NCBI GenBank assembly: GCA_965652295.1
Contig: CBFGTS010000007.1
Coordinates: 161,873-225,872 of the forward strand
Origin: an uncultured Haloferula sp.
GTDB taxonomy: Bacteria; Verrucomicrobiota; Verrucomicrobiia; Verrucomicrobiales; Akkermansiaceae
DNA: 64,000 nt
Reading direction: 5' to 3'
Of the stretch, positions 1-64,000 are shown piece after piece. Both the position numbers and the translations under genes were made by a program. Under the pieces are notes generated by a model. That model worked only from the letters and a program-made list of their open reading frames with translations. It did no database searches and was not told the DNA's origin. Position 1 is the first letter of the stretch. Each line of letters opens with the position of its first letter.

Positions 1-1
1 A

Positions 2-358
2 CGCTTCTGGGGGTGGGACCCGAAGGAGAACGGCGCACTGATGATCGTGCTGGCGAATCTCGCGATCCTTCACGCCCGCCTTGGCGGCTACATCAGGGAA
101 TGGGGCCTCCATCTTTCGGGCATCTTCATGGCGGCCATCGTGACCTTTTCGTGGTGGAACGTGAACATGCTCGATACCGGCCTGCACAACTACGGCTTCA
201 CCGATGGAGCGGGCTACATCCGGCTGCTCTACGCATTGGTTGGTGGCCTGATCGCCTTCGGTTTCGCGGCGCGGTGGTGGGAGATCGCGCGGGATCGGCA
301 GGCGAAGATCGACTTTCCTGGCAAGCTTCCCGAGGGGGAAAAATCCGCGAACTCCTGA
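2..358 (+). CDS. Cytochrome c biogenesis protein CcsA/ResC family, C-terminal part (5' end outside window)
   Basis: Frame from base 2 reads RFWGWDPKENGAL...HNYGF: the WxWDPKE (WWD) motif and conserved His of CcsA. Confidence 0.85.
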   Translation, partial: RFWGWDPKENGALMIVLANLAILHARLGGYIREWGLHLSGIFMAAIVTFSWWNVNMLDTGLHNYGFTDGAGYIRLLYALVGGLIAFGFAARWWEIARDRQAKIDFPGKLPEGEKSANS

Positions 359-404
359 GGCGGGCCGTGCTTGCCGCAGTCGTTCCCGCCGGTAGCTTCG
401 CGGC

Positions 405-1631
405 GTGACGGATCCGGCGCGACGCGAACGAACCCCCGTGGCCGTCATCGGACGGCTTTGGTGGGTGTTCTTCGTGATCGGGATGTCACCGGGCTTCTAC
501 TATCCCGCCCTGACCAACATCCTCACGGCCCGTGGGCTCGACAGCGCCTTCATCCAGTGGTCGTGGCTCGCCGGGCCGATCGCCGCGCTGATTTCGCCGG
601 TCGTCGTCGGCTCGCTGGCGGACAACCGCTTTTCCGGACAAAAAGTCCTTGGCTGGCTCAGCATCCTGAGCGCGGTGCTGCTGGCGATCGCCTTCCGGCT
701 TCTGGATTCCGACGTTTCACCGATCTGGTTTCTCGTCTTCCAGTTCGCCAGCGCGATCGTTGGAGCGCCGCAGTGGAGCATGATGGCCAGCCTGTGTCTG
801 GTTCACCTGAAGGACGGCGACAGCGAGTTTCCGATCGTGCGCCTCGGCGGGACGCTGGGATGGGTGGCAGCCGGCCTGATCCTGAGCTTTGCGATGAATG
901 CCGATGCCTCACCGGTGGCCGGCTATCTCGGGGCGGGGGCGCGGGTTCTCGCCGGTTTTTGCGCTTTCGCGCTGCCGGCCACTCCACCGCTCGGAAGTTC
1001 GCGTTCCATCCGTTCGCTGCTGGGACTCGATGCCTTCGCGTTGCTCAAGGAGCGCGATCATCTCGTGTTTTTCGTGGTCACGGCGCTGCTCTCCATGCCG
1101 CTGACGGCTTTCTACATGTGGACGCCCCGGCATTTGGCCGAGCTCGGCGATCCGCACGTGGTCGCAACGATGGCCTTGGGGCAGATCAGCGAAGTGGTGG
1201 CCATGCTGCTCATGGCCATGCTGATCCGGCGGTTCCGGGTGAAGACGCTGCTGGTCGTCTCCCTGCTGCTCACCGGACTTCGATACGGCCTGTTCGCCTG
1301 GAGTGGGGAAACAGGCATGCGCCTGGGGTTGATCGCGGGAGTCACGCTCCACGGCCTTTGCTACACCCTCTATTTCATCACCGCTCAGCTTTTCCTCGAT
1401 CGCCGCGTCCCGGTCGGCATGCGGAGTCAGGCACAGGGGCTGATTTCGCTGTTCTCCAATGGCATCGGCAGCCTCGCCGGAATGTTCGCCGTGCGGCTGT
1501 GGTATGACCACACGGTGGGCGCGGGAAATGGCGGATGGACGCTCTTCTGGGGAGTGCTTGGAGCCTTTCTCGTGCTGCTCACGATCGCCTTTGCCCTCGC
1601 CTACCGCGGGGTCGCTCCCAAGGAAAGGTGA
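405..1631 (+). CDS. MFS transporter, nucleoside:H+ symporter (NupG/XapB)-like
   Basis: 408 aa, about 12 TM segments; GSLADNRF, FPIVRLGGTLGW and GQISEV motifs. Confidence 0.85.
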   Translation: MTDPARRERTPVAVIGRLWWVFFVIGMSPGFYYPALTNILTARGLDSAFIQWSWLAGPIAALISPVVVGSLADNRFSGQKVLGWLSILSAVLLAIAFRLLDSDVSPIWFLVFQFASAIVGAPQWSMMASLCLVHLKDGDSEFPIVRLGGTLGWVAAGLILSFAMNADASPVAGYLGAGARVLAGFCAFALPATPPLGSSRSIRSLLGLDAFALLKERDHLVFFVVTALLSMPLTAFYMWTPRHLAELGDPHVVATMALGQISEVVAMLLMAMLIRRFRVKTLLVVSLLLTGLRYGLFAWSGETGMRLGLIAGVTLHGLCYTLYFITAQLFLDRRVPVGMRSQAQGLISLFSNGIGSLAGMFAVRLWYDHTVGAGNGGWTLFWGVLGAFLVLLTIAFALAYRGVAPKER

Positions 1632-1641
1632 CTCATGGCAG

Positions 1642-2358
1642 TTATGGCAGTTTCCATTCCGCGCGCCGCCGGTCGTATTCCGCCTTCGGCAGAAGAACGT
1701 AGAGCGGCTGTCTGGCCGGATCGATCCATGCGATGAGCTGGCGCAGGTGTTCCTCCGGCATCGTGGTGCAGCCGGCGGTGGGCTTGGATCCGCCGCCGCG
1801 CCAGATGTGGAAGAAGATCGCACTGCCTGCCCCCGGAACGACCTGCGGCGGAGCGTTGTGGGCGATGAACAACTTCAGCGAGTGGGGGTAGTCGTCCTGC
1901 CGCATCTGCTGCTTTTTCTCCCAGGCCGTGGCCGGCTCGTGATCGAGGACGAGGTGACGGTTGTAGCTCTGCGATTTCGGGTCCTCCACCCACAGATCGC
2001 GCGAGGTCACCTGGCGATAGAAGAGATTCGGGTGCTTGCGGATCGCGGCGTCGTATCCCCACGCGCCGCCGATGCGGAAGACGCCGGCTGGCGCGCGGCC
2101 ATCGCCTTCTTTCTTGGTCGCACCACCCTGCGCAGGATGGATCCCGCTGCCCCAGACGAGCCCGCTTTTTCCGAGCCGCCCTTTCCATGGGCCCATCACC
2201 CGCTGCCATTTGCCGCCACGCTTCTCGTAGGCGGCAAGGGTGACGTGCGAGCTGTTCCAGTCATCGGCGGTCCCCACGACACACTGGCTGGAGGGTGCAG
2301 GGAGCTCGAAGCCGAAGCTGAGGCCGGCGGCCGCGAGGAAGAGCAGGAGGATTCGCAT
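1642..2358 (-). CDS. L,D-transpeptidase (YkuD-like) family protein, secreted
   Basis: Signal peptide MRILLLFLAAAG; KKEGDGRAPAG and GSAIFFHIW...TAGC catalytic His/Cys motif. Confidence 0.85.
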   Translation of the reverse strand: MRILLLFLAAAGLSFGFELPAPSSQCVVGTADDWNSSHVTLAAYEKRGGKWQRVMGPWKGRLGKSGLVWGSGIHPAQGGATKKEGDGRAPAGVFRIGGAWGYDAAIRKHPNLFYRQVTSRDLWVEDPKSQSYNRHLVLDHEPATAWEKKQQMRQDDYPHSLKLFIAHNAPPQVVPGAGSAIFFHIWRGGGSKPTAGCTTMPEEHLRQLIAWIDPARQPLYVLLPKAEYDRRRAEWKLP

Positions 2359-2374
2359 GGGTTCTCCGATCGCA

Positions 2375-3352
2375 TCATCGACACCCGGTTTCAAGGACGA
2401 GAAACGCGTCGCCCGCGCCGTGACTCGTGGTGAGAAATCGATCCTGGTCGGACTCCCGCACGTGCGGAGCCAGGAACTCCGCCTGAGTCCGGAGGGAAAG
2501 CACGTTCGAGTGATTTTCAGACCAGCGGGCGAGGTCGGTGAAGTTCACATCGGCGGTCAGGTCCTGATGACCCGGGCGGGCGAGCGCTTCGCCGCCGGTG
2601 AAGCACTGGTGGTGGAAGTAGGCCCGCAGGCTGCCGTCCGGCTGCCGATGGTAGAGGCCGGCGAGTTCGGCACCGTAGTCGAGGGTCAGCATCCGCCCGG
2701 CTCGCCAGCCGACGAGGTTTTTCTCCAGCCAGTCGCGGTGGCTTTCGTGGACTTCGACGATTTGCCCGGGAGGCCAGGGGCGCTCGAAAATCGAGGAGTC
2801 AGGCAACTTCTCGCACGGCGTCCAAAGCGACGAGGCGGGCAACACGTGCTGCTCGGACCAGCCGTCGGTTTCCTTGCGGAAACGGCGGACGGGGAAGGCA
2901 TCGACGAACTCGTTCGAGTAGATGCAGGCTTTTCCCGAACACGCCTGGAGGGCGGCGGCGAGATCGTCATGCCATTGCACCCGGCCGCCGAGGGCTTCCT
3001 GCTGGCGCTCGCGGAGCGGCACGGAGCGTTCCACCAGATGGAGGCGGGGTTTCCTCCACCACGGGAAATGCCGCATCACCTCGCGGGCCAGGCTGCCGGT
3101 GCCGGGTCCGAGTTCGATGAGGTCCCGGCAGGCCGTCACCCGCAACGTCTCCCGCGCCCATGCTCCCACGGCCCGACCCAGCAAGCCGCCCAGGGACGCG
3201 CTGGTCGAGAAGTCGCCCCGTGGCCCGACCTCCCGGATACGGCGTCCGTAGTAGCCGCGTTCCGGATCGTGCAGGGCGGCCTGCATGAAGACATCGAACC
3301 GCAGGGCTTCGTCGCGGGAACGCCAGGGGAATGGGGATGCATCAGGTGGCAT
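2375..3352 (-). CDS. SAM-dependent methyltransferase, MidA/NDUFAF7 family
   Basis: GYY...GDFSTS, IELGPGTG, SNEFVDAFP, DYG and QDLTADVNF motifs. Confidence 0.9.
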   Translation of the reverse strand: MPPDASPFPWRSRDEALRFDVFMQAALHDPERGYYGRRIREVGPRGDFSTSASLGGLLGRAVGAWARETLRVTACRDLIELGPGTGSLAREVMRHFPWWRKPRLHLVERSVPLRERQQEALGGRVQWHDDLAAALQACSGKACIYSNEFVDAFPVRRFRKETDGWSEQHVLPASSLWTPCEKLPDSSIFERPWPPGQIVEVHESHRDWLEKNLVGWRAGRMLTLDYGAELAGLYHRQPDGSLRAYFHHQCFTGGEALARPGHQDLTADVNFTDLARWSENHSNVLSLRTQAEFLAPHVRESDQDRFLTTSHGAGDAFLVLETGCR

Positions 3353-3418
3353 TTTGCTGAAATCGTTGCACGAGAGGTTCTTGACCCGTCGCTAAGCCTT
3401 GGACGAGTGTTTCTTAAG

Positions 3419-3895
3419 ATGAGGCAAGGATGGCTCATGATCGCCGGGTTGGTGCTGGTGGCGGGGTGCGATCGGCCGGTGCAGGTGCCGGAGACGCCCG
3501 AGAAGAAAGACGCCCCGGCGGTGGAGGTCCTCAAGGAAGTCGGCCGCTCGCTCGATGAGATGGGCGACCGGATCGTCAACCCGGTCGAGCCGGCGAAGCC
3601 GAAAGCGGACGTTCCCGTTGAAAAGGACGATCCGGCCAAGGCAGAGGACGCCGTCGAGGCTCCGCCCGTCACTCCTTCGGTCGTTCCCGTGGCCGAGCCC
3701 GCCGAGGGCAAACCGGGCTACATCGTCAGCCCCTATTCGGGGAAGATTGTCGATGTGCGTGGCATTCCCGCCGGCACCTTGGTCCAGGACCCGGACTTTC
3801 CGTCGGCGGAGAAGAAGTATTTCCGCGTGCCGGCCGAACTGGAAACCTTGGACGCCGGAGCGGAGGAAGAGAACGAGCGAGTGCCCCAGGACTGA
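3419..3895 (+). CDS. Putative lipoprotein, Pro/acidic-rich with conserved C-terminal domain
   Basis: Lipobox LVAGC; C-terminal GKPGYIVSPYSGKIVDVRGIPAGTLVQDP. Confidence 0.7.
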   Translation: MRQGWLMIAGLVLVAGCDRPVQVPETPEKKDAPAVEVLKEVGRSLDEMGDRIVNPVEPAKPKADVPVEKDDPAKAEDAVEAPPVTPSVVPVAEPAEGKPGYIVSPYSGKIVDVRGIPAGTLVQDPDFPSAEKKYFRVPAELETLDAGAEEENERVPQD

Positions 3896-3964
3896 GGGGC
3901 GTCGGCAAAGCGGCACCACGCTCTCCAGGGTTGCGCAGGAGCGGGATGCAGGGCAAACGGGGGC

Positions 3965-4732
3965 GTGGACCGCTGGGCGCTCATCATTGCCACCCTGTTC
4001 GCCGCGATCGGCGGGGCGAACGGAATGCTGTCATTGCGACACGGACACCGGTCCAAAGCGACGATCTTCTGGATGGGCGGTGCGCTGGCCGCGCAGCTCG
4101 TTTTTCTTTCGATCCGCGGGCAGCAGCGCGGGGCCTGTCCGCTGATGGGCACGGGGGAAATCCTGGCCTTTCTGGCGTGGTCGCTGACCGTGTTCTACCT
4201 TCTGGTGGGATCGACCTACCGGCTGTCGTTGCTGGGGGTGTTTTCGGCGCCCGTGGTGGTGATTTTTCAAGCGGTGGCGCTGATCCCCGGTGTGCTGGAG
4301 GCGGACCCCGAGCGGTTGCCGTCGACCGATGCATGGCGGGAAACGCACGCGGCGATGTCGGTGCTGGGCTACGGCGCGCTGGCGCTGGCGGCGGTGGCGG
4401 CGGTGATGTTCCTGGTGCTCGACCGCCAGTTGAAGAGGCACCACCTGACCTCGGGGCTTTTCAAGAACCTGCCGCCGGCGCGGACGTTGCTGGTGTCGCT
4501 CCGCCGGCTGTTATGGGTCGGCTGGCTGACTTTGAGCGTGGGGGTGGTCGCGGGTTTCCGGATGCCGCACGGGGAGGGGGCGGAGGCGCATCTCGCCGCC
4601 GCGGCGGGCGTGTGGCTGGCCTACACGCTGTTGCTCGGAGTGTTGCAGTTGAGGGGGATCACGGGGCGGCGGCTCTCATTGATCACCGTGGTGCTTTTCG
4701 TTTTGTCCCTGTCGGTTTTCGCGTCGGTCTGA
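3965..4732 (+). CDS. Cytochrome c assembly / CcsA-like (HemX/YpjD-type) membrane protein
   Basis: About 8 TM helices, conserved His (WRETHAAMS), LDRQLK motif; stop overlaps the hemA start. Confidence 0.75.
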   Translation: MDRWALIIATLFAAIGGANGMLSLRHGHRSKATIFWMGGALAAQLVFLSIRGQQRGACPLMGTGEILAFLAWSLTVFYLLVGSTYRLSLLGVFSAPVVVIFQAVALIPGVLEADPERLPSTDAWRETHAAMSVLGYGALALAAVAAVMFLVLDRQLKRHHLTSGLFKNLPPARTLLVSLRRLLWVGWLTLSVGVVAGFRMPHGEGAEAHLAAAAGVWLAYTLLLGVLQLRGITGRRLSLITVVLFVLSLSVFASV

Positions 4733-5724
4733 TGGAACTGGTTTGCTACGGCCTCAATCACCGCAGCGCTCCGGTGGAGATTCGGGAGCGGTATGCCATC
4801 GCGGCCCCGCGGCTCGGCGAGCATGCGCTGGCGTTGCGCGAGTTGGAGGGGATCGAGGAGGTGGTGGTCCTTTCAACCTGCAACCGCACCGAGTTCTACC
4901 TCGCCGGAGAGTCGGCCGAGTACGCGCTGGCGTCGCTGCGGTCCAGGCTGGGCGAGGGCAGCGATGAGCATTGGTATGAAATGCAGCGGCTTGAGGTCGC
5001 GCAGCATTTGTGCGAGGTGGCCAGCGGGCTGGATTCGATGGTGCTCGGGGAAACCGAGATCTTCGGCCAGTTGAAGACCGCCTACCGCCATGCGCACGAG
5101 GCCGGGGCGACCGGTGGAGTGTTGAACCGGCTGTTCCAGCGGGCCTTCGGCGTGGGGAAAAAGGTCCGCACCGAGACGGCGATCCAGGAGGGAGCGACCT
5201 CGGTGGCGGGCACGGCGGTGGAGTTGGCCGAGAAGATTTTCGGAAAACTCGATGGCTGCCGGGTGATCGTGATCGGTGCGGGCGAGACCAGCCGGCAGAC
5301 GGCGCAGGCGCTGGTTTCGCGCGGGGCATCGACGGTTTTCGTGACCAACCGCTCGCACGATCGGGCGGTGGAGCTGGCGGACGAGCTGGGCGGCCGCGCG
5401 GTGAAGTTCGACGAATGGCAGGGCGTGCTGGCCGGGGTGGACGTGGTGATTTCCTCCACCGCCGCGCCGCATCACGTGGTGCAGCCGTTTCACGTCGAGG
5501 CGGTGCGGCGGGTGCGGAAATTCCGGCCGCTGTTCCTGATCGACATCGCCGTGCCGCGGGACATCGACCCGGCAGTGGGAGACATCGAGGAAGTCTACCT
5601 TTACGATATCGACACGCTGGACCAGCTTGCGCGGGACGCACGCGGACGGCGCGAGCGGCAGATCACGGAATGCCGGGAGCTGATCGCGCGGGAGCTGGAA
5701 AAACTGAATTTGCCGGGAACATGA
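4732..5724 (+). CDS. hemA: Glutamyl-tRNA reductase
   Basis: GLNHRSAP, LSTCNRTE, GLDSMVLGETEIFGQ, GAGE and DIAVPRDI motifs. Confidence 0.97.
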   Translation: MELVCYGLNHRSAPVEIRERYAIAAPRLGEHALALRELEGIEEVVVLSTCNRTEFYLAGESAEYALASLRSRLGEGSDEHWYEMQRLEVAQHLCEVASGLDSMVLGETEIFGQLKTAYRHAHEAGATGGVLNRLFQRAFGVGKKVRTETAIQEGATSVAGTAVELAEKIFGKLDGCRVIVIGAGETSRQTAQALVSRGASTVFVTNRSHDRAVELADELGGRAVKFDEWQGVLAGVDVVISSTAAPHHVVQPFHVEAVRRVRKFRPLFLIDIAVPRDIDPAVGDIEEVYLYDIDTLDQLARDARGRRERQITECRELIARELEKLNLPGT

Positions 5725-6650
5725 CAACGGAGCAGGTGGTGATCGGAACACGCGGCAGTGCGCTGGCGCTGGCGCAGGCGGAACTGACGGAGTCGGCTCT
5801 CGGGATGGCGTTTCCGGCGCTTCAGGTCGCGCGGGAGGTGATCAAAACCACCGGCGACCGCCGCACCGACGTGGCTCTGAGCGAGGTGGCGAAGGCCGAG
5901 GGCGTGATCGATAAGGGCGTTTTCACCAAGGAGCTGGAGCTGGCGTTGGAGGCGGGAACCATCGACATCGCCGTGCACTCGCTGAAGGACGTGCCGACGG
6001 TGCTCGACGCGCAGTTCGTGATCGCCGGAACGCTTGAACGCGCGCCGATCCGCGATGTGCTGGTTTCCAAGATCCCCGGCGGTCTCGACACGCTGCCTGC
6101 GGGCGCGGCGGTCGGGACCAGCAGCGTGCGGCGGGCGAAGCAATTGCTGTGGCTGCGGCCGGATTTGAAAGTCATCGACCTGCGCGGAAACGTGCCGACG
6201 CGGCTCTCGAAGGTGGCGGGCGCTGACTACGATGCGATCCTGCTGGCCGAGGCCGGATTGGTGAGGCTGGGGCATGACCTTTCAAAAACCCAGCTCGTGG
6301 AGGGCGTCGAGCTGCACTTCGCGCCGCTGGCCGAGCAGGTGTTTTTCCCCGCCGCGGGGCAGGGGGCGATCGGTTTCGAGGTTCGCGCGGCCGATGCGGA
6401 GGCGAGGGAGATCGTGAAAGCGATCAACCACCCTGCGACCTTCGTGCGGGTGACGGCGGAGCGGGAATTCCTGCGCCTGCTGGAGGGCGGATGCCACACA
6501 CCGGTGGGGGTTTTCACCACGCTGGATGGCGGCCTGATCACGATGGAAGCCCGGGTTTTCCCGGAAGAAGGCGGTGACCCGAAAACGGGCAGTGCCGAGG
6601 GATGCGATCCTCTGGAAGTCGCAAAGGAACTCTTTGAATCACTGGCATGA
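5721..6650 (+). CDS. hemC: Hydroxymethylbilane synthase (porphobilinogen deaminase)
   Basis: IGTRGSALALAQ, KGVFTKELE, AVHSLKDVP, GTSSVRR, LRGNVPTRL and GGCHTP motifs. Confidence 0.97.
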   Translation: MTTEQVVIGTRGSALALAQAELTESALGMAFPALQVAREVIKTTGDRRTDVALSEVAKAEGVIDKGVFTKELELALEAGTIDIAVHSLKDVPTVLDAQFVIAGTLERAPIRDVLVSKIPGGLDTLPAGAAVGTSSVRRAKQLLWLRPDLKVIDLRGNVPTRLSKVAGADYDAILLAEAGLVRLGHDLSKTQLVEGVELHFAPLAEQVFFPAAGQGAIGFEVRAADAEAREIVKAINHPATFVRVTAEREFLRLLEGGCHTPVGVFTTLDGGLITMEARVFPEEGGDPKTGSAEGCDPLEVAKELFESLA

Positions 6651-8167
6651 GCGGCAAAAAGAACGAGGGAATCTGTTATCTGGTCGGAGCCGGCCCCGGC
6701 GATCTGGGACTGGTCACGCTGCGCGCCAGGGAGTGCGTGGAGAACGCGGACGTGGTGATTTACGACGCGCTTAGTAGCCCGCAGATCCTGCGTTGGATGA
6801 AGAAAGGCGCGGAGAAAGTCTACGTGGGCAAGCGGGCGAAAAACCACGCGCTGAGTCAGGATGAGATCAACGCCTTGATCGTGGATCGCACCAAGGCCGG
6901 ACTGAATGTGGTGCGGCTGAAGGGTGGCGACCCGATGATCTTCGGCCGCGGCGGCGAGGAGGCCGCCGAGCTGGCGGAGGCGGGCGTGGCCTTCGAGATC
7001 GTGCCGGGCATCAGTTCATCGATCGGCGGTCCGGCCTACGCGGGCATCCCGGTGACGCACCGCGACCATTGCTCGCAGCTGACGATTTTCACCGGCCATG
7101 AGGACCCGACGAAGGAGGAAAGCTCGATCGACTATGCCCAGATCGCCAACGCCCCGGGGACCAAGGTTTTTCTGATGGGTGTGGCGCGGCTGCGCTCGAT
7201 TTGTGAGTCGCTGGTGAAGGGTGGCGCGAAGCCGGAGACGCCGATCGCGCTGGTGCGCTGGGCCACGACCGGGTCGCAGAAAACCATGGTGGGCACGCTT
7301 GCGGACATCGCCGATATCGCCGAAGCGCAGGATTTCCAGAGTCCGGCGGTGGCGGTGATCGGGGACGTGGTGAAGGAGCGGGCGAAGATCAACTGGTTCG
7401 AAAAGCGGCCGCTTTTCGGCAAACGGATCGTGGTCACCCGGACCCGCGAGCAGGCGGGCGGGCTGAGCCGCGAGTTGGCCGGCCTGGGTGCCGACGTGAT
7501 CGAGCTGCCGACCATCCGGATCGAGCCGCCCGACGACCGCCAGGGCTTCGCCGACACGGTGACGCATGCGCACGAATACGACTGGCTCGTTTTTTCCAGC
7601 CCCAATGGAGTCGAGCGGTTCTTCGATGGGTTCTTCTCGGTCTTCGAGGACGCCCGGACTTTGGGAAATCCGAAGATCGCGGTGATCGGCGAGGGGACGG
7701 CGGCGAAGGTGAAGGAGTACCGCTTTGGTGTGGACCTGATCCCGAAACGCTTCGTGGCCGAGGGCTTGGTCGAGGCATTCGAAGAGGAATCGATCGAGAA
7801 CCTGACCGTGCTTTGGGTGCGGGGGCAGGAAGCGCGGGATGTGATTTACGACGGCTTGTTGAAACAGGGGGCGATCATCGATGAATGCATCGCCTACAAG
7901 ACCGTGCCGGAAACGGATGACCCGACCGGTGCCGCGGCGGGGCTGGAGGAGGAAGGTGCCGACCTGATCACCTTTACCTCGAGTTCGACGGTGGAGCATT
8001 TCTTCAAACTCGGCGTGCCGTGGCCGGAAGGCTGCGTGGCCGGGAGCATCGGGCCGGTGACCAGCGAGACGCTGCGTAAGCACGGCGTGGAACCGGCGTT
8101 CGAGGCGAAGAAGCACGACATCCCGGGCCTCGTCGCAGCGATCCGGAAGTGGGCGAAAGCGAAGTGA
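6647..8167 (+). CDS. cobA: Uroporphyrinogen-III C-methyltransferase / uroporphyrinogen-III synthase fusion (CobA-HemD)
   Basis: LVGAGPGD, RLKGGDPMIFGRGGEE; second domain with VVTRT, VFSSPNGV, FTSSSTV, IGPVT. Confidence 0.95.
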   Translation: MSGKKNEGICYLVGAGPGDLGLVTLRARECVENADVVIYDALSSPQILRWMKKGAEKVYVGKRAKNHALSQDEINALIVDRTKAGLNVVRLKGGDPMIFGRGGEEAAELAEAGVAFEIVPGISSSIGGPAYAGIPVTHRDHCSQLTIFTGHEDPTKEESSIDYAQIANAPGTKVFLMGVARLRSICESLVKGGAKPETPIALVRWATTGSQKTMVGTLADIADIAEAQDFQSPAVAVIGDVVKERAKINWFEKRPLFGKRIVVTRTREQAGGLSRELAGLGADVIELPTIRIEPPDDRQGFADTVTHAHEYDWLVFSSPNGVERFFDGFFSVFEDARTLGNPKIAVIGEGTAAKVKEYRFGVDLIPKRFVAEGLVEAFEEESIENLTVLWVRGQEARDVIYDGLLKQGAIIDECIAYKTVPETDDPTGAAAGLEEEGADLITFTSSSTVEHFFKLGVPWPEGCVAGSIGPVTSETLRKHGVEPAFEAKKHDIPGLVAAIRKWAKAK

Positions 8168-8182
8168 TGTTTCCGTTCCACG

Positions 8183-8815
8183 CTACCGCTCGGCGATCAA
8201 GCCGGGCGGAGTGCCGTAGCCGACGAGCCGGGATTTCGAGTCGGCGCGGGGCACCCTGAGATCATACACGCCGAAGCCGCAGCGGGGGACGCCGCGGTAG
8301 CTGCGGCCGTCGGTGGAACCGATCATCACCGCCCGGCCGTCTTTTTCCCGGCCGAGGAACATCTGGACGTGGGTGATCTTGTTGGTCCGGCCGTCGGTGG
8401 GTTCGTAGGTGCCGGACCAGAAGATGAGATCGCCGGGCTGGAGCTTGGAGAATGCGGGGTGGGTGAGGTCGCGGGCTTCGGCGGGGACGGTGGTCAGCTT
8501 GCCGGCGTCCTTGATCCAGTCGTACTGGCCGGCGGAAGTGCGGGGCGGGTCGATGTCCGCCTTCTTTAGCAGGAAAAACATGGAGCCGGAGCAATCGAAG
8601 CCTCCGCGCGTGGGATCGGCGCTGCCGTAGATGTATTCGTCGAGGGCGAACTCGCGGGCGGTGTCGAGCGCATCACTGATGAGTTGCTTTCGTTCGGGGG
8701 CGAGGTCGGCGGGCAGCGCGAGGGCATCGATCGCGATCACGGCCGGCTTTTCCCTCGGCGCGGCAGCGGCGGGAAGGAGGAGCAGCAGGACGGCGGCGAA
8801 GAGACGGGACACCAT
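8183..8815 (-). CDS. NlpC/P60 family cell-wall peptidase, secreted
   Basis: Signal peptide; GFDCSG, PRTS, PGDLIFW and THVQM motifs. Confidence 0.9.
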   Translation of the reverse strand: MVSRLFAAVLLLLLPAAAAPREKPAVIAIDALALPADLAPERKQLISDALDTAREFALDEYIYGSADPTRGGFDCSGSMFFLLKKADIDPPRTSAGQYDWIKDAGKLTTVPAEARDLTHPAFSKLQPGDLIFWSGTYEPTDGRTNKITHVQMFLGREKDGRAVMIGSTDGRSYRGVPRCGFGVYDLRVPRADSKSRLVGYGTPPGLIAER

Positions 8816-8853
8816 GCGAGCACGTTAGAGGCGATCTGGTTGGACTGCGAGCT

Positions 8854-11370
8854 TCAGCTTGTTTCAGCGGGCAGCACGAGGCTGACGCAGGGCGGAGCGG
8901 CAAGCAGGCGAGCGGCGGCTTCGCGGACCTCGGTCGCGGTCAGCGCTTGGTAGATGCCGGTCAGCTCGCGATGATGCGTGGCGGGCAGGCCGAAGAGCGT
9001 ATCGATGGCGGCGTGGCGGGCGATGGAGCCGGGCGATTGCTGATCGAGCGCGGTGGCGGAGAGCACGGTGGCGCGAACGCGCTCGAAAGCCTCGTCCGGG
9101 ATGCCGGCGGTGGCGAGCTTTTCGATTTCCGCGACCAACTCACGGCGGGCGAGCTCCACCTGCCCGGGATCAGTGGCCATGTAGAAGGCGAATAGACCGG
9201 TATCGAAGCCGTGGAACTGGGTGGCACCGACGCGGTAGGCGAGCCCGAGGTCCTCGCGGATGCGCATGAAAAGCGGTCCGGCCATGTCGCTGCACCATTC
9301 TTGCAGGAAGCGGAGCGCGTGGCGGTCGGCATCGAGCGCGGCGCAACCGCGGTAACCGAGGGCGAGCACGGCCTGCTTTTTGTCCAGCCGACTGATGCGT
9401 TCGGCGGGATCGGGGATCTGCGAGGAACCGGGCAGCCAGGGAGCGCCGCCGGGGAGGTTTTCAAATGCGGCGGTGAAAAGCGTGCGGGCCTCGGCGGGAT
9501 CGAAGTCACCCGCCAGGGCGAGCGCGACATTCGGGCCGCGGAAATGCAGCGAGTGGTGGGCGGCCAGCGCGAGGCGGTCGAGGGCGGCCAGCGATTCCTC
9601 GGTGCCGAGCGAGGAGAGCCCGTAGCCGGAATCACCGAAAACCAGCCGGCGCATTTCGCGGAAGCCGCATGACAACGGGTCGTCGAGACTTTCGCGCAGC
9701 GAGGCGAGCTGTGAGGCCCGCTCGCGATCGATCGCCTCGGAGGGCAACGCGGGCGAGCCGAGGATTTCCCCGAACAGCGGCACCAGCGTGGCGAGGTCGC
9801 CGGAAAGGCCGGACAGCTGGGCGATGATCGAATTGTTCCCGGCGGAGGCGTGGAACGAGGCACCGAGAGATTCCAGCAAGCGGGCGAGTTCGGCCGCGTC
9901 GAGGCGCAGGGTGCCGTGGGGCAGGGTGGCGGCGAGCAGGCGGTTGACGCCGGCGGTGGCGGGGGTTTCCGCGGGGGCGCCGGAGCGGATCGCCGCTTGC
10001 AGCGAAATCAGAGGAACCCGCGGATCGGGCAGCAGGGAAAGCGTGACGCCATTCGGCAGCGTGAAGGTCTCCGGTGCGGGTGGGACCGACGCGATCTTGA
10101 GCGTCGCGGCGGGCGCGGGTGCGTCCTCGGGATCGAGGAACGTGACCGTTGCTGGGGTGGAAAGCAGGCGGGCGATGGCGCGGCGGACGTCGGCCGGAGT
10201 GACCTGATCGAGCGCGTGCAGGTAGTGGCGGGTGAAGTCGAGGTCGCGGGCCTCGTGCCAGTTCGAGGCGAGGTCGGAGGCGCGGCCTGAAACGGTGGTC
10301 AGCGTTTTGAACTGGGCGCTGGCGATCTGGCGGCGGGCTTTGTCGAGATCCTCCTGAAGCTCGGTGGCGGGGAAGGCGGCAAGCAGCTCGCGGATGGCGG
10401 CGAGGAGTTCGTCGCGATGCTCCGGCAGGACCTCGGCGGAGACGGCGAAGAGCCCGGTGGCCGCGGCGGGCGACCACGACCAGGCGCTGATTTCCAAGGC
10501 CAGGGGGCGGTCTTCACGCAGCGCGCGGTAGAGTCGCGCGGAGCGGCCTTTTCCCAGGATGGCGGCGGCGAGATCCAGCGCGGGCTGGTCCTCGTGACCG
10601 GCGGGCGGGGTTTTCCAGGCGAGGGTCAGGCGTGTGGCCGGGACGGCGAAGGTGGCGCGGCCGAGCCGTGGCGAAAGCTGATCCGGCTCCGTCGGGGGTT
10701 CAGGCTCGGCGGCCATGCCGCGGGGCAGGGCACCGAAGAGGGCGTTGATCTTTTCCCGGACCAACGCGGGGTCGAAATCGCCGGCGAGGCACAGGCACGC
10801 GCGGTTCGCGGTGTAGCGCGCGGCGTGGTAGCTACGAAGGTCGTCGTAGGTGATGAGGTCGAAGAGCTCGCGGTGGCCGATGACCGGCTGGCGGCGGGCG
10901 TCGCGGGTGTAGACCGTCTCGAACAGCAGCCGGTGGTCGCGGTCGTCGGGATCGTCCAGCCCCATGTCGATCTCGCGGCGGATGACGTCCTTTTCCTTCT
11001 CGAACTCCGACTCGGGCAGGTGCGGGTGGAAGACCATGGCGGCGAGCACTTCCAGAAAGGCATCGAGTCCGCTCGCCGGGCCATCGATGTAGTAAACGGT
11101 GCGATCAAAGGTGGTGTAGGCATTCCAATGCCCGCCGGCGGCCTGCACCGACTCGGCCAGCTCGCTGGAGCTGAAGTCACCCCCGCCTTTGAAGACCATG
11201 TGCTCAAGGAAGTGCGAAACGCCGGAGCCGAGCAGGCGGTTCTCGTGGATGGAGCCTGTTTCCACCCAGACCTGGGCGGAGACGACCGGTGCGGCGGGCG
11301 ACGGATCGAGGATCAGGGTGAGGCCGTTGGAGAGCGTTTCGAGCGTGGCAGAGGTCGCGGGGAAATCCAT
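8854..11370 (-). CDS. M16 (pitrilysin) family zinc metallopeptidase, two-module
   Basis: GVSHFLEHMVFKG (HxxEH), NAYTTFDRTVYY, second TLPNG module; start placed at MDFPATS. Confidence 0.92.
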   Translation of the reverse strand: MDFPATSATLETLSNGLTLILDPSPAAPVVSAQVWVETGSIHENRLLGSGVSHFLEHMVFKGGGDFSSSELAESVQAAGGHWNAYTTFDRTVYYIDGPASGLDAFLEVLAAMVFHPHLPESEFEKEKDVIRREIDMGLDDPDDRDHRLLFETVYTRDARRQPVIGHRELFDLITYDDLRSYHAARYTANRACLCLAGDFDPALVREKINALFGALPRGMAAEPEPPTEPDQLSPRLGRATFAVPATRLTLAWKTPPAGHEDQPALDLAAAILGKGRSARLYRALREDRPLALEISAWSWSPAAATGLFAVSAEVLPEHRDELLAAIRELLAAFPATELQEDLDKARRQIASAQFKTLTTVSGRASDLASNWHEARDLDFTRHYLHALDQVTPADVRRAIARLLSTPATVTFLDPEDAPAPAATLKIASVPPAPETFTLPNGVTLSLLPDPRVPLISLQAAIRSGAPAETPATAGVNRLLAATLPHGTLRLDAAELARLLESLGASFHASAGNNSIIAQLSGLSGDLATLVPLFGEILGSPALPSEAIDRERASQLASLRESLDDPLSCGFREMRRLVFGDSGYGLSSLGTEESLAALDRLALAAHHSLHFRGPNVALALAGDFDPAEARTLFTAAFENLPGGAPWLPGSSQIPDPAERISRLDKKQAVLALGYRGCAALDADRHALRFLQEWCSDMAGPLFMRIREDLGLAYRVGATQFHGFDTGLFAFYMATDPGQVELARRELVAEIEKLATAGIPDEAFERVRATVLSATALDQQSPGSIARHAAIDTLFGLPATHHRELTGIYQALTATEVREAAARLLAAPPCVSLVLPAETS

Positions 11371-11482
11371 GTGCGGCCAACAGGCCATCGGGCGCGGGCG
11401 GGGGAAAGGGGAAATTTCGACGTCCGGCCGTGGACGGGTTTCGCTCTTGGATTCCCGCCGGGTCCCGGCTAGTTCAGGATGC

Positions 11483-11929
11483 ATGAATCGAAACGTGGCG
11501 ATGTGGTTGTGGTTGGGCGTGCTGGCGCTGATGCTGCTCGGGTCCGGTGCCATCGGTTACAAGCTGTATCGCCGCGCGCAGGCGAAGAAGCTGATGCAGT
11601 GGGAGGGGAAGATGGTGCTGGCCACGCCCGAGGGGATGCCGGTCGAGAAACTCGCCGAATGGGCCGGGGAAATGGACGCACGGATGGATCGCGACGAGGT
11701 CGTGCGGCCGGTGGTGGAGGAGCTCCAGCTCGTTTCGCGCTGGCAGCTGCCGGATGAGCCGGCGGCCATGGAGCGGTTGAAAACCTCGACCCGCATCATT
11801 GTGGAGAACAATCAAATCGTGTTTGCCGTGCGGGATAAGGACAAAGAACTGATCACCGGCCTTCAGAAATCGCTGGGCCAATCCTACGACCGGGTGGTGA
11901 AAGCGGAGCAGGGACTGGATTCCCCATGA
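11483..11929 (+). CDS. Hypothetical protein with N-terminal TM anchor
   Basis: Hydrophobic N-terminus, host-like codon pattern, stop overlaps next ATG. Confidence 0.65.
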   Translation: MNRNVAMWLWLGVLALMLLGSGAIGYKLYRRAQAKKLMQWEGKMVLATPEGMPVEKLAEWAGEMDARMDRDEVVRPVVEELQLVSRWQLPDEPAAMERLKTSTRIIVENNQIVFAVRDKDKELITGLQKSLGQSYDRVVKAEQGLDSP

Positions 11930-12312
11930 GCGACGAGCTGGATCCGTATGCGCCGCCGGCGGATCTGGGAAAGGACGCGCGGGCGGAGAAGGCGGCTTTC
12001 AAGGAGCTGGTGGTCGCTTGGGAGAAGCTGCGGCTCGTTTACAACGCGCTGCTGCTGGTTCCCGGCCTGGCCGTGCTCGGTGCCTATCTGGCGCAGGATC
12101 TGATGAGCCTGGGAGCTGCGATTTTCAGCGGCGTGGCGGTGGCTGTGGGAGCGAACGTGGCATTTCTGTTAGGCCCGCTGGCCGAGCTCTACCTGCGCGG
12201 CTTGTTTCGGAATGGCGAAGCGCTCGGCCGCGGCCGATGGCTGATTTTCGGCGCGGGCCTGGTCGTTTCCGCCGGGGTCTTCGGGATCTCGCTGCTGGTG
12301 GCGCTGGCTTGA
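11926..12312 (+). CDS. Hypothetical membrane protein (3 TM, N-terminal DPYAPP motif)
   Basis: 128 aa, WEKLRLVYN, three hydrophobic segments. Confidence 0.75.
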   Translation: MSDELDPYAPPADLGKDARAEKAAFKELVVAWEKLRLVYNALLLVPGLAVLGAYLAQDLMSLGAAIFSGVAVAVGANVAFLLGPLAELYLRGLFRNGEALGRGRWLIFGAGLVVSAGVFGISLLVALA

Positions 12313-12452
12313 AGAGAGCGGCGCCGATGGAGCGCCGATTATGAAATCGGCACGGATGGTCCTGTGAACCGATATTCTCAAACCATGGTGGGATCGATCT
12401 TCGCAGCAGTAGCATGGCCGAGGCCGGGATCGTTGTGGACTCCGGCGTTCGG
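12228..12452 (+). repeat. Degenerate ~225-bp direct repeat, copy A (3' end of the 11926-12312 gene plus REP-like element)
   Basis: Aligns by eye with 13518-13742; contains GGAGCGCCGATTATGAAATCGGCA at 12329-12352. Confidence 0.85.
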
Positions 12453-12681
12453 GAAGGTTTCGGACTGTGGAACGGTTTCGCTTCTCGGAAGGAGTAAGTC
12501 ATCTGCGCCAGGCCGATTTTTAACGATCCGCCCGTTCTCATCCAATTCATCCTGATTATCGGGTTCATCATGCTTTCGACGTCCTTTGATGCTGTCTGGT
12601 TTCTGATAGAGAAACTTTGATTCTTATGCTGAGTCTTTTCGGGTTTGACATGGAAGGATGATTGTTGGCGGTATCTCCGGC

Positions 12682-13476
12682 GTGAAAAAGATGATGATTC
12701 CCGTGGGTTTGACGGCGCTTCTGACAAATGCCGCCGTTGGGACGGTCCTCACTGATTTCAACAGCGGCTCAGTCGTTGCGGATTTCCTGTTCGATGACGT
12801 GAACGGGACGTCTATCGAAAGCACGGTGAACTCGGCGAATGGTTCGCTGACGTGGGACACCGATCTGGACATGGGGGGCGCGACTACGAACGGATCCGGG
12901 CAGTTCGACGGGTCGGGCAAGGCCAATACCGAGTTCGCTTCTGTCTACGTCGATGTCGCCACCATCACCACCGGAAGGGTGATCGCCCTATTCGAGGTGA
13001 GTTGGGACTTCAACCAAACGATTTATAACCCGGCGGAGGACGAGGAATTCCGGTTGTCACTGATCACCTTCGATCCTCGTTCCACCTTCGTGACCACGGA
13101 GATCTACTTCCAGCGGACATCTGCAGAGCAGGTGACGCTCTTTGGTAATGCCGTCGGCACGGGGGCCTCAGATACGCCGAACGTGGTCTTCGGGGCAAGT
13201 GGTTCGCTCCTAACCCTCTTCGACGTCGATCTCGATGCGGATACCGCCGAGCTTTTCTACTCCTCGGACAGCGGCGCCAGCTTCACCTCCGCCGGCTCGG
13301 CGGCACTCGATCCCGGCCGAGGTGTCGACTCGCTTCGTCTCGTACTGAACGAGGATTTCGGTGACGACACGCTGCTGATCGAGAGAGTCGCACTTTCCGT
13401 GGTTCCGGAGCCCTCGGCTCTCATGCTGGTTTTGACCGGCCTACTTCCGCTGCTGAATCGCCGCCGCTCGGCGTGA
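12682..13476 (+). CDS. PEP-CTERM sorting domain protein
   Basis: Signal peptide; C-terminal VVPEPSALMLVLTGLLPLLNRRRSA; start uncertain (12658/12682/12691). Confidence 0.9.
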   Translation: MKKMMIPVGLTALLTNAAVGTVLTDFNSGSVVADFLFDDVNGTSIESTVNSANGSLTWDTDLDMGGATTNGSGQFDGSGKANTEFASVYVDVATITTGRVIALFEVSWDFNQTIYNPAEDEEFRLSLITFDPRSTFVTTEIYFQRTSAEQVTLFGNAVGTGASDTPNVVFGASGSLLTLFDVDLDADTAELFYSSDSGASFTSAGSAALDPGRGVDSLRLVLNEDFGDDTLLIERVALSVVPEPSALMLVLTGLLPLLNRRRSA

Positions 13477-13517
13477 TCGGTCTTGCCGAAAGCGGCTTGC
13501 CCAGCGCCGGTTCGCAC

Positions 13518-13742
13518 CCGCGGGCGATGGCTGACTTTTTCGGCGCGGGTTTGGTCATTTCAACCGGCGTCTCTGGATCTCGCTGCTGCTGGCACTGGCT
13601 TGAGGGGAGCGTGATTGGTGGAGCGCCGATTATGAAATCGGCACGGATGGTCCCTGAACCGATTTTCTCCAACAAAGGTGGATTCGTCCTCGCAGCGGTA
13701 GCATGGGTGCGGTCGACATGGTTGCGAACTCCGGCGTTTCGG
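13518..13742 (+). repeat. Degenerate ~225-bp direct repeat, copy B
   Basis: Homologous to 12228-12452; identical 24-mer at 13620-13643. Confidence 0.85.
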
Positions 13743-13797
13743 ATGAAGCGGAGGGAAAAGCACTCGTCGTGCTTCTGGTTCGGAGCCTCTGCTGGAT

Positions 13798-14397
13798 TCA
13801 GTGCCTTCTGCGTCGCGCCACAACCATGAGCGCCGAAAGCCCGAGGAGACCAACAGACGCCGGTTCTGGAACCAAGACCTGATCGCTGATCTCAAGCGAA
13901 AAGCCACCAAGGTAGGTCGTGCCGCCGTCGGTATCGTCGGTGAAGGTTCCAACCGTCAGCCACTCATAGGGCAGGGTGGTGGTCAGAGTGGTCACGCCCG
14001 AGGCCGAATAGGGTTCATTGAGAGACATCACGCCATCGACATAGATTCGGAAGTCATCCTGATTGTCGCCGGTCGAGTCATTGTCCACTTGAATCCCGAT
14101 GATCGACACAGTGTTCGTGATCGGAATCGGCGTGGTGAACATGTGATCGCTGTCGCTCGGATCGAAGGTATCGCTGAACGGGTTTCCCGTGAGGCCAAGC
14201 CACTGCTCGCCGAACGTGATTCCGTTGGTCAGCTGCGACGTGTGAGAAGATCCGGTGACGCCGCTTCCTGCGACGGCAACCACGGTGCCGCCGCTTCCGT
14301 CCGGGTGGAGCGTGATCGAAAGCGCGGCGTTTGCTTGGCTGGCTGAGAAAAAAGCTGAAGCGAACGCAATGGTGGGAAGAAGTGAGGATCTGGACAT
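13798..14397 (-). CDS. PEP-CTERM sorting domain protein
   Basis: Signal peptide ending SQANA; C-terminal VPEPASVGLLGLSALMVVARRRRH. Confidence 0.92.
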   Translation of the reverse strand: MSRSSLLPTIAFASAFFSASQANAALSITLHPDGSGGTVVAVAGSGVTGSSHTSQLTNGITFGEQWLGLTGNPFSDTFDPSDSDHMFTTPIPITNTVSIIGIQVDNDSTGDNQDDFRIYVDGVMSLNEPYSASGVTTLTTTLPYEWLTVGTFTDDTDGGTTYLGGFSLEISDQVLVPEPASVGLLGLSALMVVARRRRH

Positions 14398-15026
14398 GGG
14401 TCGGGATTCTAGACTTGGGGTGGAGGGACGGTCAGGCCGTCTTCAAGTCCTATCGCGGACGTCGGGGTGGACATTTCACGTTTCTTAACAAAATTCGCTC
14501 TTCGATTGCGCGATTTTGCCGCTTCTCTACCGCTTCGATCGGCAATTGCGATGCTGAGTCTGCTCAGATCCTGTCGAATCGGAGGTCCGGAAACGGGCTC
14601 ACGATCCCATCCCGAAGCGCCGCCCCGTTCTGAGGTGGAAATGATTACCCATCAGCGCCCAGACATGCACCCGCCTCGTGATTTTCACAGGCATGCCCCA
14701 GTCGCTCCAACCGTGTCACGCGACCACAACCGCGTCTCAAGTCGCTCTCGGCGTGAATTCAGAATTCTCGGACCCTCTTTCGCGCGCTGGGATCGGTCGC
14801 GACGAGGCGAAGATGGTGAATCGCAGCAGGAAGGACAATGACGGAAGAGCCCGATTCCGCCTCCTCATTTTTTGGGAAGCAGCGGCCCCGGCCAGGCAAT
14901 TGGAGCTTCGATAACGTCGCGCATCTCGGCACACTTCTTCGGCATAGATACGCCCTGGTCGTCAAGAATCCAATCTTGCACGATCCACCCGCTCCATCCG
15001 TGTGGATAAAGTGCTTGCGGAAGACG

Positions 15027-15323
15027 CGGGCAATGGGGGCCCGGCGTCGCCTTGAAACGACGTGATCGGCGTTCGCCACCAGCAGCCGACTCACCGCCGA
15101 GGGCACCCGTCCCGGGCGCGGCCCGCGTGCCATTGATACCGCCAGTTCGAACCGGCCCGTCCGGCTCGATCCGCCCCCGAACGCCCTCGAAGTCAACTTC
15201 AAGAAATCCCTTGCGAAGCTCTGGTACTACTGACCCCGAACGATTGACGGCGGGGGAGTTGGCGGGGTGCGGAAAGTGGCTGGACGAAGTCACTGCTGGC
15301 ATCGTTGGTCCGGCGTCGCACCA
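15027..15323 (+). repeat. 297-bp direct repeat, copy 1 (possible degenerate transposase 3' remnant)
   Basis: Near-identical to 16819-17115; one frame reads AMGARRRLETT*S...EVNFKKSLAKLWYY*. Confidence 0.9.
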
Positions 15324-15472
15324 GGGGAGGGCAGTGCTTGGAGGGGCGGAACGGCTCGGGCTTCGAGCGGGGGGTGATATGACACGAGAGCTGCGGCGGG
15401 TGAGGCCGGAGAGGAGCTTGAAAAGAGAGTTGGAGAGGCTGGACGAAATGCTCAATATCTCGGACCGGCCCC
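15324..15472 (+). pseudogene. Possible C-terminal remnant of a REP-associated (RAYT-like) transposase ending in an AAATGCTCAA-ATCTCGGACCG-CCCC end motif
   Basis: Reads AERLGLRAGGDMTRELRR...RELERLDEMLNISD; the same end motif recurs at about 17132-17159. Confidence 0.35.
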
Positions 15473-15486
15473 GATCGGGGGTCGCC

Positions 15487-15957
15487 TCAATCGCCTTTGG
15501 GTTCTGCTTTCTTCGTTTCTAGGTTGGAATCCGCGACGTAGTGAACGCCCATCGAGTGTGCCCCAAGTATAACCACCCTCTTGTAGCCAACCTTCAGCAT
15601 CTGCTTGGTGACCTCGTCAGCTCGCTCACGGATGAACTCGTTATCGTCCCACATAACCGTCTTGTCGAAATAGACTACGATCAGAGACTTGTGCTTCTCG
15701 TCGGTCAGAAATTGCTCAATTTGATCAAATTTGAGCTCAATCGGTGACCGAGTTCCACCTGTGATCACGCCGAGGCCAAGATCGAAATCCCTCGCCTTGT
15801 CATATCCGACTACTCTGTCCGCACTCTTCTCTAGCGTCCACATCGCATCTGCGGTGGCAGCATCTCCGTCGGCGAGAATCGGGTAGAAACCAAGGTTGAG
15901 GTCGTCAGCGCAGGCCTGTGAAGCGACTAATAGCAGTGCCAGAATTGAGCATTTCAT
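15487..15957 (-). CDS. Integron-type gene cassette ORF, secreted hypothetical protein
   Basis: Signal peptide MKCSILALLLVASQACA; ATG 5 nt after the GTTGCAG core site; ends over a GCAGAAC R''-like site; lower GC. Confidence 0.75.
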   Translation of the reverse strand: MKCSILALLLVASQACADDLNLGFYPILADGDAATADAMWTLEKSADRVVGYDKARDFDLGLGVITGGTRSPIELKFDQIEQFLTDEKHKSLIVVYFDKTVMWDDNEFIRERADEVTKQMLKVGYKRVVILGAHSMGVHYVADSNLETKKAEPKGD

Positions 15958-15962
15958 TTTTT

Positions 15963-16072
15963 CTGCAACGTAGAAGTAGTGACGCGCTCCACAAGGCGGA
16001 AACCGGGCCCCGGACCGAGGATCGAATTCAACTCGGGCGCTGTAGGGCGTCGCCACCCATGGCTTGCTCTGC
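15963..16072 (-). mobile_element. attC-like recombination site
   Basis: Minus strand: GCAGAGC (R'') ... GTGGCGACGCCCTACA / TGTGGAGCGCGTCACTAC imperfect stem ... GTTGCAG (R'). Confidence 0.7.
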
Positions 16073-16510
16073 TCGTTTGGTTTTGGATGTGAGGTGCCGC
16101 TGAACGAGTGCGCTGAAGAAGCCTGTTGCGCCTCCACAGATAGCAGCTAGAAGCCAGAGAAGGCTGAATGGATAGGCGCTGTTGAATCCACTACGACCCG
16201 CCATGATGAGAAGCCCCGCCACTGCGAATAGCGGAATGCAAACCCACGGCCTCCAAAACACGCTGGCAGGGTGGACGAAGAGGAACAACGGAAGGACGAG
16301 AAGTAACCAGGTGAGGCCGACATACCAAACTGAATACTGGCCGACAGTGAGAGGCATGAAGAACCACTGCGGTGACACGTCCGAGTAGGAGTAGTAGCGC
16401 AAAAACAAATAGACGAGCATCACGACCCACCCTGCCAGAGCACATCCAAAGCTAAAGATCCCGCGATGAATTGCCCGAACGTCGGAGGGTCTGTTGTGGC
16501 GTGTCTTCAT
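16028..16510 (-). CDS. Integron-type gene cassette ORF, 4-TM membrane protein
   Basis: 160 aa; ATG 5 nt after GTTCTGC; C-terminus (KRAEQAMGGDALQRPS) runs into the attC. Confidence 0.75.
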   Translation of the reverse strand: MKTRHNRPSDVRAIHRGIFSFGCALAGWVVMLVYLFLRYYSYSDVSPQWFFMPLTVGQYSVWYVGLTWLLLVLPLFLFVHPASVFWRPWVCIPLFAVAGLLIMAGRSGFNSAYPFSLLWLLAAICGGATGFFSALVQRHLTSKTKRAEQAMGGDALQRPS

Positions 16511-16515
16511 TCCTA

Positions 16516-16635
16516 GCAGAACGTCGAGGCCTCCTACGCCTGACCGGGGGCGAGGATTCGACTGTGGATTGAAGTTGTAGTGGTCATGGCGGCTGGAGCT
16601 GGAGGCGGGTCAGGCGTTAGGAGTCATGGCTTCCA
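16516..16635 (-). mobile_element. attC-like site, R'' end lost
   Basis: Minus strand CTCCTAACGCCTGACC ... GGTCAGGCGTAGGAG (15-bp stem with one extrahelical base), then GTTCTGC core site complementary to the cassette's distal GCAGAGC. Confidence 0.75.
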
Positions 16636-16818
16636 TGGAAGGCAGTCAACAGGGAATTGAAGTTCACTTCAACATTTCTTCACGACAACTGGGACGGACG
16701 GATCGCCCCCGGTCCGACCCCGGCGGACGACGCCGGAGCACGGACCACGGCCGCAAGGTACTTCGCCACGAGCGCCTGCGCAGGCCGCCGGCCATGATGG
16801 CTCGTCTTACCAGTCCGC

Positions 16819-17115
16819 CGGGCAACGGGGGCACGGCGTCGGCTTGAAACGACGTGATCGGTGTTCGCCACCACCAGCCACCTCACCACCGAGGGCACCC
16901 GTCCCGGGCGCGGCCCGCGTGCCATTGAAACCGCCAGTTCGAACCGGCCCGTCCGGCTCGATCCGCCCCCGAACGCCCTCGAAGTCAACTTCAAGAAATC
17001 CCTTGCGAAGCTCTGGTACTACTGACCCCGAACGATTGACGGCGGGGGAGTTGGCGGGGCGCGGGAAGTGGCTGGATGAAGTCACTGCTGGCATCGTTGG
17101 TCCGGCGTCGCACCA
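16819..17115 (+). repeat. 297-bp direct repeat, copy 2
   Basis: Near-identical to 15027-15323. Confidence 0.9.
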
Positions 17116-17131
17116 ACCGATCCCGATCAGA

Positions 17132-17191
17132 AAATGCTCAAAATCTCGGACCGACCCCCAATCCGACCCCCAATCCGGACCGACCCCCAAT
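17132..17191 (+). repeat. REP/transposon-end-like motif with a triple CCGACCCCCAAT tandem
   Basis: AAATGCTCAAAATCTCGGA followed by CCGACCCCCAAT at 17151, 17163 and 17180. Confidence 0.7.
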
Positions 17192-17326
17192 CAGGAAAAC
17201 GGCAGGCGAGCCGAATGCTCATGAAAACGACCCCATTCAGAGGCAAATCCGCCCGGAAAGTTGAGCGGCAAGTCGCGCACAAGCCATTGATTGTCAGCAG
17301 GCCCCCGCGTCCAAAACTACAGAATG

Positions 17327-17368
17327 CCTGGCATCTTTTCCTGGCATCTTTTCAGGCATCTTTTCAGG
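17327..17368 (+). repeat. Tandem 12-13 bp repeat GGCATCTTTTC x3
   Basis: CCTGGCATCTTTT CCTGGCATCTTTT CAGGCATCTTTT CAGG, immediately downstream of pAgo. Confidence 0.8.
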
Positions 17369-17415
17369 ACAATCTGATGCAGGATTACGAGGCGTGTTGA
17401 ATCACCAAGGTTGAT

Positions 17416-18846
17416 TCACATGTAGAACCGGTAGGAGGCTTTGGGCGGATTGCCCTCAGGGAGCCAACGTAGGATGTTTCCTACGGTTCTCGCTGCGGTG
17501 ATGGTTATGGGCATGGTAGAGTCGATCTGGACGTTGTTCCAGTTGGTCTTTGAGAGCACCATGAGCTCTTCCATCAATTGCCGCATCCCGGTGTCTTTGC
17601 TGGGAATTTTGATTCCGAGCGTTCGTGGCACGTACATTCCGGGATATTCTTGATAGAAGTCGACGGATCCACGGGTGTAGAGGAATGCGTTTTTCTCATC
17701 GGCTTGTAGGTAGGTTCCGCGGAGTGGTGGATAGTATCCCTCCCGGAAAAGCCGTAAGTTGTCCCGGCTCATTGAGAGGAAGTCGCGGATATCGATTCCT
17801 GACGTGTCCAGGGCTTGGTTGAATCCATCCAGTTCCCCTTGGCTGTAGGGTGAGGATTTGTGGATGACGACGCGGGCAGGTTGGTGTTTGTGCTCAGCTC
17901 GGAAGGCCTTGAGGCAGTCGGTAATGAGTGCTGCCGAGTCCTCGGGGGTGAGGTGGTATTGTCGGTCGTCTTTTGAAAGAACAGCATCCCGCCCCCGGAC
18001 TGCGAGCCCGTGGCCGCGTTCGTTGAAAACGTTGGCGATGCTGGTTCGGACCTGGCTCTTGTCGGGTGTGACGTAGAAGCTGATTCCAATGTAGCAGGTT
18101 TTGTAGTCGGCCTCGGGGCGTGGAACACGATATGGGAACCCGCCGGCTTTGTAGTAGAGGGCGGTGTGAAAGTTCCACGCTCTGGTGGCTTCGTCCTGAA
18201 GGGTTCGTTGTTTGGAACGCTCGTCTTTCTCAGCCGACTTTTTCTTTGGGTCGTAGGTCGAGGGTCGAATAACCTGCACGGGTTTCCCGGCCTTCATCGA
18301 GAGGCCTTTGACGAGGTCATGGAATTCGAGCTTGAGCCGGGTTTTGTCCTTGGGGCGTTTGGATTCGGCTTCGTCGAGGTAATTGACCAGCTCCAGTGGC
18401 ATCGCGAGTAGGATCACGTCTGGTGATTTGTCTGCGAGTGTTTCGATGCCCTCAGCGAAAACCCTGGCCGCATGTTCGATCCGATTGTCGTAGGGCCAGT
18501 CTTTTCCACTACTGGTGTATTCCCGGGCTGCAAGAGACTGGGTAAGTGATGAGTCGGTGGTGACAGTGGAGCGGAAGCAGCAGCTTTCGTTGAAACCCGG
18601 AAATGCGGGAAAGAGGTTTTTCTTTTGGCTGTCCTTCCGGGGGATGATGTCTCGGCACTTCTCCAACCATTGGGAGGCACCATCGATCGTTTCCTGCGAG
18701 CCGATGATGGCCAAGCGGATCTTTTCGGGTCTGCGATTTTGATCGAGGTCTTGGGGGCCGTAGTCGATCAGGCCATAGCGGATATCGACGTGCTGGCCGC
18801 CGTCTCCGAATTCAAGTGGGGGTTCTGGGATGTGGGAGACTACCAT
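17416..18846 (-). CDS. Short prokaryotic Argonaute (MID-PIWI*, catalytically inactive)
   Basis: 476 aa, no PAZ/N domain; FHDLVKG, QDEATRAWNFHTALYYKAGG, CYIGISFY, RVVIHKSS, YPPLRGT, LYTRG, YPGMYVP, LSKTNWN, PITI. Confidence 0.93.
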   Translation of the reverse strand: MVVSHIPEPPLEFGDGGQHVDIRYGLIDYGPQDLDQNRRPEKIRLAIIGSQETIDGASQWLEKCRDIIPRKDSQKKNLFPAFPGFNESCCFRSTVTTDSSLTQSLAAREYTSSGKDWPYDNRIEHAARVFAEGIETLADKSPDVILLAMPLELVNYLDEAESKRPKDKTRLKLEFHDLVKGLSMKAGKPVQVIRPSTYDPKKKSAEKDERSKQRTLQDEATRAWNFHTALYYKAGGFPYRVPRPEADYKTCYIGISFYVTPDKSQVRTSIANVFNERGHGLAVRGRDAVLSKDDRQYHLTPEDSAALITDCLKAFRAEHKHQPARVVIHKSSPYSQGELDGFNQALDTSGIDIRDFLSMSRDNLRLFREGYYPPLRGTYLQADEKNAFLYTRGSVDFYQEYPGMYVPRTLGIKIPSKDTGMRQLMEELMVLSKTNWNNVQIDSTMPITITAARTVGNILRWLPEGNPPKASYRFYM

Positions 18847-20210
18847 AGTTCAGGTTGGTTCGGATCTTCGCTAGGTTCGGTCTCATCGTCGTCGTCATCC
18901 TCTTCGCTAAGTAGTTCAGCGATTCCAGTTCGTTGCCATGCATTGTCGTCGATTCCGGTGCCCAGCTCAAATTGAGCGGGCGGATCGAATGAAATAAGGT
19001 CGTAGCGTTTGGTGAGGTCACGGTCAGTGAAGATTGCTCGCCATAGCAAGAGGCTTCCTCGAACTGACGGATGGCGCTCTATTTGTTTGATTCCAGAGAG
19101 CAACTTCTCGGAGTTCCAGTATTCGGCGCGGCCGTCACTGGTAAAAAAGTAGGTTGGGGTGACTTCGAGGAACCATTTTCCACCGAGCCGCACGAAATTG
19201 GTGATAGCGGCTTTGTGACGGAAGTATCCCTCTCCCTCGTTACGATTTGAGGGGTGCCATTCGGCTGCCGACTGGGTGCCCGATTTCTGTAGCGACTTGG
19301 CCCTAATTTTACGCGGGTCTTTTTTGCTCTCCCAGATGAAGTAGTTGAGTTTCTTTTCCCCGTAATAGGCGACCTTTTGTTCGAATAGGTATTGTTTGAG
19401 GCAGAGGTTGAGCAAGTGGACGAAATGCCGTTTAAGATCTGGGTCGTCGGCAAGCGCCCAGTCTTCAGAGGAATTTTGTTCTATGGTGCCCGCTTCAACG
19501 AGTCGATTGAGCGGCCCATTGTTCAGGTCGAGGAAAGAGTAGACGGTTTCACTATTCAGGAAAAACTCCCTGAGGTGCAGGTTGTTTCCTGGGAGTTCTT
19601 TCAGTTCTTGGTAGAACCTTTCCCGGTCTCGATATTTCGCGGTTGCCGACCAGATCGTTTCGGGAAAGCTGGCGACAGGAAATAGGTTCGAGATGAGTTT
19701 CTCTTTCTTTGGAAGCGGGCCTAGGTGACTACCCCCGCCGGGCTTTGCCAGGTCTGCGAGGAGTTGCGCTGCCGAGCTATCGAATTTGTCAGCCGATTTG
19801 TCGAAACGGACGGTATTTGTGTCCTTGTTTTTTGGGTTGTCGAAGTAGGCTTTGATGTCCTTCCAGTAGGCCTCTTCAGTGCTCGGTTTGCAGACGATGA
19901 GGATGACCGGCACGTTGCTGTTCAGCCAGTAGTCGATGTCGGGTGGGCTACAGGTGAAAGAAAATGCGTTCTGCGAGTTGGATTGGAATTCAGTCGAAGT
20001 CGCTTTGACTTGGGCGTGGATTACCCGGCCGGTAGCTACGCGACTTGCGGATTCAACGATTTCAATGGTGCCGTCGATGCCTTGGTCGATGTTGGTAGGG
20101 TTCCATGCAAACCCCATGTCGAGTACGGCCTGTTCGACAAGATTGACCCCTTGCTGCCCAGTCAAACCGGTCAGCCCGAATTTCTTTCGGCGGTGGGAAC
20201 GTTTGCGCAT
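18840..20210 (-). CDS. DUF4365 (PD-(D/E)XK, DREN-type) nuclease-APAZ effector of a short pAgo system
   Basis: DQGIDGTIE...HAQVKAT nuclease motif, YW...PVILI; C-terminal EKLISNL...WFLEVTPTYFFTSDG APAZ-like region; stop overlaps the pAgo start. Confidence 0.88.
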   Translation of the reverse strand: MRKRSHRRKKFGLTGLTGQQGVNLVEQAVLDMGFAWNPTNIDQGIDGTIEIVESASRVATGRVIHAQVKATSTEFQSNSQNAFSFTCSPPDIDYWLNSNVPVILIVCKPSTEEAYWKDIKAYFDNPKNKDTNTVRFDKSADKFDSSAAQLLADLAKPGGGSHLGPLPKKEKLISNLFPVASFPETIWSATAKYRDRERFYQELKELPGNNLHLREFFLNSETVYSFLDLNNGPLNRLVEAGTIEQNSSEDWALADDPDLKRHFVHLLNLCLKQYLFEQKVAYYGEKKLNYFIWESKKDPRKIRAKSLQKSGTQSAAEWHPSNRNEGEGYFRHKAAITNFVRLGGKWFLEVTPTYFFTSDGRAEYWNSEKLLSGIKQIERHPSVRGSLLLWRAIFTDRDLTKRYDLISFDPPAQFELGTGIDDNAWQRTGIAELLSEEDDDDDETEPSEDPNQPELW

Positions 20211-20217
20211 TTGTATT

Positions 20218-20451
20218 TTACCCGGTGGCGATTTTGACGAGGACGGCTTCGATCACGGCGATGCTCATGGACTTCCCGGAGTCACGGATGGAGGACAGGG
20301 CACGTTTCCAGCGGGAGTCGCTGCGTGCGTTTTCTAGGAACTGGTGGCCTCGGTAGGTCAGGTCAGTGACCCGAAAAATGGACGGGAATCCTTGCTCGTC
20401 TCCGGGCGAGGGTTCAATCCCCGTTTCTCCGATTCTGCTTCTTTCTACCAT
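20218..20451 (-). CDS. DUF2513-like small protein, probably N-terminally truncated
   Basis: DLTYRGHQFLENARSDSRW resembles the LTwxGHeFLdxxRxxxxW signature; 7 bp upstream of the nuclease-APAZ gene. Confidence 0.6.
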   Translation of the reverse strand: MVERSRIGETGIEPSPGDEQGFPSIFRVTDLTYRGHQFLENARSDSRWKRALSSIRDSGKSMSIAVIEAVLVKIATG

Positions 20452-20867
20452 GGTGCGGAGTCGTAATAAGCAATACCTGCGGCTCTGTCGTATATGATAG
20501 TCTCGCCCCCGCCATCACTCTCGATCCTCTGGTAGATGAGGCCCGACCTTGCAGTCTTCGATCCATGGTCAGGTACTCCGGCAGGTCTCTTCGAAGAATC
20601 ACCGAAAACATCACCTTCGTATGCGATCGGTTCAATGATTTCGGCAAATTCCCTCGGAGCGAACAACGAGCGAAATTCGATCTCTGAAATCATAAATTTC
20701 GCAATCCTACTGTGTCCATCATCCCAGTAGTGAATCGCAGAGGCGCTTTGCGGTAAGCTGAGAAACGTGACTTCACTGATCGATGCATCTGAAGAGGTTC
20801 GTGGTGGTGCTCCTTTACAACCGAAGAAGATAAACGTAGCTAAAAGGATAGCGCCAAAATCCTTCAT
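20445..20867 (-). CDS. Hypothetical lipoprotein, possibly cassette-derived
   Basis: Lipobox FFGC; low GC; GCAGAA motif just after the stop, similar to the cassette ends at 15.5 and 16.07 kb. Confidence 0.7.
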   Translation of the reverse strand: MKDFGAILLATFIFFGCKGAPPRTSSDASISEVTFLSLPQSASAIHYWDDGHSRIAKFMISEIEFRSLFAPREFAEIIEPIAYEGDVFGDSSKRPAGVPDHGSKTARSGLIYQRIESDGGGETIIYDRAAGIAYYDSAPW

Positions 20868-21116
20868 TTCTTGCAAAGTTTTTATTCGTAGGGTCGAGGC
20901 TGGTTATATCCAGCGACTCTTTTTCGGGAGAGTGGCTGGAAATGCTTGATTCACAAGGATTTTTCCGGGCTGAGTGCGTGTATCGGCTGAGGTAGGAGTG
21001 TGTTTCAGGGGATGGAAGCGGGAGGGTGATATAGGCGGTCTTCGGCCGATGGTGGGGTGCCGCGGAGTCGGGTAATGACGATCGTCGCAGGGACACTCCG
21101 CGTCACCCGGGATGCA

Positions 21117-21228
21117 TTCACAACCATGCCGGCCGCGGGCATGCTACCGCTGCGGGGATAGATTCCGACATTTCGGGTGAGATGGAGAGGCGGGGACCAT
21201 GCCATGCCGATTTCATAATCGGCGCTCC
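21117..21228 (-). repeat. Inverted third copy of the ~115-bp REP-like element
   Basis: Reverse complement reads GGAGCGCCGATTATGAAATCGGCA...ATGGTCC...CGCAGCGGTAGCATG...CATGGTTGTGAA, matching 12329-12440 and 13620-13730. Confidence 0.85.
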
Positions 21229-21246
21229 GTGAAGGGCGCTCGGTGG

Positions 21247-22230
21247 TCAACGCTCCAGGGCCTGGACGATGATCCGGGCGACTTCGGTGCCGGAGTAGTC
21301 GCGGTGGTTGCGTTCCCAGCCTTTGCGGGCGATGGCGTTGCGGGCGTCGCGGTCGGCGGCGAAATGGCGGACTTTTTCGGCAAGGTCGTCGATGCCATCG
21401 AAATAGACGATCTCGTCCTCGGCGTAGAGTTTCTCAAGTCCGGCTCCGCGCGGGGTGAGGGTCAGGATGCCGTTGCCCATCAGCTCGGCGATGCGGGAGG
21501 ACGAGTAGAGTTCGACGTCGCTGCGGCGGCTGAGATTGAGCGCCATCTTGGAGTGGCGGATCACCTGCTCCTTTTCCCAGCCCATGATGAGCGGTTGATC
21601 GAGGCAGCCGTAGTAGCCGACGTCCAGGCCGGGGAGCTTGTCGCGCAGCTCGGCGAGGAAGGCTCGGCGCTCGGGCTGGCCTTTGTCGCGACCGAAGAAG
21701 AGGAGGTCGTGCCGCATCTCCGTTTCCGGGGTTTCGAAGGAGCGGTGGCACTCGATGCCGGCATCGACGGCGCTGGGGATGAAATGGGTGGGGCAGCCGG
21801 GACTGGTGAACGACTCCAGCAGCGGGCCGCCGGTGGAGCAGAAAAGCCCGTCGAGCAGCGGAGCGCGGTCGCGCAGGTGCTGCGTGGCTTCGGCATCCCA
21901 GAGGGGATCGACGTACCAGAGGCCGATGCGGATGTGGGGGAGGAGGTCCCGGATTTCGCGCAGCGTCGCGGGCGAAATCCACTGGGCGTGGCCGAGAATC
22001 AGCAGGTCCGGGTGGACGTTGCGGCAGGTCTCGATGAGCGCCTTGTTGGCTTTCTTTTTCCCGAAACTCTTGCTGCCGGTGGGCGAGAGCATCCGCGCGC
22101 GGTCGTTCAGGGAGAAGGTGTAAACGAAATGCCCGAGGCGGATGAGGCCGTGGTGGATTTTCTGGTCCTGATTCCAGAGGTGTGCGCCGTCCTTGTCGAA
22201 CTGGAGGTTGCAGGCGTGAACGATGCGCAT
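21247..22230 (-). CDS. Glycosyltransferase, GT-B CgeB-like
   Basis: WYVDP, DLLFFG, SKMALNLSR, YSSSRIAELMGNG motifs. Confidence 0.85.
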   Translation of the reverse strand: MRIVHACNLQFDKDGAHLWNQDQKIHHGLIRLGHFVYTFSLNDRARMLSPTGSKSFGKKKANKALIETCRNVHPDLLILGHAQWISPATLREIRDLLPHIRIGLWYVDPLWDAEATQHLRDRAPLLDGLFCSTGGPLLESFTSPGCPTHFIPSAVDAGIECHRSFETPETEMRHDLLFFGRDKGQPERRAFLAELRDKLPGLDVGYYGCLDQPLIMGWEKEQVIRHSKMALNLSRRSDVELYSSSRIAELMGNGILTLTPRGAGLEKLYAEDEIVYFDGIDDLAEKVRHFAADRDARNAIARKGWERNHRDYSGTEVARIIVQALER

Positions 22231-22271
22231 GGGCGGAGGCTAGGCTGACGATCGGCGACCTGCCAAGTTTC

Positions 22272-22373
22272 GGGAAATTGGGACCGGGATGGATAGGATG
22301 GATGGGATTTCAAAAATGATCAGCCGGGATCCCGACCATCCTTTCGATCCTATCCATCCTGATCCAAATTCCC
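22272..22373. repeat. GGATG-rich imperfect palindromic intergenic repeat
   Basis: GGGAAATTGGGACCGGGATGGATAGGAT ... ATCCTATCCATCCTGATCCAAATTCCC. Confidence 0.75.
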
Positions 22374-22403
22374 AAGGCTCTGCGTCAAGGATGTCTGTGG
22401 AAC

Positions 22404-23480
22404 TTGAAAGAAGGGACTGGTTCGGCTGAGACTTCGGGCGTGTTCCGGATTTGTCATGTGCTGGCCAGCGTCGGGGAAAAGGGAGGGCTGGAGAAGAACG
22501 TCATCGAGCTGGCGAACCGCCAGGCGGAGCTGGGGCATGCGGTGAGCGCGGTGGCGGATGAGACGATGCGGTCGCATTTCGCGGACAATGTGGATTTCGT
22601 CGCGCATCCGATGTCGGCTGGAAGACTGAATCCGTTCAACCGGGCGGCGTTGAAGAAGCGGATCGCTGCGACCGGGGCGGAGATCGTCCACGCCCACGCG
22701 AACAAGGCGGGGCAGCTTGTGAGATCGATCCGTCACGGGCTGAAAGGCATGAAGCGGGTGGCGACGGTGCAGAACATCAAGCGCAGCGCGGCCCCCTTTC
22801 GCGACTACGACGCGGTGATCACGGCCTCGGCGCAGGTGCGGGATTCGCTCGGGGGAATCCCGGCGACGGTGATCTGGAACTCGATCGAACCTCCGGCGGC
22901 GGGCACGAAGGAGGCGGCGCTGGCGACGAATCCGCCGTGGCTGGGTGGCGGGGAGCCGGTGTTTTGCACGGTGGGGCGGCTGGTGCCGGCGAAGGGGATG
23001 GATCTGCTGCTGGAGGCCATGGCGCAGGTGCCGGGCTTCAAGCTGTGGCTGGTGGGCGAAGGCCTGCAGCGGCCGGAGCTGGAGGAGATCCTTGGGAAGC
23101 ACGGGCTCGGGGAGCGCGTGTGGATGGCCGGGCATCGCGACGATGCGGTGGGGCTGATGGGTTGCGCGGATCTGTTCGTGGTCGCTTCGCGAAACGAAGG
23201 TGGCCCCTACACGCTGGCGGAGGCGCTGCACATGAAGGTGCCGTGCCTTTCGACGAAGGTCGGCTTTGCGCCGGAGTTCCTGCCCGAGGAGGCGTTGATG
23301 GAAACGCACTCGGTGGACGAACTGGTGCGCGGCCTGCGGTTCGCGCTGGAGAAACCGGACGAACTGAAAGCCCTGATGGAAAAGCCCTACGACCTGGTCG
23401 CCACCGAGGTGACGCTGGAGGCGATGACCCGCAAGGTCCTGGCGGTGTACGAGCGGGTGATGGCAGGTGGGCGGAGGTAG
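22404..23480 (+). CDS. Glycosyltransferase family 4
   Basis: GGLEK, VHAH, VGRLVPAKG, SRNEGGPYTLAEA motifs; start uncertain. Confidence 0.9.
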   Translation: MKEGTGSAETSGVFRICHVLASVGEKGGLEKNVIELANRQAELGHAVSAVADETMRSHFADNVDFVAHPMSAGRLNPFNRAALKKRIAATGAEIVHAHANKAGQLVRSIRHGLKGMKRVATVQNIKRSAAPFRDYDAVITASAQVRDSLGGIPATVIWNSIEPPAAGTKEAALATNPPWLGGGEPVFCTVGRLVPAKGMDLLLEAMAQVPGFKLWLVGEGLQRPELEEILGKHGLGERVWMAGHRDDAVGLMGCADLFVVASRNEGGPYTLAEALHMKVPCLSTKVGFAPEFLPEEALMETHSVDELVRGLRFALEKPDELKALMEKPYDLVATEVTLEAMTRKVLAVYERVMAGGRR

Positions 23481-23520
23481 CGGCGGCGAAGGCGGTCCGG
23501 GGACCGCCCCGCCGGGGTTG

Positions 23521-24705
23521 TCAAACCAGCAGCTTCATCCCGAAGCCCGGGGCGTCGGACACGGTGATCTTGCCGTCCTTGAGCGGGTAGTCTCCGAAGT
23601 CGACGTCGTCGGACTCGCAGGTGACGCCTTCGATGGTGCAGCAGTTGCCGAGGCCGGCGGCGAGGTGGACGGTGTAGTTCGTTTTGAACCGATCCCCCCA
23701 TGCGTGCGGGCTTGCGGAGGCGTTGGCTTCCACGAGTTTGGGCATGAGTTTCCGCCATGGCGTGAAACCGTATCCCTGGGTGTCGTGGAGCACGGCATCG
23801 AGGATGTTCTCCCGCGCCAGCTCCAGGCAGAAGGCGGGGTCGGGATTGGCTTCGCCGTCGGCGACGAGGGTTTTCCCGCGACCGTTGGCGTGCATCCAAT
23901 CGCGCAAGCGCTTGGTCTTTTCGCGGTCCTCCCGGAAGGGTTCCTCGAACCAGAACAGCGGCACGCCTTCGATGCCTTCGAGGAAGGCGATGGCGTCCTC
24001 CACGCTGTAGGCATCGTTGGCGTCGACCAGGATCTCGACGCCGCGGTCCTTGAAGGTTTCGTGGATGCGGTTGACGATCTCGATGTCGGTGGCGAGGCCT
24101 TCATCGTGCGGGTACCACTTGCCGCCGCGGCCGATCTTCACCTTGAGCTGGCGGTAGCCGTGGTCGAGGTCCCAGGCGCAGTTCTCGATCACCTTGTCGA
24201 GGCCGGCCGGGTTGTCTTGGGGTTCGAGTTCGTCGAAATAGATCATCCCGCTGTAGAGCAGGTTTTCCTTCGGGCCCTTCGCGCCGAGCAGTTGGTAGAC
24301 GGGCTTGTCGAGAATGATGCCCGCGAGGTCGTGGAGGGCGAAATCGAGGAAGCGGAGTTGCGGGTTGAGGATGCCCTCGGCGGGATCGATGAGATCGGAT
24401 AGGCGTTTGCCTTCGATCAGATCGGCGAGGCCGTCGTCCGGTCGCCAGGAGGTGCCCCAGCCCGTCGCGCCCTGATCCGTGTGGACCACGGCGACGGTGA
24501 GCCGGTGGTGCTGTCCGTGGACGTCGAGACGCGAGTTCTTGCCAACGAGTCTCGGCCAGTTGAACCGGACTTCCTTGAATTCGATCTTGTCGATCCGGTG
24601 GCCGGAGAGGGTTTCAAGCGTCTCGTTTCCGGCGGCATGGGATCGGCCGATGAGGGCGGCCGTGGCTGCGATGCTGGTACTGTGGAGGAAATTCCTGCGT
24701 TTCAT
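23521..24705 (-). CDS. Mandelate racemase/muconate lactonizing enzyme (enolase superfamily) with Tat signal
   Basis: MKRRNFL Tat motif; KVKIGRG, VDAND, WFEEPF, DGE, PHAWG. Confidence 0.88.
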   Translation of the reverse strand: MKRRNFLHSTSIAATAALIGRSHAAGNETLETLSGHRIDKIEFKEVRFNWPRLVGKNSRLDVHGQHHRLTVAVVHTDQGATGWGTSWRPDDGLADLIEGKRLSDLIDPAEGILNPQLRFLDFALHDLAGIILDKPVYQLLGAKGPKENLLYSGMIYFDELEPQDNPAGLDKVIENCAWDLDHGYRQLKVKIGRGGKWYPHDEGLATDIEIVNRIHETFKDRGVEILVDANDAYSVEDAIAFLEGIEGVPLFWFEEPFREDREKTKRLRDWMHANGRGKTLVADGEANPDPAFCLELARENILDAVLHDTQGYGFTPWRKLMPKLVEANASASPHAWGDRFKTNYTVHLAAGLGNCCTIEGVTCESDDVDFGDYPLKDGKITVSDAPGFGMKLLV

Positions 24706-24786
24706 GGGTTGTAGGTTGGGTAGCATACATCCCATGCCTCCCGCTCCTTGCAGAGGGCTGAAAAACGCAAGGCTTTCTTCGCTGGC

Positions 24787-27700
24787 TCAGCTCGAGAGCT
24801 TGAGCATGTAGGCGAGGAGGTCTTTGAGTTCGTCGGGATTCAACCGGTTGATCAGGCCCGGGGGCATCGGCGAGGCGGGCGATCGTTCGCGCCGGATCAC
24901 ATCGGAGGTGAAGATCTCTGTCCGCACGGTGGGATCGAAGGCATTGGTGGAAACCGCGATGGTTTCCTGGGTTTCTTCGATGATCCGGGCGGTGAGCTGC
25001 GAACCGTTGCGGAGGCTGAACGTTTCCCAGGCATATTGGTCCGAGATGGTCTTGCCGGGTGTCACGATCGCGTCGGCGAGGTCGTAGAGGGAAAATCGTC
25101 CCCCTACGGCCGTGAGATCGGGACCGGCTGAGCCGCCACTGCCGTCGAATCGATGGCAGGCGGAGCAAAGCGCGGCCTGAAACATTTTCCCGCCAGCTTC
25201 CTTGCTACGGTTTTCGAGGCCGCTCTCCGCGAGTGCGACGATTTCGTCCACGGTCCACGATCGCCCGGGGCCTTGGACGGATGGAAGGTCGGCAAGGGGA
25301 TTCGACGTTCCTTTGCCGGCGTCGGCGTAGAGGCTTCTTTCCTCCGGGGTACAGGTGGCGAGGGTCTGTTCGCGGAGATCCTTGATGAAGCCGGCGTAGC
25401 TGCGTCCACCTTGGCGATTCAGCAGATCCTCGAACCAGCCGAAGACCCGGGCGCGTTCCTGCGGCGTCCATGGGCCGGGGACGACCCGCAGGCAGTAGAG
25501 GGCGTGAATGCGGTCGGCGGAGGGGAAACGGGCGATCATCGCCTCGATATCGGCACCGTATTGAGGGTTGCGGCGGGCAAGAGGGAGCCAGTCCGGTGGG
25601 GGTTGGGGTCCGAGGTTGTCGGCCCAGTCGAGCACTTTCCCCACGATGCGCGGTGCGTTCAGGTAGCAGAGCATCCGACAGAGTTCGCGGTCGACGGATT
25701 GCTCTCCCGTGGGAAACGCGGGGGAAATCCGGGAGATGAGAGCCTCGCGCAAGGGCTCGTCCGGCGGGTGGTGGCGGGCGAAGATGAGTCCGAAAGCCCG
25801 CAGCCAGTTGATGCGTGCCTGGGGTTCGAGCTTCGCAAAGTCGAGAGTCAGAAGCGCCGTGGAAGCGGTCGAGATCTCTTCTGCTTCGCCGGTCCGGGCG
25901 ACGCCGATCGCGGCGGAAATCACGGCCCACGGCTCCCGTTCGTTCTCAAGATGTCCGCTCCAATCCAAACCCTCTTCCATTTCCAGCCGGGTCCGTGCTT
26001 GGAAGCGTTCGATGCGATCGATCGAGCCGAGCTGTTTCCACGCCTCATCGATGGTGGGGGCGACAAGGTCACTGTCGACCAATGGTTTGAGGGGATCGGT
26101 GATCTCCGAGCCTTCGTAAGTGATCCTCCAAAGCGCGGAAGCGGCATTCCGGCCACCGGTCAGGAAATAGAGGGCACCATCGATTCCGACGACCGCATCG
26201 GTGAGAGGCATGCCGTTGCCCGTGAGGAACTCGATGCTGGAGGGTGGTTCACCCGGTTCGAAGAGAATCGCGTGGATGGTGGCGTAGGTCCAATCGAAGG
26301 CAAAGAGCGCCCGCTGATAGCGCGCGGGGAATCTCGTTCCACGGCCGGAGATCAGGGCGGTCGGGGAGCCCGGGCCGATATTGAGTAAGGGAGGAAGGGA
26401 GTCCTCGTAGGATTCCGGCCATTTGCCGGTGCCGTTTCTCCAGCCGAATTCCGCTCCGGGAATCACGCGGCAGATCCGGGTAGGTCGGTACCAAGGCATG
26501 CCGAAATCCCACTCCATATCGGCGTCGTAAGTGAAAAGATCTCCCACCAGGTTGAAGTCGATTCCGAAAGAATTCCGCAGGCCGATGGCGACCAGAGTCC
26601 ACTCGGAGCCGTCCGGGCGGAAGCGCGCGATCCAACCGCCGGGTGCCATGGTGTTGGCGGCGTGGCCGTTGGCGTCGGGGCGGCGGGGCAGCAATTGATC
26701 CTCCGCCCAGACCCGGGGCACCAGGGACCGGTCGAGATCGGGAAGAGGGCAGTGGTTTCCTGCAACCAGATAGATGAACTGGCCGTCCGGCGAGGGTTTC
26801 AAGGTGTGGAGCCCGTGCTCGCCGCCAGCGGGGATGGATCTAACCAGCTCGGGCTCGCCCGGAGTCGATTGACTCAAATCCACCCGCCACACGCCGTTTC
26901 CGCCTTCGGGCGATTCGGTCGACGAAATCCACAGCGTTCCCTTGTGCCAGAGGAGTCCTTGGGCGCTCTGGATCGGGATGCCGGTTTCGGAAATGATGAA
27001 TTCCCCCTCGCCGTCCTGGCTGACTTTCCAAATCCCGCCGTACTGGCGGGCGCAGTAGAGGTTGCCCTGATCGTCCCGGGTGATCGCTACCCACGATGCC
27101 ATTTCACCGGGCACATCGAAGATCTTTTCCAAGCGGAACCCATCCCGCAGGCCGGTCCCGGGCATTCCGGGCACCGGGACCATGGACGCTTCGTCCGGCG
27201 ACCGGGGCCATTCCTCCAGAGGGCGCACACGGATCTCCTTGAACTCGACCGTCATCGGTTGTCCGACGTGTAGCTGGAGGCCGAGGATGCCATCGAGCGG
27301 GCGTCTCGAATCCGCCTTGTCATGATACTCCGCGACGGTGACGCCGTTGATTTGATGTCGGTAGCGACGCCCCACGACCTGGATCCGGTAACGGTTCCAT
27401 TCGCCCAACCGGGGTGGTGGATCCGGCAGTGGGGAAAGCGTCTCCCTGCCTTTTCCGGCGGTGACTTTCTCTCCGTGCTTGCAGATGATGCCTTCGCCTC
27501 GCTCGTCGTAGAACATCGCGAGGTAGTCGGGTTGCGGGTGCAGGTCGCACTGCATGCCGCCGATGCCCCACGGGACGTCCTCGACCTTCCAACTGCGATA
27601 CTGGACGCCGGAATTCTCGCCAGTGACGCGGGCCATGAACTCCAGTTCGAAATCCCCCGGCAGATCGGCCCCGCAGAGAAGGTAGGAGTTCTGATCGATC

Positions 27701-27885
27701 TTCCGTTCGTTCGAATCCGTGCGGCCGGTCAGGACGCCATCCTCGACCGACCAAAGGCGTGGGTCGCCGGACCAGCCGTCGAGATCCCGGCCGTTGAAAA
27801 GGGATTGCCACCCGGCTGCGTCAGCACCGCGGACGGCACCGAGGATCAAGCCAAGGATACCGAAAGACAGCCTCAAACCATGCAT
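24787..27885 (-). CDS. PVC-type membrane-bound dehydrogenase-like haem protein (DUF1080 + beta-propeller + CxxCH)
   Basis: SLFNGRDLDGW/NSGVQYR/LQLH (DUF1080); GLRN, YDADMEWD; CSACH, GPDLT, SPMPPGL. Confidence 0.88.
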   Translation of the reverse strand: MHGLRLSFGILGLILGAVRGADAAGWQSLFNGRDLDGWSGDPRLWSVEDGVLTGRTDSNERKIDQNSYLLCGADLPGDFELEFMARVTGENSGVQYRSWKVEDVPWGIGGMQCDLHPQPDYLAMFYDERGEGIICKHGEKVTAGKGRETLSPLPDPPPRLGEWNRYRIQVVGRRYRHQINGVTVAEYHDKADSRRPLDGILGLQLHVGQPMTVEFKEIRVRPLEEWPRSPDEASMVPVPGMPGTGLRDGFRLEKIFDVPGEMASWVAITRDDQGNLYCARQYGGIWKVSQDGEGEFIISETGIPIQSAQGLLWHKGTLWISSTESPEGGNGVWRVDLSQSTPGEPELVRSIPAGGEHGLHTLKPSPDGQFIYLVAGNHCPLPDLDRSLVPRVWAEDQLLPRRPDANGHAANTMAPGGWIARFRPDGSEWTLVAIGLRNSFGIDFNLVGDLFTYDADMEWDFGMPWYRPTRICRVIPGAEFGWRNGTGKWPESYEDSLPPLLNIGPGSPTALISGRGTRFPARYQRALFAFDWTYATIHAILFEPGEPPSSIEFLTGNGMPLTDAVVGIDGALYFLTGGRNAASALWRITYEGSEITDPLKPLVDSDLVAPTIDEAWKQLGSIDRIERFQARTRLEMEEGLDWSGHLENEREPWAVISAAIGVARTGEAEEISTASTALLTLDFAKLEPQARINWLRAFGLIFARHHPPDEPLREALISRISPAFPTGEQSVDRELCRMLCYLNAPRIVGKVLDWADNLGPQPPPDWLPLARRNPQYGADIEAMIARFPSADRIHALYCLRVVPGPWTPQERARVFGWFEDLLNRQGGRSYAGFIKDLREQTLATCTPEERSLYADAGKGTSNPLADLPSVQGPGRSWTVDEIVALAESGLENRSKEAGGKMFQAALCSACHRFDGSGGSAGPDLTAVGGRFSLYDLADAIVTPGKTISDQYAWETFSLRNGSQLTARIIEETQETIAVSTNAFDPTVRTEIFTSDVIRRERSPASPMPPGLINRLNPDELKDLLAYMLKLSS

Positions 27886-27933
27886 GGAGGCCGCCTACGT
27901 GAGACCGCGACCTGACCTTGCATGAGGTGCGGA

Positions 27934-28806
27934 TCAGTCGTCTTTCGGCTCCGGGTTCTTCCGATAGGCCTTCTGTTCCTTTTCCGTCCAACCGAAGGTC
28001 GCCAGCTCGGAGCGGTCGAGGTCTTTCAAATGAGGATCATTTGAGCGCGAAGGGGCGTCGGCGCGCACGTAGCGCCATTTGCGGTCGCCGAAAACCTCGC
28101 GGCACAGGTCGGCGACGGCGGGATCGTAGGCGATGAGTTCCTCGCGGGTGTTCACGTGGTTGTGAAGGGCGTCGTTCTCACGATTGGTGTCGAACCAGGA
28201 TTGCACGGCCTCGGCCCAATATTCGTGACGGTTCTCCGCGGCGTAGAGCCCTTTCCACAAGCCCTTCTCCATCGCGGCGCGATAGGTGGCCTCAAGACGT
28301 CCGTCGAAAGTGGGATCGACGATATCCAGTCCCATCTGGTGGATGGCGTGGGCGAACTCGTGGATCATGATGGACTCCGTCGGGTAGGGATCGCCGGGAT
28401 TGTGGAGCAGGTTTTCCTCACCACAGGAAACGCACGGCCTGGAAGGGCTGGCTCCAAGCCCCCGGGCGCGGACATTCCAATAGGCGGAGGGTTTCAGGTC
28501 GGAGTGCTCCGGCAGGTCGCAGGTCCGTTCACTGACGGCCATGATCCCCAGCCGCACCTTGTTCTTTGCCAGGGCGGCGAGGATGTCGCTGCGGTCGTGG
28601 AGCATGGCGCGCACGTTGTGGGCGGCCTCCTCCAGCGCGGCATCGGGCACTTTCCGGGAGGCGACGATCGGGAAGTCCTCGACCAGCACGACCTTGCGGT
28701 AATGGGTGTCGAGGTCGAATTCCTTCCGCAGGGATTGCGAGGGCTTGGTCACCTGAGCTGATGCCACGGCGAGTAAGCAGACGGAAAGGAAAGCGAAGCG
28801 GAGCAT
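27934..28806 (-). CDS. Secreted zinc-dependent metalloprotease-like protein (HExxH)
   Basis: Signal peptide; IHEFAHAIH and EYWAEAVQSWF motifs. Confidence 0.8.
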   Translation of the reverse strand: MLRFAFLSVCLLAVASAQVTKPSQSLRKEFDLDTHYRKVVLVEDFPIVASRKVPDAALEEAAHNVRAMLHDRSDILAALAKNKVRLGIMAVSERTCDLPEHSDLKPSAYWNVRARGLGASPSRPCVSCGEENLLHNPGDPYPTESIMIHEFAHAIHQMGLDIVDPTFDGRLEATYRAAMEKGLWKGLYAAENRHEYWAEAVQSWFDTNRENDALHNHVNTREELIAYDPAVADLCREVFGDRKWRYVRADAPSRSNDPHLKDLDRSELATFGWTEKEQKAYRKNPEPKDD

Positions 28807-28865
28807 GGGTCCACCCTAGCGGGCGAGGGATGCGCCCCGGAAGCTCCATTTGCTGGGGGCTTCCG

Positions 28866-29060
28866 CAGGGCTCCTACATTAGGGAGCGAGCCGGGCCCTG
28901 CTTGGAACAACATGGTTTTCGGGACCAGGATGGATGGGATGAATAGGATGGAAATGCAGGGAACCCGCATCCGGCAGTCTCAAAATATCCCATCCATCCT
29001 ATCCATCCTGGTCCACCAACAGCCAGTGGTTCTCGTTTTCTCCCTAACGTAGGAGCCCTG
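28866..29060. mobile_element. 195-bp MITE with 21-bp terminal inverted repeats and 10-bp target-site duplication
   Basis: CAGGGCTCCTACATTAGGGAG / CTCCCTAACGTAGGAGCCCTG (1 mismatch); GGGGCTTCCG at 28856-28865 and 29061-29070. Confidence 0.85.
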
Positions 29061-29086
29061 GGGGCTTCCGGAAACGGGGAGGCGGG

Positions 29087-30214
29087 TCAGCGCTCGAACT
29101 TCTGGACCTCGTCAGGGCCGGGCGAGGCATAGGCGGGGTCGAGGGCGCGGATGAAAACATCACCGTCGTCCTGCGTGCACACCTCGATGGGAACGATGGT
29201 GGTGCCTCGGGCATTGATCGTTTGAGCTTCGTCGGAGAGATCGCGGGTCTCGATGCCCTCACGCGCGAGTGGAGGCACGTTGGCGTTGAAGAACGCGGTG
29301 CACCACCATTTGCCGTCGCGTGTCCGGAACGGCGTGCCGTGGCCGAGGAAGCGGCCGGCGAATTTCCGCGGTCCGTAGGGCCCGGTGATGTTACGGGAGG
29401 TGCAGTAGTAGAGATTGTAGGAGCCCTTGCGAAGGCGGTCGGTCGACCACGCGGTGCCGAAATGGACGTAGCGGTCGGCCACCTTGATCATCGTTGCGCC
29501 CTCGTGGCCGATTCGCGAGATGGGCTCGCCTCCGGGACCGGGCCGCGTGCCGGCGGGGTCGATCCTGACCGCCTTGGCGGTGAAGCGCGTGAGGTCGTCC
29601 GACAAGGGGGCGATGAGGGTGTTGCTCCACAGCATCCACCATCGACCGTCATCGAAGAAGAGGGAGGGATCGTGCTTTCGTCCGAGGCGTGGACCCATCG
29701 GGTGGGTCCACGGGCCGTGAAGGTCAGGTCCGTCCGATAGCGCGAAGTTCGCCGTGGCTTCAGGGCAATGCACGAGAGCCCAGCGTTTCATGGACGGCAA
29801 CCAGTGGAGCTCCGGAGCCCAGACGAGATTGCCGGGCTTTTCGTGCCAGCTGTCGTTCATCGTGAATGGCGTGCCGAGATACTCCCAGTCGATCAGATCC
29901 TTGCTTTTCCAGATCTGAACGACGTCGCCGACGATCGATCCGTTGCCGAGTCCTATGTTATAGGGGTCGCTCTTTTGCCGTGGGTCCTGAGGACGCGGAG
30001 TCGTGCCGGTGAGATAGTAGATATCGTCCGGGCCGAGCGTGATATAGGGGTCCCGGATCCAGCCTTCCTTGATGAAGAGGGCCCGGTCGCGGGATTCGAG
30101 TCCGGCTTCGATCTGCTCCCGGGGCATGGCTTTGGCTGGTGCCGGAGCGGCATCTTCCGCGAAGGCGGAAATCACGGTGACAGCAAGAAGCGGCAGGGCT
30201 CGAAGAGGGTTCAT
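29087..30214 (-). CDS. Glycoside hydrolase family 43 protein
   Basis: Signal peptide; IRDPYI, WAPELHW, HDPSLFFD, HEGATM, GHG motifs. Confidence 0.88.
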   Translation of the reverse strand: MNPLRALPLLAVTVISAFAEDAAPAPAKAMPREQIEAGLESRDRALFIKEGWIRDPYITLGPDDIYYLTGTTPRPQDPRQKSDPYNIGLGNGSIVGDVVQIWKSKDLIDWEYLGTPFTMNDSWHEKPGNLVWAPELHWLPSMKRWALVHCPEATANFALSDGPDLHGPWTHPMGPRLGRKHDPSLFFDDGRWWMLWSNTLIAPLSDDLTRFTAKAVRIDPAGTRPGPGGEPISRIGHEGATMIKVADRYVHFGTAWSTDRLRKGSYNLYYCTSRNITGPYGPRKFAGRFLGHGTPFRTRDGKWWCTAFFNANVPPLAREGIETRDLSDEAQTINARGTTIVPIEVCTQDDGDVFIRALDPAYASPGPDEVQKFER

Positions 30215-30237
30215 GAGATGAGGATGGAGGATGGAAA

Positions 30238-31845
30238 TCATCTGCCGTCTCCCGGCTTGGGATAGACATGAACGTGTTCGGACCACTCGCGCCAGGCTCG
30301 GGACATTTGCCCGACCCTGTCCGGCATGTCTTTGGCGAGGTTGTGCATCTCGGTGCCGTCCGCGGTCATGTGGTAGAGCTCCCATCGTTTGGGCTTGGGG
30401 CCCCTGGGGGGTGCCACGTTGCGTCCTACGAGTTTCCATTCCCCGTCGCGGACGAAGGCGTGGTTTTCATGCTCGATGAAGATCGGCTTCTGACGACCGA
30501 GCGGCTTGCCGGCGAAGGCGGGGGCGAGCGAGACGCCGTCGATGGGCAGGATCTCATGCCCACCGTGGGTTTTCGGATAGGTGGCGCCGGAGAGATCGAC
30601 AAGGGTGGCCATGACGTCGATCAGCTGCGCGGGCTGGCGATACCATTGACCTCTGGAAGCGATACCGGCCGGCCAATGAGCGATGAAAGGCGTGTTCGAG
30701 CCGCCTTCATGAGCGAAGTGCTTGTAGAGTCGGTAGGGCGTTGCCGAAGCGTTGGCCCAGACTTTGCCATAGCTCGGCCGGATGAGATCGGTCTCCGGCG
30801 CACGATCGGTCCGCGGATCGCCCAACCCGAGCACCGATCCCTCGGCGCAGGCCCCGTTGTCGGAAAGGAACAGGATAAGCGTGTTCTCGTAGTCCCCGGT
30901 TCCCTTGAGAGTGGTGAGGAGGTCGCCGATCTTTTGGTCGATGCGGTCGATCATCGCGGCATAGGCCTCCATGCGGGCGGAACATTCCTTCTGTTGTTCC
31001 GGTTTGAGTGAGGCCCACGCGGGGACGTCAGGATCCCGCGGTGAGAGCTTCCACGAAGCGGGAATCAACCCGGATTTCTGCTGACGGGCGAAGCGCTGTT
31101 CGCGAAGGGCGTCCCAGCCCGTGGCATACCTTCCGGCGTATTTCTCCAGCTCCTCATCGTGCGCGTGGTGCGGCCAGTGGGGTGCGGTGAAGGCGAGATA
31201 GAGGAAATAGGGGGCGTCCTTCGAGTCTCCGCTTTCATGATCACGGATGAAGCGGATGGCGTGGTCGGCGAAGGCGTCGGTGCTGTAAAACGGGCGGTTG
31301 GTCGTGCTTTGAGGTTCGGGATCGGGCTCGTTTCCGTCATGCATGATCCGCCAGCCGTAGGGGTGGAAGTGATGAGCGGCACCGGCGATGCAGCCGTAAT
31401 AGCGGTCGAAGCCCCGTTGCAGCGGCCAGTCCGCCTGATCCTTTCCTGCGAGATGCCACTTCCCCGTCATGAACGTGGCATAGCCGGCCGACCTGGCGAC
31501 TTCGGCGAGCGTGACGCATGAGTCGTTGAGGTTGCCGGCATAGGCGGGGGGCACCGCGGAGTTCTTGCGCGCGTTCTCACCGGTCATGTGACCGATTCCC
31601 ACCTGGTGTGGATGGAGGCCGGTCAGCAGGGTGGCGCGGGTGGGGCAGCAGCGGGCGGAGTTGTAGAACTGGGTGAAACGAAGTCCGGTGGAGGCCAGCG
31701 AATCGATGTTCGGGGTTTCGATTTCCCCGCCGTAGCAACCGATGTCGGAGTAGCCCATGTCGTCGACCATGATCAGGATCACGTTCGGCTTCGGAGCAGC
31801 GTGGAGGATGCCACAAAAAGCAGCGAGGGTGAGAAAGGATCGCAT
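30238..31845 (-). CDS. Arylsulfatase (formylglycine-dependent)
   Basis: PNVILIMVDDMG, CCPTRATLLTG, GKWHL, SDNG. Confidence 0.95.
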   Translation of the reverse strand: MRSFLTLAAFCGILHAAPKPNVILIMVDDMGYSDIGCYGGEIETPNIDSLASTGLRFTQFYNSARCCPTRATLLTGLHPHQVGIGHMTGENARKNSAVPPAYAGNLNDSCVTLAEVARSAGYATFMTGKWHLAGKDQADWPLQRGFDRYYGCIAGAAHHFHPYGWRIMHDGNEPDPEPQSTTNRPFYSTDAFADHAIRFIRDHESGDSKDAPYFLYLAFTAPHWPHHAHDEELEKYAGRYATGWDALREQRFARQQKSGLIPASWKLSPRDPDVPAWASLKPEQQKECSARMEAYAAMIDRIDQKIGDLLTTLKGTGDYENTLILFLSDNGACAEGSVLGLGDPRTDRAPETDLIRPSYGKVWANASATPYRLYKHFAHEGGSNTPFIAHWPAGIASRGQWYRQPAQLIDVMATLVDLSGATYPKTHGGHEILPIDGVSLAPAFAGKPLGRQKPIFIEHENHAFVRDGEWKLVGRNVAPPRGPKPKRWELYHMTADGTEMHNLAKDMPDRVGQMSRAWREWSEHVHVYPKPGDGR

Positions 31846-31953
31846 GGGTGGGTTTTGGGACGGTGATGCGGAGTGGGCGAAAGAATGATTTCGCCCACGA
31901 TGGAAACGTTCGCCCCAAGTGGGATTTTGCGGATGTCCGGTGGACCTCGCGAA

Positions 31954-33345
31954 TCAGTCTTCCGCGGTGATCACGCGGATTTCGTCGACCGACTCGCCGG
32001 CCCAGAAGATGACGGAGACGGTGCGCCGGTCGGGCGAGAGGCGGACGCCGTCGGTGGGATGGGGCGGTTGACTCCCTTCGAGCCCGCGCAGTGCAAAATC
32101 CTCCTTGGTCGCGGGAAGGGGGGCGGCGGAAGCGTAGGAGTCGGACATGTTGAGCCGAACGGGATCAGTGATGATCGCCAGGACCGGGCGGTCGAAGGTG
32201 ACCGAGCCTTCGAAGCGCTTGAAGTCACCGACATCGACGATTCCGACGGGGTTGTAGCGCAGCAGATAGCTGCGGCCGTGCCGTGGTTCGGAGGAGATGA
32301 GCGGGCGGTTTCCGCGGACGATGGCTCCTTCGTAAACTCCGGGTTCGATGATATCGGCCCGGATTTCACGGGGCAGCTCGAGATTTCTCAGCTCGGGAAC
32401 GACGATGATGTGGTCGTCATCTTCGTGTGCCGCGACGAGTTCCGGGGTATTCGGCGGGGCGGGGATGACTTCGCCGTGGGTTTGCTCGATGCCGGAAGCC
32501 AGCGGCCAGGTGCGGGAGAAGGCCGAAGGCTCGAAATCGAGCGATTCGAGATTCTGGCTGGAGGAGGCCCGCACGGCTTCTCCCATGGGGACGGTCCGCT
32601 GCGAACCTTGATTGGAGACTTCCACTTCACCCTCCAGAACCATGAAGTCCGAAGTGCCATCCCGGCCGACGGAGACGCCGAAGGAAGTTCCGAGGTCGGT
32701 CAGCCGGGCGGTGCGGGTGTGGACGCGGAACCCGTGGGCGGATTCCGGGCACCAGGCGTTGAGGTTGCCGTGGTGAAGATCGATCTCGTCGGCCGAGTTG
32801 ACGGTGAAGCTGGCCGGCGAAGCCACCGCCACGATGGCACCGTTCTGGAATTCGAGCCGCATCCGGCCGGATTTCAGGTCGATCTCCCTGCCGGGGAGGA
32901 TCGGTTCGGTATGAGAGGCCGCCCCGCCATCCGGCAGCGAGGTGGCCAGAGCCACCGGTGCTTGCTGGTCTCCGGCCGCCGGACGGTTCAGGAAAAGCGG
33001 AAGCGCGGCAAGGCCGAGGCAAGCGGCGAGGGCGGCGGAGGCGATCCCGAGCTTTCTCCGTCGCGCCTGGCGGATGCGTCCTGCTACTTTTTCGGGAAAC
33101 GCTTCGGCGTTTTCATCCCCGACGAGGTGAAGGTGGGAACTCATCGCGGCGACGAAGTTCCGGTCGCCTCCCTCGGGCCGCAGCGATGAGACCGCCTCCG
33201 TCAACGCGAGCTGTCGGCGGGTTTCCTCAAGCAGGCGCGGATCGTTGCGGAGAAGCTCGATGAGTTCCGCCCGGCCATTCGCATCCAGCTCGCCGTCCAG
33301 GAGCTCGGACAGCAGATCGTCGAAGAGGGGATTGTGAGTGCTCAT
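31954..33345 (-). CDS. FecR-like anti-sigma factor
   Basis: N-terminal helical domain, single TM, GFRVHT...DLGTSFGV...VLEGEV. Confidence 0.85.
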   Translation of the reverse strand: MSTHNPLFDDLLSELLDGELDANGRAELIELLRNDPRLLEETRRQLALTEAVSSLRPEGGDRNFVAAMSSHLHLVGDENAEAFPEKVAGRIRQARRRKLGIASAALAACLGLAALPLFLNRPAAGDQQAPVALATSLPDGGAASHTEPILPGREIDLKSGRMRLEFQNGAIVAVASPASFTVNSADEIDLHHGNLNAWCPESAHGFRVHTRTARLTDLGTSFGVSVGRDGTSDFMVLEGEVEVSNQGSQRTVPMGEAVRASSSQNLESLDFEPSAFSRTWPLASGIEQTHGEVIPAPPNTPELVAAHEDDDHIIVVPELRNLELPREIRADIIEPGVYEGAIVRGNRPLISSEPRHGRSYLLRYNPVGIVDVGDFKRFEGSVTFDRPVLAIITDPVRLNMSDSYASAAPLPATKEDFALRGLEGSQPPHPTDGVRLSPDRRTVSVIFWAGESVDEIRVITAED

Positions 33346-33358
33346 GACGTGTGGACGG

Positions 33359-33904
33359 TCAGGGGGTCGACTCAACCTGATGGGCGGCAAGGCACTCCGC
33401 CAGCGTTTGTCGGGCGTTGAAAAGCACTTTCCGCACCGCCACCGAACTCATCGAAAGCTCCGAGCCGATCTCGGTCGCATTCCTGTCCCGGAAATAGCGG
33501 GCTTCGACGACTCTTCGCGAGCGGACGGTGAGGCGATCGAGGCAGGTGCGCAGCGCCTCGTGCCGGATTTCCGTATCCTGGATCTGGCCCGGCTCGGGAT
33601 GGCTCGGGGTGGCGTCGAGCAGGAGCGTGGTGAGGTTCTCATCGATCAGGCGCTGGCGGCGTCCGCTCTTGGTGAGTTCGTTCATCACGAGGTTTCTCGC
33701 GATGCGCCGCAGCCACGGCCCGGCGTTCTCGGGATTGTCCAGCTCGTCCCACTTCCGGTAGGCGACGAGGAAGGCCTCCTGCGCGAGGTCATCCACCCAC
33801 GCTGCGTTGACGCCGAGCGAGCGGATGAAATACCGGAGGCTGACGTGGTGGCCCCGGACGGCGGCGTCGAGTTCGCGGAGTCGATGGGTTCTTTCGGATT
33901 TCAC
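33359..33904 (-). CDS. ECF sigma-70 factor
   Basis: DDLAQEAFL, WLRRIARN, region 4 ALRTCLDRL...RQTLAECL. Confidence 0.92.
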   Translation of the reverse strand: MKSERTHRLRELDAAVRGHHVSLRYFIRSLGVNAAWVDDLAQEAFLVAYRKWDELDNPENAGPWLRRIARNLVMNELTKSGRRQRLIDENLTTLLLDATPSHPEPGQIQDTEIRHEALRTCLDRLTVRSRRVVEARYFRDRNATEIGSELSMSSVAVRKVLFNARQTLAECLAAHQVESTP

Positions 33905-33970
33905 GGGCTGGTCCAGGGGGTTCTCTCAAATTTCGGCGGATTCCGGCAGCCCGGAAATACCCCGCTTGTG

Positions 33971-35434
33971 TCAGGGCATGGCCGCTTCGGGATAGCGGTG
34001 GAGGATGGCTTTCAATGCCTCAAGAGTCTCGGATTCCTTGGTCGCGAGATTACGGGTTTCTTCGGGGTCGCGCTGGTAGTCGTAAAGTTCGTAGCGGGCG
34101 GTGGAAGGGTCCTCTCCCGGCCTCTTCCATTCAACCATGCGGTAGCGGTCGGTACGGATGGCGCGACCCAAGGTGCCGCGGGGGAAGGCGTGATAAACGT
34201 GGTCGGTCACCCGCGTTGCCGGGTCCTTGAGAACGGGAGTCAGGTCGTTGCCATCAAGCGGCTGGGGAACCTCGGGTTCCGGCAGACCGGCGAGGGCGGC
34301 GAGGGTGGGATAGATATCGACGGTTTGGGCCAGCTGGCCGGTGACGGTGCCGGCCTTGGTGATGCCCGGAGCCCGGATCATCAGGGGGATGCGGTTGGCC
34401 TGCTCGTAGTTGGTGTGCTTCGTCCAGGTCCCGTGATCGCCGAGGTGGAAACCGTGATCGCCCCAGATGAGAACGATGGTGTTTTCCGAAAGCTTCAGCC
34501 GATCCAGCGCATCCAGCACCTTGCCGGCTTGGGCGTCGGCATAACTCGTGGCTGCATAGTAGCCATGGATGAGTTGACGGGTGAGCCGGCGGTCAGTGTG
34601 GCCGTTTTCGGGGACCGGCTTGTAGTTGGAGATCTCGCCGCCGTGCTTGTGGGCGACCTTCGGGCTGCCATCGGGAAATTCGGAGGTCTTCGGCATGGGA
34701 AGCTTCCGTGGATCGTGGAGGTCCCAGTATTTTTCCGGGACGGTGAACGGGAGGTGGGGACGGACGAAGCCGACGGCGATGAAGAAGGCCTCGCCGGTCG
34801 AGGCGGAGGATTCGAGACGCTTGATGGCTTCCTTGGCGACGCGGCCGTCGGCGTAGGCGTCGTCGGGGACGTCGGCGATTTCCCACGCCGGGCCCTTCGG
34901 CAGGTCGCGGATCGGGCGGTCGAGGATGTTGTTGAAGTAGGCTTCCTCACGGGTGAGTTTGCCGCCGGTCTGTTCCTTGTCGACGTACTCCACTTCGAAA
35001 TCCCGGAAGGGCTCGACCGACCATGAATCAGGATCGCCGTAGTTGCCGTGTCCGACGTGGAAAGTCTTGCCGAGCGACTGGGTTTTGTAGCCGTGCCTGC
35101 CGAAATACTGCGGCAGGGTGACGGCCTCGGGCAGGACGTTGCGGAGTTGCTGCTGGAGGTGATACAACCCGGTGGACGTCGAGCGGGAGCCCAGCATGAG
35201 GTTCTGGCGGGAGGCGGCGCAAACGGCCTGGTTGCAGTAGGCTTTGTCGAAGCGGAGCGCCGTGCGGGCGAATTTATCGAGCTCGGGGGTCTTCGCGTGG
35301 TCGTCGCCATAGCAGCCGAGGGTCGGCTTGAGATCGTCGATCAGGATCAGCAGGACGTTGGGTTTCGTTTTGCCGAGGGCGGGGCCGCCTTGCAGCAGGC
35401 AGGCGAGAAATATCGGGAAAAGCCGGAGCATCAT
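33971..35434 (-). CDS. Sulfatase, iduronate-2-sulfatase-like
   Basis: NVLLILIDDLKP, CAASR, GFVRPHLPF, WGDHGFHLGDHG. Confidence 0.93.
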   Translation of the reverse strand: MMLRLFPIFLACLLQGGPALGKTKPNVLLILIDDLKPTLGCYGDDHAKTPELDKFARTALRFDKAYCNQAVCAASRQNLMLGSRSTSTGLYHLQQQLRNVLPEAVTLPQYFGRHGYKTQSLGKTFHVGHGNYGDPDSWSVEPFRDFEVEYVDKEQTGGKLTREEAYFNNILDRPIRDLPKGPAWEIADVPDDAYADGRVAKEAIKRLESSASTGEAFFIAVGFVRPHLPFTVPEKYWDLHDPRKLPMPKTSEFPDGSPKVAHKHGGEISNYKPVPENGHTDRRLTRQLIHGYYAATSYADAQAGKVLDALDRLKLSENTIVLIWGDHGFHLGDHGTWTKHTNYEQANRIPLMIRAPGITKAGTVTGQLAQTVDIYPTLAALAGLPEPEVPQPLDGNDLTPVLKDPATRVTDHVYHAFPRGTLGRAIRTDRYRMVEWKRPGEDPSTARYELYDYQRDPEETRNLATKESETLEALKAILHRYPEAAMP

Positions 35435-35559
35435 GGGTAGCAGGTTACTTTCGCGAAGGGCCCGGGTGTTGCAGCAATTCTCCGGGTGCTCGGGGAATCT
35501 GGCGCATAAAATCACCGACGCCGTCGGGTGCGTTGCTTGCCAAGTGATGCGCGGCGGCT

Positions 35560-36312
35560 ATGGATCGAGCCCCTCCGATGGACTCCTCGACCTCCTCAAT
35601 CCATTCGAAATCCTCCGGTCTGAAAAAAGCTTTCAGCACCCTGCTGGCCGGCGTGGCATCGGTGATTCCGATTCTTGCCACGCTTTGGATCCTCGTCCTC
35701 CTCTACAAAATCCTCGGCCAGGCGGGCGACGCGATCATCGGAGGGGTTTACGATTTCCTCAACCAGCTCCGCGGTCAAAGCCAGGCGGATCCCGGATACT
35801 GGCGTTTCGAGTTTCCGGGCTCGGAGTTTCTCCGCGCGCTGCTGCCGGTGATGATCGTTTTCGGGGTCGGCTTCGCGGTCACCAACTCGCTCGGCAGGCA
35901 CATCCTTCACTGGATCGAGCTCCGCTTCGAGCGGATCCCGGTCATCGGGTTTCTCTACTCCTCGATCCAGCAGCTGGTGGAAGCGTTGAAGAGCATGGGC
36001 TCGGAGCGGAAATTCAAAGGCGTGGCTTTCGTCGAGTATCCCAGCCCCGGCTGCCGGCTGGTCGGTTTCGTCACGGGCTCGTTTCACGACACACGCACCG
36101 GCACCGACGTCACCTCGGTCTTCCTCCCCACGGCCCCGAACCCGCTCAGCGGGTTTGTGGTGCTGATGGACAACGACCGTGTCACGATGAGTGACATGAC
36201 CTTGGAGGAGGCCAGCAAGCTGATCATTTCCGGAGGCTTGGTGGCACCCGATCCCGGCAAGATGAGTTCACTCCGACCCGTGGACGGCGGCTCGCCTCCT
36301 CAGAGAGTCTAA
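35560..36312 (+). CDS. DUF502 domain membrane protein
   Basis: RIPVIGFLYSSIQQL, VEYP, VFLPTAPNPLSGF, IISGG. Confidence 0.88.
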   Translation: MDRAPPMDSSTSSIHSKSSGLKKAFSTLLAGVASVIPILATLWILVLLYKILGQAGDAIIGGVYDFLNQLRGQSQADPGYWRFEFPGSEFLRALLPVMIVFGVGFAVTNSLGRHILHWIELRFERIPVIGFLYSSIQQLVEALKSMGSERKFKGVAFVEYPSPGCRLVGFVTGSFHDTRTGTDVTSVFLPTAPNPLSGFVVLMDNDRVTMSDMTLEEASKLIISGGLVAPDPGKMSSLRPVDGGSPPQRV

Positions 36313-37388
36313 CGCCGCTTGTGGATCTGGAGGTTCGCCTGCCCAGGGCGCATGTGGTAGCCGGAGCCGAAGGGAATCTCGGGGGCCGCGCCGCCGATGG
36401 TGTCGTAGGCGGCGGCGAGTTCGGGCTGGCGGTGCTTGGCGAAAAGGGCGATCGGACGCTCATAGCTGCCTAGGAGCGTGGTGTTCCATGCGGCCTGATC
36501 GAAATACCGGTAGGGGATGCCTGAATCATCCTGAAGCACCACCCCGGCCTTGTTGAGGGTCCAGCTGCGGATCTGCGAAAACGACGAGTCGTGTGGCAGA
36601 TAGGAGGCGGCCTTGAAATACACCGCACCGCCGGCATAGCGGTCGAGCCACGACTGGAAGGCCCCGTCGAAGCCGCCGTTGGAGAGATCGCACGAGACGT
36701 AGAGGGCGCGCTTGGAGCCGCCGTTGGGGCCTTGGAAGCGGATCTCGACACCTGAGCGGCCGGCGGCGTCGATGCTCGAAACGCTATCGATCCGGGCACC
36801 CGTGAGCGCGAGCGAGGCGAGGAGGATCGGCGTGGCCGGCGGGGATTTCCGCATGTCCTCGGTGATGAAATAGCCGTGGAGGATCGGCTCCTCCAGCACG
36901 TGGGAAAGACTGTTCAGGAGGGGCGTGGGGTTTTCTCCCGCCAGATCCGGCACCGAGCCGACTTTTTCCAACCCGAGCAGCACGTAGGTGGAGGCCTTCG
37001 GGAACATCGAGGTGGCATGGAGGATGTCCGGTCCGCCGAAGGGATAGACCACCGTGGAGGGCGAGCCCATGAAGTTGCGGGTGGTGGTGTAGAAATACTG
37101 CGCCTGCCGTACCGTGCGTTTCACGCCGGCGTTCCGCCAGCGCATGTCCATGGTCAGCGCATGGGTGTGGTAATCGCCATCGCGGCGCTGCCAGCGGGAA
37201 AGCTGCGAACCGCTCGTGACCGGCCGGCCGGCGAGGAAGCGGGCGATGTCATCGACGGAGGCCTCGCCCTCAACGACCTGGAAGTCGCGGGCGGGATGGA
37301 GGGCGGTGACGGGCCCGTCTGTGGGCGGGATTTCCGGGCTGCAGGCGACGAGGGCGAACGCGGGCAGGAGCGCGAGGAGGCGTTTCAT
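36309..37388 (-). CDS. Hypothetical lipoprotein
   Basis: Lipobox LVAC; YPFGGPD, KAASYLPH, QDDSGIPY, PFGSGY; start overlaps the permease stop. Confidence 0.8.
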   Translation of the reverse strand: MKRLLALLPAFALVACSPEIPPTDGPVTALHPARDFQVVEGEASVDDIARFLAGRPVTSGSQLSRWQRRDGDYHTHALTMDMRWRNAGVKRTVRQAQYFYTTTRNFMGSPSTVVYPFGGPDILHATSMFPKASTYVLLGLEKVGSVPDLAGENPTPLLNSLSHVLEEPILHGYFITEDMRKSPPATPILLASLALTGARIDSVSSIDAAGRSGVEIRFQGPNGGSKRALYVSCDLSNGGFDGAFQSWLDRYAGGAVYFKAASYLPHDSSFSQIRSWTLNKAGVVLQDDSGIPYRYFDQAAWNTTLLGSYERPIALFAKHRQPELAAAYDTIGGAAPEIPFGSGYHMRPGQANLQIHKRR

Positions 37389-38635
37389 GATTTCGGTTTC
37401 GGAAGGATGAACCAGATTAGAGCACAAGCCAGCGCGGTGGCGAGCCCCGCGCCGACGGGTTTCGGTTCGGCGACGATCGAACGGACGATGACGAACGAGG
37501 TGAAAGCGAGGAACACCACGGCCGCGGCGACCGGCTTTTTCCCGGCAAGACGGAAAACCCCGGCGGCCACCAGCAGGGTGCAGAGCGTGAGGCCGGTCTG
37601 GGTGTAGACGACCAGCTCGCGGAAATCGCTCAGCAGGGTGAAGGCGATCGCCAGTCCGGTCTGGATGAAGAGGGGGATCCGCGGGGTGCCGGCATCGCGG
37701 GCGAGAAACGCGAGCGCGGGGACGTTCCGGCCCATCGCGGCGAGAACCCGCGGGCCGGCCCAGAGCATCGCGCTGACTGAGGCGAAGAGGCCGACGGCGA
37801 ACAGCGATGAGACCCACCTGCCGGCTTCCTTGCCGAAAAGATGACTGGCCGCAATTTCCCCGACCGCGTTCTGGCCGCGCAGGGCTTCGACCGGGGCGGC
37901 GCGGAGGAAGGCGAGGTTCAGAGCGATGTAGAGGACGGTGACGAAGGCGGTGCCGCCGACCAGCGCCCGTCGCACGGTCCGCGCGGGTTTGTCCCATTCC
38001 TCCAGCCCATAAACCGCCGCGTTCCAGCCGGAGTAGGAGTAAAAGACAAAGTAGAGCGCCACTGCGAAGGCCGGCTGCCAGAGCCCGGCGGCATCGCGGG
38101 CGAGGTCGGGCGTCCAGCGGATGTCGCCCTTGCCCGGCAGGATCATCGCGGCGGCGATGAAGAGCGCGATGAGTCCGAGCTTGATGCCCGTGGAAACGAT
38201 CTGGACCCGCGCACTGGTGGTGGCGTTGAAGGCGTGGGCGAGCGTGCCGAGAAGGATCACCAGCACCGCCGTCGAGGTGACCGGCACACTGGGGAAGGAG
38301 GCGTGAAGGTATTCGCCCAGAGCGATCGCACTGGCGGCCGTGGGTGCGGCGAAGCCGACGATGGCCGAGAGCAGCCCGGCCATGAAACCCAGTGCCGGAT
38401 GGAAAAGGGCGGTCAGGAAATGGTGTTCTCCGCCGGACCGCGGATGCGCCTCCGCCACTGAGGCGTAGCAGAAGGCACCGCACAGAGCCACCAGCCCGCC
38501 GATCGCCCACAGCAGCACGATCTGCGGGCCGGAATCGAGCCCCGCCAGCTGATAGCCCAGCGAGGTGAACACGCCCGTCCCGATCATCGAGGCGATCACA
38601 AGGGCGGTGGCGGCAGCGAATCCGGGCTTGGGCAC
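37385..38635 (-). CDS. Amino acid permease (APC family)
   Basis: MIGTGVF, PRSGGE, YSYSGWNA; about 12 TM. Confidence 0.92.
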   Translation of the reverse strand: MPKPGFAAATALVIASMIGTGVFTSLGYQLAGLDSGPQIVLLWAIGGLVALCGAFCYASVAEAHPRSGGEHHFLTALFHPALGFMAGLLSAIVGFAAPTAASAIALGEYLHASFPSVPVTSTAVLVILLGTLAHAFNATTSARVQIVSTGIKLGLIALFIAAAMILPGKGDIRWTPDLARDAAGLWQPAFAVALYFVFYSYSGWNAAVYGLEEWDKPARTVRRALVGGTAFVTVLYIALNLAFLRAAPVEALRGQNAVGEIAASHLFGKEAGRWVSSLFAVGLFASVSAMLWAGPRVLAAMGRNVPALAFLARDAGTPRIPLFIQTGLAIAFTLLSDFRELVVYTQTGLTLCTLLVAAGVFRLAGKKPVAAAVVFLAFTSFVIVRSIVAEPKPVGAGLATALACALIWFILPKPKS

Positions 38636-38695
38636 GGTTCACTTGAAGCCCGGCCGGATGGGAAACGCCACGGGAAAAATCGAGTGGCGGTGGAT

Positions 38696-39022
38696 TCAAA
38701 TCAGCCAAGCATCATGGCCCATCCAAAGAACATCACGCATATTCATTAGAAGAAACTGCCAGTGGACGATCAGAAAAAACCATCCGATCAACCGTTCCGG
38801 CAACGGGCTGTGGCGAGCGCGAAGCTGATAGTAGAGGAGCACGCCAAACGTGGGAATCACCGTTACCGACGTCAGCAAACCGCTGTGTCCGCACGCGCAC
38901 AGCGTCGGCGGTATCCAGATCAGATTCAACAGCGTGAACATGACGCCGAGGCGAAGCATGGGAGCGGGAGGAACTCGTAAAGCCGAACGTCGCGAAGATT
39001 GGCGCGAATCTCTCGTGTTCAT
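38696..39022 (-). CDS. Small hypothetical membrane protein
   Basis: Three hydrophobic segments; ATG overlaps the upstream stop; lower GC. Confidence 0.5.
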   Translation of the reverse strand: MNTRDSRQSSRRSALRVPPAPMLRLGVMFTLLNLIWIPPTLCACGHSGLLTSVTVIPTFGVLLYYQLRARHSPLPERLIGWFFLIVHWQFLLMNMRDVLWMGHDAWLI

Positions 39023-39285
39023 TCTATGGTCAAGACTGAGAGGAGAAACAAGAGAACGGAAATCAGGTGAACCCCGAGGAGAAGCCGGCATGCGATCTTG
39101 ATCCATGTATCACCTCGGCGAGCCGCAATTTCTCCGGCCTGTTGCCAATCGATCCAGAAGGAGACGCCCAAATTTGCTCCCGGGGTGTAGCCCTCTCCGT
39201 GTTTCACGCAGTAGGGCCTGAGAACGACGAGCCAGGTTAGGAACGGCAGGATCAGGTTGGTGAAGAAAAGGATAAGGATCCACAT
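39019..39285 (-). CDS. Small hypothetical membrane protein (2 TM)
   Basis: MWILILFF...GYTPGAN...WIDWQQA, 88 aa. Confidence 0.55.
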   Translation of the reverse strand: MWILILFFTNLILPFLTWLVVLRPYCVKHGEGYTPGANLGVSFWIDWQQAGEIAARRGDTWIKIACRLLLGVHLISVLLFLLSVLTIE

Positions 39286-39445
39286 GCGAACGATGGAAGC
39301 TGTCCAAAATCGCGGAGCGAAACAACCATCCTTTCCACAGGTGTTCGAGCGACGCGCAAGCATCAAGAACCGCGGCGATAACCCGGAAAGGGTAGCCATT
39401 TTTCTGATCAAAATCCGGGGGTTTGGGGGTTTGAATCGGGGCGTG

Positions 39446-41260
39446 ATGTTTGCCCTGCGTTTGCTGCTCGTTTTTTCCGCCATCCTGCCGCTTTCGGCCG
39501 AGGTGAGCCTGCGCGAGCGGGGCGACGAGGTAATCCTGAAGAACTCGAAGGTCGAGGTGACGGTCAACAAGCGGAACTCGACGATCACCTCGATCCGCAT
39601 GGGCCGCCACGAAATGGTCGGAGGCAAGCCGATCTACTACAGCATGGGCGGCGGCAGCGGCTATCGCCAGCCGGGCGGGGCGGAATTCCGGATCGTCGAG
39701 GATTCGGAGCGGATCGCCCATGTCGCCTTCCTGCAGAAATGGAAGAGGGGGACGCCGCAGGAGGTGGACATCGAGATCCACTACGCGCTCACGCCGGACG
39801 AGTCGGGGGTTTACACCTACGGCATCCTCAATCATCCGGCCGACTACCCGAGCGGCGGGGTGGGGGAGTGGCGGATGGTCTGGGGGATGCCGGCGAAGAA
39901 CGACCGCGAGTGGCTGATGGAGAAGATCCGCGTGGACGAACTGCGCGACTGGGAAATGCCCTCGCCTGCCGACCTCGCGAAGGCCGAGCCGACCGGCATC
40001 AAGGAAATCATCGAGATCACCCGCGGGCCGCGGAAGGGGCGCTTCGATTGCAAATACGACTTCAACCTGGAGTACTACTCGGTCGGTTGCTGGGGCCATG
40101 CGAGCGACAAGAACCGGGTCGGCGCGTGGATCGTGCTGCCGAGTTACGAGTTCTTCAACGACGGGCCCACGAAGCAGGACCTGTCGTCGGCGTCGGGGAT
40201 CATCCACATCCACTTCGGCATGAACCATTACAACGGTTCCGGGACCAAGGTCACCGAGGGCGAGGCATGGCGGAAGATCTACGGGCCGTACCTGCTCTAC
40301 TGCAACGAGGGTGGCGATGCCGATCAGCTCTGGGACGATGCCCGGAAAAAGGCGGCTGCGGAGCGCGCGAAATGGCCGTATCCGTGGGTAGAGGACGAGG
40401 AACTCTATCCGCCCGCGGAGAAGCGCGGTAGCGTCGGTGGGCGGCTGGTCATCAACGATCCGCTCAAGCCCGGGGTCTCCGCCGCCGGAGCCTGGGTCGG
40501 ACTTTCCCAACCGCCACCGGGCGGAAACTGGCAGTTCGAGTCGAACCACTACCAGTATTGGACCAAGGCGGCGGAGGACGGCTCGTTCTCCATCCCGCAC
40601 GTGCGTCCCGGCGAGTATACCTTCACGGCATTCAACGATGGCGTCGTCGGTGAATTCGAGATCGCCGGAGCGAAGGTGAACGCGGGTGACAACCAGACGG
40701 GTACGATCGTTTGGGACGTCGAGCATGCGGGGAAAACCATTGCCTGGGAGATCGGTGTGCCGAACCGCAGGGCCGACGAGTTCCGCCTCGGGAAGGACTA
40801 CTTCCACGGCTACGTCTGGACGCGCTTTTCCGAGGAGTTGAAGAATCCGCTGGTCTTCACCGTGGGGAAATCCGATCCGGCGACCGAGTGGAACTTCGCC
40901 CAGGGCGCTTACCTCGATGGTGACAAGTGCGAGTCCTGGCCATGGGAGGTGAGGTTCCGGATCGAGGACGACTACGATCGCAACGGCACCGCCCATCTGG
41001 TGCTGGCCTGGGCGTCGTCGGAGAGCGCGCGGGTCGAAGTCGATGTCAATGGCGAGCACGTCGCCCGGATTTACCCGAAGGCCAGCGGCGGCAATGCGCT
41101 GTTGCGCGAGGGAATCCACGCGAAATACAGCTACGACGTCATTGAATTTCCCGCGCGCGAACTGAAGCGGGGCACCAACCGCATCACCCTGACGCAAGGC
41201 CGCAACAGCGGCGCCGCCAACCACGTGATGTACGACTACCTGGCGCTGGAGCTGCCCTGA
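39446..41260 (+). CDS. Rhamnogalacturonan lyase (polysaccharide lyase family 4)
   Basis: Signal peptide; KYD, GPTKQDL, HY, WRKIYGPYLLY, YQYWT, VRPGEY, WEIGVPNR, MYDYLALE. Confidence 0.9.
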   Translation: MFALRLLLVFSAILPLSAEVSLRERGDEVILKNSKVEVTVNKRNSTITSIRMGRHEMVGGKPIYYSMGGGSGYRQPGGAEFRIVEDSERIAHVAFLQKWKRGTPQEVDIEIHYALTPDESGVYTYGILNHPADYPSGGVGEWRMVWGMPAKNDREWLMEKIRVDELRDWEMPSPADLAKAEPTGIKEIIEITRGPRKGRFDCKYDFNLEYYSVGCWGHASDKNRVGAWIVLPSYEFFNDGPTKQDLSSASGIIHIHFGMNHYNGSGTKVTEGEAWRKIYGPYLLYCNEGGDADQLWDDARKKAAAERAKWPYPWVEDEELYPPAEKRGSVGGRLVINDPLKPGVSAAGAWVGLSQPPPGGNWQFESNHYQYWTKAAEDGSFSIPHVRPGEYTFTAFNDGVVGEFEIAGAKVNAGDNQTGTIVWDVEHAGKTIAWEIGVPNRRADEFRLGKDYFHGYVWTRFSEELKNPLVFTVGKSDPATEWNFAQGAYLDGDKCESWPWEVRFRIEDDYDRNGTAHLVLAWASSESARVEVDVNGEHVARIYPKASGGNALLREGIHAKYSYDVIEFPARELKRGTNRITLTQGRNSGAANHVMYDYLALELP

Positions 41261-41271
41261 TGCGGGCCTAG

Positions 41272-41493
41272 CAGCCTGTTGAAAACCCCGCACGGCCCCG
41301 CCGCCTGGATTTTTGATAGGTGGAGTGCGCTTCGCGGATCTGAGATGGTCGGCGGCCCTGACGGACAGAACCCCTTGAAGATGTTGGCTGCGTTGCTTGT
41401 CGGCCCCGCGGCCGCGGGGTCCACTTCCTCCGCGCGCCTTGCCGACATCTTCAAGGGATTCTGCGGGACCATCCGGGGTTTTTCAACAGGCTG
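41272..41493. mobile_element. 222-bp MITE with IS5/IS1182-like terminal inverted repeats and CTAG target duplication
   Basis: CTAG-CAGCCTGTTGAAAACCCC ... GGGGTTTTTCAACAGGCTG-CTAG; internal inverted repeat at about 41366-41463. Confidence 0.85.
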
Positions 41494-41510
41494 CTAGTCG
41501 GCCACCCGAC

Positions 41511-41540
41511 GAAAAAAGCCCGCCGGTGAAGGCGGGCTTG
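41511..41540 (-). terminator. Rho-independent terminator of the ABC/GldG operon
   Basis: Minus strand AAGCCCGCC-ttcacc-GGCGGGCTT followed by a T-run. Confidence 0.8.
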
Positions 41541-41556
41541 GGAGATGAGGGCTGGA

Positions 41557-42849
41557 TCACTCGTCGCTGGCCGGCGGCATGGGCGGGATCTCGATCGGCG
41601 GCGTGACGGCCTGAACGGGCCGCCGCGGCGGCTGGCCGGGAGAGGGTGGGGTTGCCTGCGCGTTGCCGTTGGCGGGGGTGGCCGACTTGATCAGGCCGGT
41701 GCGGTCCTTGAGCAGCGGCTCGACGGTGTATTTGCTGACCTTGAAGACGCGGCCTTCGAGCTTGCGGGCGGTGGCCAGGGTTTCCTCGATGGCTTTCTTG
41801 CGCTCGGCAAAGGCTTCGTCGGCCTTCTTGGCGTCTTCCTCGCTTTCGCCCTCGGGCTTGTTGCGCTCCTTGGGTGCCTCGCCGGTGACGGTGACGGTCA
41901 TGGCGTAGCTCTCGGTGGCGGGAGCATCTTCGGCATTCTCGGTTTTCTCCGCCTCCATCGGACCGAAAGTGACGTGGTAGGTGAGGCCCTCGAAGGTCTT
42001 GATCACCGTGGTGCGGCGTTGGTCCTTTTTCCACACCTCGTCGGCCTTGTCGGCCGGGATCACGTCCTCGAAGCGGGCGTAGGAAAAGAGGCTCTTCAGG
42101 GGAGTCAGCGCGGTGGTGTCGAGTTCCTCGTTGTCGGCCTTGCCCACCAGCGAGAACTCGCCGTTCTCATTGTCGCGGGTGACTTCCCAGGCGGTCTCGT
42201 TTTCCTCGCCGGGCTTGCTGACCTGGATCGACTGGATTTTCTCGACCTTGAGGAAGGTGTCATCGAGCCAGCGCTCGACCATCACGGTGAGGGTCGGAAA
42301 GACCTCGCTGGTGACGTAGACGCCGGAGTCGTCGGCGTGGTTCATCACGAAGCGTCCGGACGCTCCGCCGCCGAAGGGGCTCATCGGGTTGCTGGCGGCT
42401 TCGAGGTTTTTGCCGAAGGTCAGGTGGGCGAGTTCCTTGCCGGCGGCGTCGGCGAGGATGAGCTCGGTGCCTTGCTCTTCTTCCTCGTCGGCTTCGGGGT
42501 CCATGCCGAAACGCGGGGCGAAGGAGGGATCGGCCTCGATGCCCTGGGTGACCTTGACCTCATCGATGGTGCGGAGGAGGTCGTTGATGTTGGAGACGTT
42601 GGCCGGGTAGCCATCGCGCTCGGCGACGGTCCAGGTGTCTTCCGTTTGGGTGAGGGTGACGGTGTCTTCGCCCCGCTGGATGGTGACCTTGGCGACCTGC
42701 TCGGCGGGGAAATCCTGCAGCAGGGTATCGCCGCGGTCGCGGGCGGTGGCGCTTTCAAAGTCGTCCGACTTCGAGGATTTCACCACCACCAGTGCCAGGA
42801 CGAGGACGGCGGCGACGATCCAGAGGACAATGACTTGTTTCTTGCTCAT
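41557..42849 (-). CDS. DUF4340 domain protein
   Basis: N-terminal TM, GYPAN motif; last gene of the Gld-like ABC operon. Confidence 0.8.
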   Translation of the reverse strand: MSKKQVIVLWIVAAVLVLALVVVKSSKSDDFESATARDRGDTLLQDFPAEQVAKVTIQRGEDTVTLTQTEDTWTVAERDGYPANVSNINDLLRTIDEVKVTQGIEADPSFAPRFGMDPEADEEEEQGTELILADAAGKELAHLTFGKNLEAASNPMSPFGGGASGRFVMNHADDSGVYVTSEVFPTLTVMVERWLDDTFLKVEKIQSIQVSKPGEENETAWEVTRDNENGEFSLVGKADNEELDTTALTPLKSLFSYARFEDVIPADKADEVWKKDQRRTTVIKTFEGLTYHVTFGPMEAEKTENAEDAPATESYAMTVTVTGEAPKERNKPEGESEEDAKKADEAFAERKKAIEETLATARKLEGRVFKVSKYTVEPLLKDRTGLIKSATPANGNAQATPPSPGQPPRRPVQAVTPPIEIPPMPPASDE

Positions 42850-42877
42850 GGTCTGAAGGGTAAGGGGTTGTGAGGGT

Positions 42878-44824
42878 TCAGCGGGCGCGGGTGCTGGCGC
42901 GGCGGACGATCAGGAGCGCGCCGGCAAGGATCACGATGAGGGCGGGGATGCCGGCGATGTTCCAGGCGATGATGTTGCCGGCGATGCGGTCCTTGTCGCG
43001 GCGCAGGTCTTTTTGCAGCTCGCGGATCTGCTTGCGGGCATCGACTTCCTGCTGGCGGAGTTTCCGGATTTCCTGCTCCTGCTCGGGCGTCAGGTAGAGT
43101 TCGTTGCCCTGGGATTTCTGGGCCTGGAGCTCGTTGAGACGCTGCTGGGCTTCCTCGGCCTCGCTCTCGAACTCGGCGATCTTCTCGCCGACGCGCTGGT
43201 TCGCGTCAGCCTCCATTTCACTGAAAACGGTGAACGGGCGGCTGGTGGCGGCGCGGCTGCGGGAGCCGATGAGGTGGGTGGAGGAGGCGGCCTGGTCGAT
43301 CAGGTTGAAGAGCAACGAGGAGTTGCCGTTGATCGGCTGGGCGAGCTGCATGTTGCCGAGGCGCTGCACGGCGTAGGCGAACTGGTCGTAGAAGGCATCG
43401 ACGTCGGAGATCAGGAACACGTTGCCGTCGGCCGTGGCTTCGGCGAGGGCCTTCGGTTCGTCTCCGGCGTCCTCGGTTTCTTCCTTGTCGGCTTCCTCGT
43501 CTGCGTCGGCGGTCTCTTCCGTCTCGCTGTCTTTTTCATCGGCCTCGGAAGGATCGCCGTCGGGGAAGGCGGTTTTGAATTTCCCGCTGAGGTGGAGGAC
43601 CAGGTCGTAAACCTTGTCGTCCGGCCGGAAGGAGGTAGCCAGCGAGGGATCGAGGCGGGAGGCGGGCATGTTGTCCACCAGGCCGGATTCCTGCGACGAG
43701 TGGATGAGGGTGTCGATGCTGACGCCGGAGCCGCCGGACTTGGTCATGCCGCCGGGCAGGAAGAAGACGACGCTGTTCAGGTCCTTGGTGACGATGCTGT
43801 CCTCCTGCGGCATGCCTTCGTCAGGCACGGTGAGGACGGCGAGGCCGGGACGGCCGCGGTTCATGTTGGTCTGGTAGCGGGCATCGCCGACGCTCTGGTT
43901 GGTCGGCATTTCAACGCCCCAGGCTTTCATGAGGGTGGGCAGGTTCGAGGAAGTCGGGGTGCCGGGCTGGCCCATCATCGGGTTGCCGCCGCCGAGCATC
44001 TGCGCGGTCACGGAAAACGGATCGACGCAGGCGATCACGGTGCCGCCCTGAAGGAGGTATTGATCGAGCGCGAACTCGGCTTCTTTCGTGATTTCTGCGG
44101 GGTGGATGAGGAGGACGACGCTGTATTTCTCCGGATCGATTTCGCCCGGGGTCATGGTCAGGTCTTCGACCTCGTAAGCCTGGCTGAGCTGGTTGTAGAT
44201 CACCCAGGGCTGCTGCGGCTGCTGGCCGGGCATGGCGGGGGCGCCCCCGGTGATCGGCAGGGCGGACATCAGGCCGATGGTCGGCTTGCGGGTGGCGCTG
44301 ACCTCGGCGATGGCGCGCGAGATGTTGTACTCGAGCATCGTTTCATCCCGCGGGTCGAGGAAGGGGATGGTGGTGGTGCGGTCGAGGCAGGCGACGGCCA
44401 TGCCGAAGTAGAGGTTCTCCTCGTTGATCTGCTGGCCGCTGATGCCATCGAGGTTGGCGGCGTCCTCGGCGTCGGTGTCGGGCTGGGGATCGAGGTTTTC
44501 GACCTTCAGCTTGCCGCCGGCGAGGTTCTCGTATTCGGCCAGCAGGTCGTCGACGCGGCGCATGTGGAGCTTCAACTCCTCCGGCATGTAGGCGCTGCTA
44601 CGGGTGGCGTAGTAGCGGATCACGACGGGCGCGGCGAGGTCCTGGAGGATGGCCTTGGTGCCGTCGGACAGCGAGTGGACCTGGTTTTCGGTGAGGTCGA
44701 GGGTCTTGTGGCCGACGCCCAGCGACGAGACCAGCATGTTGCCGGCGACGACGATGGCGAGGAGGGCGCCGATGGCGAAACCGGCGCGGGCCACGGGGTG
44801 CAGGGTCTTGGTTTCCTTGCTCAT
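42878..44824 (-). CDS. GldG-family ABC transporter substrate-binding/auxiliary protein
   Basis: DLTENQVHSLSDGTK, LEYNISRAI, ALDQYLLQGG; N- and C-terminal TM. Confidence 0.88.
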   Translation of the reverse strand: MSKETKTLHPVARAGFAIGALLAIVVAGNMLVSSLGVGHKTLDLTENQVHSLSDGTKAILQDLAAPVVIRYYATRSSAYMPEELKLHMRRVDDLLAEYENLAGGKLKVENLDPQPDTDAEDAANLDGISGQQINEENLYFGMAVACLDRTTTIPFLDPRDETMLEYNISRAIAEVSATRKPTIGLMSALPITGGAPAMPGQQPQQPWVIYNQLSQAYEVEDLTMTPGEIDPEKYSVVLLIHPAEITKEAEFALDQYLLQGGTVIACVDPFSVTAQMLGGGNPMMGQPGTPTSSNLPTLMKAWGVEMPTNQSVGDARYQTNMNRGRPGLAVLTVPDEGMPQEDSIVTKDLNSVVFFLPGGMTKSGGSGVSIDTLIHSSQESGLVDNMPASRLDPSLATSFRPDDKVYDLVLHLSGKFKTAFPDGDPSEADEKDSETEETADADEEADKEETEDAGDEPKALAEATADGNVFLISDVDAFYDQFAYAVQRLGNMQLAQPINGNSSLLFNLIDQAASSTHLIGSRSRAATSRPFTVFSEMEADANQRVGEKIAEFESEAEEAQQRLNELQAQKSQGNELYLTPEQEQEIRKLRQQEVDARKQIRELQKDLRRDKDRIAGNIIAWNIAGIPALIVILAGALLIVRRASTRAR

Positions 44825-44860
44825 GATTTGGAAAGCTTGGAGTGCGGGAAGTGGAATGGG

Positions 44861-45595
44861 TTAGGCGCGCTTCGCGGAGAGGATGGCGGAGGTGCCGAAG
44901 AGTGCGGCGATGATGATCGAGATGAACCAGACGAAGTCCTGCAGCCGGAACGCCCCGCGGGCGAGCGACAGGAAATGGTCCCAGACGCCGAGCGAGGTGA
45001 TCGCATCGCGGAGGCCGGGAGGCAGGGTTTTGGAATACTGGCGGACGAAGGGATCGAAGGTGGCGAAGACCAGCCCTATGCAGATCGCCGAGGAGACGAT
45101 CAGGCAGATGACCTGATCGCGGGTGAAGGCGGACACCAGCAGGGTGATGGCGAGGAAGGTGCAGGCGAGCAGCACGGCCCCGATGTAGCCGGAGAGGATC
45201 GCGAGGTTGTCGGGCTCGCCGAGGTAGTTGACGGTGATCCAGATGGGGAAGGTCAGCGCGATCGCGATCAGCCAGACGGTGGCAGCGGCCTTGAATTTCC
45301 CGACGATCACGGCCCACAGCGAGATCGGGTAGGTGCCGACCAGCTCGATGGTGCCGGTGCGGAGTTCCTCGCTCATGAGGCGCATGCCCACGGCGGGGAC
45401 GAGCACCATCAGGATGAAGGGCAGGTAGAGGAAGAACGAGTAGGTCAGGGAGGCGTCGCCGGCCTCGATGAAGTTCCCCAGGGTGAAGGTGAACACCATC
45501 GAGAGCAGCAGGAAGATGACGATGATGGCGTAGGCGATGGGCTGGCTGAAGTAGCTGACGAGTTCGCGTTTGTAGATGGTCCAGACGTCTTTCAT
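44861..45595 (-). CDS. ABC-2 type permease (GldF-like)
   Basis: RELVSYFSQPIAY, MRLMSEELRTGTIEL, GKF. Confidence 0.9.
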   Translation of the reverse strand: MKDVWTIYKRELVSYFSQPIAYAIIVIFLLLSMVFTFTLGNFIEAGDASLTYSFFLYLPFILMVLVPAVGMRLMSEELRTGTIELVGTYPISLWAVIVGKFKAAATVWLIAIALTFPIWITVNYLGEPDNLAILSGYIGAVLLACTFLAITLLVSAFTRDQVICLIVSSAICIGLVFATFDPFVRQYSKTLPPGLRDAITSLGVWDHFLSLARGAFRLQDFVWFISIIIAALFGTSAILSAKRA

Positions 45596-45619
45596 GGAAA
45601 TGGAAAGAAAGGGTTTCGA

Positions 45620-46354
45620 TCAGGCGGCGTTGCCGACGGTGTCGCGGGTGGTGACCTGACGGAAGAGGTCGGTGAGCGAGCCGGTGCCGGATTTGGCGAT
45701 GAGCTCCTGTGGAGTGCCGTCGACAACGATGCGGCCCTGATCGACGATCACGGCGCGGGTGCAGGCGGCCTCGACCTCCTCAAGGATGTGGGTGGAGAAA
45801 AGAATCGCCTTGGTTTCCCCGAGGCGGCGGATGAGCTGGCGGACCTCGTGTTTCTGGTTGGGGTCGAGGCCATCGGTCGGCTCGTCGAGGATCAGGACCT
45901 CGGGATCGTGGAGGAGCGCCTGGGCGAGGCAGGTGCGGTGGCGGTAGCCTTTGGAAAGGGTGTCGATCGACTGCCGGGCGACGCTCTGGAGGAAGCAGGT
46001 TTCGATGGCTTTCTCGACGGCTTCCTTTTTCGCGCTGCCGGAGAGCCCGCGGATTTCGGCGCCGAACTTGAGGAACCCGGTGACCGTCATGTCATTATAG
46101 AGCGGGGCGGATTCGGGGAGGTAGCCGATGTGTTTCTTGGCATCCTTGGGGCGGTCGATGACCGGCACGCCGCAGATGCGGATGGAGCCGGAGGTCGGCG
46201 GGAGGAAACCGGTGACCATGCGCATGGTGGTCGATTTGCCGGCACCGTTGGGCCCGAGGAAACCGAGCACCTCGCCCTTTTGGACGGAGAAACTGAGGTG
46301 GTCGACGGCGGTTTTGGATCCGAACTGTTTGGTTAGATTCTCGACTTCGATCAT
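45620..46354 (-). CDS. ABC transporter ATP-binding protein (GldA-like)
   Basis: GPNGAGKSTT, LSKGYRHR, LILDEPTDGLDP, STH. Confidence 0.93.
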   Translation of the reverse strand: MIEVENLTKQFGSKTAVDHLSFSVQKGEVLGFLGPNGAGKSTTMRMVTGFLPPTSGSIRICGVPVIDRPKDAKKHIGYLPESAPLYNDMTVTGFLKFGAEIRGLSGSAKKEAVEKAIETCFLQSVARQSIDTLSKGYRHRTCLAQALLHDPEVLILDEPTDGLDPNQKHEVRQLIRRLGETKAILFSTHILEEVEAACTRAVIVDQGRIVVDGTPQELIAKSGTGSLTDLFRQVTTRDTVGNAA

Positions 46355-46568
46355 GGCGGAAATGGATTTTCGGGAGAGGGCGTGTGAAGCCTTGCGGGGT
46401 CTTTCTTCCCTCGTGCGTGGCTCTAGCGACGCCGCTTCTGACGTGCGTCTGAAAAAAAGCGCCAGCGTGAGAATGCAAGGGAAAACGTCCTGGCGGTGTG
46501 GCGGAGGAGAGGGGGGAATCGGGCTTGCCGGGGCCGGACGGGGAGAGGAGGCTGGCCGCCTTTCACCC

Positions 46569-48449
46569 ATGAAACGCTTTTTCCCCTACTTCGTCTACCT
46601 CAGGGAGGCGAAGGGTCTGTTCATCTCCGGCTTGGCCGCCGGGGCGCTCTACGCGGCGGCCAGCGGTTTCGGCATGCCGCTGATGGTGAAGGTGGTTTTT
46701 CCGGTGATCTTCGGGCCGAAGCCGGAAATGGAACAGGTGATCACCCACGTCGAGGACGCGGTGGGTGAGGAGGAGGGGGAGCGGTTGATGCGGGAGGCGT
46801 TCCAAGCCGACATGGAGAACCGCGACCAGACGATCCTGGTCCGGGAGTGGTTCGACGAGCGATACGGCGAGGATCGCGGCCGTCGCTACATGCTGATGGC
46901 GGCGACGGCGCTGATTCCCCTCGCAGCGCTTCTGCGGGGCCTCACGGGATTCCTGAACACCTACTGGATCGCCGCCTCCGGGCTGCATGTGCTCCTGCGC
47001 ATCCAGCAGTCGGTCTTCGAGAAGCTGCAGCGGCTGCCGCTGGGTTATTTCAGCGGGAGAAAGAGCGGCGACCTGATCAGCCGCATCACGTCGGATGCAG
47101 GGATGCTGCAAGGCGTGATGACGGTCATCTCCAACGACCTGATCAAGCAGCCGCTGGTCCTTCTCGGGGGTGTGGCGTTCCTGGTGAGGGAGAGTTTTTA
47201 CAATCCCGATGCGGTCTACGTCCTGGCTTGCTTGCTCACCATTCCCATTTCGGTGCTGCCGATCCGGTTCCTCGGCAAGCGTCTGATGCGCCGGGCGGGC
47301 AACATGCAGAAGGAGGCGGGCGGCAACACGGCGGTGCTTGCGGAAACGCTGGGTGCCACCCGCGAGGTGCGGGCTTTCAATCTGGAGACCCTGCTTGCCA
47401 ACCGTTACCTCGACGGAGTCCGCCGCTGGACGAAGCTGCACCTGAAGGTGATCCGCTACCGCTACTCGGTGCCGCCGGTGGTGGAAATGCTGTCCGCAGC
47501 GGCGATCGCGGCCGCGCTGACCATGGGCGCGAGCCGCGGCATGACCCTGACGGAGTTCGTGCCGCTCGTGATGGCGCTCTACATGTGCTACGAGCCGGTG
47601 AAAAAGCTCGGCGAGGTGCACAACCGGATCAAGCAAGGGGAGGCCTCGCTCGACCGTTTGGAAGAGATCCTGCTGGCCGAGGAGACCGTGGGGGACCCCG
47701 AGCATCCGGTGACGCTGGACAAGGTCCGCGGCGACCTCCGCTTCGAGCAGGTGCGTTTTTCCTATGGCAGGGCTCCGGCTCTGGATGGCATCGACTTGGA
47801 AATCCCCGCCGGTCAGGTGGTGGCGCTGGTCGGTCCGTCAGGGGCGGGGAAATCGACCTGTGCCTCGATGATTCCGAGATTCTACGACCCCGGCGAGGGC
47901 CGGATCACGCTGGATGGCGTGGATCTTCGGGACTTGCGGCTCAAGGACCTGCGCGACCACATCACCCTGGTCCCCCAGGAGGCCGTGCTTTTCTCGGGAA
48001 CCATCGCGGAGAACATCGGTTTGGGACGCATCGGGGCGAGCCGGGCGGAAATCGAGGAGGCCGCGAAGCTCGCCAACGCCCACGATTTCATCACCGGCTT
48101 TTCCGCAGGCTACGAGACCCCGGTGGGCGAGCGCGGGGCGCAGCTGTCGGGCGGGCAGAAGCAGCGGATTTCCATCGCCCGGGCCTTCCTGAAGAACGCG
48201 CCGGTGCTGATTCTGGATGAAGCCACGGCCGCTCTGGATGCCGACAGTGAGGCGCAGATCCAAAAGGAGCTGGCCGATCTCGCCCGCGGGCGGACCACTC
48301 TGATCATCGCCCATCGTTTCAGCACCATCCGCATCGCCGATCGAATTCTGGTGTTCGATGGTGGCCGGATCGTCGGGGACGGCACGTTCGATGAGCTGAA
48401 AGGCGATAATCCGCTGTTCCAGAGTCTGTTGCAGAACCAGCAACATTAG
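46569..48449 (+). CDS. ABC exporter, MsbA-like (TMD+NBD)
   Basis: TM domain; [30 protein letters not shown]. Confidence 0.92.
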
Positions 48450-48543
48450 AAGCCGGTTGCAAACCTGGCTTCACGTCGCCGCGCGTGTGCCCCTGATGAC
48501 AGGAGGGGACCGGGCGTTTTTTCGGTTACCCTGTTGAGTGGGA

Positions 48544-48720
48544 TTGACGTGAAAGGAGACGTTTCTTATCTGTTCCCTTACGCACGTTTCCTTTCGTTCG
48601 GGAAGCGGCGATCGGTTCATTCAGGACCCAGCGTCGGCGGCTCCGCACCGACGTCCTGACTGATCCACCCCTCGCCCAAAGGGGGGAATCGCCGATAGAC
48701 AAGAAACGTGTCGTAACTAA
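48544..48720 (+). promoter_or_regulatory. Putative promoter (TTGACG) and structured 5' leader
   Basis: TTGACG at 48544; nested stems TTACGCACGTTTC/GAAACGTGTCGTAA, CGGCGAT/ATCGCCG, TCAGGAC/GTCCTGA. Confidence 0.55.
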
Positions 48721-48747
48721 AACCTGCACAAAAACCCCAAAAACCCT

Positions 48748-51700
48748 ATGAGAGAACGCATTCTCAAGACTGCGTTGCTGGTCGGTATGACGACAGCAGC
48801 GAGCGGTCAGACAACGTGGAACGGTGCCACCAGCCAGAGCTGGGCCGACCCCGCCAACTGGAGCGCCGGAGTCCCCGGCGTTGATTCAAAGGCCTTCATC
48901 AACATCGCCACCGGGAACACGCCGATCATCACGACCGTCGTGAACAAATCGGCGACGGTGGGAACCAACGACCTCTGGATTGGCCAGGGCAGTGGAATCT
49001 CCGGTCGCCTTGACATCGACAACGCGGGCTCGCTGAACACCAGCGGGACGTGGGTTTTCGTCGGTCAGAACAGCGGCACCGGGACGTTGAACGTCAACAG
49101 CGGCGGCACGCTCACCTCCGACAACGACATCCGTGTCGGTCGCGGCAGTGGCATCGGCCACTTCAACGTAGCGGCTGGCGGCGTGGTCAACGTCGATTCC
49201 CTGATCAGTGAGAATGCCGCCAACACCTTCGGGTTTACCGGCGATGCGGTGGTGACGACGGCGAATGGTTCGACCACCCACAACATGACGCTCACCAACG
49301 TCACCGGAAACATCAGCCTCCAAGGCGGCGATCAGCGCCTCGCGGCGGGGGTTCATACTCTTGGCCCGGGCGGAGTGTTCAACACCTCCGGCCAGCTCTT
49401 CGTCGGCAACGCGGGGACCAGCAGTCTCACGATCGACGTGGACACCGGTTCGGCGCGGGTCGGTGCCTGGCTGCCGGTAGGCATCGGCACCGGTGGGAAC
49501 GGCACATTGACCTTGGAAAGCGGCACGCTGACCGTTTCCGACGGCACCGCCGGGTCCTTCACCACCATTGGCGCGAACAATAACGCGATCGGGGCCGTCA
49601 TCATGAATGGCGGGACGTGGAATCAGGGGGGCGGGGGCATCACGATGGGCGAAGCTGGAACCGCCCAAGGTTCGTTCACCTTGAATGACGGTGATCTGCA
49701 CACTTCGCGGATTTGGAGTGGCAACGGCAATGCCACCCTCGATCTCAACGGCGGCACGCTCCACGCCACGCGGGATGAAGCGGATTTCATTTCCGCGAAT
49801 GTCGTCGTCGATATCCCGACGGGCATCGCGATCGACACCGCCGGCTTCAGCGTCACCACCCCCAACCCCCTCGGCGGGGCGGGGGGCTTGACCAAGGAAG
49901 GGGCCGGAATCCTGGCGATTGACGCCGAGGCCGCCTACACCGGACCAACCCAGGTCGATGCCGGAACCCTGACCTTGGGTGGAAACGTTTCCACCTCCGG
50001 GGTGAGCGTCGCCGGAGGAGCCGCTTTGGGAGTCGAGGATCCCTTCGACACCCTCGGTTTCCTGAATGTTTCCTCGCTCTCAGCGAGTGCCGGGGCCGCG
50101 CTCGATATCGAAACCGGGCCCGCTGACAGCAGCGAGAAGGTCGTCGTTGCAGATGCCGCCGGTTTGTCGTTCGGGACGATGGAGGTGAATCTTTATGTGG
50201 ATGGCACCACCAACGGTTCTCTTTCCGGGACGTACACCATTCTTGAGTACAGCGGGACGCTGGGCGGCGTGGTGGGCGACCTCTCCGTCGGCAATCCCCG
50301 TCCCAACTACATGTATACCTTCGCCGACACGGGCAGCGCCATCACGGTCTCGGTGGTGGCTCCGGACGACGACAACGACGGGATGGACAACGATTGGGAA
50401 ACCGCCCATGGCCTCGACCCCAACGACGATACCGGCGTCAACGGTGCCGACGGCAATCTGGACGGCGATTTCGCCACCAACTTCGAGGAGTATCTGGCGG
50501 GCACCGCACCCGACGATCCGTCCGACGATCCGCTGGATACCGATGACGACGGCCTTCTCGATTCCTGGGAAATCACCCATTTCGGAGACATCGGCGATCA
50601 GGACGGGACCGGCGACGTGGACGGGGACTTCGATACCAACGAGCTGGAGTTCACCAACGGAACCGATCCGAACCTCGCCGCCAGTTCCAGTGATGAAGAC
50701 AGCGATGGAATGGGCGATGGTTGGGAGATCCTCCACTTCGGCGACATCGGTGCCAAGGATGGCACGGCTGACAGCGACAGCGATCTCTTCACCGATCTCC
50801 AGGAATGGGAGCGCAAGACGGATCCGAATAATGCCTCGTTTTCACCGGCTTATCCGCTCCTGGCGCACCGCTGGAACTTCAACTCGAACCTGCTCGATAC
50901 AGGAACAATCGGGGGCTCCGACGCAACCATCATGCCGGGCGACACCAGCAGCGCCAACGTGGTGACTCAAACCAGCACTTCGGTGAACTTCGCGGGAGGC
51001 ACCAAGGCCACCTCGCAGTGGGTCCAGCTCGGCAGCAACCTCCTGCCGGAGACCAACGTGCCGGTGACCATCGAACTGTGGGCCACTCCCACGGCCTCCC
51101 AGAACTGGTCGCGGGTATTCTCGATCCACAATCCGACCACGGCGAATCCGGAGTCCTTGTGGATGTCATGGCAGATGTCGACCAACGTCGGCACCGACAA
51201 CGTCCGCTGGTTCAAGAACGGGACCTCCCTGGGCGAAGTCCAGAACAGCCTCTCGTTCGCGCTCGGCACCGAGTATCACATCGCGATGACCATCGAGCCT
51301 GCCGACGGCAACCCGGACCAGACGACGGTGACCTGGTGGGCGGCGGACGCGAGTGGCGGCACGGTGGGTGCCGCGCGGGGTTCGTTCACCGCTGCGACCC
51401 GGTTCGTGACATTGGACGACGCGGTGATCGCCTTGGGTCGTTCATGGTGGGGCGACAATGCCCCGACGGCTTCGTACAATGAGGCGAGGCTGTTCTACGG
51501 CAAGCTGCCGGAATGGACGCTTGAAGGCTTCCATGTGCAGGGTGCCGACGATCCGGTGCTGGTCGATACGGATACCGATGGTCTGCCCGATGCTTGGGAA
51601 GACTGGTACTTCATCGGCGACCTCAGCTACGGGCCCAATGATGATCCCGACAATGACACGGCGACCAACCTGGAGGAACTCTATGCGGGAAGCGATCCGG

Positions 51701-53358
51701 ACGACAATTCGTCGTTCCCGGGAGATTCCGACGCAGACGGACTTCCGGATCAGTGGGAACTCGATAACTTCGGCAACTTGGACCAATCCGACTTCGACGA
51801 TGCCGACGGCGACTTCTCTCTGAACGAGGACGAATATCTCGCCGGGACCGATCCCAACCTCTACACTTCGTTCCCGGACTCGGACACGGACGATATGTCG
51901 GACGGCTGGGAGGATTTCTGGTTCGGAGATCTGTCGAACGACGGCACCACCGATACGGATGGCGACGGCTTCAACGAGCTGGCGGAATTCGAGAACGCGA
52001 GCAGCCCGACAAACCCTCTGGAGCCGGGTGTTCCGGATGGCGATGCCGACGACGATGGCCTGCCTGACCGCTGGGAAGTGGAGCAGTTCAACCCGCTGTC
52101 TCTCGCCAACGTGAATCCGGGCGACGACCCGGACTCGGATTCCTTCACCAACCTTGAGGAATACCGGGCGATGTCCAACCCGGACAGCGAGTTCTCAACG
52201 CCCACCGATATCAACGGCGACGGGGAGGCCGATGTCTACGTCTTCCACAACCTTGAAACCACGGGATCGGGCATCACGGATGTCGATAGCGAAGGCACCC
52301 CGTTCACCGTCCGCCTGGGAGGTTCGGGCACAGCTTTGACCGAGCCGGACGCGCGGTTGGATCTGGACACGGCAACCGGGCGACTGTCGCTCCTGAGCTC
52401 CGCTTCGGACATCAACGGCCAAACCAACATGGCCGAGCTGGAAGCCATCGGTATCCCGCTGTCCGATCTCGGATTTACGGGAACCGAGGACTTCCAGATC
52501 CGGGCTCACTTCGTGGACATGCCGGCCATGAGTGGGTATGACCAGATCGGAGCCTACGTCGGCACCAGCACCCAATCGATGACACGTTCCGCGACGATCG
52601 AAGCGGGTTATCAGTCGCTAGGTGTCAACACCAACGGTACTGCCGACTCCGATGCCATATTCGGTGCCGCAAACACCGCGACGGCTGTGGGGACGGACAT
52701 GACGGTCATCATCCAGCGGATCGGCGGAGTGTGGTCGGCGACGACCAATGGCAACAACGCCACCCCTGGAGTGCAGCCTACGTTCCTCGACGGGAATGCG
52801 GCCCTCCAGGCAGGGGTGTTCGTGCTTCACGCCACAAACCAACATGAGTCGTTTCTGGAGAGCTTCACCGTCGTCCGCTTCGGTCAGGCCGATTCGGATA
52901 CCGACAACGACGGCATGGATGACGCTTGGGAAACCACCCACTTCGGCAGTGCCGGGGCGCGCGACGGCACGGGCGACTTCGATGGCGATGGCATCAACGA
53001 CCTCGATGAGTTCGCATTCAACGGCGACCCGACCAACGGGGCTTCGCAGGGCGAGGGTTCGTTCTCGACGGCCGACTCGGGCGGTGCTGTGAGCGATGAT
53101 CTGACGATCACCATCGCGGTTCGCGCCGGCGCGACCTTCGCGGCGGGCGGCAGCGGTGAACAGGTGGCCACGATCAACGGTCTGACCTACACCGTCCGCG
53201 GATCGGCCGATCTGGCGACCTGGACCAGCGCGGTGACCCACGTCGGCACCACCGCGGCTTCGGACCCTGCGTGGGAGCTTCACACCTTCCGCCTGGACGC
53301 CTCCGAAGGGCTTCCCGGGAAGGGCTTCCTCGACGCCAATGCAGGTCTGGCTCCCTGA
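48748..53358 (+). CDS. Large secreted/surface protein: autotransporter-associated beta-strand repeats, Asp-rich Ca-binding (TSP3-like) repeats, LamG-like domain
   Basis: Signal peptide; LTKEGAGIL...YTGPTQV; multiple DxDxDGLPDxWE repeats; LAHRWNFN...TIELW LamG-like block. Confidence 0.85.
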   Translation: MRERILKTALLVGMTTAASGQTTWNGATSQSWADPANWSAGVPGVDSKAFINIATGNTPIITTVVNKSATVGTNDLWIGQGSGISGRLDIDNAGSLNTSGTWVFVGQNSGTGTLNVNSGGTLTSDNDIRVGRGSGIGHFNVAAGGVVNVDSLISENAANTFGFTGDAVVTTANGSTTHNMTLTNVTGNISLQGGDQRLAAGVHTLGPGGVFNTSGQLFVGNAGTSSLTIDVDTGSARVGAWLPVGIGTGGNGTLTLESGTLTVSDGTAGSFTTIGANNNAIGAVIMNGGTWNQGGGGITMGEAGTAQGSFTLNDGDLHTSRIWSGNGNATLDLNGGTLHATRDEADFISANVVVDIPTGIAIDTAGFSVTTPNPLGGAGGLTKEGAGILAIDAEAAYTGPTQVDAGTLTLGGNVSTSGVSVAGGAALGVEDPFDTLGFLNVSSLSASAGAALDIETGPADSSEKVVVADAAGLSFGTMEVNLYVDGTTNGSLSGTYTILEYSGTLGGVVGDLSVGNPRPNYMYTFADTGSAITVSVVAPDDDNDGMDNDWETAHGLDPNDDTGVNGADGNLDGDFATNFEEYLAGTAPDDPSDDPLDTDDDGLLDSWEITHFGDIGDQDGTGDVDGDFDTNELEFTNGTDPNLAASSSDEDSDGMGDGWEILHFGDIGAKDGTADSDSDLFTDLQEWERKTDPNNASFSPAYPLLAHRWNFNSNLLDTGTIGGSDATIMPGDTSSANVVTQTSTSVNFAGGTKATSQWVQLGSNLLPETNVPVTIELWATPTASQNWSRVFSIHNPTTANPESLWMSWQMSTNVGTDNVRWFKNGTSLGEVQNSLSFALGTEYHIAMTIEPADGNPDQTTVTWWAADASGGTVGAARGSFTAATRFVTLDDAVIALGRSWWGDNAPTASYNEARLFYGKLPEWTLEGFHVQGADDPVLVDTDTDGLPDAWEDWYFIGDLSYGPNDDPDNDTATNLEELYAGSDPDDNSSFPGDSDADGLPDQWELDNFGNLDQSDFDDADGDFSLNEDEYLAGTDPNLYTSFPDSDTDDMSDGWEDFWFGDLSNDGTTDTDGDGFNELAEFENASSPTNPLEPGVPDGDADDDGLPDRWEVEQFNPLSLANVNPGDDPDSDSFTNLEEYRAMSNPDSEFSTPTDINGDGEADVYVFHNLETTGSGITDVDSEGTPFTVRLGGSGTALTEPDARLDLDTATGRLSLLSSASDINGQTNMAELEAIGIPLSDLGFTGTEDFQIRAHFVDMPAMSGYDQIGAYVGTSTQSMTRSATIEAGYQSLGVNTNGTADSDAIFGAANTATAVGTDMTVIIQRIGGVWSATTNGNNATPGVQPTFLDGNAALQAGVFVLHATNQHESFLESFTVVRFGQADSDTDNDGMDDAWETTHFGSAGARDGTGDFDGDGINDLDEFAFNGDPTNGASQGEGSFSTADSGGAVSDDLTITIAVRAGATFAAGGSGEQVATINGLTYTVRGSADLATWTSAVTHVGTTAASDPAWELHTFRLDASEGLPGKGFLDANAGLAP

Positions 53359-53381
53359 GGCGGTCCGGTCTTTGAAATCCC

Positions 53382-53416
53382 AGCCCCGGTCGCGGTTTTC
53401 GCGGCCGGGGCTTTTT
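53382..53416 (+). terminator. Rho-independent terminator
   Basis: AGCCCCGGTCGCG-gtttt-CGCGGCCGGGGCT-TTTT. Confidence 0.85.
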
Positions 53417-54018
53417 CATGCCCTCCGGGAGAGTTCCGAAGCCAGCCACGCCTCGAAGCCGGGGTGGTCGTTGAGATCGTATTGATGGCAACGGAATCCC
53501 AGCTCCCGGCCGGTGGCGATGTTGGCCGGCAGATCGTCGATGTAGAGAGTCGCGGCAGGGACCAGCCCGTGCGTCTCGGCGACGTGGTGGTAAATGGCCG
53601 GCTCGGGTTTGATCAGGCGGGCGAGGTAGGAGCACGTGCCGCCCTCGAAGTGGCGGAAAACTTCGTAGGTCTCGAATACCCACGGCGCGTGGATCGGATT
53701 GATGTTTGAGAAATAGAGCAGCCGGTGGCCGTCGGCCCGGAGGCGCTCGACCGTTTCCCACATCGGCAGGTTCGGCGTGAAAATCCCGCGCCACGCGGCG
53801 ATGAAGCTGCCGCGATCGGCCCCCGGGCCGAGGTGGAGTTCCGCCTGGGTGAGGTAGGCTTCCAGGTCGATGTCGCCGCGCTCGAAGGCGTCCTTGTCGC
53901 CGAGCAGCCGTCGCATCCGGCCGTCCGGATCGGGGTCGCCGGCGGGAACAAGGCGCCTCAGGGAGGTTTCAAAGTCGAAATCCAGAAGGACCTTGCCGAT
54001 GTCGAAGAGCAGCGTCAT
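53416..54018 (-). CDS. HAD-family phosphatase
   Basis: LLFDIGKVL, FSN, KPEPAIY, YIDD. Confidence 0.9.
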   Translation of the reverse strand: MTLLFDIGKVLLDFDFETSLRRLVPAGDPDPDGRMRRLLGDKDAFERGDIDLEAYLTQAELHLGPGADRGSFIAAWRGIFTPNLPMWETVERLRADGHRLLYFSNINPIHAPWVFETYEVFRHFEGGTCSYLARLIKPEPAIYHHVAETHGLVPAATLYIDDLPANIATGRELGFRCHQYDLNDHPGFEAWLASELSRRA

Positions 54019-54105
54019 GGAGTCGGGCCGACCCTATCGATCGGCACCCGGGCGGCAAGCGAGCCTTGACCGGGCCGCCGGGTTTTATTCATTTGAACAC
54101 GTTCC

Positions 54106-56220
54106 ATGGCTGGCATCGCGGCAAAAGAACTCGTCTCCGAGCCGCTCGAAGCGCTGAAGAAGCACTTCGGGCACGGCGGATTTCTCGACGGCCAGGACCG
54201 GGTGATTTCGCAGATCGTCTCGGGAAAGGACGGCTTGGTCGTGATGCCGACCGGTGGCGGTAAATCGCTGTGTTACCAGCTCCCGGCGATGTGTTTCCGC
54301 GGCGTGACGCTGGTCGTTTCCCCGCTGATCGCGCTGATGAAGGATCAGGTTGATGCTCTGGTGGCGAAAGGCATCCCGGCGACCCTGATCAACTCGACCG
54401 TGCCGTGGGACGAGCAGCGCGTCCGTCTCGACGGGATGCGGTCGGGGAAATGGAAACTGGTCTACGTGGCACCAGAACGCTTCCGCGCGGAGTCGTTCCT
54501 ACGCGCGCTGGAAGGCGTGGAGGTGTCGCTGTTCGCCGTCGATGAGGCCCACTGCCTGAGCCAGTGGGGCCACGATTTCCGTCCCGACTACATGCGGCTG
54601 GGCAAGGCGCTCGACAAGATCGGCCGTCCGCAGTGTGTGGCCCTGACCGCGACCGCCACGCCGGTGGTCCGCGAGGACATCCTCAAGGTCCTGAAGCTGC
54701 GCGACCCTTTCGAAGTGGTCAGCGGTTTCTCGCGGCCGAACCTTTCACTGGCGATCACGCCGGTGGACAAGAAACAGCAGAAGCTGGAACGCGTGCGGGC
54801 GATCGTCAGCGAGCACCGCACGGGCATCGTCTACTGCGCCACACGGAAAAAGGTCGAGGAGGTGGGCGAGACGCTGGCCGCGTGGGGCATGAAGGTCACC
54901 GCCTACCACGGTGGCATGAGCGATGGCGAGCGCGAGAAGGCGCAGGAGATCTTCCTTTCGCGGAAAGCGGACGTGGCGGTGGCGACGAACGCCTTCGGCA
55001 TGGGCATCGATCGCGCGGACGTCCGCTTCGTGATCCACTACGAGCTGCCCGGAAGCGTGGAAGCCTATTATCAGGAAGCGGGCCGGGCCGGTCGCGATGG
55101 CGAATCGGCGGTGTGCGAGCTGCTCTTCAACTACGCCGACACCCGTACCCAGGAGTTTTTCATCGAGGGTGCGAACCCCGGAGCCCAGGCAATCCGCGAC
55201 ATCTACCGCTATCTGCTCGGGACGGCGGACAAGGAACACGAGGTGCATCGCAGCATTGAAGACATCGCCGAGGGTGCCGGACTGAAGAACTCGATGGCGG
55301 TGGGCAGCGCCTTGGCCACGCTGGCCCGGGCGGGCTACATCGAACGTTTCGATATTCCGGGCAAACGGATGCGCGGCACTCGTTTGCGGCGACCGGAGGT
55401 GTTTCCTGAAGCGCTCGAAATCGATGAAGCCGCGCTGGAGGAAAAAGAGGCCCGCGACCGCGAGAAGCTCAAGTCGATGGTCGAGATGTGCTACGCCCGC
55501 GTCTGCCGGCAGCAATGGATTCTCGAGTATTTCGGTGAGGAGGAGGCGGATACCTGCGGGTGCTGCGACGTGTGTCAGGACGATGGCGGCGAGGACCGCG
55601 CGCCAACGGATGAGGAACACGTCACGGTGCGCAAGGCATTGTCCGGCGTGGCGCGGATGTCGCGGCAGACCCCGCAGGGATGGGAGGGGAGATTCGGCCG
55701 TGGAAAGATCGTGCTGATGCTCCTCGGCAGCCGCTCCCAGGAGATGGCCGCCGCGGGGCTCGATCAGCTCAGCACCTACGGGATTCTTGCGGAAAAGGGC
55801 AGCGGCTACGTGAACGGACTTTTCCGTTCCATGACCGATGCCGGGCTGCTGAGAGTGGACGTGGGAGAGTATCCACTGGTCACCCTCACCGATCGCGGTG
55901 AGCGGGTGATGAAGGGCAGCAAGAGCTACCGGCTGGTGTGGCCATCCGCCCACGGCGGGGGATCGGCGGGGGGCTGCGGGCAGCTCGATGACCACGGTTT
56001 CGACCCCGGGCTCTACGAAAAGCTCCGCGAACTGCGTGCCAAGATCGCCGGAGCGCAGCAGGTTCCACCCTACGTCGTTTTCAGCAACAAGACCCTGGAG
56101 GCCCTCTGCCGCTACCGCCCGCAGACGCTCGACGAAGGCATGGCGGTGCCCGGTGTCGGCGAGGTCAAGGCCCAGCGCTTTCTCCGCGGCTTTTTGAACG
56201 TGATCCACGAGTGGCGCTGA
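54106..56220 (+). CDS. recQ: RecQ family ATP-dependent DNA helicase
   Basis: [27 protein letters not shown], Zn-binding CRQ...CGCCDVC, RQC and HRDC domains. Confidence 0.93.
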
Positions 56221-56329
56221 ATCGTGGCGGCGGATTTCATCCTCCAGGCCTCCACCTGAATCGATGGCATGGCGGATGAGATCCGCCGCCACTTGACCGA
56301 GGGGGACGCTGCCATCACCTTTCCCGGCC

Positions 56330-56803
56330 ATGGCTGGCACGAAATCGGTTCTCTTCGTTTGCACGGGAAATACCTGCCGTAGCCCTCTGGCGGAGGCGCT
56401 GTTCCGCGAGGCGGTGAAGGAGCGGGAGGATTTCGCGGTCGCTTCCGCCGGCGTGGCGGCCTACCCGGGCTCGCCGATGAGTGGCGACTCGCTGGCGATC
56501 CTGCAAAAGCGTGGCATCGACGTCGGCCAATTCCTCAGCCAGCCGGTGACCGACGAACTCCTCGCGGAGGCCACGCATGTGTTCGCCATGACCAGCGGCC
56601 ATCTGGCGGCCCTGCTTTCCCAGTGGCCCGAGTACGAAGACAAGTGCTACCTGATGTGCGAATTCGTCGATCTCCCCGGCCGCGGCGTGGCCGCCGACGT
56701 GCCCGACCCGATCGGCATGGGCCGCAAGGCCTACGAGGAGGTCGAAAAGACCTTCGACGCCGCCATCCCCAGCCTGATCGCCTTCATCGACCAGACTTCC
56801 TGA
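56330..56803 (+). CDS. Low molecular weight protein arginine/tyrosine phosphatase (YwlE-like)
   Basis: [21 protein letters not shown]. Confidence 0.92.
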
Positions 56804-56879
56804 GTTCGGCCCCCCAGACGGGGGTTGCATTTCCCCGGCTGCTGGGCCATTTCCCTGCGGCCATCCCTACCCGTTTCCC

Positions 56880-58553
56880 ATGAGCGAGAAGACCATGAAA
56901 ATTGCCGTCGGCGCCGATCACGGCGGAGTCGAACTGAAGGAAACCCTTGTTGCCTACCTCAAGGGGAAGGGCCATGAGGTCACCGACTTCGGAACCCACG
57001 GCAGCGACTCGGTCGATTACTCGGATTTCGCCAATCTCGTCGGCCGGGCGGTCTCGGATTTCACGCACGACCGCGGCGTGCTCTGCTGCACCTCCGGGGT
57101 CGGCGTCTGCATGGCGGTCAACCGCTTCGACCACGTCCAGGGCGCGAACGTCCGCACGGTCGAGGAAACGATCATCACCCGCCAGCACAACGACGCCAAC
57201 GTGCTCTGCCTCGGCGGCAAGGTCGTTGATATCGAGACCGGCAAGGCGATGATCGACGCTTTTCTTTCCACTGAATTCGAAGGTGGCCGCCATGAACGCC
57301 GCGTCTGCAAGGCCTCCGGCTCCCGCATCGCGGAAACGGATCCCGACATTTATGCCGCCATCGTCGATGAAGAGAAGCGCCAGCGTTTCAACATCGAGCT
57401 GATCGCCTCGGAAAACTTCGCCTCGCCCGCCGTGATGGAGGCCCAGGGTTCGGTGCTGACGAACAAGTATGCCGAGGGTTACCCGGGGAAACGTTGGTAT
57501 GGCGGCTGTGAGAACGTCGATGTGGTCGAAACGATCGCCATCGAGCGCGCCAAGAAGCTCTTCGGAGGCGAGCACGCGAACGTCCAGCCGCACTCCGGCT
57601 CGCAGGCAAATACGGCGGTTTATTTCTCCGTCCTCAAGCCCGGCGACAAGATCCTCACCATGGACCTCGCCCACGGCGGCCACCTCACCCATGGTCATAA
57701 GGCGAACTTTTCCGGCCGCTTCTACGACGTCACCCACTACGGCGTGAGTGAGGAGGACGAGCGGATCGACTACGATCACCTCGCCGAACTCGCCCGCGAG
57801 GTGAACCCGGCGCTCATCACCTGCGGGGCTTCGGCCTACTCACGCGTGATCGATTTCGAACGCATGGCGAAGATCGCCAAGGAGGTTGGAGCCTACCTGT
57901 TCGTCGACATGGCCCACATTGCCGGACTGGTTGCCGCAGGGGTCCACCCGAACCCGGTGCCGCACGCGGATTTCGTGACCTCCACCACCCACAAGTCGCT
58001 CCGCGGCCCACGTGGCGGGATCATCCTGTGCAAGGAGGAGTTCGCGAAGAAGATCGACTCCCAGGTTTTCCCCGGCATCCAGGGCGGGCCCCTGATGCAC
58101 GTCATTGCCGCGAAAGCCGTGTGCTTCGGCGAGGCGCTCAAGGAGGACTTCAAGGGCTATCAGGAGCAGGTCGTGAAGAACGCGCAGACGATGGCCGCGC
58201 GGCTGACCGAGCACGGATACCGGATCGTTTCCGGCGGCACCGACAACCACGTCATGATGGTCGATCTGCGGTCGAAGAACCTCAATGGTTCCGAGGCCTC
58301 CACCACGCTCGACGAAGCCGGCATCACGGTGAACAAGAACTCGATTCCTTTCGATACCGGGACCCCGATGAAGCCAAGCGGCATCCGCATCGGCACCCCG
58401 GCCGTGACGACCCGCGGGATGAAAGAAACGGACATTCGCCAAGTGGCCGATTTCATCCACGAGGCGCTGCAGAACGTCGGCAACGAGTCGGCGCTCCACG
58501 CGCTGCGTGACCGCGTGCACGATTTCATGCGCGCGTTTCCGATGCCGCGGTAA
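56880..58553 (+). CDS. glyA: Ribose-5-phosphate isomerase B / serine hydroxymethyltransferase fusion
   Basis: [32 protein letters not shown] (RpiB), then [27 protein letters not shown] (SHMT) in one frame. Confidence 0.95.
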
Positions 58554-58615
58554 GGGGCTGGGGAGCTTGTCTCTGAGCCATCTGGTTCATCCGGCGGTTC
58601 GCCCCGGGTGAACCA

Positions 58616-58807
58616 TCAGTCGAATGCCTTGGGGTCTTCCGCGAGGCGTTTCAAGGCGGCCGCATCCAGTTGATCTTTCTCGCGCCCGAATCTCTCAGTT
58701 AGCACTGTCTCATTGACGGGGAAGCTTACACAGTCTTTCGAGCGGGCTCCGCTTCGAAAGCGTGCCGCCTACTTTTTCTTCAGAGGCTCCCTGAAGGGAT
58801 CGGTCAT
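58616..58807 (-). pseudogene. Degraded nucleotidyltransferase-like remnant
   Basis: C-terminal GREKDQLDAAALKRLAEDPKAFD* with in-frame stops upstream. Confidence 0.35.
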
Positions 58808-58966
58808 GATGGGAAGCTAGGATGCAGTAAGCCTCTTGCCAAGGTCGGCTTGCTTGGAGGAGGGACGCCCTCGTCCCTCAAAGGTGGCAGCGCTCCGTTC
58901 GGAGCCGCCGTCTGGTTCTCTCAAGCCGCTGCATGGGTCGTGGCAGAAGGGCATGCCGCCTCCTAC

Positions 58967-60043
58967 TCAGATCGGCTCCAGCCCGGGCGCGCCGATTTCC
59001 TCCGCCAGCTCGTTGAACTCGGCGATTTCCGCGGCGGTGAAATGCAGTCCTCCGGCTTCGTCGGAACGCTTGCGCGCCTCGGCCTCGAACTGGCCGGGGA
59101 GGATGCAGCCCTCGTTGCCGTGGCCGAAGATGTCGGCGATGACTTCCTTCAGGTTCTCCATCTGGCTGCGGCCCTTGGCGAAGGCTCCGCCGGAGATGGC
59201 TTCCGGATGGATGACGTGGAAGTAGAAGGCGGTCGTGGTTTTCTCGCCCTCTGGAGCCTGTGCGGCGCGACCCCGGAGCGTCGGCAACGAGCCGCCGATC
59301 AGCCCGCCGTAGAGTTCGTTGAGGAGGCACATCGCATAGCCCTTGTGCGCGCCGAAGGGCAGCAGCGCGGCGACCTCGTTCGGGTCGGTGGTGGGGTTGC
59401 CGTCCTTGTCTACGGCGGCGTTCGGCGGCAGCGATTTGCCCTCGCGCTTGAGCGCCTGCACGCGGCCCATGGCGACGACCGAGGTCGCCCAATCGCTCAC
59501 CAGCGGGAAACCGACGGCATCCATCGTAGGCAGTCCCCACGAGTGCGGGTTGGTGCCGAGGGTGGGGAACCTTCCGCCGAAAGGCACCACTTCGGCCAGC
59601 GCGGAGGTGCAGTTGGTGTAGGCGATGTAGCCGCGCTCGGCGGCCTCCATCACGTAGCCGCCGCCCCACAGGTAGTGGAAGGCGTTGTCGACCGCGACCT
59701 GGCCGATGCCGTACTCGTCGGCCAGCTCGATGCAGCGATCGATCGCCCGGTAGGCCACGCTCTGGCCGAGCTTGCGGTTGGCGTTCCAGATTTCGGAGCC
59801 CTTGAAGCGCGATGGCACCACTTCGATTTCCGCCCCCGGCGTGCAGCCCCCGACGGCCGACCCGAACAGGTGGTCGAGGTGCAGCGCCTTGAGCGCGTGG
59901 TGGGTGCGGATGCCGTGGCGTGCGGCTTCGGCGGCAAGCTTCGAGCCTTCGGCCGCCTCGTCAGCGGTGAACCCGCGGGCCTGGTAGGCGGCGGAAACAA
60001 GTTGATCGTGGGCTTCGCGGGAGACGGTGAGGAATTCGGACAT
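58967..60043 (-). CDS. Ldh_2 family (malate/L-lactate dehydrogenase-like) oxidoreductase
   Basis: GIRTHH, LGTNPHS, DWATS, LLPFGAHKGYA, LPG. Confidence 0.88.
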   Translation of the reverse strand: MSEFLTVSREAHDQLVSAAYQARGFTADEAAEGSKLAAEAARHGIRTHHALKALHLDHLFGSAVGGCTPGAEIEVVPSRFKGSEIWNANRKLGQSVAYRAIDRCIELADEYGIGQVAVDNAFHYLWGGGYVMEAAERGYIAYTNCTSALAEVVPFGGRFPTLGTNPHSWGLPTMDAVGFPLVSDWATSVVAMGRVQALKREGKSLPPNAAVDKDGNPTTDPNEVAALLPFGAHKGYAMCLLNELYGGLIGGSLPTLRGRAAQAPEGEKTTTAFYFHVIHPEAISGGAFAKGRSQMENLKEVIADIFGHGNEGCILPGQFEAEARKRSDEAGGLHFTAAEIAEFNELAEEIGAPGLEPI

Positions 60044-60170
60044 GGCTTTGGTGCCTGCGAGGGAAGCAAAGTTGTCGGACAACTCAAGCGACGAGTGTGT
60101 CCGGCAGGTGACTTTTCCCGGTTCACACCAGCTCTGGCATGAGACGCTCCACCCGACCGGATTCCCGACG

Positions 60171-60204
60171 AAAAACGCCCGGCTCCACAGCGGAGACGGG
60201 CGTT
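60171..60204 (-). terminator. Terminator after tsf
   Basis: Minus strand AACGCCCGTCTCC...GGAGCCGGGCGTT followed by a T-run. Confidence 0.75.
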
Positions 60205-60229
60205 GGGAAAGGGGCGGGGAGAACCGCGG

Positions 60230-61096
60230 TTATTCGCCGAGGCCGAAGCGGACGAAGCGGCGGACGACGAGCGTGTCGCCGACCTGCTTGCCGGTGGCTT
60301 CGACGAGCTTCTTGATAGTGGTGTCCGGGTCCTTGACGAAGGCCTGCTCGAGGAGGCAGTTCTCGGAGTAGAAGCGGCCGAGCTTACCGATCAGGATCTT
60401 CTCTATCATCTCGGCGGGCTTGCCTTCGTCGGCGAGCTGGACGCGGAAGATCTCCTTCTCCTTTTCGACGACGTCGTCAGCGATGTCCTCGCGGGCGAGG
60501 CCCTTCGGGTTGGCGGCGGCGATGTGGAGGGTGACGTCCTTGATGAGGTTCTGGAACTCGTCTTTGGCCGCGGTTTCGCCCTGCTCGGCGCTGACTTCAA
60601 CCAGCACGCCGACCTTGCCGCCCATGTGGATGTATTGGGCGATGGCGCCGTTGCCTTCGACGTCGAAGCGCTCGAATTTGCGCAGCTGCATGTTTTCGCC
60701 GAGTTCGATGACCTTGGACTTCACAAAGTCGTCGACGGTCATGCCCTTGATGCTGATCTGAAGCGCCTCGTCGAGGGTCTTGGCGTCGCTGGCGGCCAGC
60801 GCGTCGGCGATGGCATCGACGAAGCCGACGAAGTTCTCGTTGCGGGAAACGAAGTCGGTCTCGCAGTTGACCTCGATGAGGATGCCGGTCTTGCCGTCGT
60901 CGGACAGGCGGGCGGCGATGATGCCTTCGGAAGCTTCGCGGTCGGCCTTGCCGGCGGCCTTGGCGATGCCCTTCTTGCGCAGGTAATCGATGGCGGCCTC
61001 AAGGTCACCGTTGGTTTCGGTGAGGGCCTTCTTGCAGTCCATCATGCCCGCGTTGGTCTTATCGCGGAGTTCTTTGACGAGTGATGCGGTGATCAT
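60230..61096 (-). CDS. tsf: Elongation factor Ts
   Basis: VKELRDKTNAGMMDCKKAL, EVNCETDFVS. Confidence 0.98.
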   Translation of the reverse strand: MITASLVKELRDKTNAGMMDCKKALTETNGDLEAAIDYLRKKGIAKAAGKADREASEGIIAARLSDDGKTGILIEVNCETDFVSRNENFVGFVDAIADALAASDAKTLDEALQISIKGMTVDDFVKSKVIELGENMQLRKFERFDVEGNGAIAQYIHMGGKVGVLVEVSAEQGETAAKDEFQNLIKDVTLHIAAANPKGLAREDIADDVVEKEKEIFRVQLADEGKPAEMIEKILIGKLGRFYSENCLLEQAFVKDPDTTIKKLVEATGKQVGDTLVVRRFVRFGLGE

Positions 61097-61198
61097 GGTT
61101 CTGGATAGGTGGAAATCGGTGGAAAATCGAACGGGGCGGAGCTTGGTCGAGCGATCGCCAGCCTGCCGCCCCGTCCGGGTAAGGATTCGTCAGGAGGT

Positions 61199-61882
61199 TC
61201 AGCCCTTGCGACCGACGACGAGGGAGTCGACGAGGTTCTGCAGGATGATCCGGATCGAGCGGACGGAGTCGTCGTTGGCCGGGATCGGGTAGTCGATGAT
61301 CGCCGGGTCGGCGTTCGAGTCGACCAGGGCGACGATCGGGATGTTGAGGCGGCGGGCTTCGGCGACGGCGATCGACTCGCGGGCGGAGTCGACGATGACG
61401 AGTGCATCGGGAAGGCCGTCCATGCCGCGGATGCCCTGGAGGTTGCGCTGCAGCTTGTGCATTTCGCGGGTCAGGGCGGCGAATTCCTTCTTGGAGATCG
61501 TCTTGAACTCGGGCGATTTCTCAAGGCCTTCGAGCCACTTGAGGCGCTCGATGGACTTCTTGACGGTGCTCATGTTGGTGAGCATGCCGCCGAGCCAACG
61601 GTGGTTGACGTAGAATTGCTTGGTGGCGTCCGCGGCTTCGCGAACGGCCTCCTGGGCCTGGCGTTTGCAACCGACGAAGAGGATCTTCTTGTTCTTGCCC
61701 GCGAGCTCGGTGAGGAAGTCGGAGGCCTTGTCGAGGCACTTGACGGTCTGCTCGAGGTTGATGATGTAGATCCCGCCCTTGTCCTTCATGAGGTAGGGCT
61801 TCATTTTCGGGTTCCACTTCTTGGTCTGGTGCCCGTAGTGGACGCCGGCGTCCACCATGTCGTTGATGAGTTCGTTGATCAT
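61199..61882 (-). CDS. rpsB: 30S ribosomal protein S2
   Basis: AGVHYGHQTKKWNPKM, RWLGGMLTN, PIPANDD. Confidence 0.98.
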   Translation of the reverse strand: MINELINDMVDAGVHYGHQTKKWNPKMKPYLMKDKGGIYIINLEQTVKCLDKASDFLTELAGKNKKILFVGCKRQAQEAVREAADATKQFYVNHRWLGGMLTNMSTVKKSIERLKWLEGLEKSPEFKTISKKEFAALTREMHKLQRNLQGIRGMDGLPDALVIVDSARESIAVAEARRLNIPIVALVDSNADPAIIDYPIPANDDSVRSIRIILQNLVDSLVVGRKG

Positions 61883-61985
61883 TAGGGTGTCCCGCCTTGA
61901 TTCAGGCCGGGCGATTTTCGGGAAACCCGCCGCATTTCAGTCCCTTCGGTCTCCCGGATTGTGGTGCGGCGGCGGAGGAAGGGAC
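61883..61985 (-). promoter_or_regulatory. Candidate structured rpsB 5' leader
   Basis: CCGCCGCA/TGCGGCGG stem (61927-61972) with inner stem, plus a second hairpin at 61891-61910. Confidence 0.45.
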
Positions 61986-62059
61986 GCGCGGGATAGGGGA
62001 GATGGCGGTTTTTGACAAGGCAAAAGGCGATTGTCGCGCAAGCGGACTGCTGAGGATTC

Positions 62060-62100
62060 GGGCCGGGATGGATGGGATCTGCTGGATGGATGGGATGGGT
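62060..62100. repeat. GGATG-rich repeat, degenerate copy
   Basis: GGGCCGGGATGGATGGGAT...GGATGGATGGGATGGG resembles the 22.3 kb and 28.9 kb elements. Confidence 0.55.
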
Positions 62101-62217
62101 TCTCAAGAGGAATGAGAGGGACGGGCGGCTTGCCTGTGAATCGAGGCAGTGCTCCCACCATCGGATTCTTGCCCGGTTGATCCTCCTGAGCCCTTGCACC
62201 CCATGGAGCTGTTGCAG

Positions 62218-63072
62218 TTACCACCAGGCGAGGCCGTGGCGGTTCCAGAACTGGGTGAGCTCGGCGGGGCTGCCGCGGAAGACGCTGCGCTCCATGGGGT
62301 GGGCCATGTTCCCGAAATACCGGGGGCTGCCCCAGCGGGCGGTGTTGTAGTGCTTGGCGCGGGAGCCGCCGTTCTCCCAGATGACGCCGCCATACTGCCA
62401 CATCATCCAGCTGTTCCAGACGCCGTATTGCTCGCAGAGGGAATCGGGGGTGAGATCGCCGCCCATCGAGCGCTCGGTGCCGCCGGGTCCGTAGAGGGCC
62501 AGCCAGTAGGGCGCGCGGCGGATGATCCGCTTCTGCTCCGGCGTGGCGGCGCGCATGCGGGCGCGGAAGCCGTCGCTGTTTTCGAGGTAAACGACCGGGG
62601 TGACGCCGGCGCGCTGCTCGACGCGCTGGATGAAGCGGACGAGGCGGTCGGGGGTGGAATGGGTGTCGAAATCGCCGACCAGCAGGATGCGGCGGTGGGA
62701 AAGCCCGCGGCTGCGGGCGATCGAGCGGACGCGGTCGATGAAGGCATCCGCCTGTGCGGCCGGGTCCTGGTCCATGGTGACGAAGTGATAAGCCCCGACC
62801 AGCATGCCGGTGCGGTCGGCCGATTGAATGAAGTCGGAGAACTTGTCGTCGAGCAGCGGCCCCTTGGCCGAGCGGGCGATCAGGGCGAGCGCTCCATTCC
62901 GCCGCATGGCGGAAACGTCGTGCTGCGAATAACGGTCACCGGAGCGCTGGACTTCCTTCGGGTCCCAGCCGGAAACATTGAGCACCGCGGGCGATCCACT
63001 GACGCTGGTGCCGCCGAAGCCGCCGCACTGGGTGAGGAGAGGAATGAGGAGAAAAAGAAGGAGCCGCTTCAT
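62218..63072 (-). CDS. GH25 lysozyme/muramidase-like protein, probable lipoprotein
   Basis: NVSGWD, LVGAYHF, QADAF, GDFD, YWLALY, MWQY. Confidence 0.82.
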   Translation of the reverse strand: MKRLLLFLLIPLLTQCGGFGGTSVSGSPAVLNVSGWDPKEVQRSGDRYSQHDVSAMRRNGALALIARSAKGPLLDDKFSDFIQSADRTGMLVGAYHFVTMDQDPAAQADAFIDRVRSIARSRGLSHRRILLVGDFDTHSTPDRLVRFIQRVEQRAGVTPVVYLENSDGFRARMRAATPEQKRIIRRAPYWLALYGPGGTERSMGGDLTPDSLCEQYGVWNSWMMWQYGGVIWENGGSRAKHYNTARWGSPRYFGNMAHPMERSVFRGSPAELTQFWNRHGLAWW

Positions 63073-63153
63073 GGGAACGAGTCCAACATGCCCGACGCGC
63101 GGCGGCAAGCTGGCGGCTTGTGTCGAAGAGGGCAGGTGGACAAGTTTCCGGAC

Positions 63154-63834
63154 GTGGAGGACACGAACCCTTATGCGCCGCCTTCGGTCACTCATCCGGA
63201 TGGCCGTCTGTCGACGGGGCACTGGCTGATCAGCGGCAAGTCCCTGTGGTTTCAGGATGGTGGACGGCTTCCTGAGATCGATCTCTTTGGAGGAGAGGAC
63301 GGGGAACTTCAGCAGACGCAGCGTGAGTTCAAGGCTCCCTGGGGAAACTCCGGTTGGGCCGCGGTTTTTTTCGTCTGTGCTGTCGTAGCAGGGCCAATGC
63401 TGGCCCAACCGCTGCGGGCGTGGATTCCGTCTCACGTCGCGGAGGCGGGGGTGGTGGTTATTGCCATTGGCGGCGTTTTGGTGATCGGGAACTGCTTTTC
63501 GAAGAAAGCGAAGCTCGTCTGGTATCAAAGGGCAGGAACGCGACGCCGGCGTGGGTGGTATTGGGTTTGGGTGGTGACCGCCTTTTCGGTCACTGCGGCT
63601 TGGGTCTGGGATCTGGTCGGCTCCGCGGGGATCGGATTCATGGCGGGAGCCGTGGTGATGGGCGTCATGGCGAGGGTGCTGGCTCGCTGGGGCTTGGTCT
63701 TGAGATGCCGGAGGGAAGACGGCGGGTGGTTTGAGATCGCGGGGATTTCGAAGGAGGTTCTTGAAATCCTAAAGCTTCACCAGAGGGACCAGCTTCCCCG
63801 GCGGGGACGGAATCGTCAGTGGAAGAAATTCTGA
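63154..63834 (+). CDS. Hypothetical membrane protein (N-terminal NPYAPP motif, 4 TM)
   Basis: GTG start at EDTNPYAPP; four hydrophobic segments. Confidence 0.65.
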   Translation: MEDTNPYAPPSVTHPDGRLSTGHWLISGKSLWFQDGGRLPEIDLFGGEDGELQQTQREFKAPWGNSGWAAVFFVCAVVAGPMLAQPLRAWIPSHVAEAGVVVIAIGGVLVIGNCFSKKAKLVWYQRAGTRRRRGWYWVWVVTAFSVTAAWVWDLVGSAGIGFMAGAVVMGVMARVLARWGLVLRCRREDGGWFEIAGISKEVLEILKLHQRDQLPRRGRNRQWKKF

Positions 63835-63935
63835 CCGAGCCGGATTTTCTCCTCCGAAATTCTTGACACCGGGCATGGCTGGACGCTTTCTTCCCGCCCG
63901 CGCCGCGAGAGCGACGCGACCGGCGAAAGCCGAAC

Positions 63936-64000
63936 GCACCCGTAGCTCAATTGGATAGAGCATCTGACTACGGATCAGAAGGTTTGGGGTTCGAATCCCT
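63936..64000 (+). tRNA. tRNA-Arg(ACG), 3' end cut by window edge
   Basis: GCACCCG-TAGCTCAATTGGATAGAGC, anticodon arm TCTGA-CTACGGA-TCAGA, GGTTCGAATCC; TTGACA at about 63863. Confidence 0.95.

Follow-up and report, generated by a model that had tools for sequence, protein, structure and literature searches.

A probable horizontally gained SPARDA system beside a decayed integron in a verrucomicrobial genome

The question raised by this locus is whether two overlapping genes in a 64,000-nt stretch of verrucomicrobial DNA (the window) form an intact short Argonaute defence system, how they came to lie where they do, and how far they resemble the systems already solved. A sequence-only reading had proposed a SPARDA-type pair, a short prokaryotic Argonaute (pAgo) with a DUF4365/DREN-APAZ nuclease, and PADLOC models, PDB matches and predicted folds all agree with this assignment. 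It is highly probable that the pair is an intact, horizontally gained SPARDA system of the short-pAgo clade S2B with an abortive-defence mechanism. What supports the case in this genome is the identity and predicted folds of both genes, their intact frames, the retention of catalytic and interface residues, purifying selection over the long term and a patchy distribution. The pair is an ordinary member of the SPARDA family with small guide-pocket and nuclease differences from the three solved versions; the earlier reading overlooked three points, namely that the guide pocket is of the HK type, that the helix-1 glutamate is missing and that the surroundings are those of a decayed integron (Table 1).

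Table 1. Positions of the gene pair and of neighbouring features in the window
Feature	Position	Strand	Details
pAgo	17416..18846	-	476 aa, MID-PIWI, catalytically dead; HK-type 5' pocket H176/K180/Q217/N225/K233
DREN(DUF4365)-APAZ effector	18840..20210	-	456 aa; nuclease aa 19-154, APAZ about aa 165-430
DUF2513 gene, 3' remnant	20218..20403	-	Pfam DUF2513 profile positions 64-98 only
attC-like stub, R'' box only	20433..20438	-	junction with DUF2513 remnant; compared with complete site on contig C18 of the same genome (G000)
First gene cassette after attI-like site	20445..20876	-	about 140 aa, lipoprotein-like N-terminus (by eye), GC 48.6%
attI-like integron platform copy without integrase	20877..21092	-	recombination core apparently degenerate
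Repeat remnant downstream of pAgo	16819..17200	+	297-nt duplicate of 15027-15323 (96% direct repeat) plus Y1-transposase-type end
attC-like site without R'' box	16516..16632	-	78% identity over 115 nt to C18 attC-like site; also copies on contigs C21 and C4
Cassette 2, membrane-like protein	15962..16510	-	160 aa; complete attC-like site at 15962-16072
Cassette 3	15487..15957	-	156 aa; attC-like site cut after R'' box
Decayed Y1 (REP-associated-type) transposase remnant	14633..15472	+	HUH-motif fragment; pieces match Y1_Tnp gene G000:C20:3964-4968

The two minus-strand frames were recovered at the positions and lengths first proposed. They overlap by 7 nt, the pAgo start lying within the last Trp codon and the stop of DREN-APAZ, and an identical overlap is found in the related loci L001 and L062. 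A whole DREN-APAZ gene lies upstream of pAgo in 64 of 81 related loci. The system had been called intact, and neither frame contains an internal stop and the catalytic residues of the nuclease are retained. Against L001, dN is 0.14 and 0.27 for the two genes, with a saturated dS of about 2–3; selection on the pair has been purifying over the long term.

The pAgo consists of MID and PIWI domains only and aligns to SPARDA Argonautes over its full length. It matched the PADLOC pAgo_I model (1.9e-156) and the PDB sequences 9qbp_B (1e-95), 9qbl_B (1.4e-92) and 9jsb_A (3.1e-80), as well as SPARHA (9om4_B, 9.5e-68) and SPARTA (about 1e-36). Its AlphaFold model (pLDDT 90.2) matched SPARDA Argonautes in Foldseek with TM values of 0.85–0.90. 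The Pfam Piwi profile gave no match to pAgo and NCBIfam gave no matches; the PIWI fold expected for this gene is assigned from the PADLOC and PDB sequence matches together with AlphaFold and Foldseek. The motifs noticed in place of the tetrad residues are present as GISF (254–257) and HKSS (329–332). S331 aligns with TtAgo D546 (HH-align, 94.6% probability), and by this alignment the position alone breaks the DEDX tetrad, which the PIWI domain lacks. The Argonaute of Novosphingopyxis baekryungensis (NbaSPARDA; PDB 9JSB/9JSZ/9JT2/9VX6; bioRxiv 10.1101/2023.06.08.544223, PMC12205087, PMC12774872) has also been described as lacking the catalytic tetrad and has the same GISF residues.

The partner matched Pfam DUF4365 (3.7e-31), the PADLOC model Aga_REase-PNTD1-PNTD2 (1.6e-122) and the PDB sequences 9qbp_A (2e-47) and 9jsb_D (1e-41). 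The best Foldseek matches of its AlphaFold model (pLDDT 89.7, below 50 in the tail) are all SPARDA, and the nuclease and APAZ folds predicted for this gene hold. The D..D..QxK motif of its PD-(D/E)XK N-terminus is formed by D42, D46, Q67 and K69 at the positions of Nba E37/D41/Q60/K62; D41, Q60 and K62 have been mutated in Nba, and E37, D41, Q62 and K64 in Xau. These columns hold D/E in 148, D in 148, Q in 148, and K in 137 and R in 11 of 150 representatives. The acidic tail seen in the letters also stands: residues 431–456 are acidic and disordered, and the last 35 aa carry a net charge of -13. The helix-1 glutamate, Nba E16, which PMC12774872 names as a catalytic-pocket residue, is absent and V22 takes its position. 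V or I occupies this position in 119 of the 150 representatives, and in 58/60 metagenomic partners. Since glutamate occurs in only 9 of the 150, and no single E16 mutant was found in the available parts of the SPARDA literature, it is treated as a subgroup trait and not as family-defining.

Several characterized systems can be compared with the pair. Those of Xanthobacter autotrophicus (XauSPARDA; PDB 9QBL/9QBQ/9QCC) and Enhydrobacter aerosaccus (EaeSPARDA; 9QBP) (bioRxiv 10.1101/2025.04.08.647717) provide the top PDB matches for both proteins and share the gene order DREN-APAZ then pAgo, an Argonaute TM of about 0.88–0.90, the E/D-D-Q-K nuclease centre, the acidic tail and the g2 contacts Q/N. 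In structural alignments, however, identity is about 33–36% for the Argonaute and 22–28% for the effector. Xau and Eae have an RK/W pocket in which N179 reads 5'-A and a helix-1 Glu, whereas the pair has an HK/R pocket with E174 and a Val; theirs is an alphaproteobacterial-type branch, and the pair falls on a separate one in a quick tree. From Nba, D41/Q60/K62, K187, Q224, N232, K240 and GISF are retained, while R183, N181, W201 and E16 are replaced. TmuRE-Ago of Thermocrispum municipale (PMC10810196), which prefers 5'-OH, 5'-U guides, and CmeSPARDA of Cupriavidus metallidurans, as cited in the Xau preprint (bioRxiv 10.1101/2025.04.08.647717), likewise combine DUF4365-APAZ and a short pAgo with a QxK active site. 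SPARHA (PDB 9OM4, PMC12738770), SPARTA and SMEK-APAZ systems are related short pAgos, but the effector here is DUF4365 and not HNH, TIR, SIR2 or SMEK. The earlier reading set the novelty of the system too high: PADLOC already has models that fit both genes, the characterized SPARDA systems number at least five, and pAgo is matched at E<=1e-20 by 3631 of the 8000 candidates scored.

By analogy with Nba, Xau, Eae and Tmu, the pair can be proposed to assemble into a complex, use guides, form a filament and kill the cell. The two proteins would form a heterodimer in which APAZ takes the place of the long-Argonaute N-lobe and the acidic tail, whose role has been described for SPARDA, blocks the nucleic-acid groove. 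The Argonaute would take RNA guides of about 20 nt from abundant transcripts. Once a guide paired with complementary single-stranded DNA from a plasmid or phage, the tail would be displaced and the PIWI sensor loop would flip. The complexes would then polymerise via PIWI-PIWI contacts and four DREN domains would form a tetramer, and the resulting non-specific (collateral) DNA cutting would lead to cell death or arrest, that is, abortive defence. This mechanism is likely because the tested nuclease residues, the acidic tail and the PIWI-PIWI contacts are retained. An action against phages is less certain than one against plasmids, since robust protection was not seen when Xau and Eae faced 12 phages.

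The guide pocket of the pair departs from that of the Nba/Xau/Eae subgroup. The RK motif and the Asn/Trp pocket that reads 5'-A are absent; R183, N181 and W201 of Nba are replaced by H176, E174 and R194, giving an HK pocket (H176, K180, K233), while the g2 contacts Q224/N232 and phosphate lysines K187/K240 are retained. Among DREN operons surveyed, 10/10 plasmid ones are RK/W and 4/4 verrucomicrobial ones, the window counted, are HK/R, and the two groups fall apart in the quick tree, which was rooted at the midpoint, had SH-aLRT support only, carried a long-branch warning and left out five partial rows. The HK pocket without 5'-A contacts, together with Val for the helix-1 Glu, is common to a large metagenomic branch. 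The guide 5' base preference of the pair is not predictable; it is probably other than strict 5'-A. These replacements, the split in the survey and the frequency of V/I at position 22 would fit a branch that works unlike Nba and Xau: its guides might differ in chemistry or 5' base, its active site might be weaker or of another build, or it might be activated without forming the same filament. TmuSPARDA already prefers 5'-OH, 5'-U guides. Such a departure in function is nevertheless rather unlikely. HK and RK are both short-pAgo motifs, HK being described and near-consensus, and MapSPARTA, which is of the HK type, still favours 5'-A guides. The helix-1 Glu is also absent in 4/10 RK-type plasmid partners, and pocket type and Glu loss are thus not strictly coupled. 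Most MID-MID/MID-PIWI contact residues and 5/7 DREN tetramer residues are changed from Nba (2/7 identical); the essential PIWI-PIWI set E253/F256/R285/R287/K324/E360 is identical or similar here (E245/Y248/R277/H279/R316/D352), and modelling in the Xau paper (bioRxiv 10.1101/2025.04.08.647717) suggests that all systems examined there may form filaments.

Horizontal gain, also proposed from the letters, is well supported by composition and distribution. GC is 55.4% in pAgo and 52.2% in DREN-APAZ against 63.5% in the genome, in line with the drop from the flanks first noticed, and among 1735 long ORFs (crude calling) the two genes lie in the lowest 1.6% and 0.6%. The system occurs in 2/301 family genomes, and the copies of about 80% identity sit in three unrelated neighbourhoods. 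The nearest named relative of pAgo (80% identical) is from Haloferula sp., Verrucomicrobiota, which agrees with the PVC-type host inferred earlier. In viral contigs a single distant locus (28%) was found, its partner being long and, by eye, SIR2-like. No pre-insertion (empty) site is definable, the five closest relatives by flanking glycosyltransferase sharing only two glycosyltransferase genes. One of these five also shares a short REP-like palindrome.

Read from the sequence, the pair follows an attI-like site and a single gene cassette that belong to a decayed integron lacking an integrase, and it is joined to this integron via a truncated DUF2513 gene. The attI-like copy shares 80–83% identity with three further copies; with a fourth, which is partial, it shares 78%. 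On contig C18 the copy has a broken integron-integrase-like gene just upstream of it and cassettes downstream. The first cassette had no family match in Pfam, PADLOC or NCBIfam. A crude genome-wide attC regex gave five matches, two of them credible. The junction at the attC-like stub is bridged by a contig of sequencing run X1. In L001 the DUF2513 gene is whole (116 codons, profile positions 3–98) and lies directly upstream of DREN-APAZ; the remnant (67% nt identity over 237 nt, extending into the DREN start) was thus carried over from the donor locus. The repeat remnant downstream of pAgo has partial matches on contigs C11, C20 and C6, the C20 gene being Y1_Tnp. A group II intron reading of its 297-nt repeat was rejected, as the repeat had no Rfam match and adjoins Y1-transposase-type ends. 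Neither Rfam nor ARAGORN had a match at or close to the locus; a single partial tRNA lies at the end of the window.

This setting could suggest that the pair is a true gene cassette, excisable and shuffled by integrase, for integrons are known to store defence cassettes and the pair shares the orientation of the attI-like site, the first cassette and the further cassettes that flank it. This is very improbable. No attC follows the pAgo stop at 17416, the nearest attC-like site (from 16632) being about 780 nt off, beyond transposase remnants; a piece of a former neighbour gene travelled with the pair, attI homology was found in 0/85 related loci, and of the two copies of about 80% identity, L001 lies in a DUF1257-type element and L062 in a defence-island-like region. 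That the upstream stub holds only R'' and the downstream site all but R'', as though an insertion had cut a single site in two, was counted in favour of a cassette. A genuine SPARDA silent here, a recent passenger left promoterless among integron and transposase remnants, is conceivable but doubtful. The attI-like core is apparently degenerate, no integrase is nearby and the genome's integron-integrase-like gene lies elsewhere in pieces, below cut-off. The promoter scan at the locus found one against 2.1 expected, which is chance level, and since the DUF2513 gene before the pair has lost its 5' end, the donor promoter was probably lost too. No RNA data set was listed as containing the locus, which weighs for neither side. 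The dN/dS against L001 moreover reflects old selection and not selection at the present site. Against silence, both frames are intact while the adjacent attC-like sites and transposase are broken, a 1140-nt DREN fragment with two differences is present in sequencing run X3 of a second study, and the place behind the first cassette is where integron genes are usually expressed. An intact, horizontally gained SPARDA is still the preferred reading. More tentatively, the pair may represent a large, structurally uncharacterized SPARDA branch (HK/R pocket, without helix-1 Glu) whose guides follow another 5' rule and whose DREN active site is built differently; in this genome, insertion into attC may have placed the pair under transcription from an orphan integron platform.

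No mention of SPARDA in Verrucomicrobia was found in the literature searched, and as far as that literature shows this is the first verrucomicrobial example. The pair leaves the general picture of short-Argonaute cell defence unchanged. SPARDA has been used for PAM-free nucleic-acid detection, where the strict requirement for 5'-AU guides is limiting, and a SPARDA with a differently built 5'-base pocket would be a sensible next candidate for purification. The pair could also test whether the helix-1 Glu is dispensable for DREN catalysis. Genomes of the same genus carry pAgos with other partners, namely SMEK (G001 by Pfam, G003 alike) or SEFIR/TIR (G023).

The two minus-strand genes delineated in the sequence-only reading are both uninterrupted and overlap by 7 nt, and the overlap recurs with equivalent start codons in the relatives L001 and L062, two loci with copies that are about 80% identical. 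The upstream product had been proposed as a DUF4365 nuclease with an acidic tail; Pfam DUF4365 lies at residues 19-154 (3.7e-31), and the tail carries a net charge of -13. PADLOC Aga_REase-PNTD1-PNTD2 also fits this protein (1.6e-122), as do the DREN-APAZ chains of the solved Eae, Xau, and Nba SPARDA systems in a PDB sequence search (2e-47 to 1e-41). SPARDA chains were the first structural matches of its AlphaFold model (pLDDT 89.7), which gave TM 0.79-0.87 with APAZ-only chains. For the downstream protein, a Pfam profile search returned no match; PADLOC pAgo_I fits it at 1.9e-156, as expected of the proposed short pAgo, and the Nba, Xau, and Eae Agos match it at 1e-95 to 3e-80. Its model (pLDDT 90.2) has the predicted PIWI fold, with TM 0.85-0.90 to the same three Agos. 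HH-align with the long Argonaute TtAgo places S331 on catalytic D546, which bears out the suggested replacement at one position of the tetrad; the TtAgo tetrad residues were checked. The pair is a further member of SPARDA, a system class already described. Contigs of run X1, possibly the source sample, cover most of the region with zero differences and bridge the upstream junction. Run X3, from a separate study, contains fragments of both genes with 0-2 differences.

Coordinates of the gene pair, its surroundings, and related loci
Feature	Location	Strand	Remark
DREN-APAZ effector gene	window 18840-20210	-	456 aa
Short MID-PIWI pAgo gene	window 17416-18846	-	476 aa
Short tandem repeats 3' of pAgo	window 17147-17192, 17318-17365
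X3 contig	window 17320-17976		contains a 25-base gap
attI-like copy	window 20877-21092		putative
REP-like palindrome	window 12325-12352, 13616-13643, 21201-21228		many copies genome-wide
Broken integron-integrase-like gene, then an attI-like site plus cassettes that end in attC-like sequences	G000 contig C18:484-3001 (L013, L014)		site and cassettes in same direction as gene
Further attI-like copies	G000 contigs C11:87617, C4:218902, C14:55211		C14 partial; C11 and C4 copies directly precede an ORF start
Frameshifted, 5'-truncated pAgo	L002:3515-4576		52% identity; near mobile-element-looking genes
Distant short pAgo behind 937-aa protein	viral contig L142:1186-5488
Phaeobacter plasmid copy	L038:2168-3502		DREN and APAZ annotated as two distinct ORFs

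Residues were mapped to NbaSPARDA by eye from HMMER alignments. The Nba nuclease centre E37/D41/Q60/K62 corresponds to D42/D46/Q67/K69 in the effector, and these columns are near-invariant across 150 representatives. Mutation of D41, Q60, and K62 is reported to impair or abolish NbaSPARDA activity (PMC12205087; bioRxiv 10.1101/2023.06.08.544223), and E37, D41, Q62, and K64 to matter in XauSPARDA (bioRxiv 10.1101/2025.04.08.647717). Of the PIWI-PIWI set, whose loss is reported to abolish filament and defence in Nba (PMC12205087), two positions are identical, three conservative, and one R-to-H; guide-pocket residues K187, Q224, N232, and K240 are kept. By homology, DREN-APAZ and pAgo would form a heterodimer inhibited by the tail, an RNA guide with complementary ssDNA would induce a filament, and the resulting DREN tetramer would cleave DNA non-specifically, leaving the cell killed or arrested. 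Such tail-inhibited, guide- and target-triggered collateral cleavage is very probably how the two proteins act. That the pair is silent in the present host, a reading that overlaps with this one, is rather unlikely.

The pAgo 5' pocket, however, is of the HK type (H176/K180), whereas the solved systems are RK, both being described as short-pAgo motifs (PMC6299218). Where Nba contacts the 5'-A through N181 and W201, this pAgo has E174 and R194. Nba E16, given as a pocket residue in PMC12774872, is V22 in the effector, and no more than two of the seven residues of the DREN tetramer match exactly. The pocket H occurs in 113 of 120 homologues among the matches listed. HK/R was found in all four verrucomicrobial DREN operons (the window counted), and RK/W in all 10 plasmid operons examined (of 24 records, about one per organism). 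A quick tree (64 rows, five partial rows left out) places the window pAgo inside a 49-row group, separate from the 10 plasmid proteins (SH-aLRT 96 for each). Among 81 loci (one viral and the top 80 of 564 metagenomic ones, biased towards HK by an HK-rich query), a whole DREN-APAZ lies upstream of pAgo in 64 (56 H, 7 R, 1 gap); 12 others have an APAZ whose N-terminus is truncated or of another kind, and five, mostly at contig ends, have none. Since V or I at position 22 is widespread (119/150 representatives; 58/60 metagenomic partners) and in those 60 partners the nuclease Asp never varies and Gln/Lys hardly do, V22 is characteristic of the branch and does not reflect decay. Tmu SPARDA is reported to prefer 5'-OH, 5'-U guides (PMC10810196), and guide rules therefore already differ among SPARDA systems. 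That the HK/V22 branch has a distinct biochemistry, a reading overlapping with collateral cleavage, is rather unlikely.

Horizontal acquisition, also proposed earlier, is well supported for the pair, with no donor claimed. GC is low as noted (DREN-APAZ 52.2%, pAgo 55.4% vs 63.5% for the genome), which puts the two genes in the bottom 0.6% and 1.6% among 1735 long ORFs from a crude call; in GC3 they are less unusual (6th and 19th percentiles). Full-length DREN-APAZ occurs in 2/301 family and 4/401 phylum genomes, this genome counted, and the three close copies (window, L001, L062) lie in unrelated surroundings: DUF2513 and DUF1257 genes at L001, a defence-island-like region, judged by eye, at L062. 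DNA similarity stops at the pair or, for L001, at DUF2513. The closest named record is labelled Haloferula sp. (pAgo 80%, effector 66% identity). The pair's dN against L001 is far below dS, which is saturated. Of 35 genomes from the same genus, 6 encode short pAgos, with SMEK, SEFIR/TIR, or DREN partners. The pAgos of L009/L010 (G001, G003) and L011 (G023), with SMEK-APAZ and SEFIR/TIR-APAZ respectively, form one branch apart from the window pAgo, which suggests effector swapping within that branch. No verrucomicrobial SPARDA was found in the searchable literature, and subscription papers (including the journal version of CmeSPARDA) and preprint supplements may list the lineage. Papers listed for Argonaute together with Verrucomicrobiota concern other Argonautes or surveys.

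The attI-like copy upstream repeats the C18 region between the broken integrase-like gene and its cassettes, and is read as a putative attI. The att labels rest on general integron anatomy and comparison within the genome, not on a curated model. In the window, the attI-like copy precedes a ~140-aa cassette with an attC-like site that ends past the R'' box. Then come a 3' portion of a DUF2513 gene, the two SPARDA genes, a remnant of Y1-transposase type, another attC-like site, lacking only R'', and two further cassettes before a second Y1 remnant. On the simplest reading, an insertion of ~3.8 kb of mosaic DNA would have interrupted the first attC-like site. Because the window locus holds no attC belonging to the pair and attI homology occurs in none of 85 related loci, the pair is apparently cargo within a decayed array; that it is a true cassette, despite its place in the array, is highly improbable. 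The genome appears to hold several integrase-less platforms. Arrays without an integrase have been described, and so have integrons from Verrucomicrobiota (PMC8618304) and integrons carrying defence cassettes (bioRxiv 10.1101/2024.07.02.601686, whose main text mentions neither Argonaute nor pAgo).

At L002, no APAZ partner was found in the locus of the truncated pAgo. The L142 937-aa protein begins with a SIR2-like region (by eye) and ends in an APAZ, with a long middle segment between them. Three DREN-APAZ relatives (P0139, P0206, P0184) exceed the usual length by 120-160 residues, with ~130-150 additional N-terminal residues, possibly an extra domain, in P0139 and P0206. Copies of the REP-like palindrome often lie within ~110-220 nt repeats beside PEP-CTERM genes, and the genome has 12 Y1_Tnp matches.
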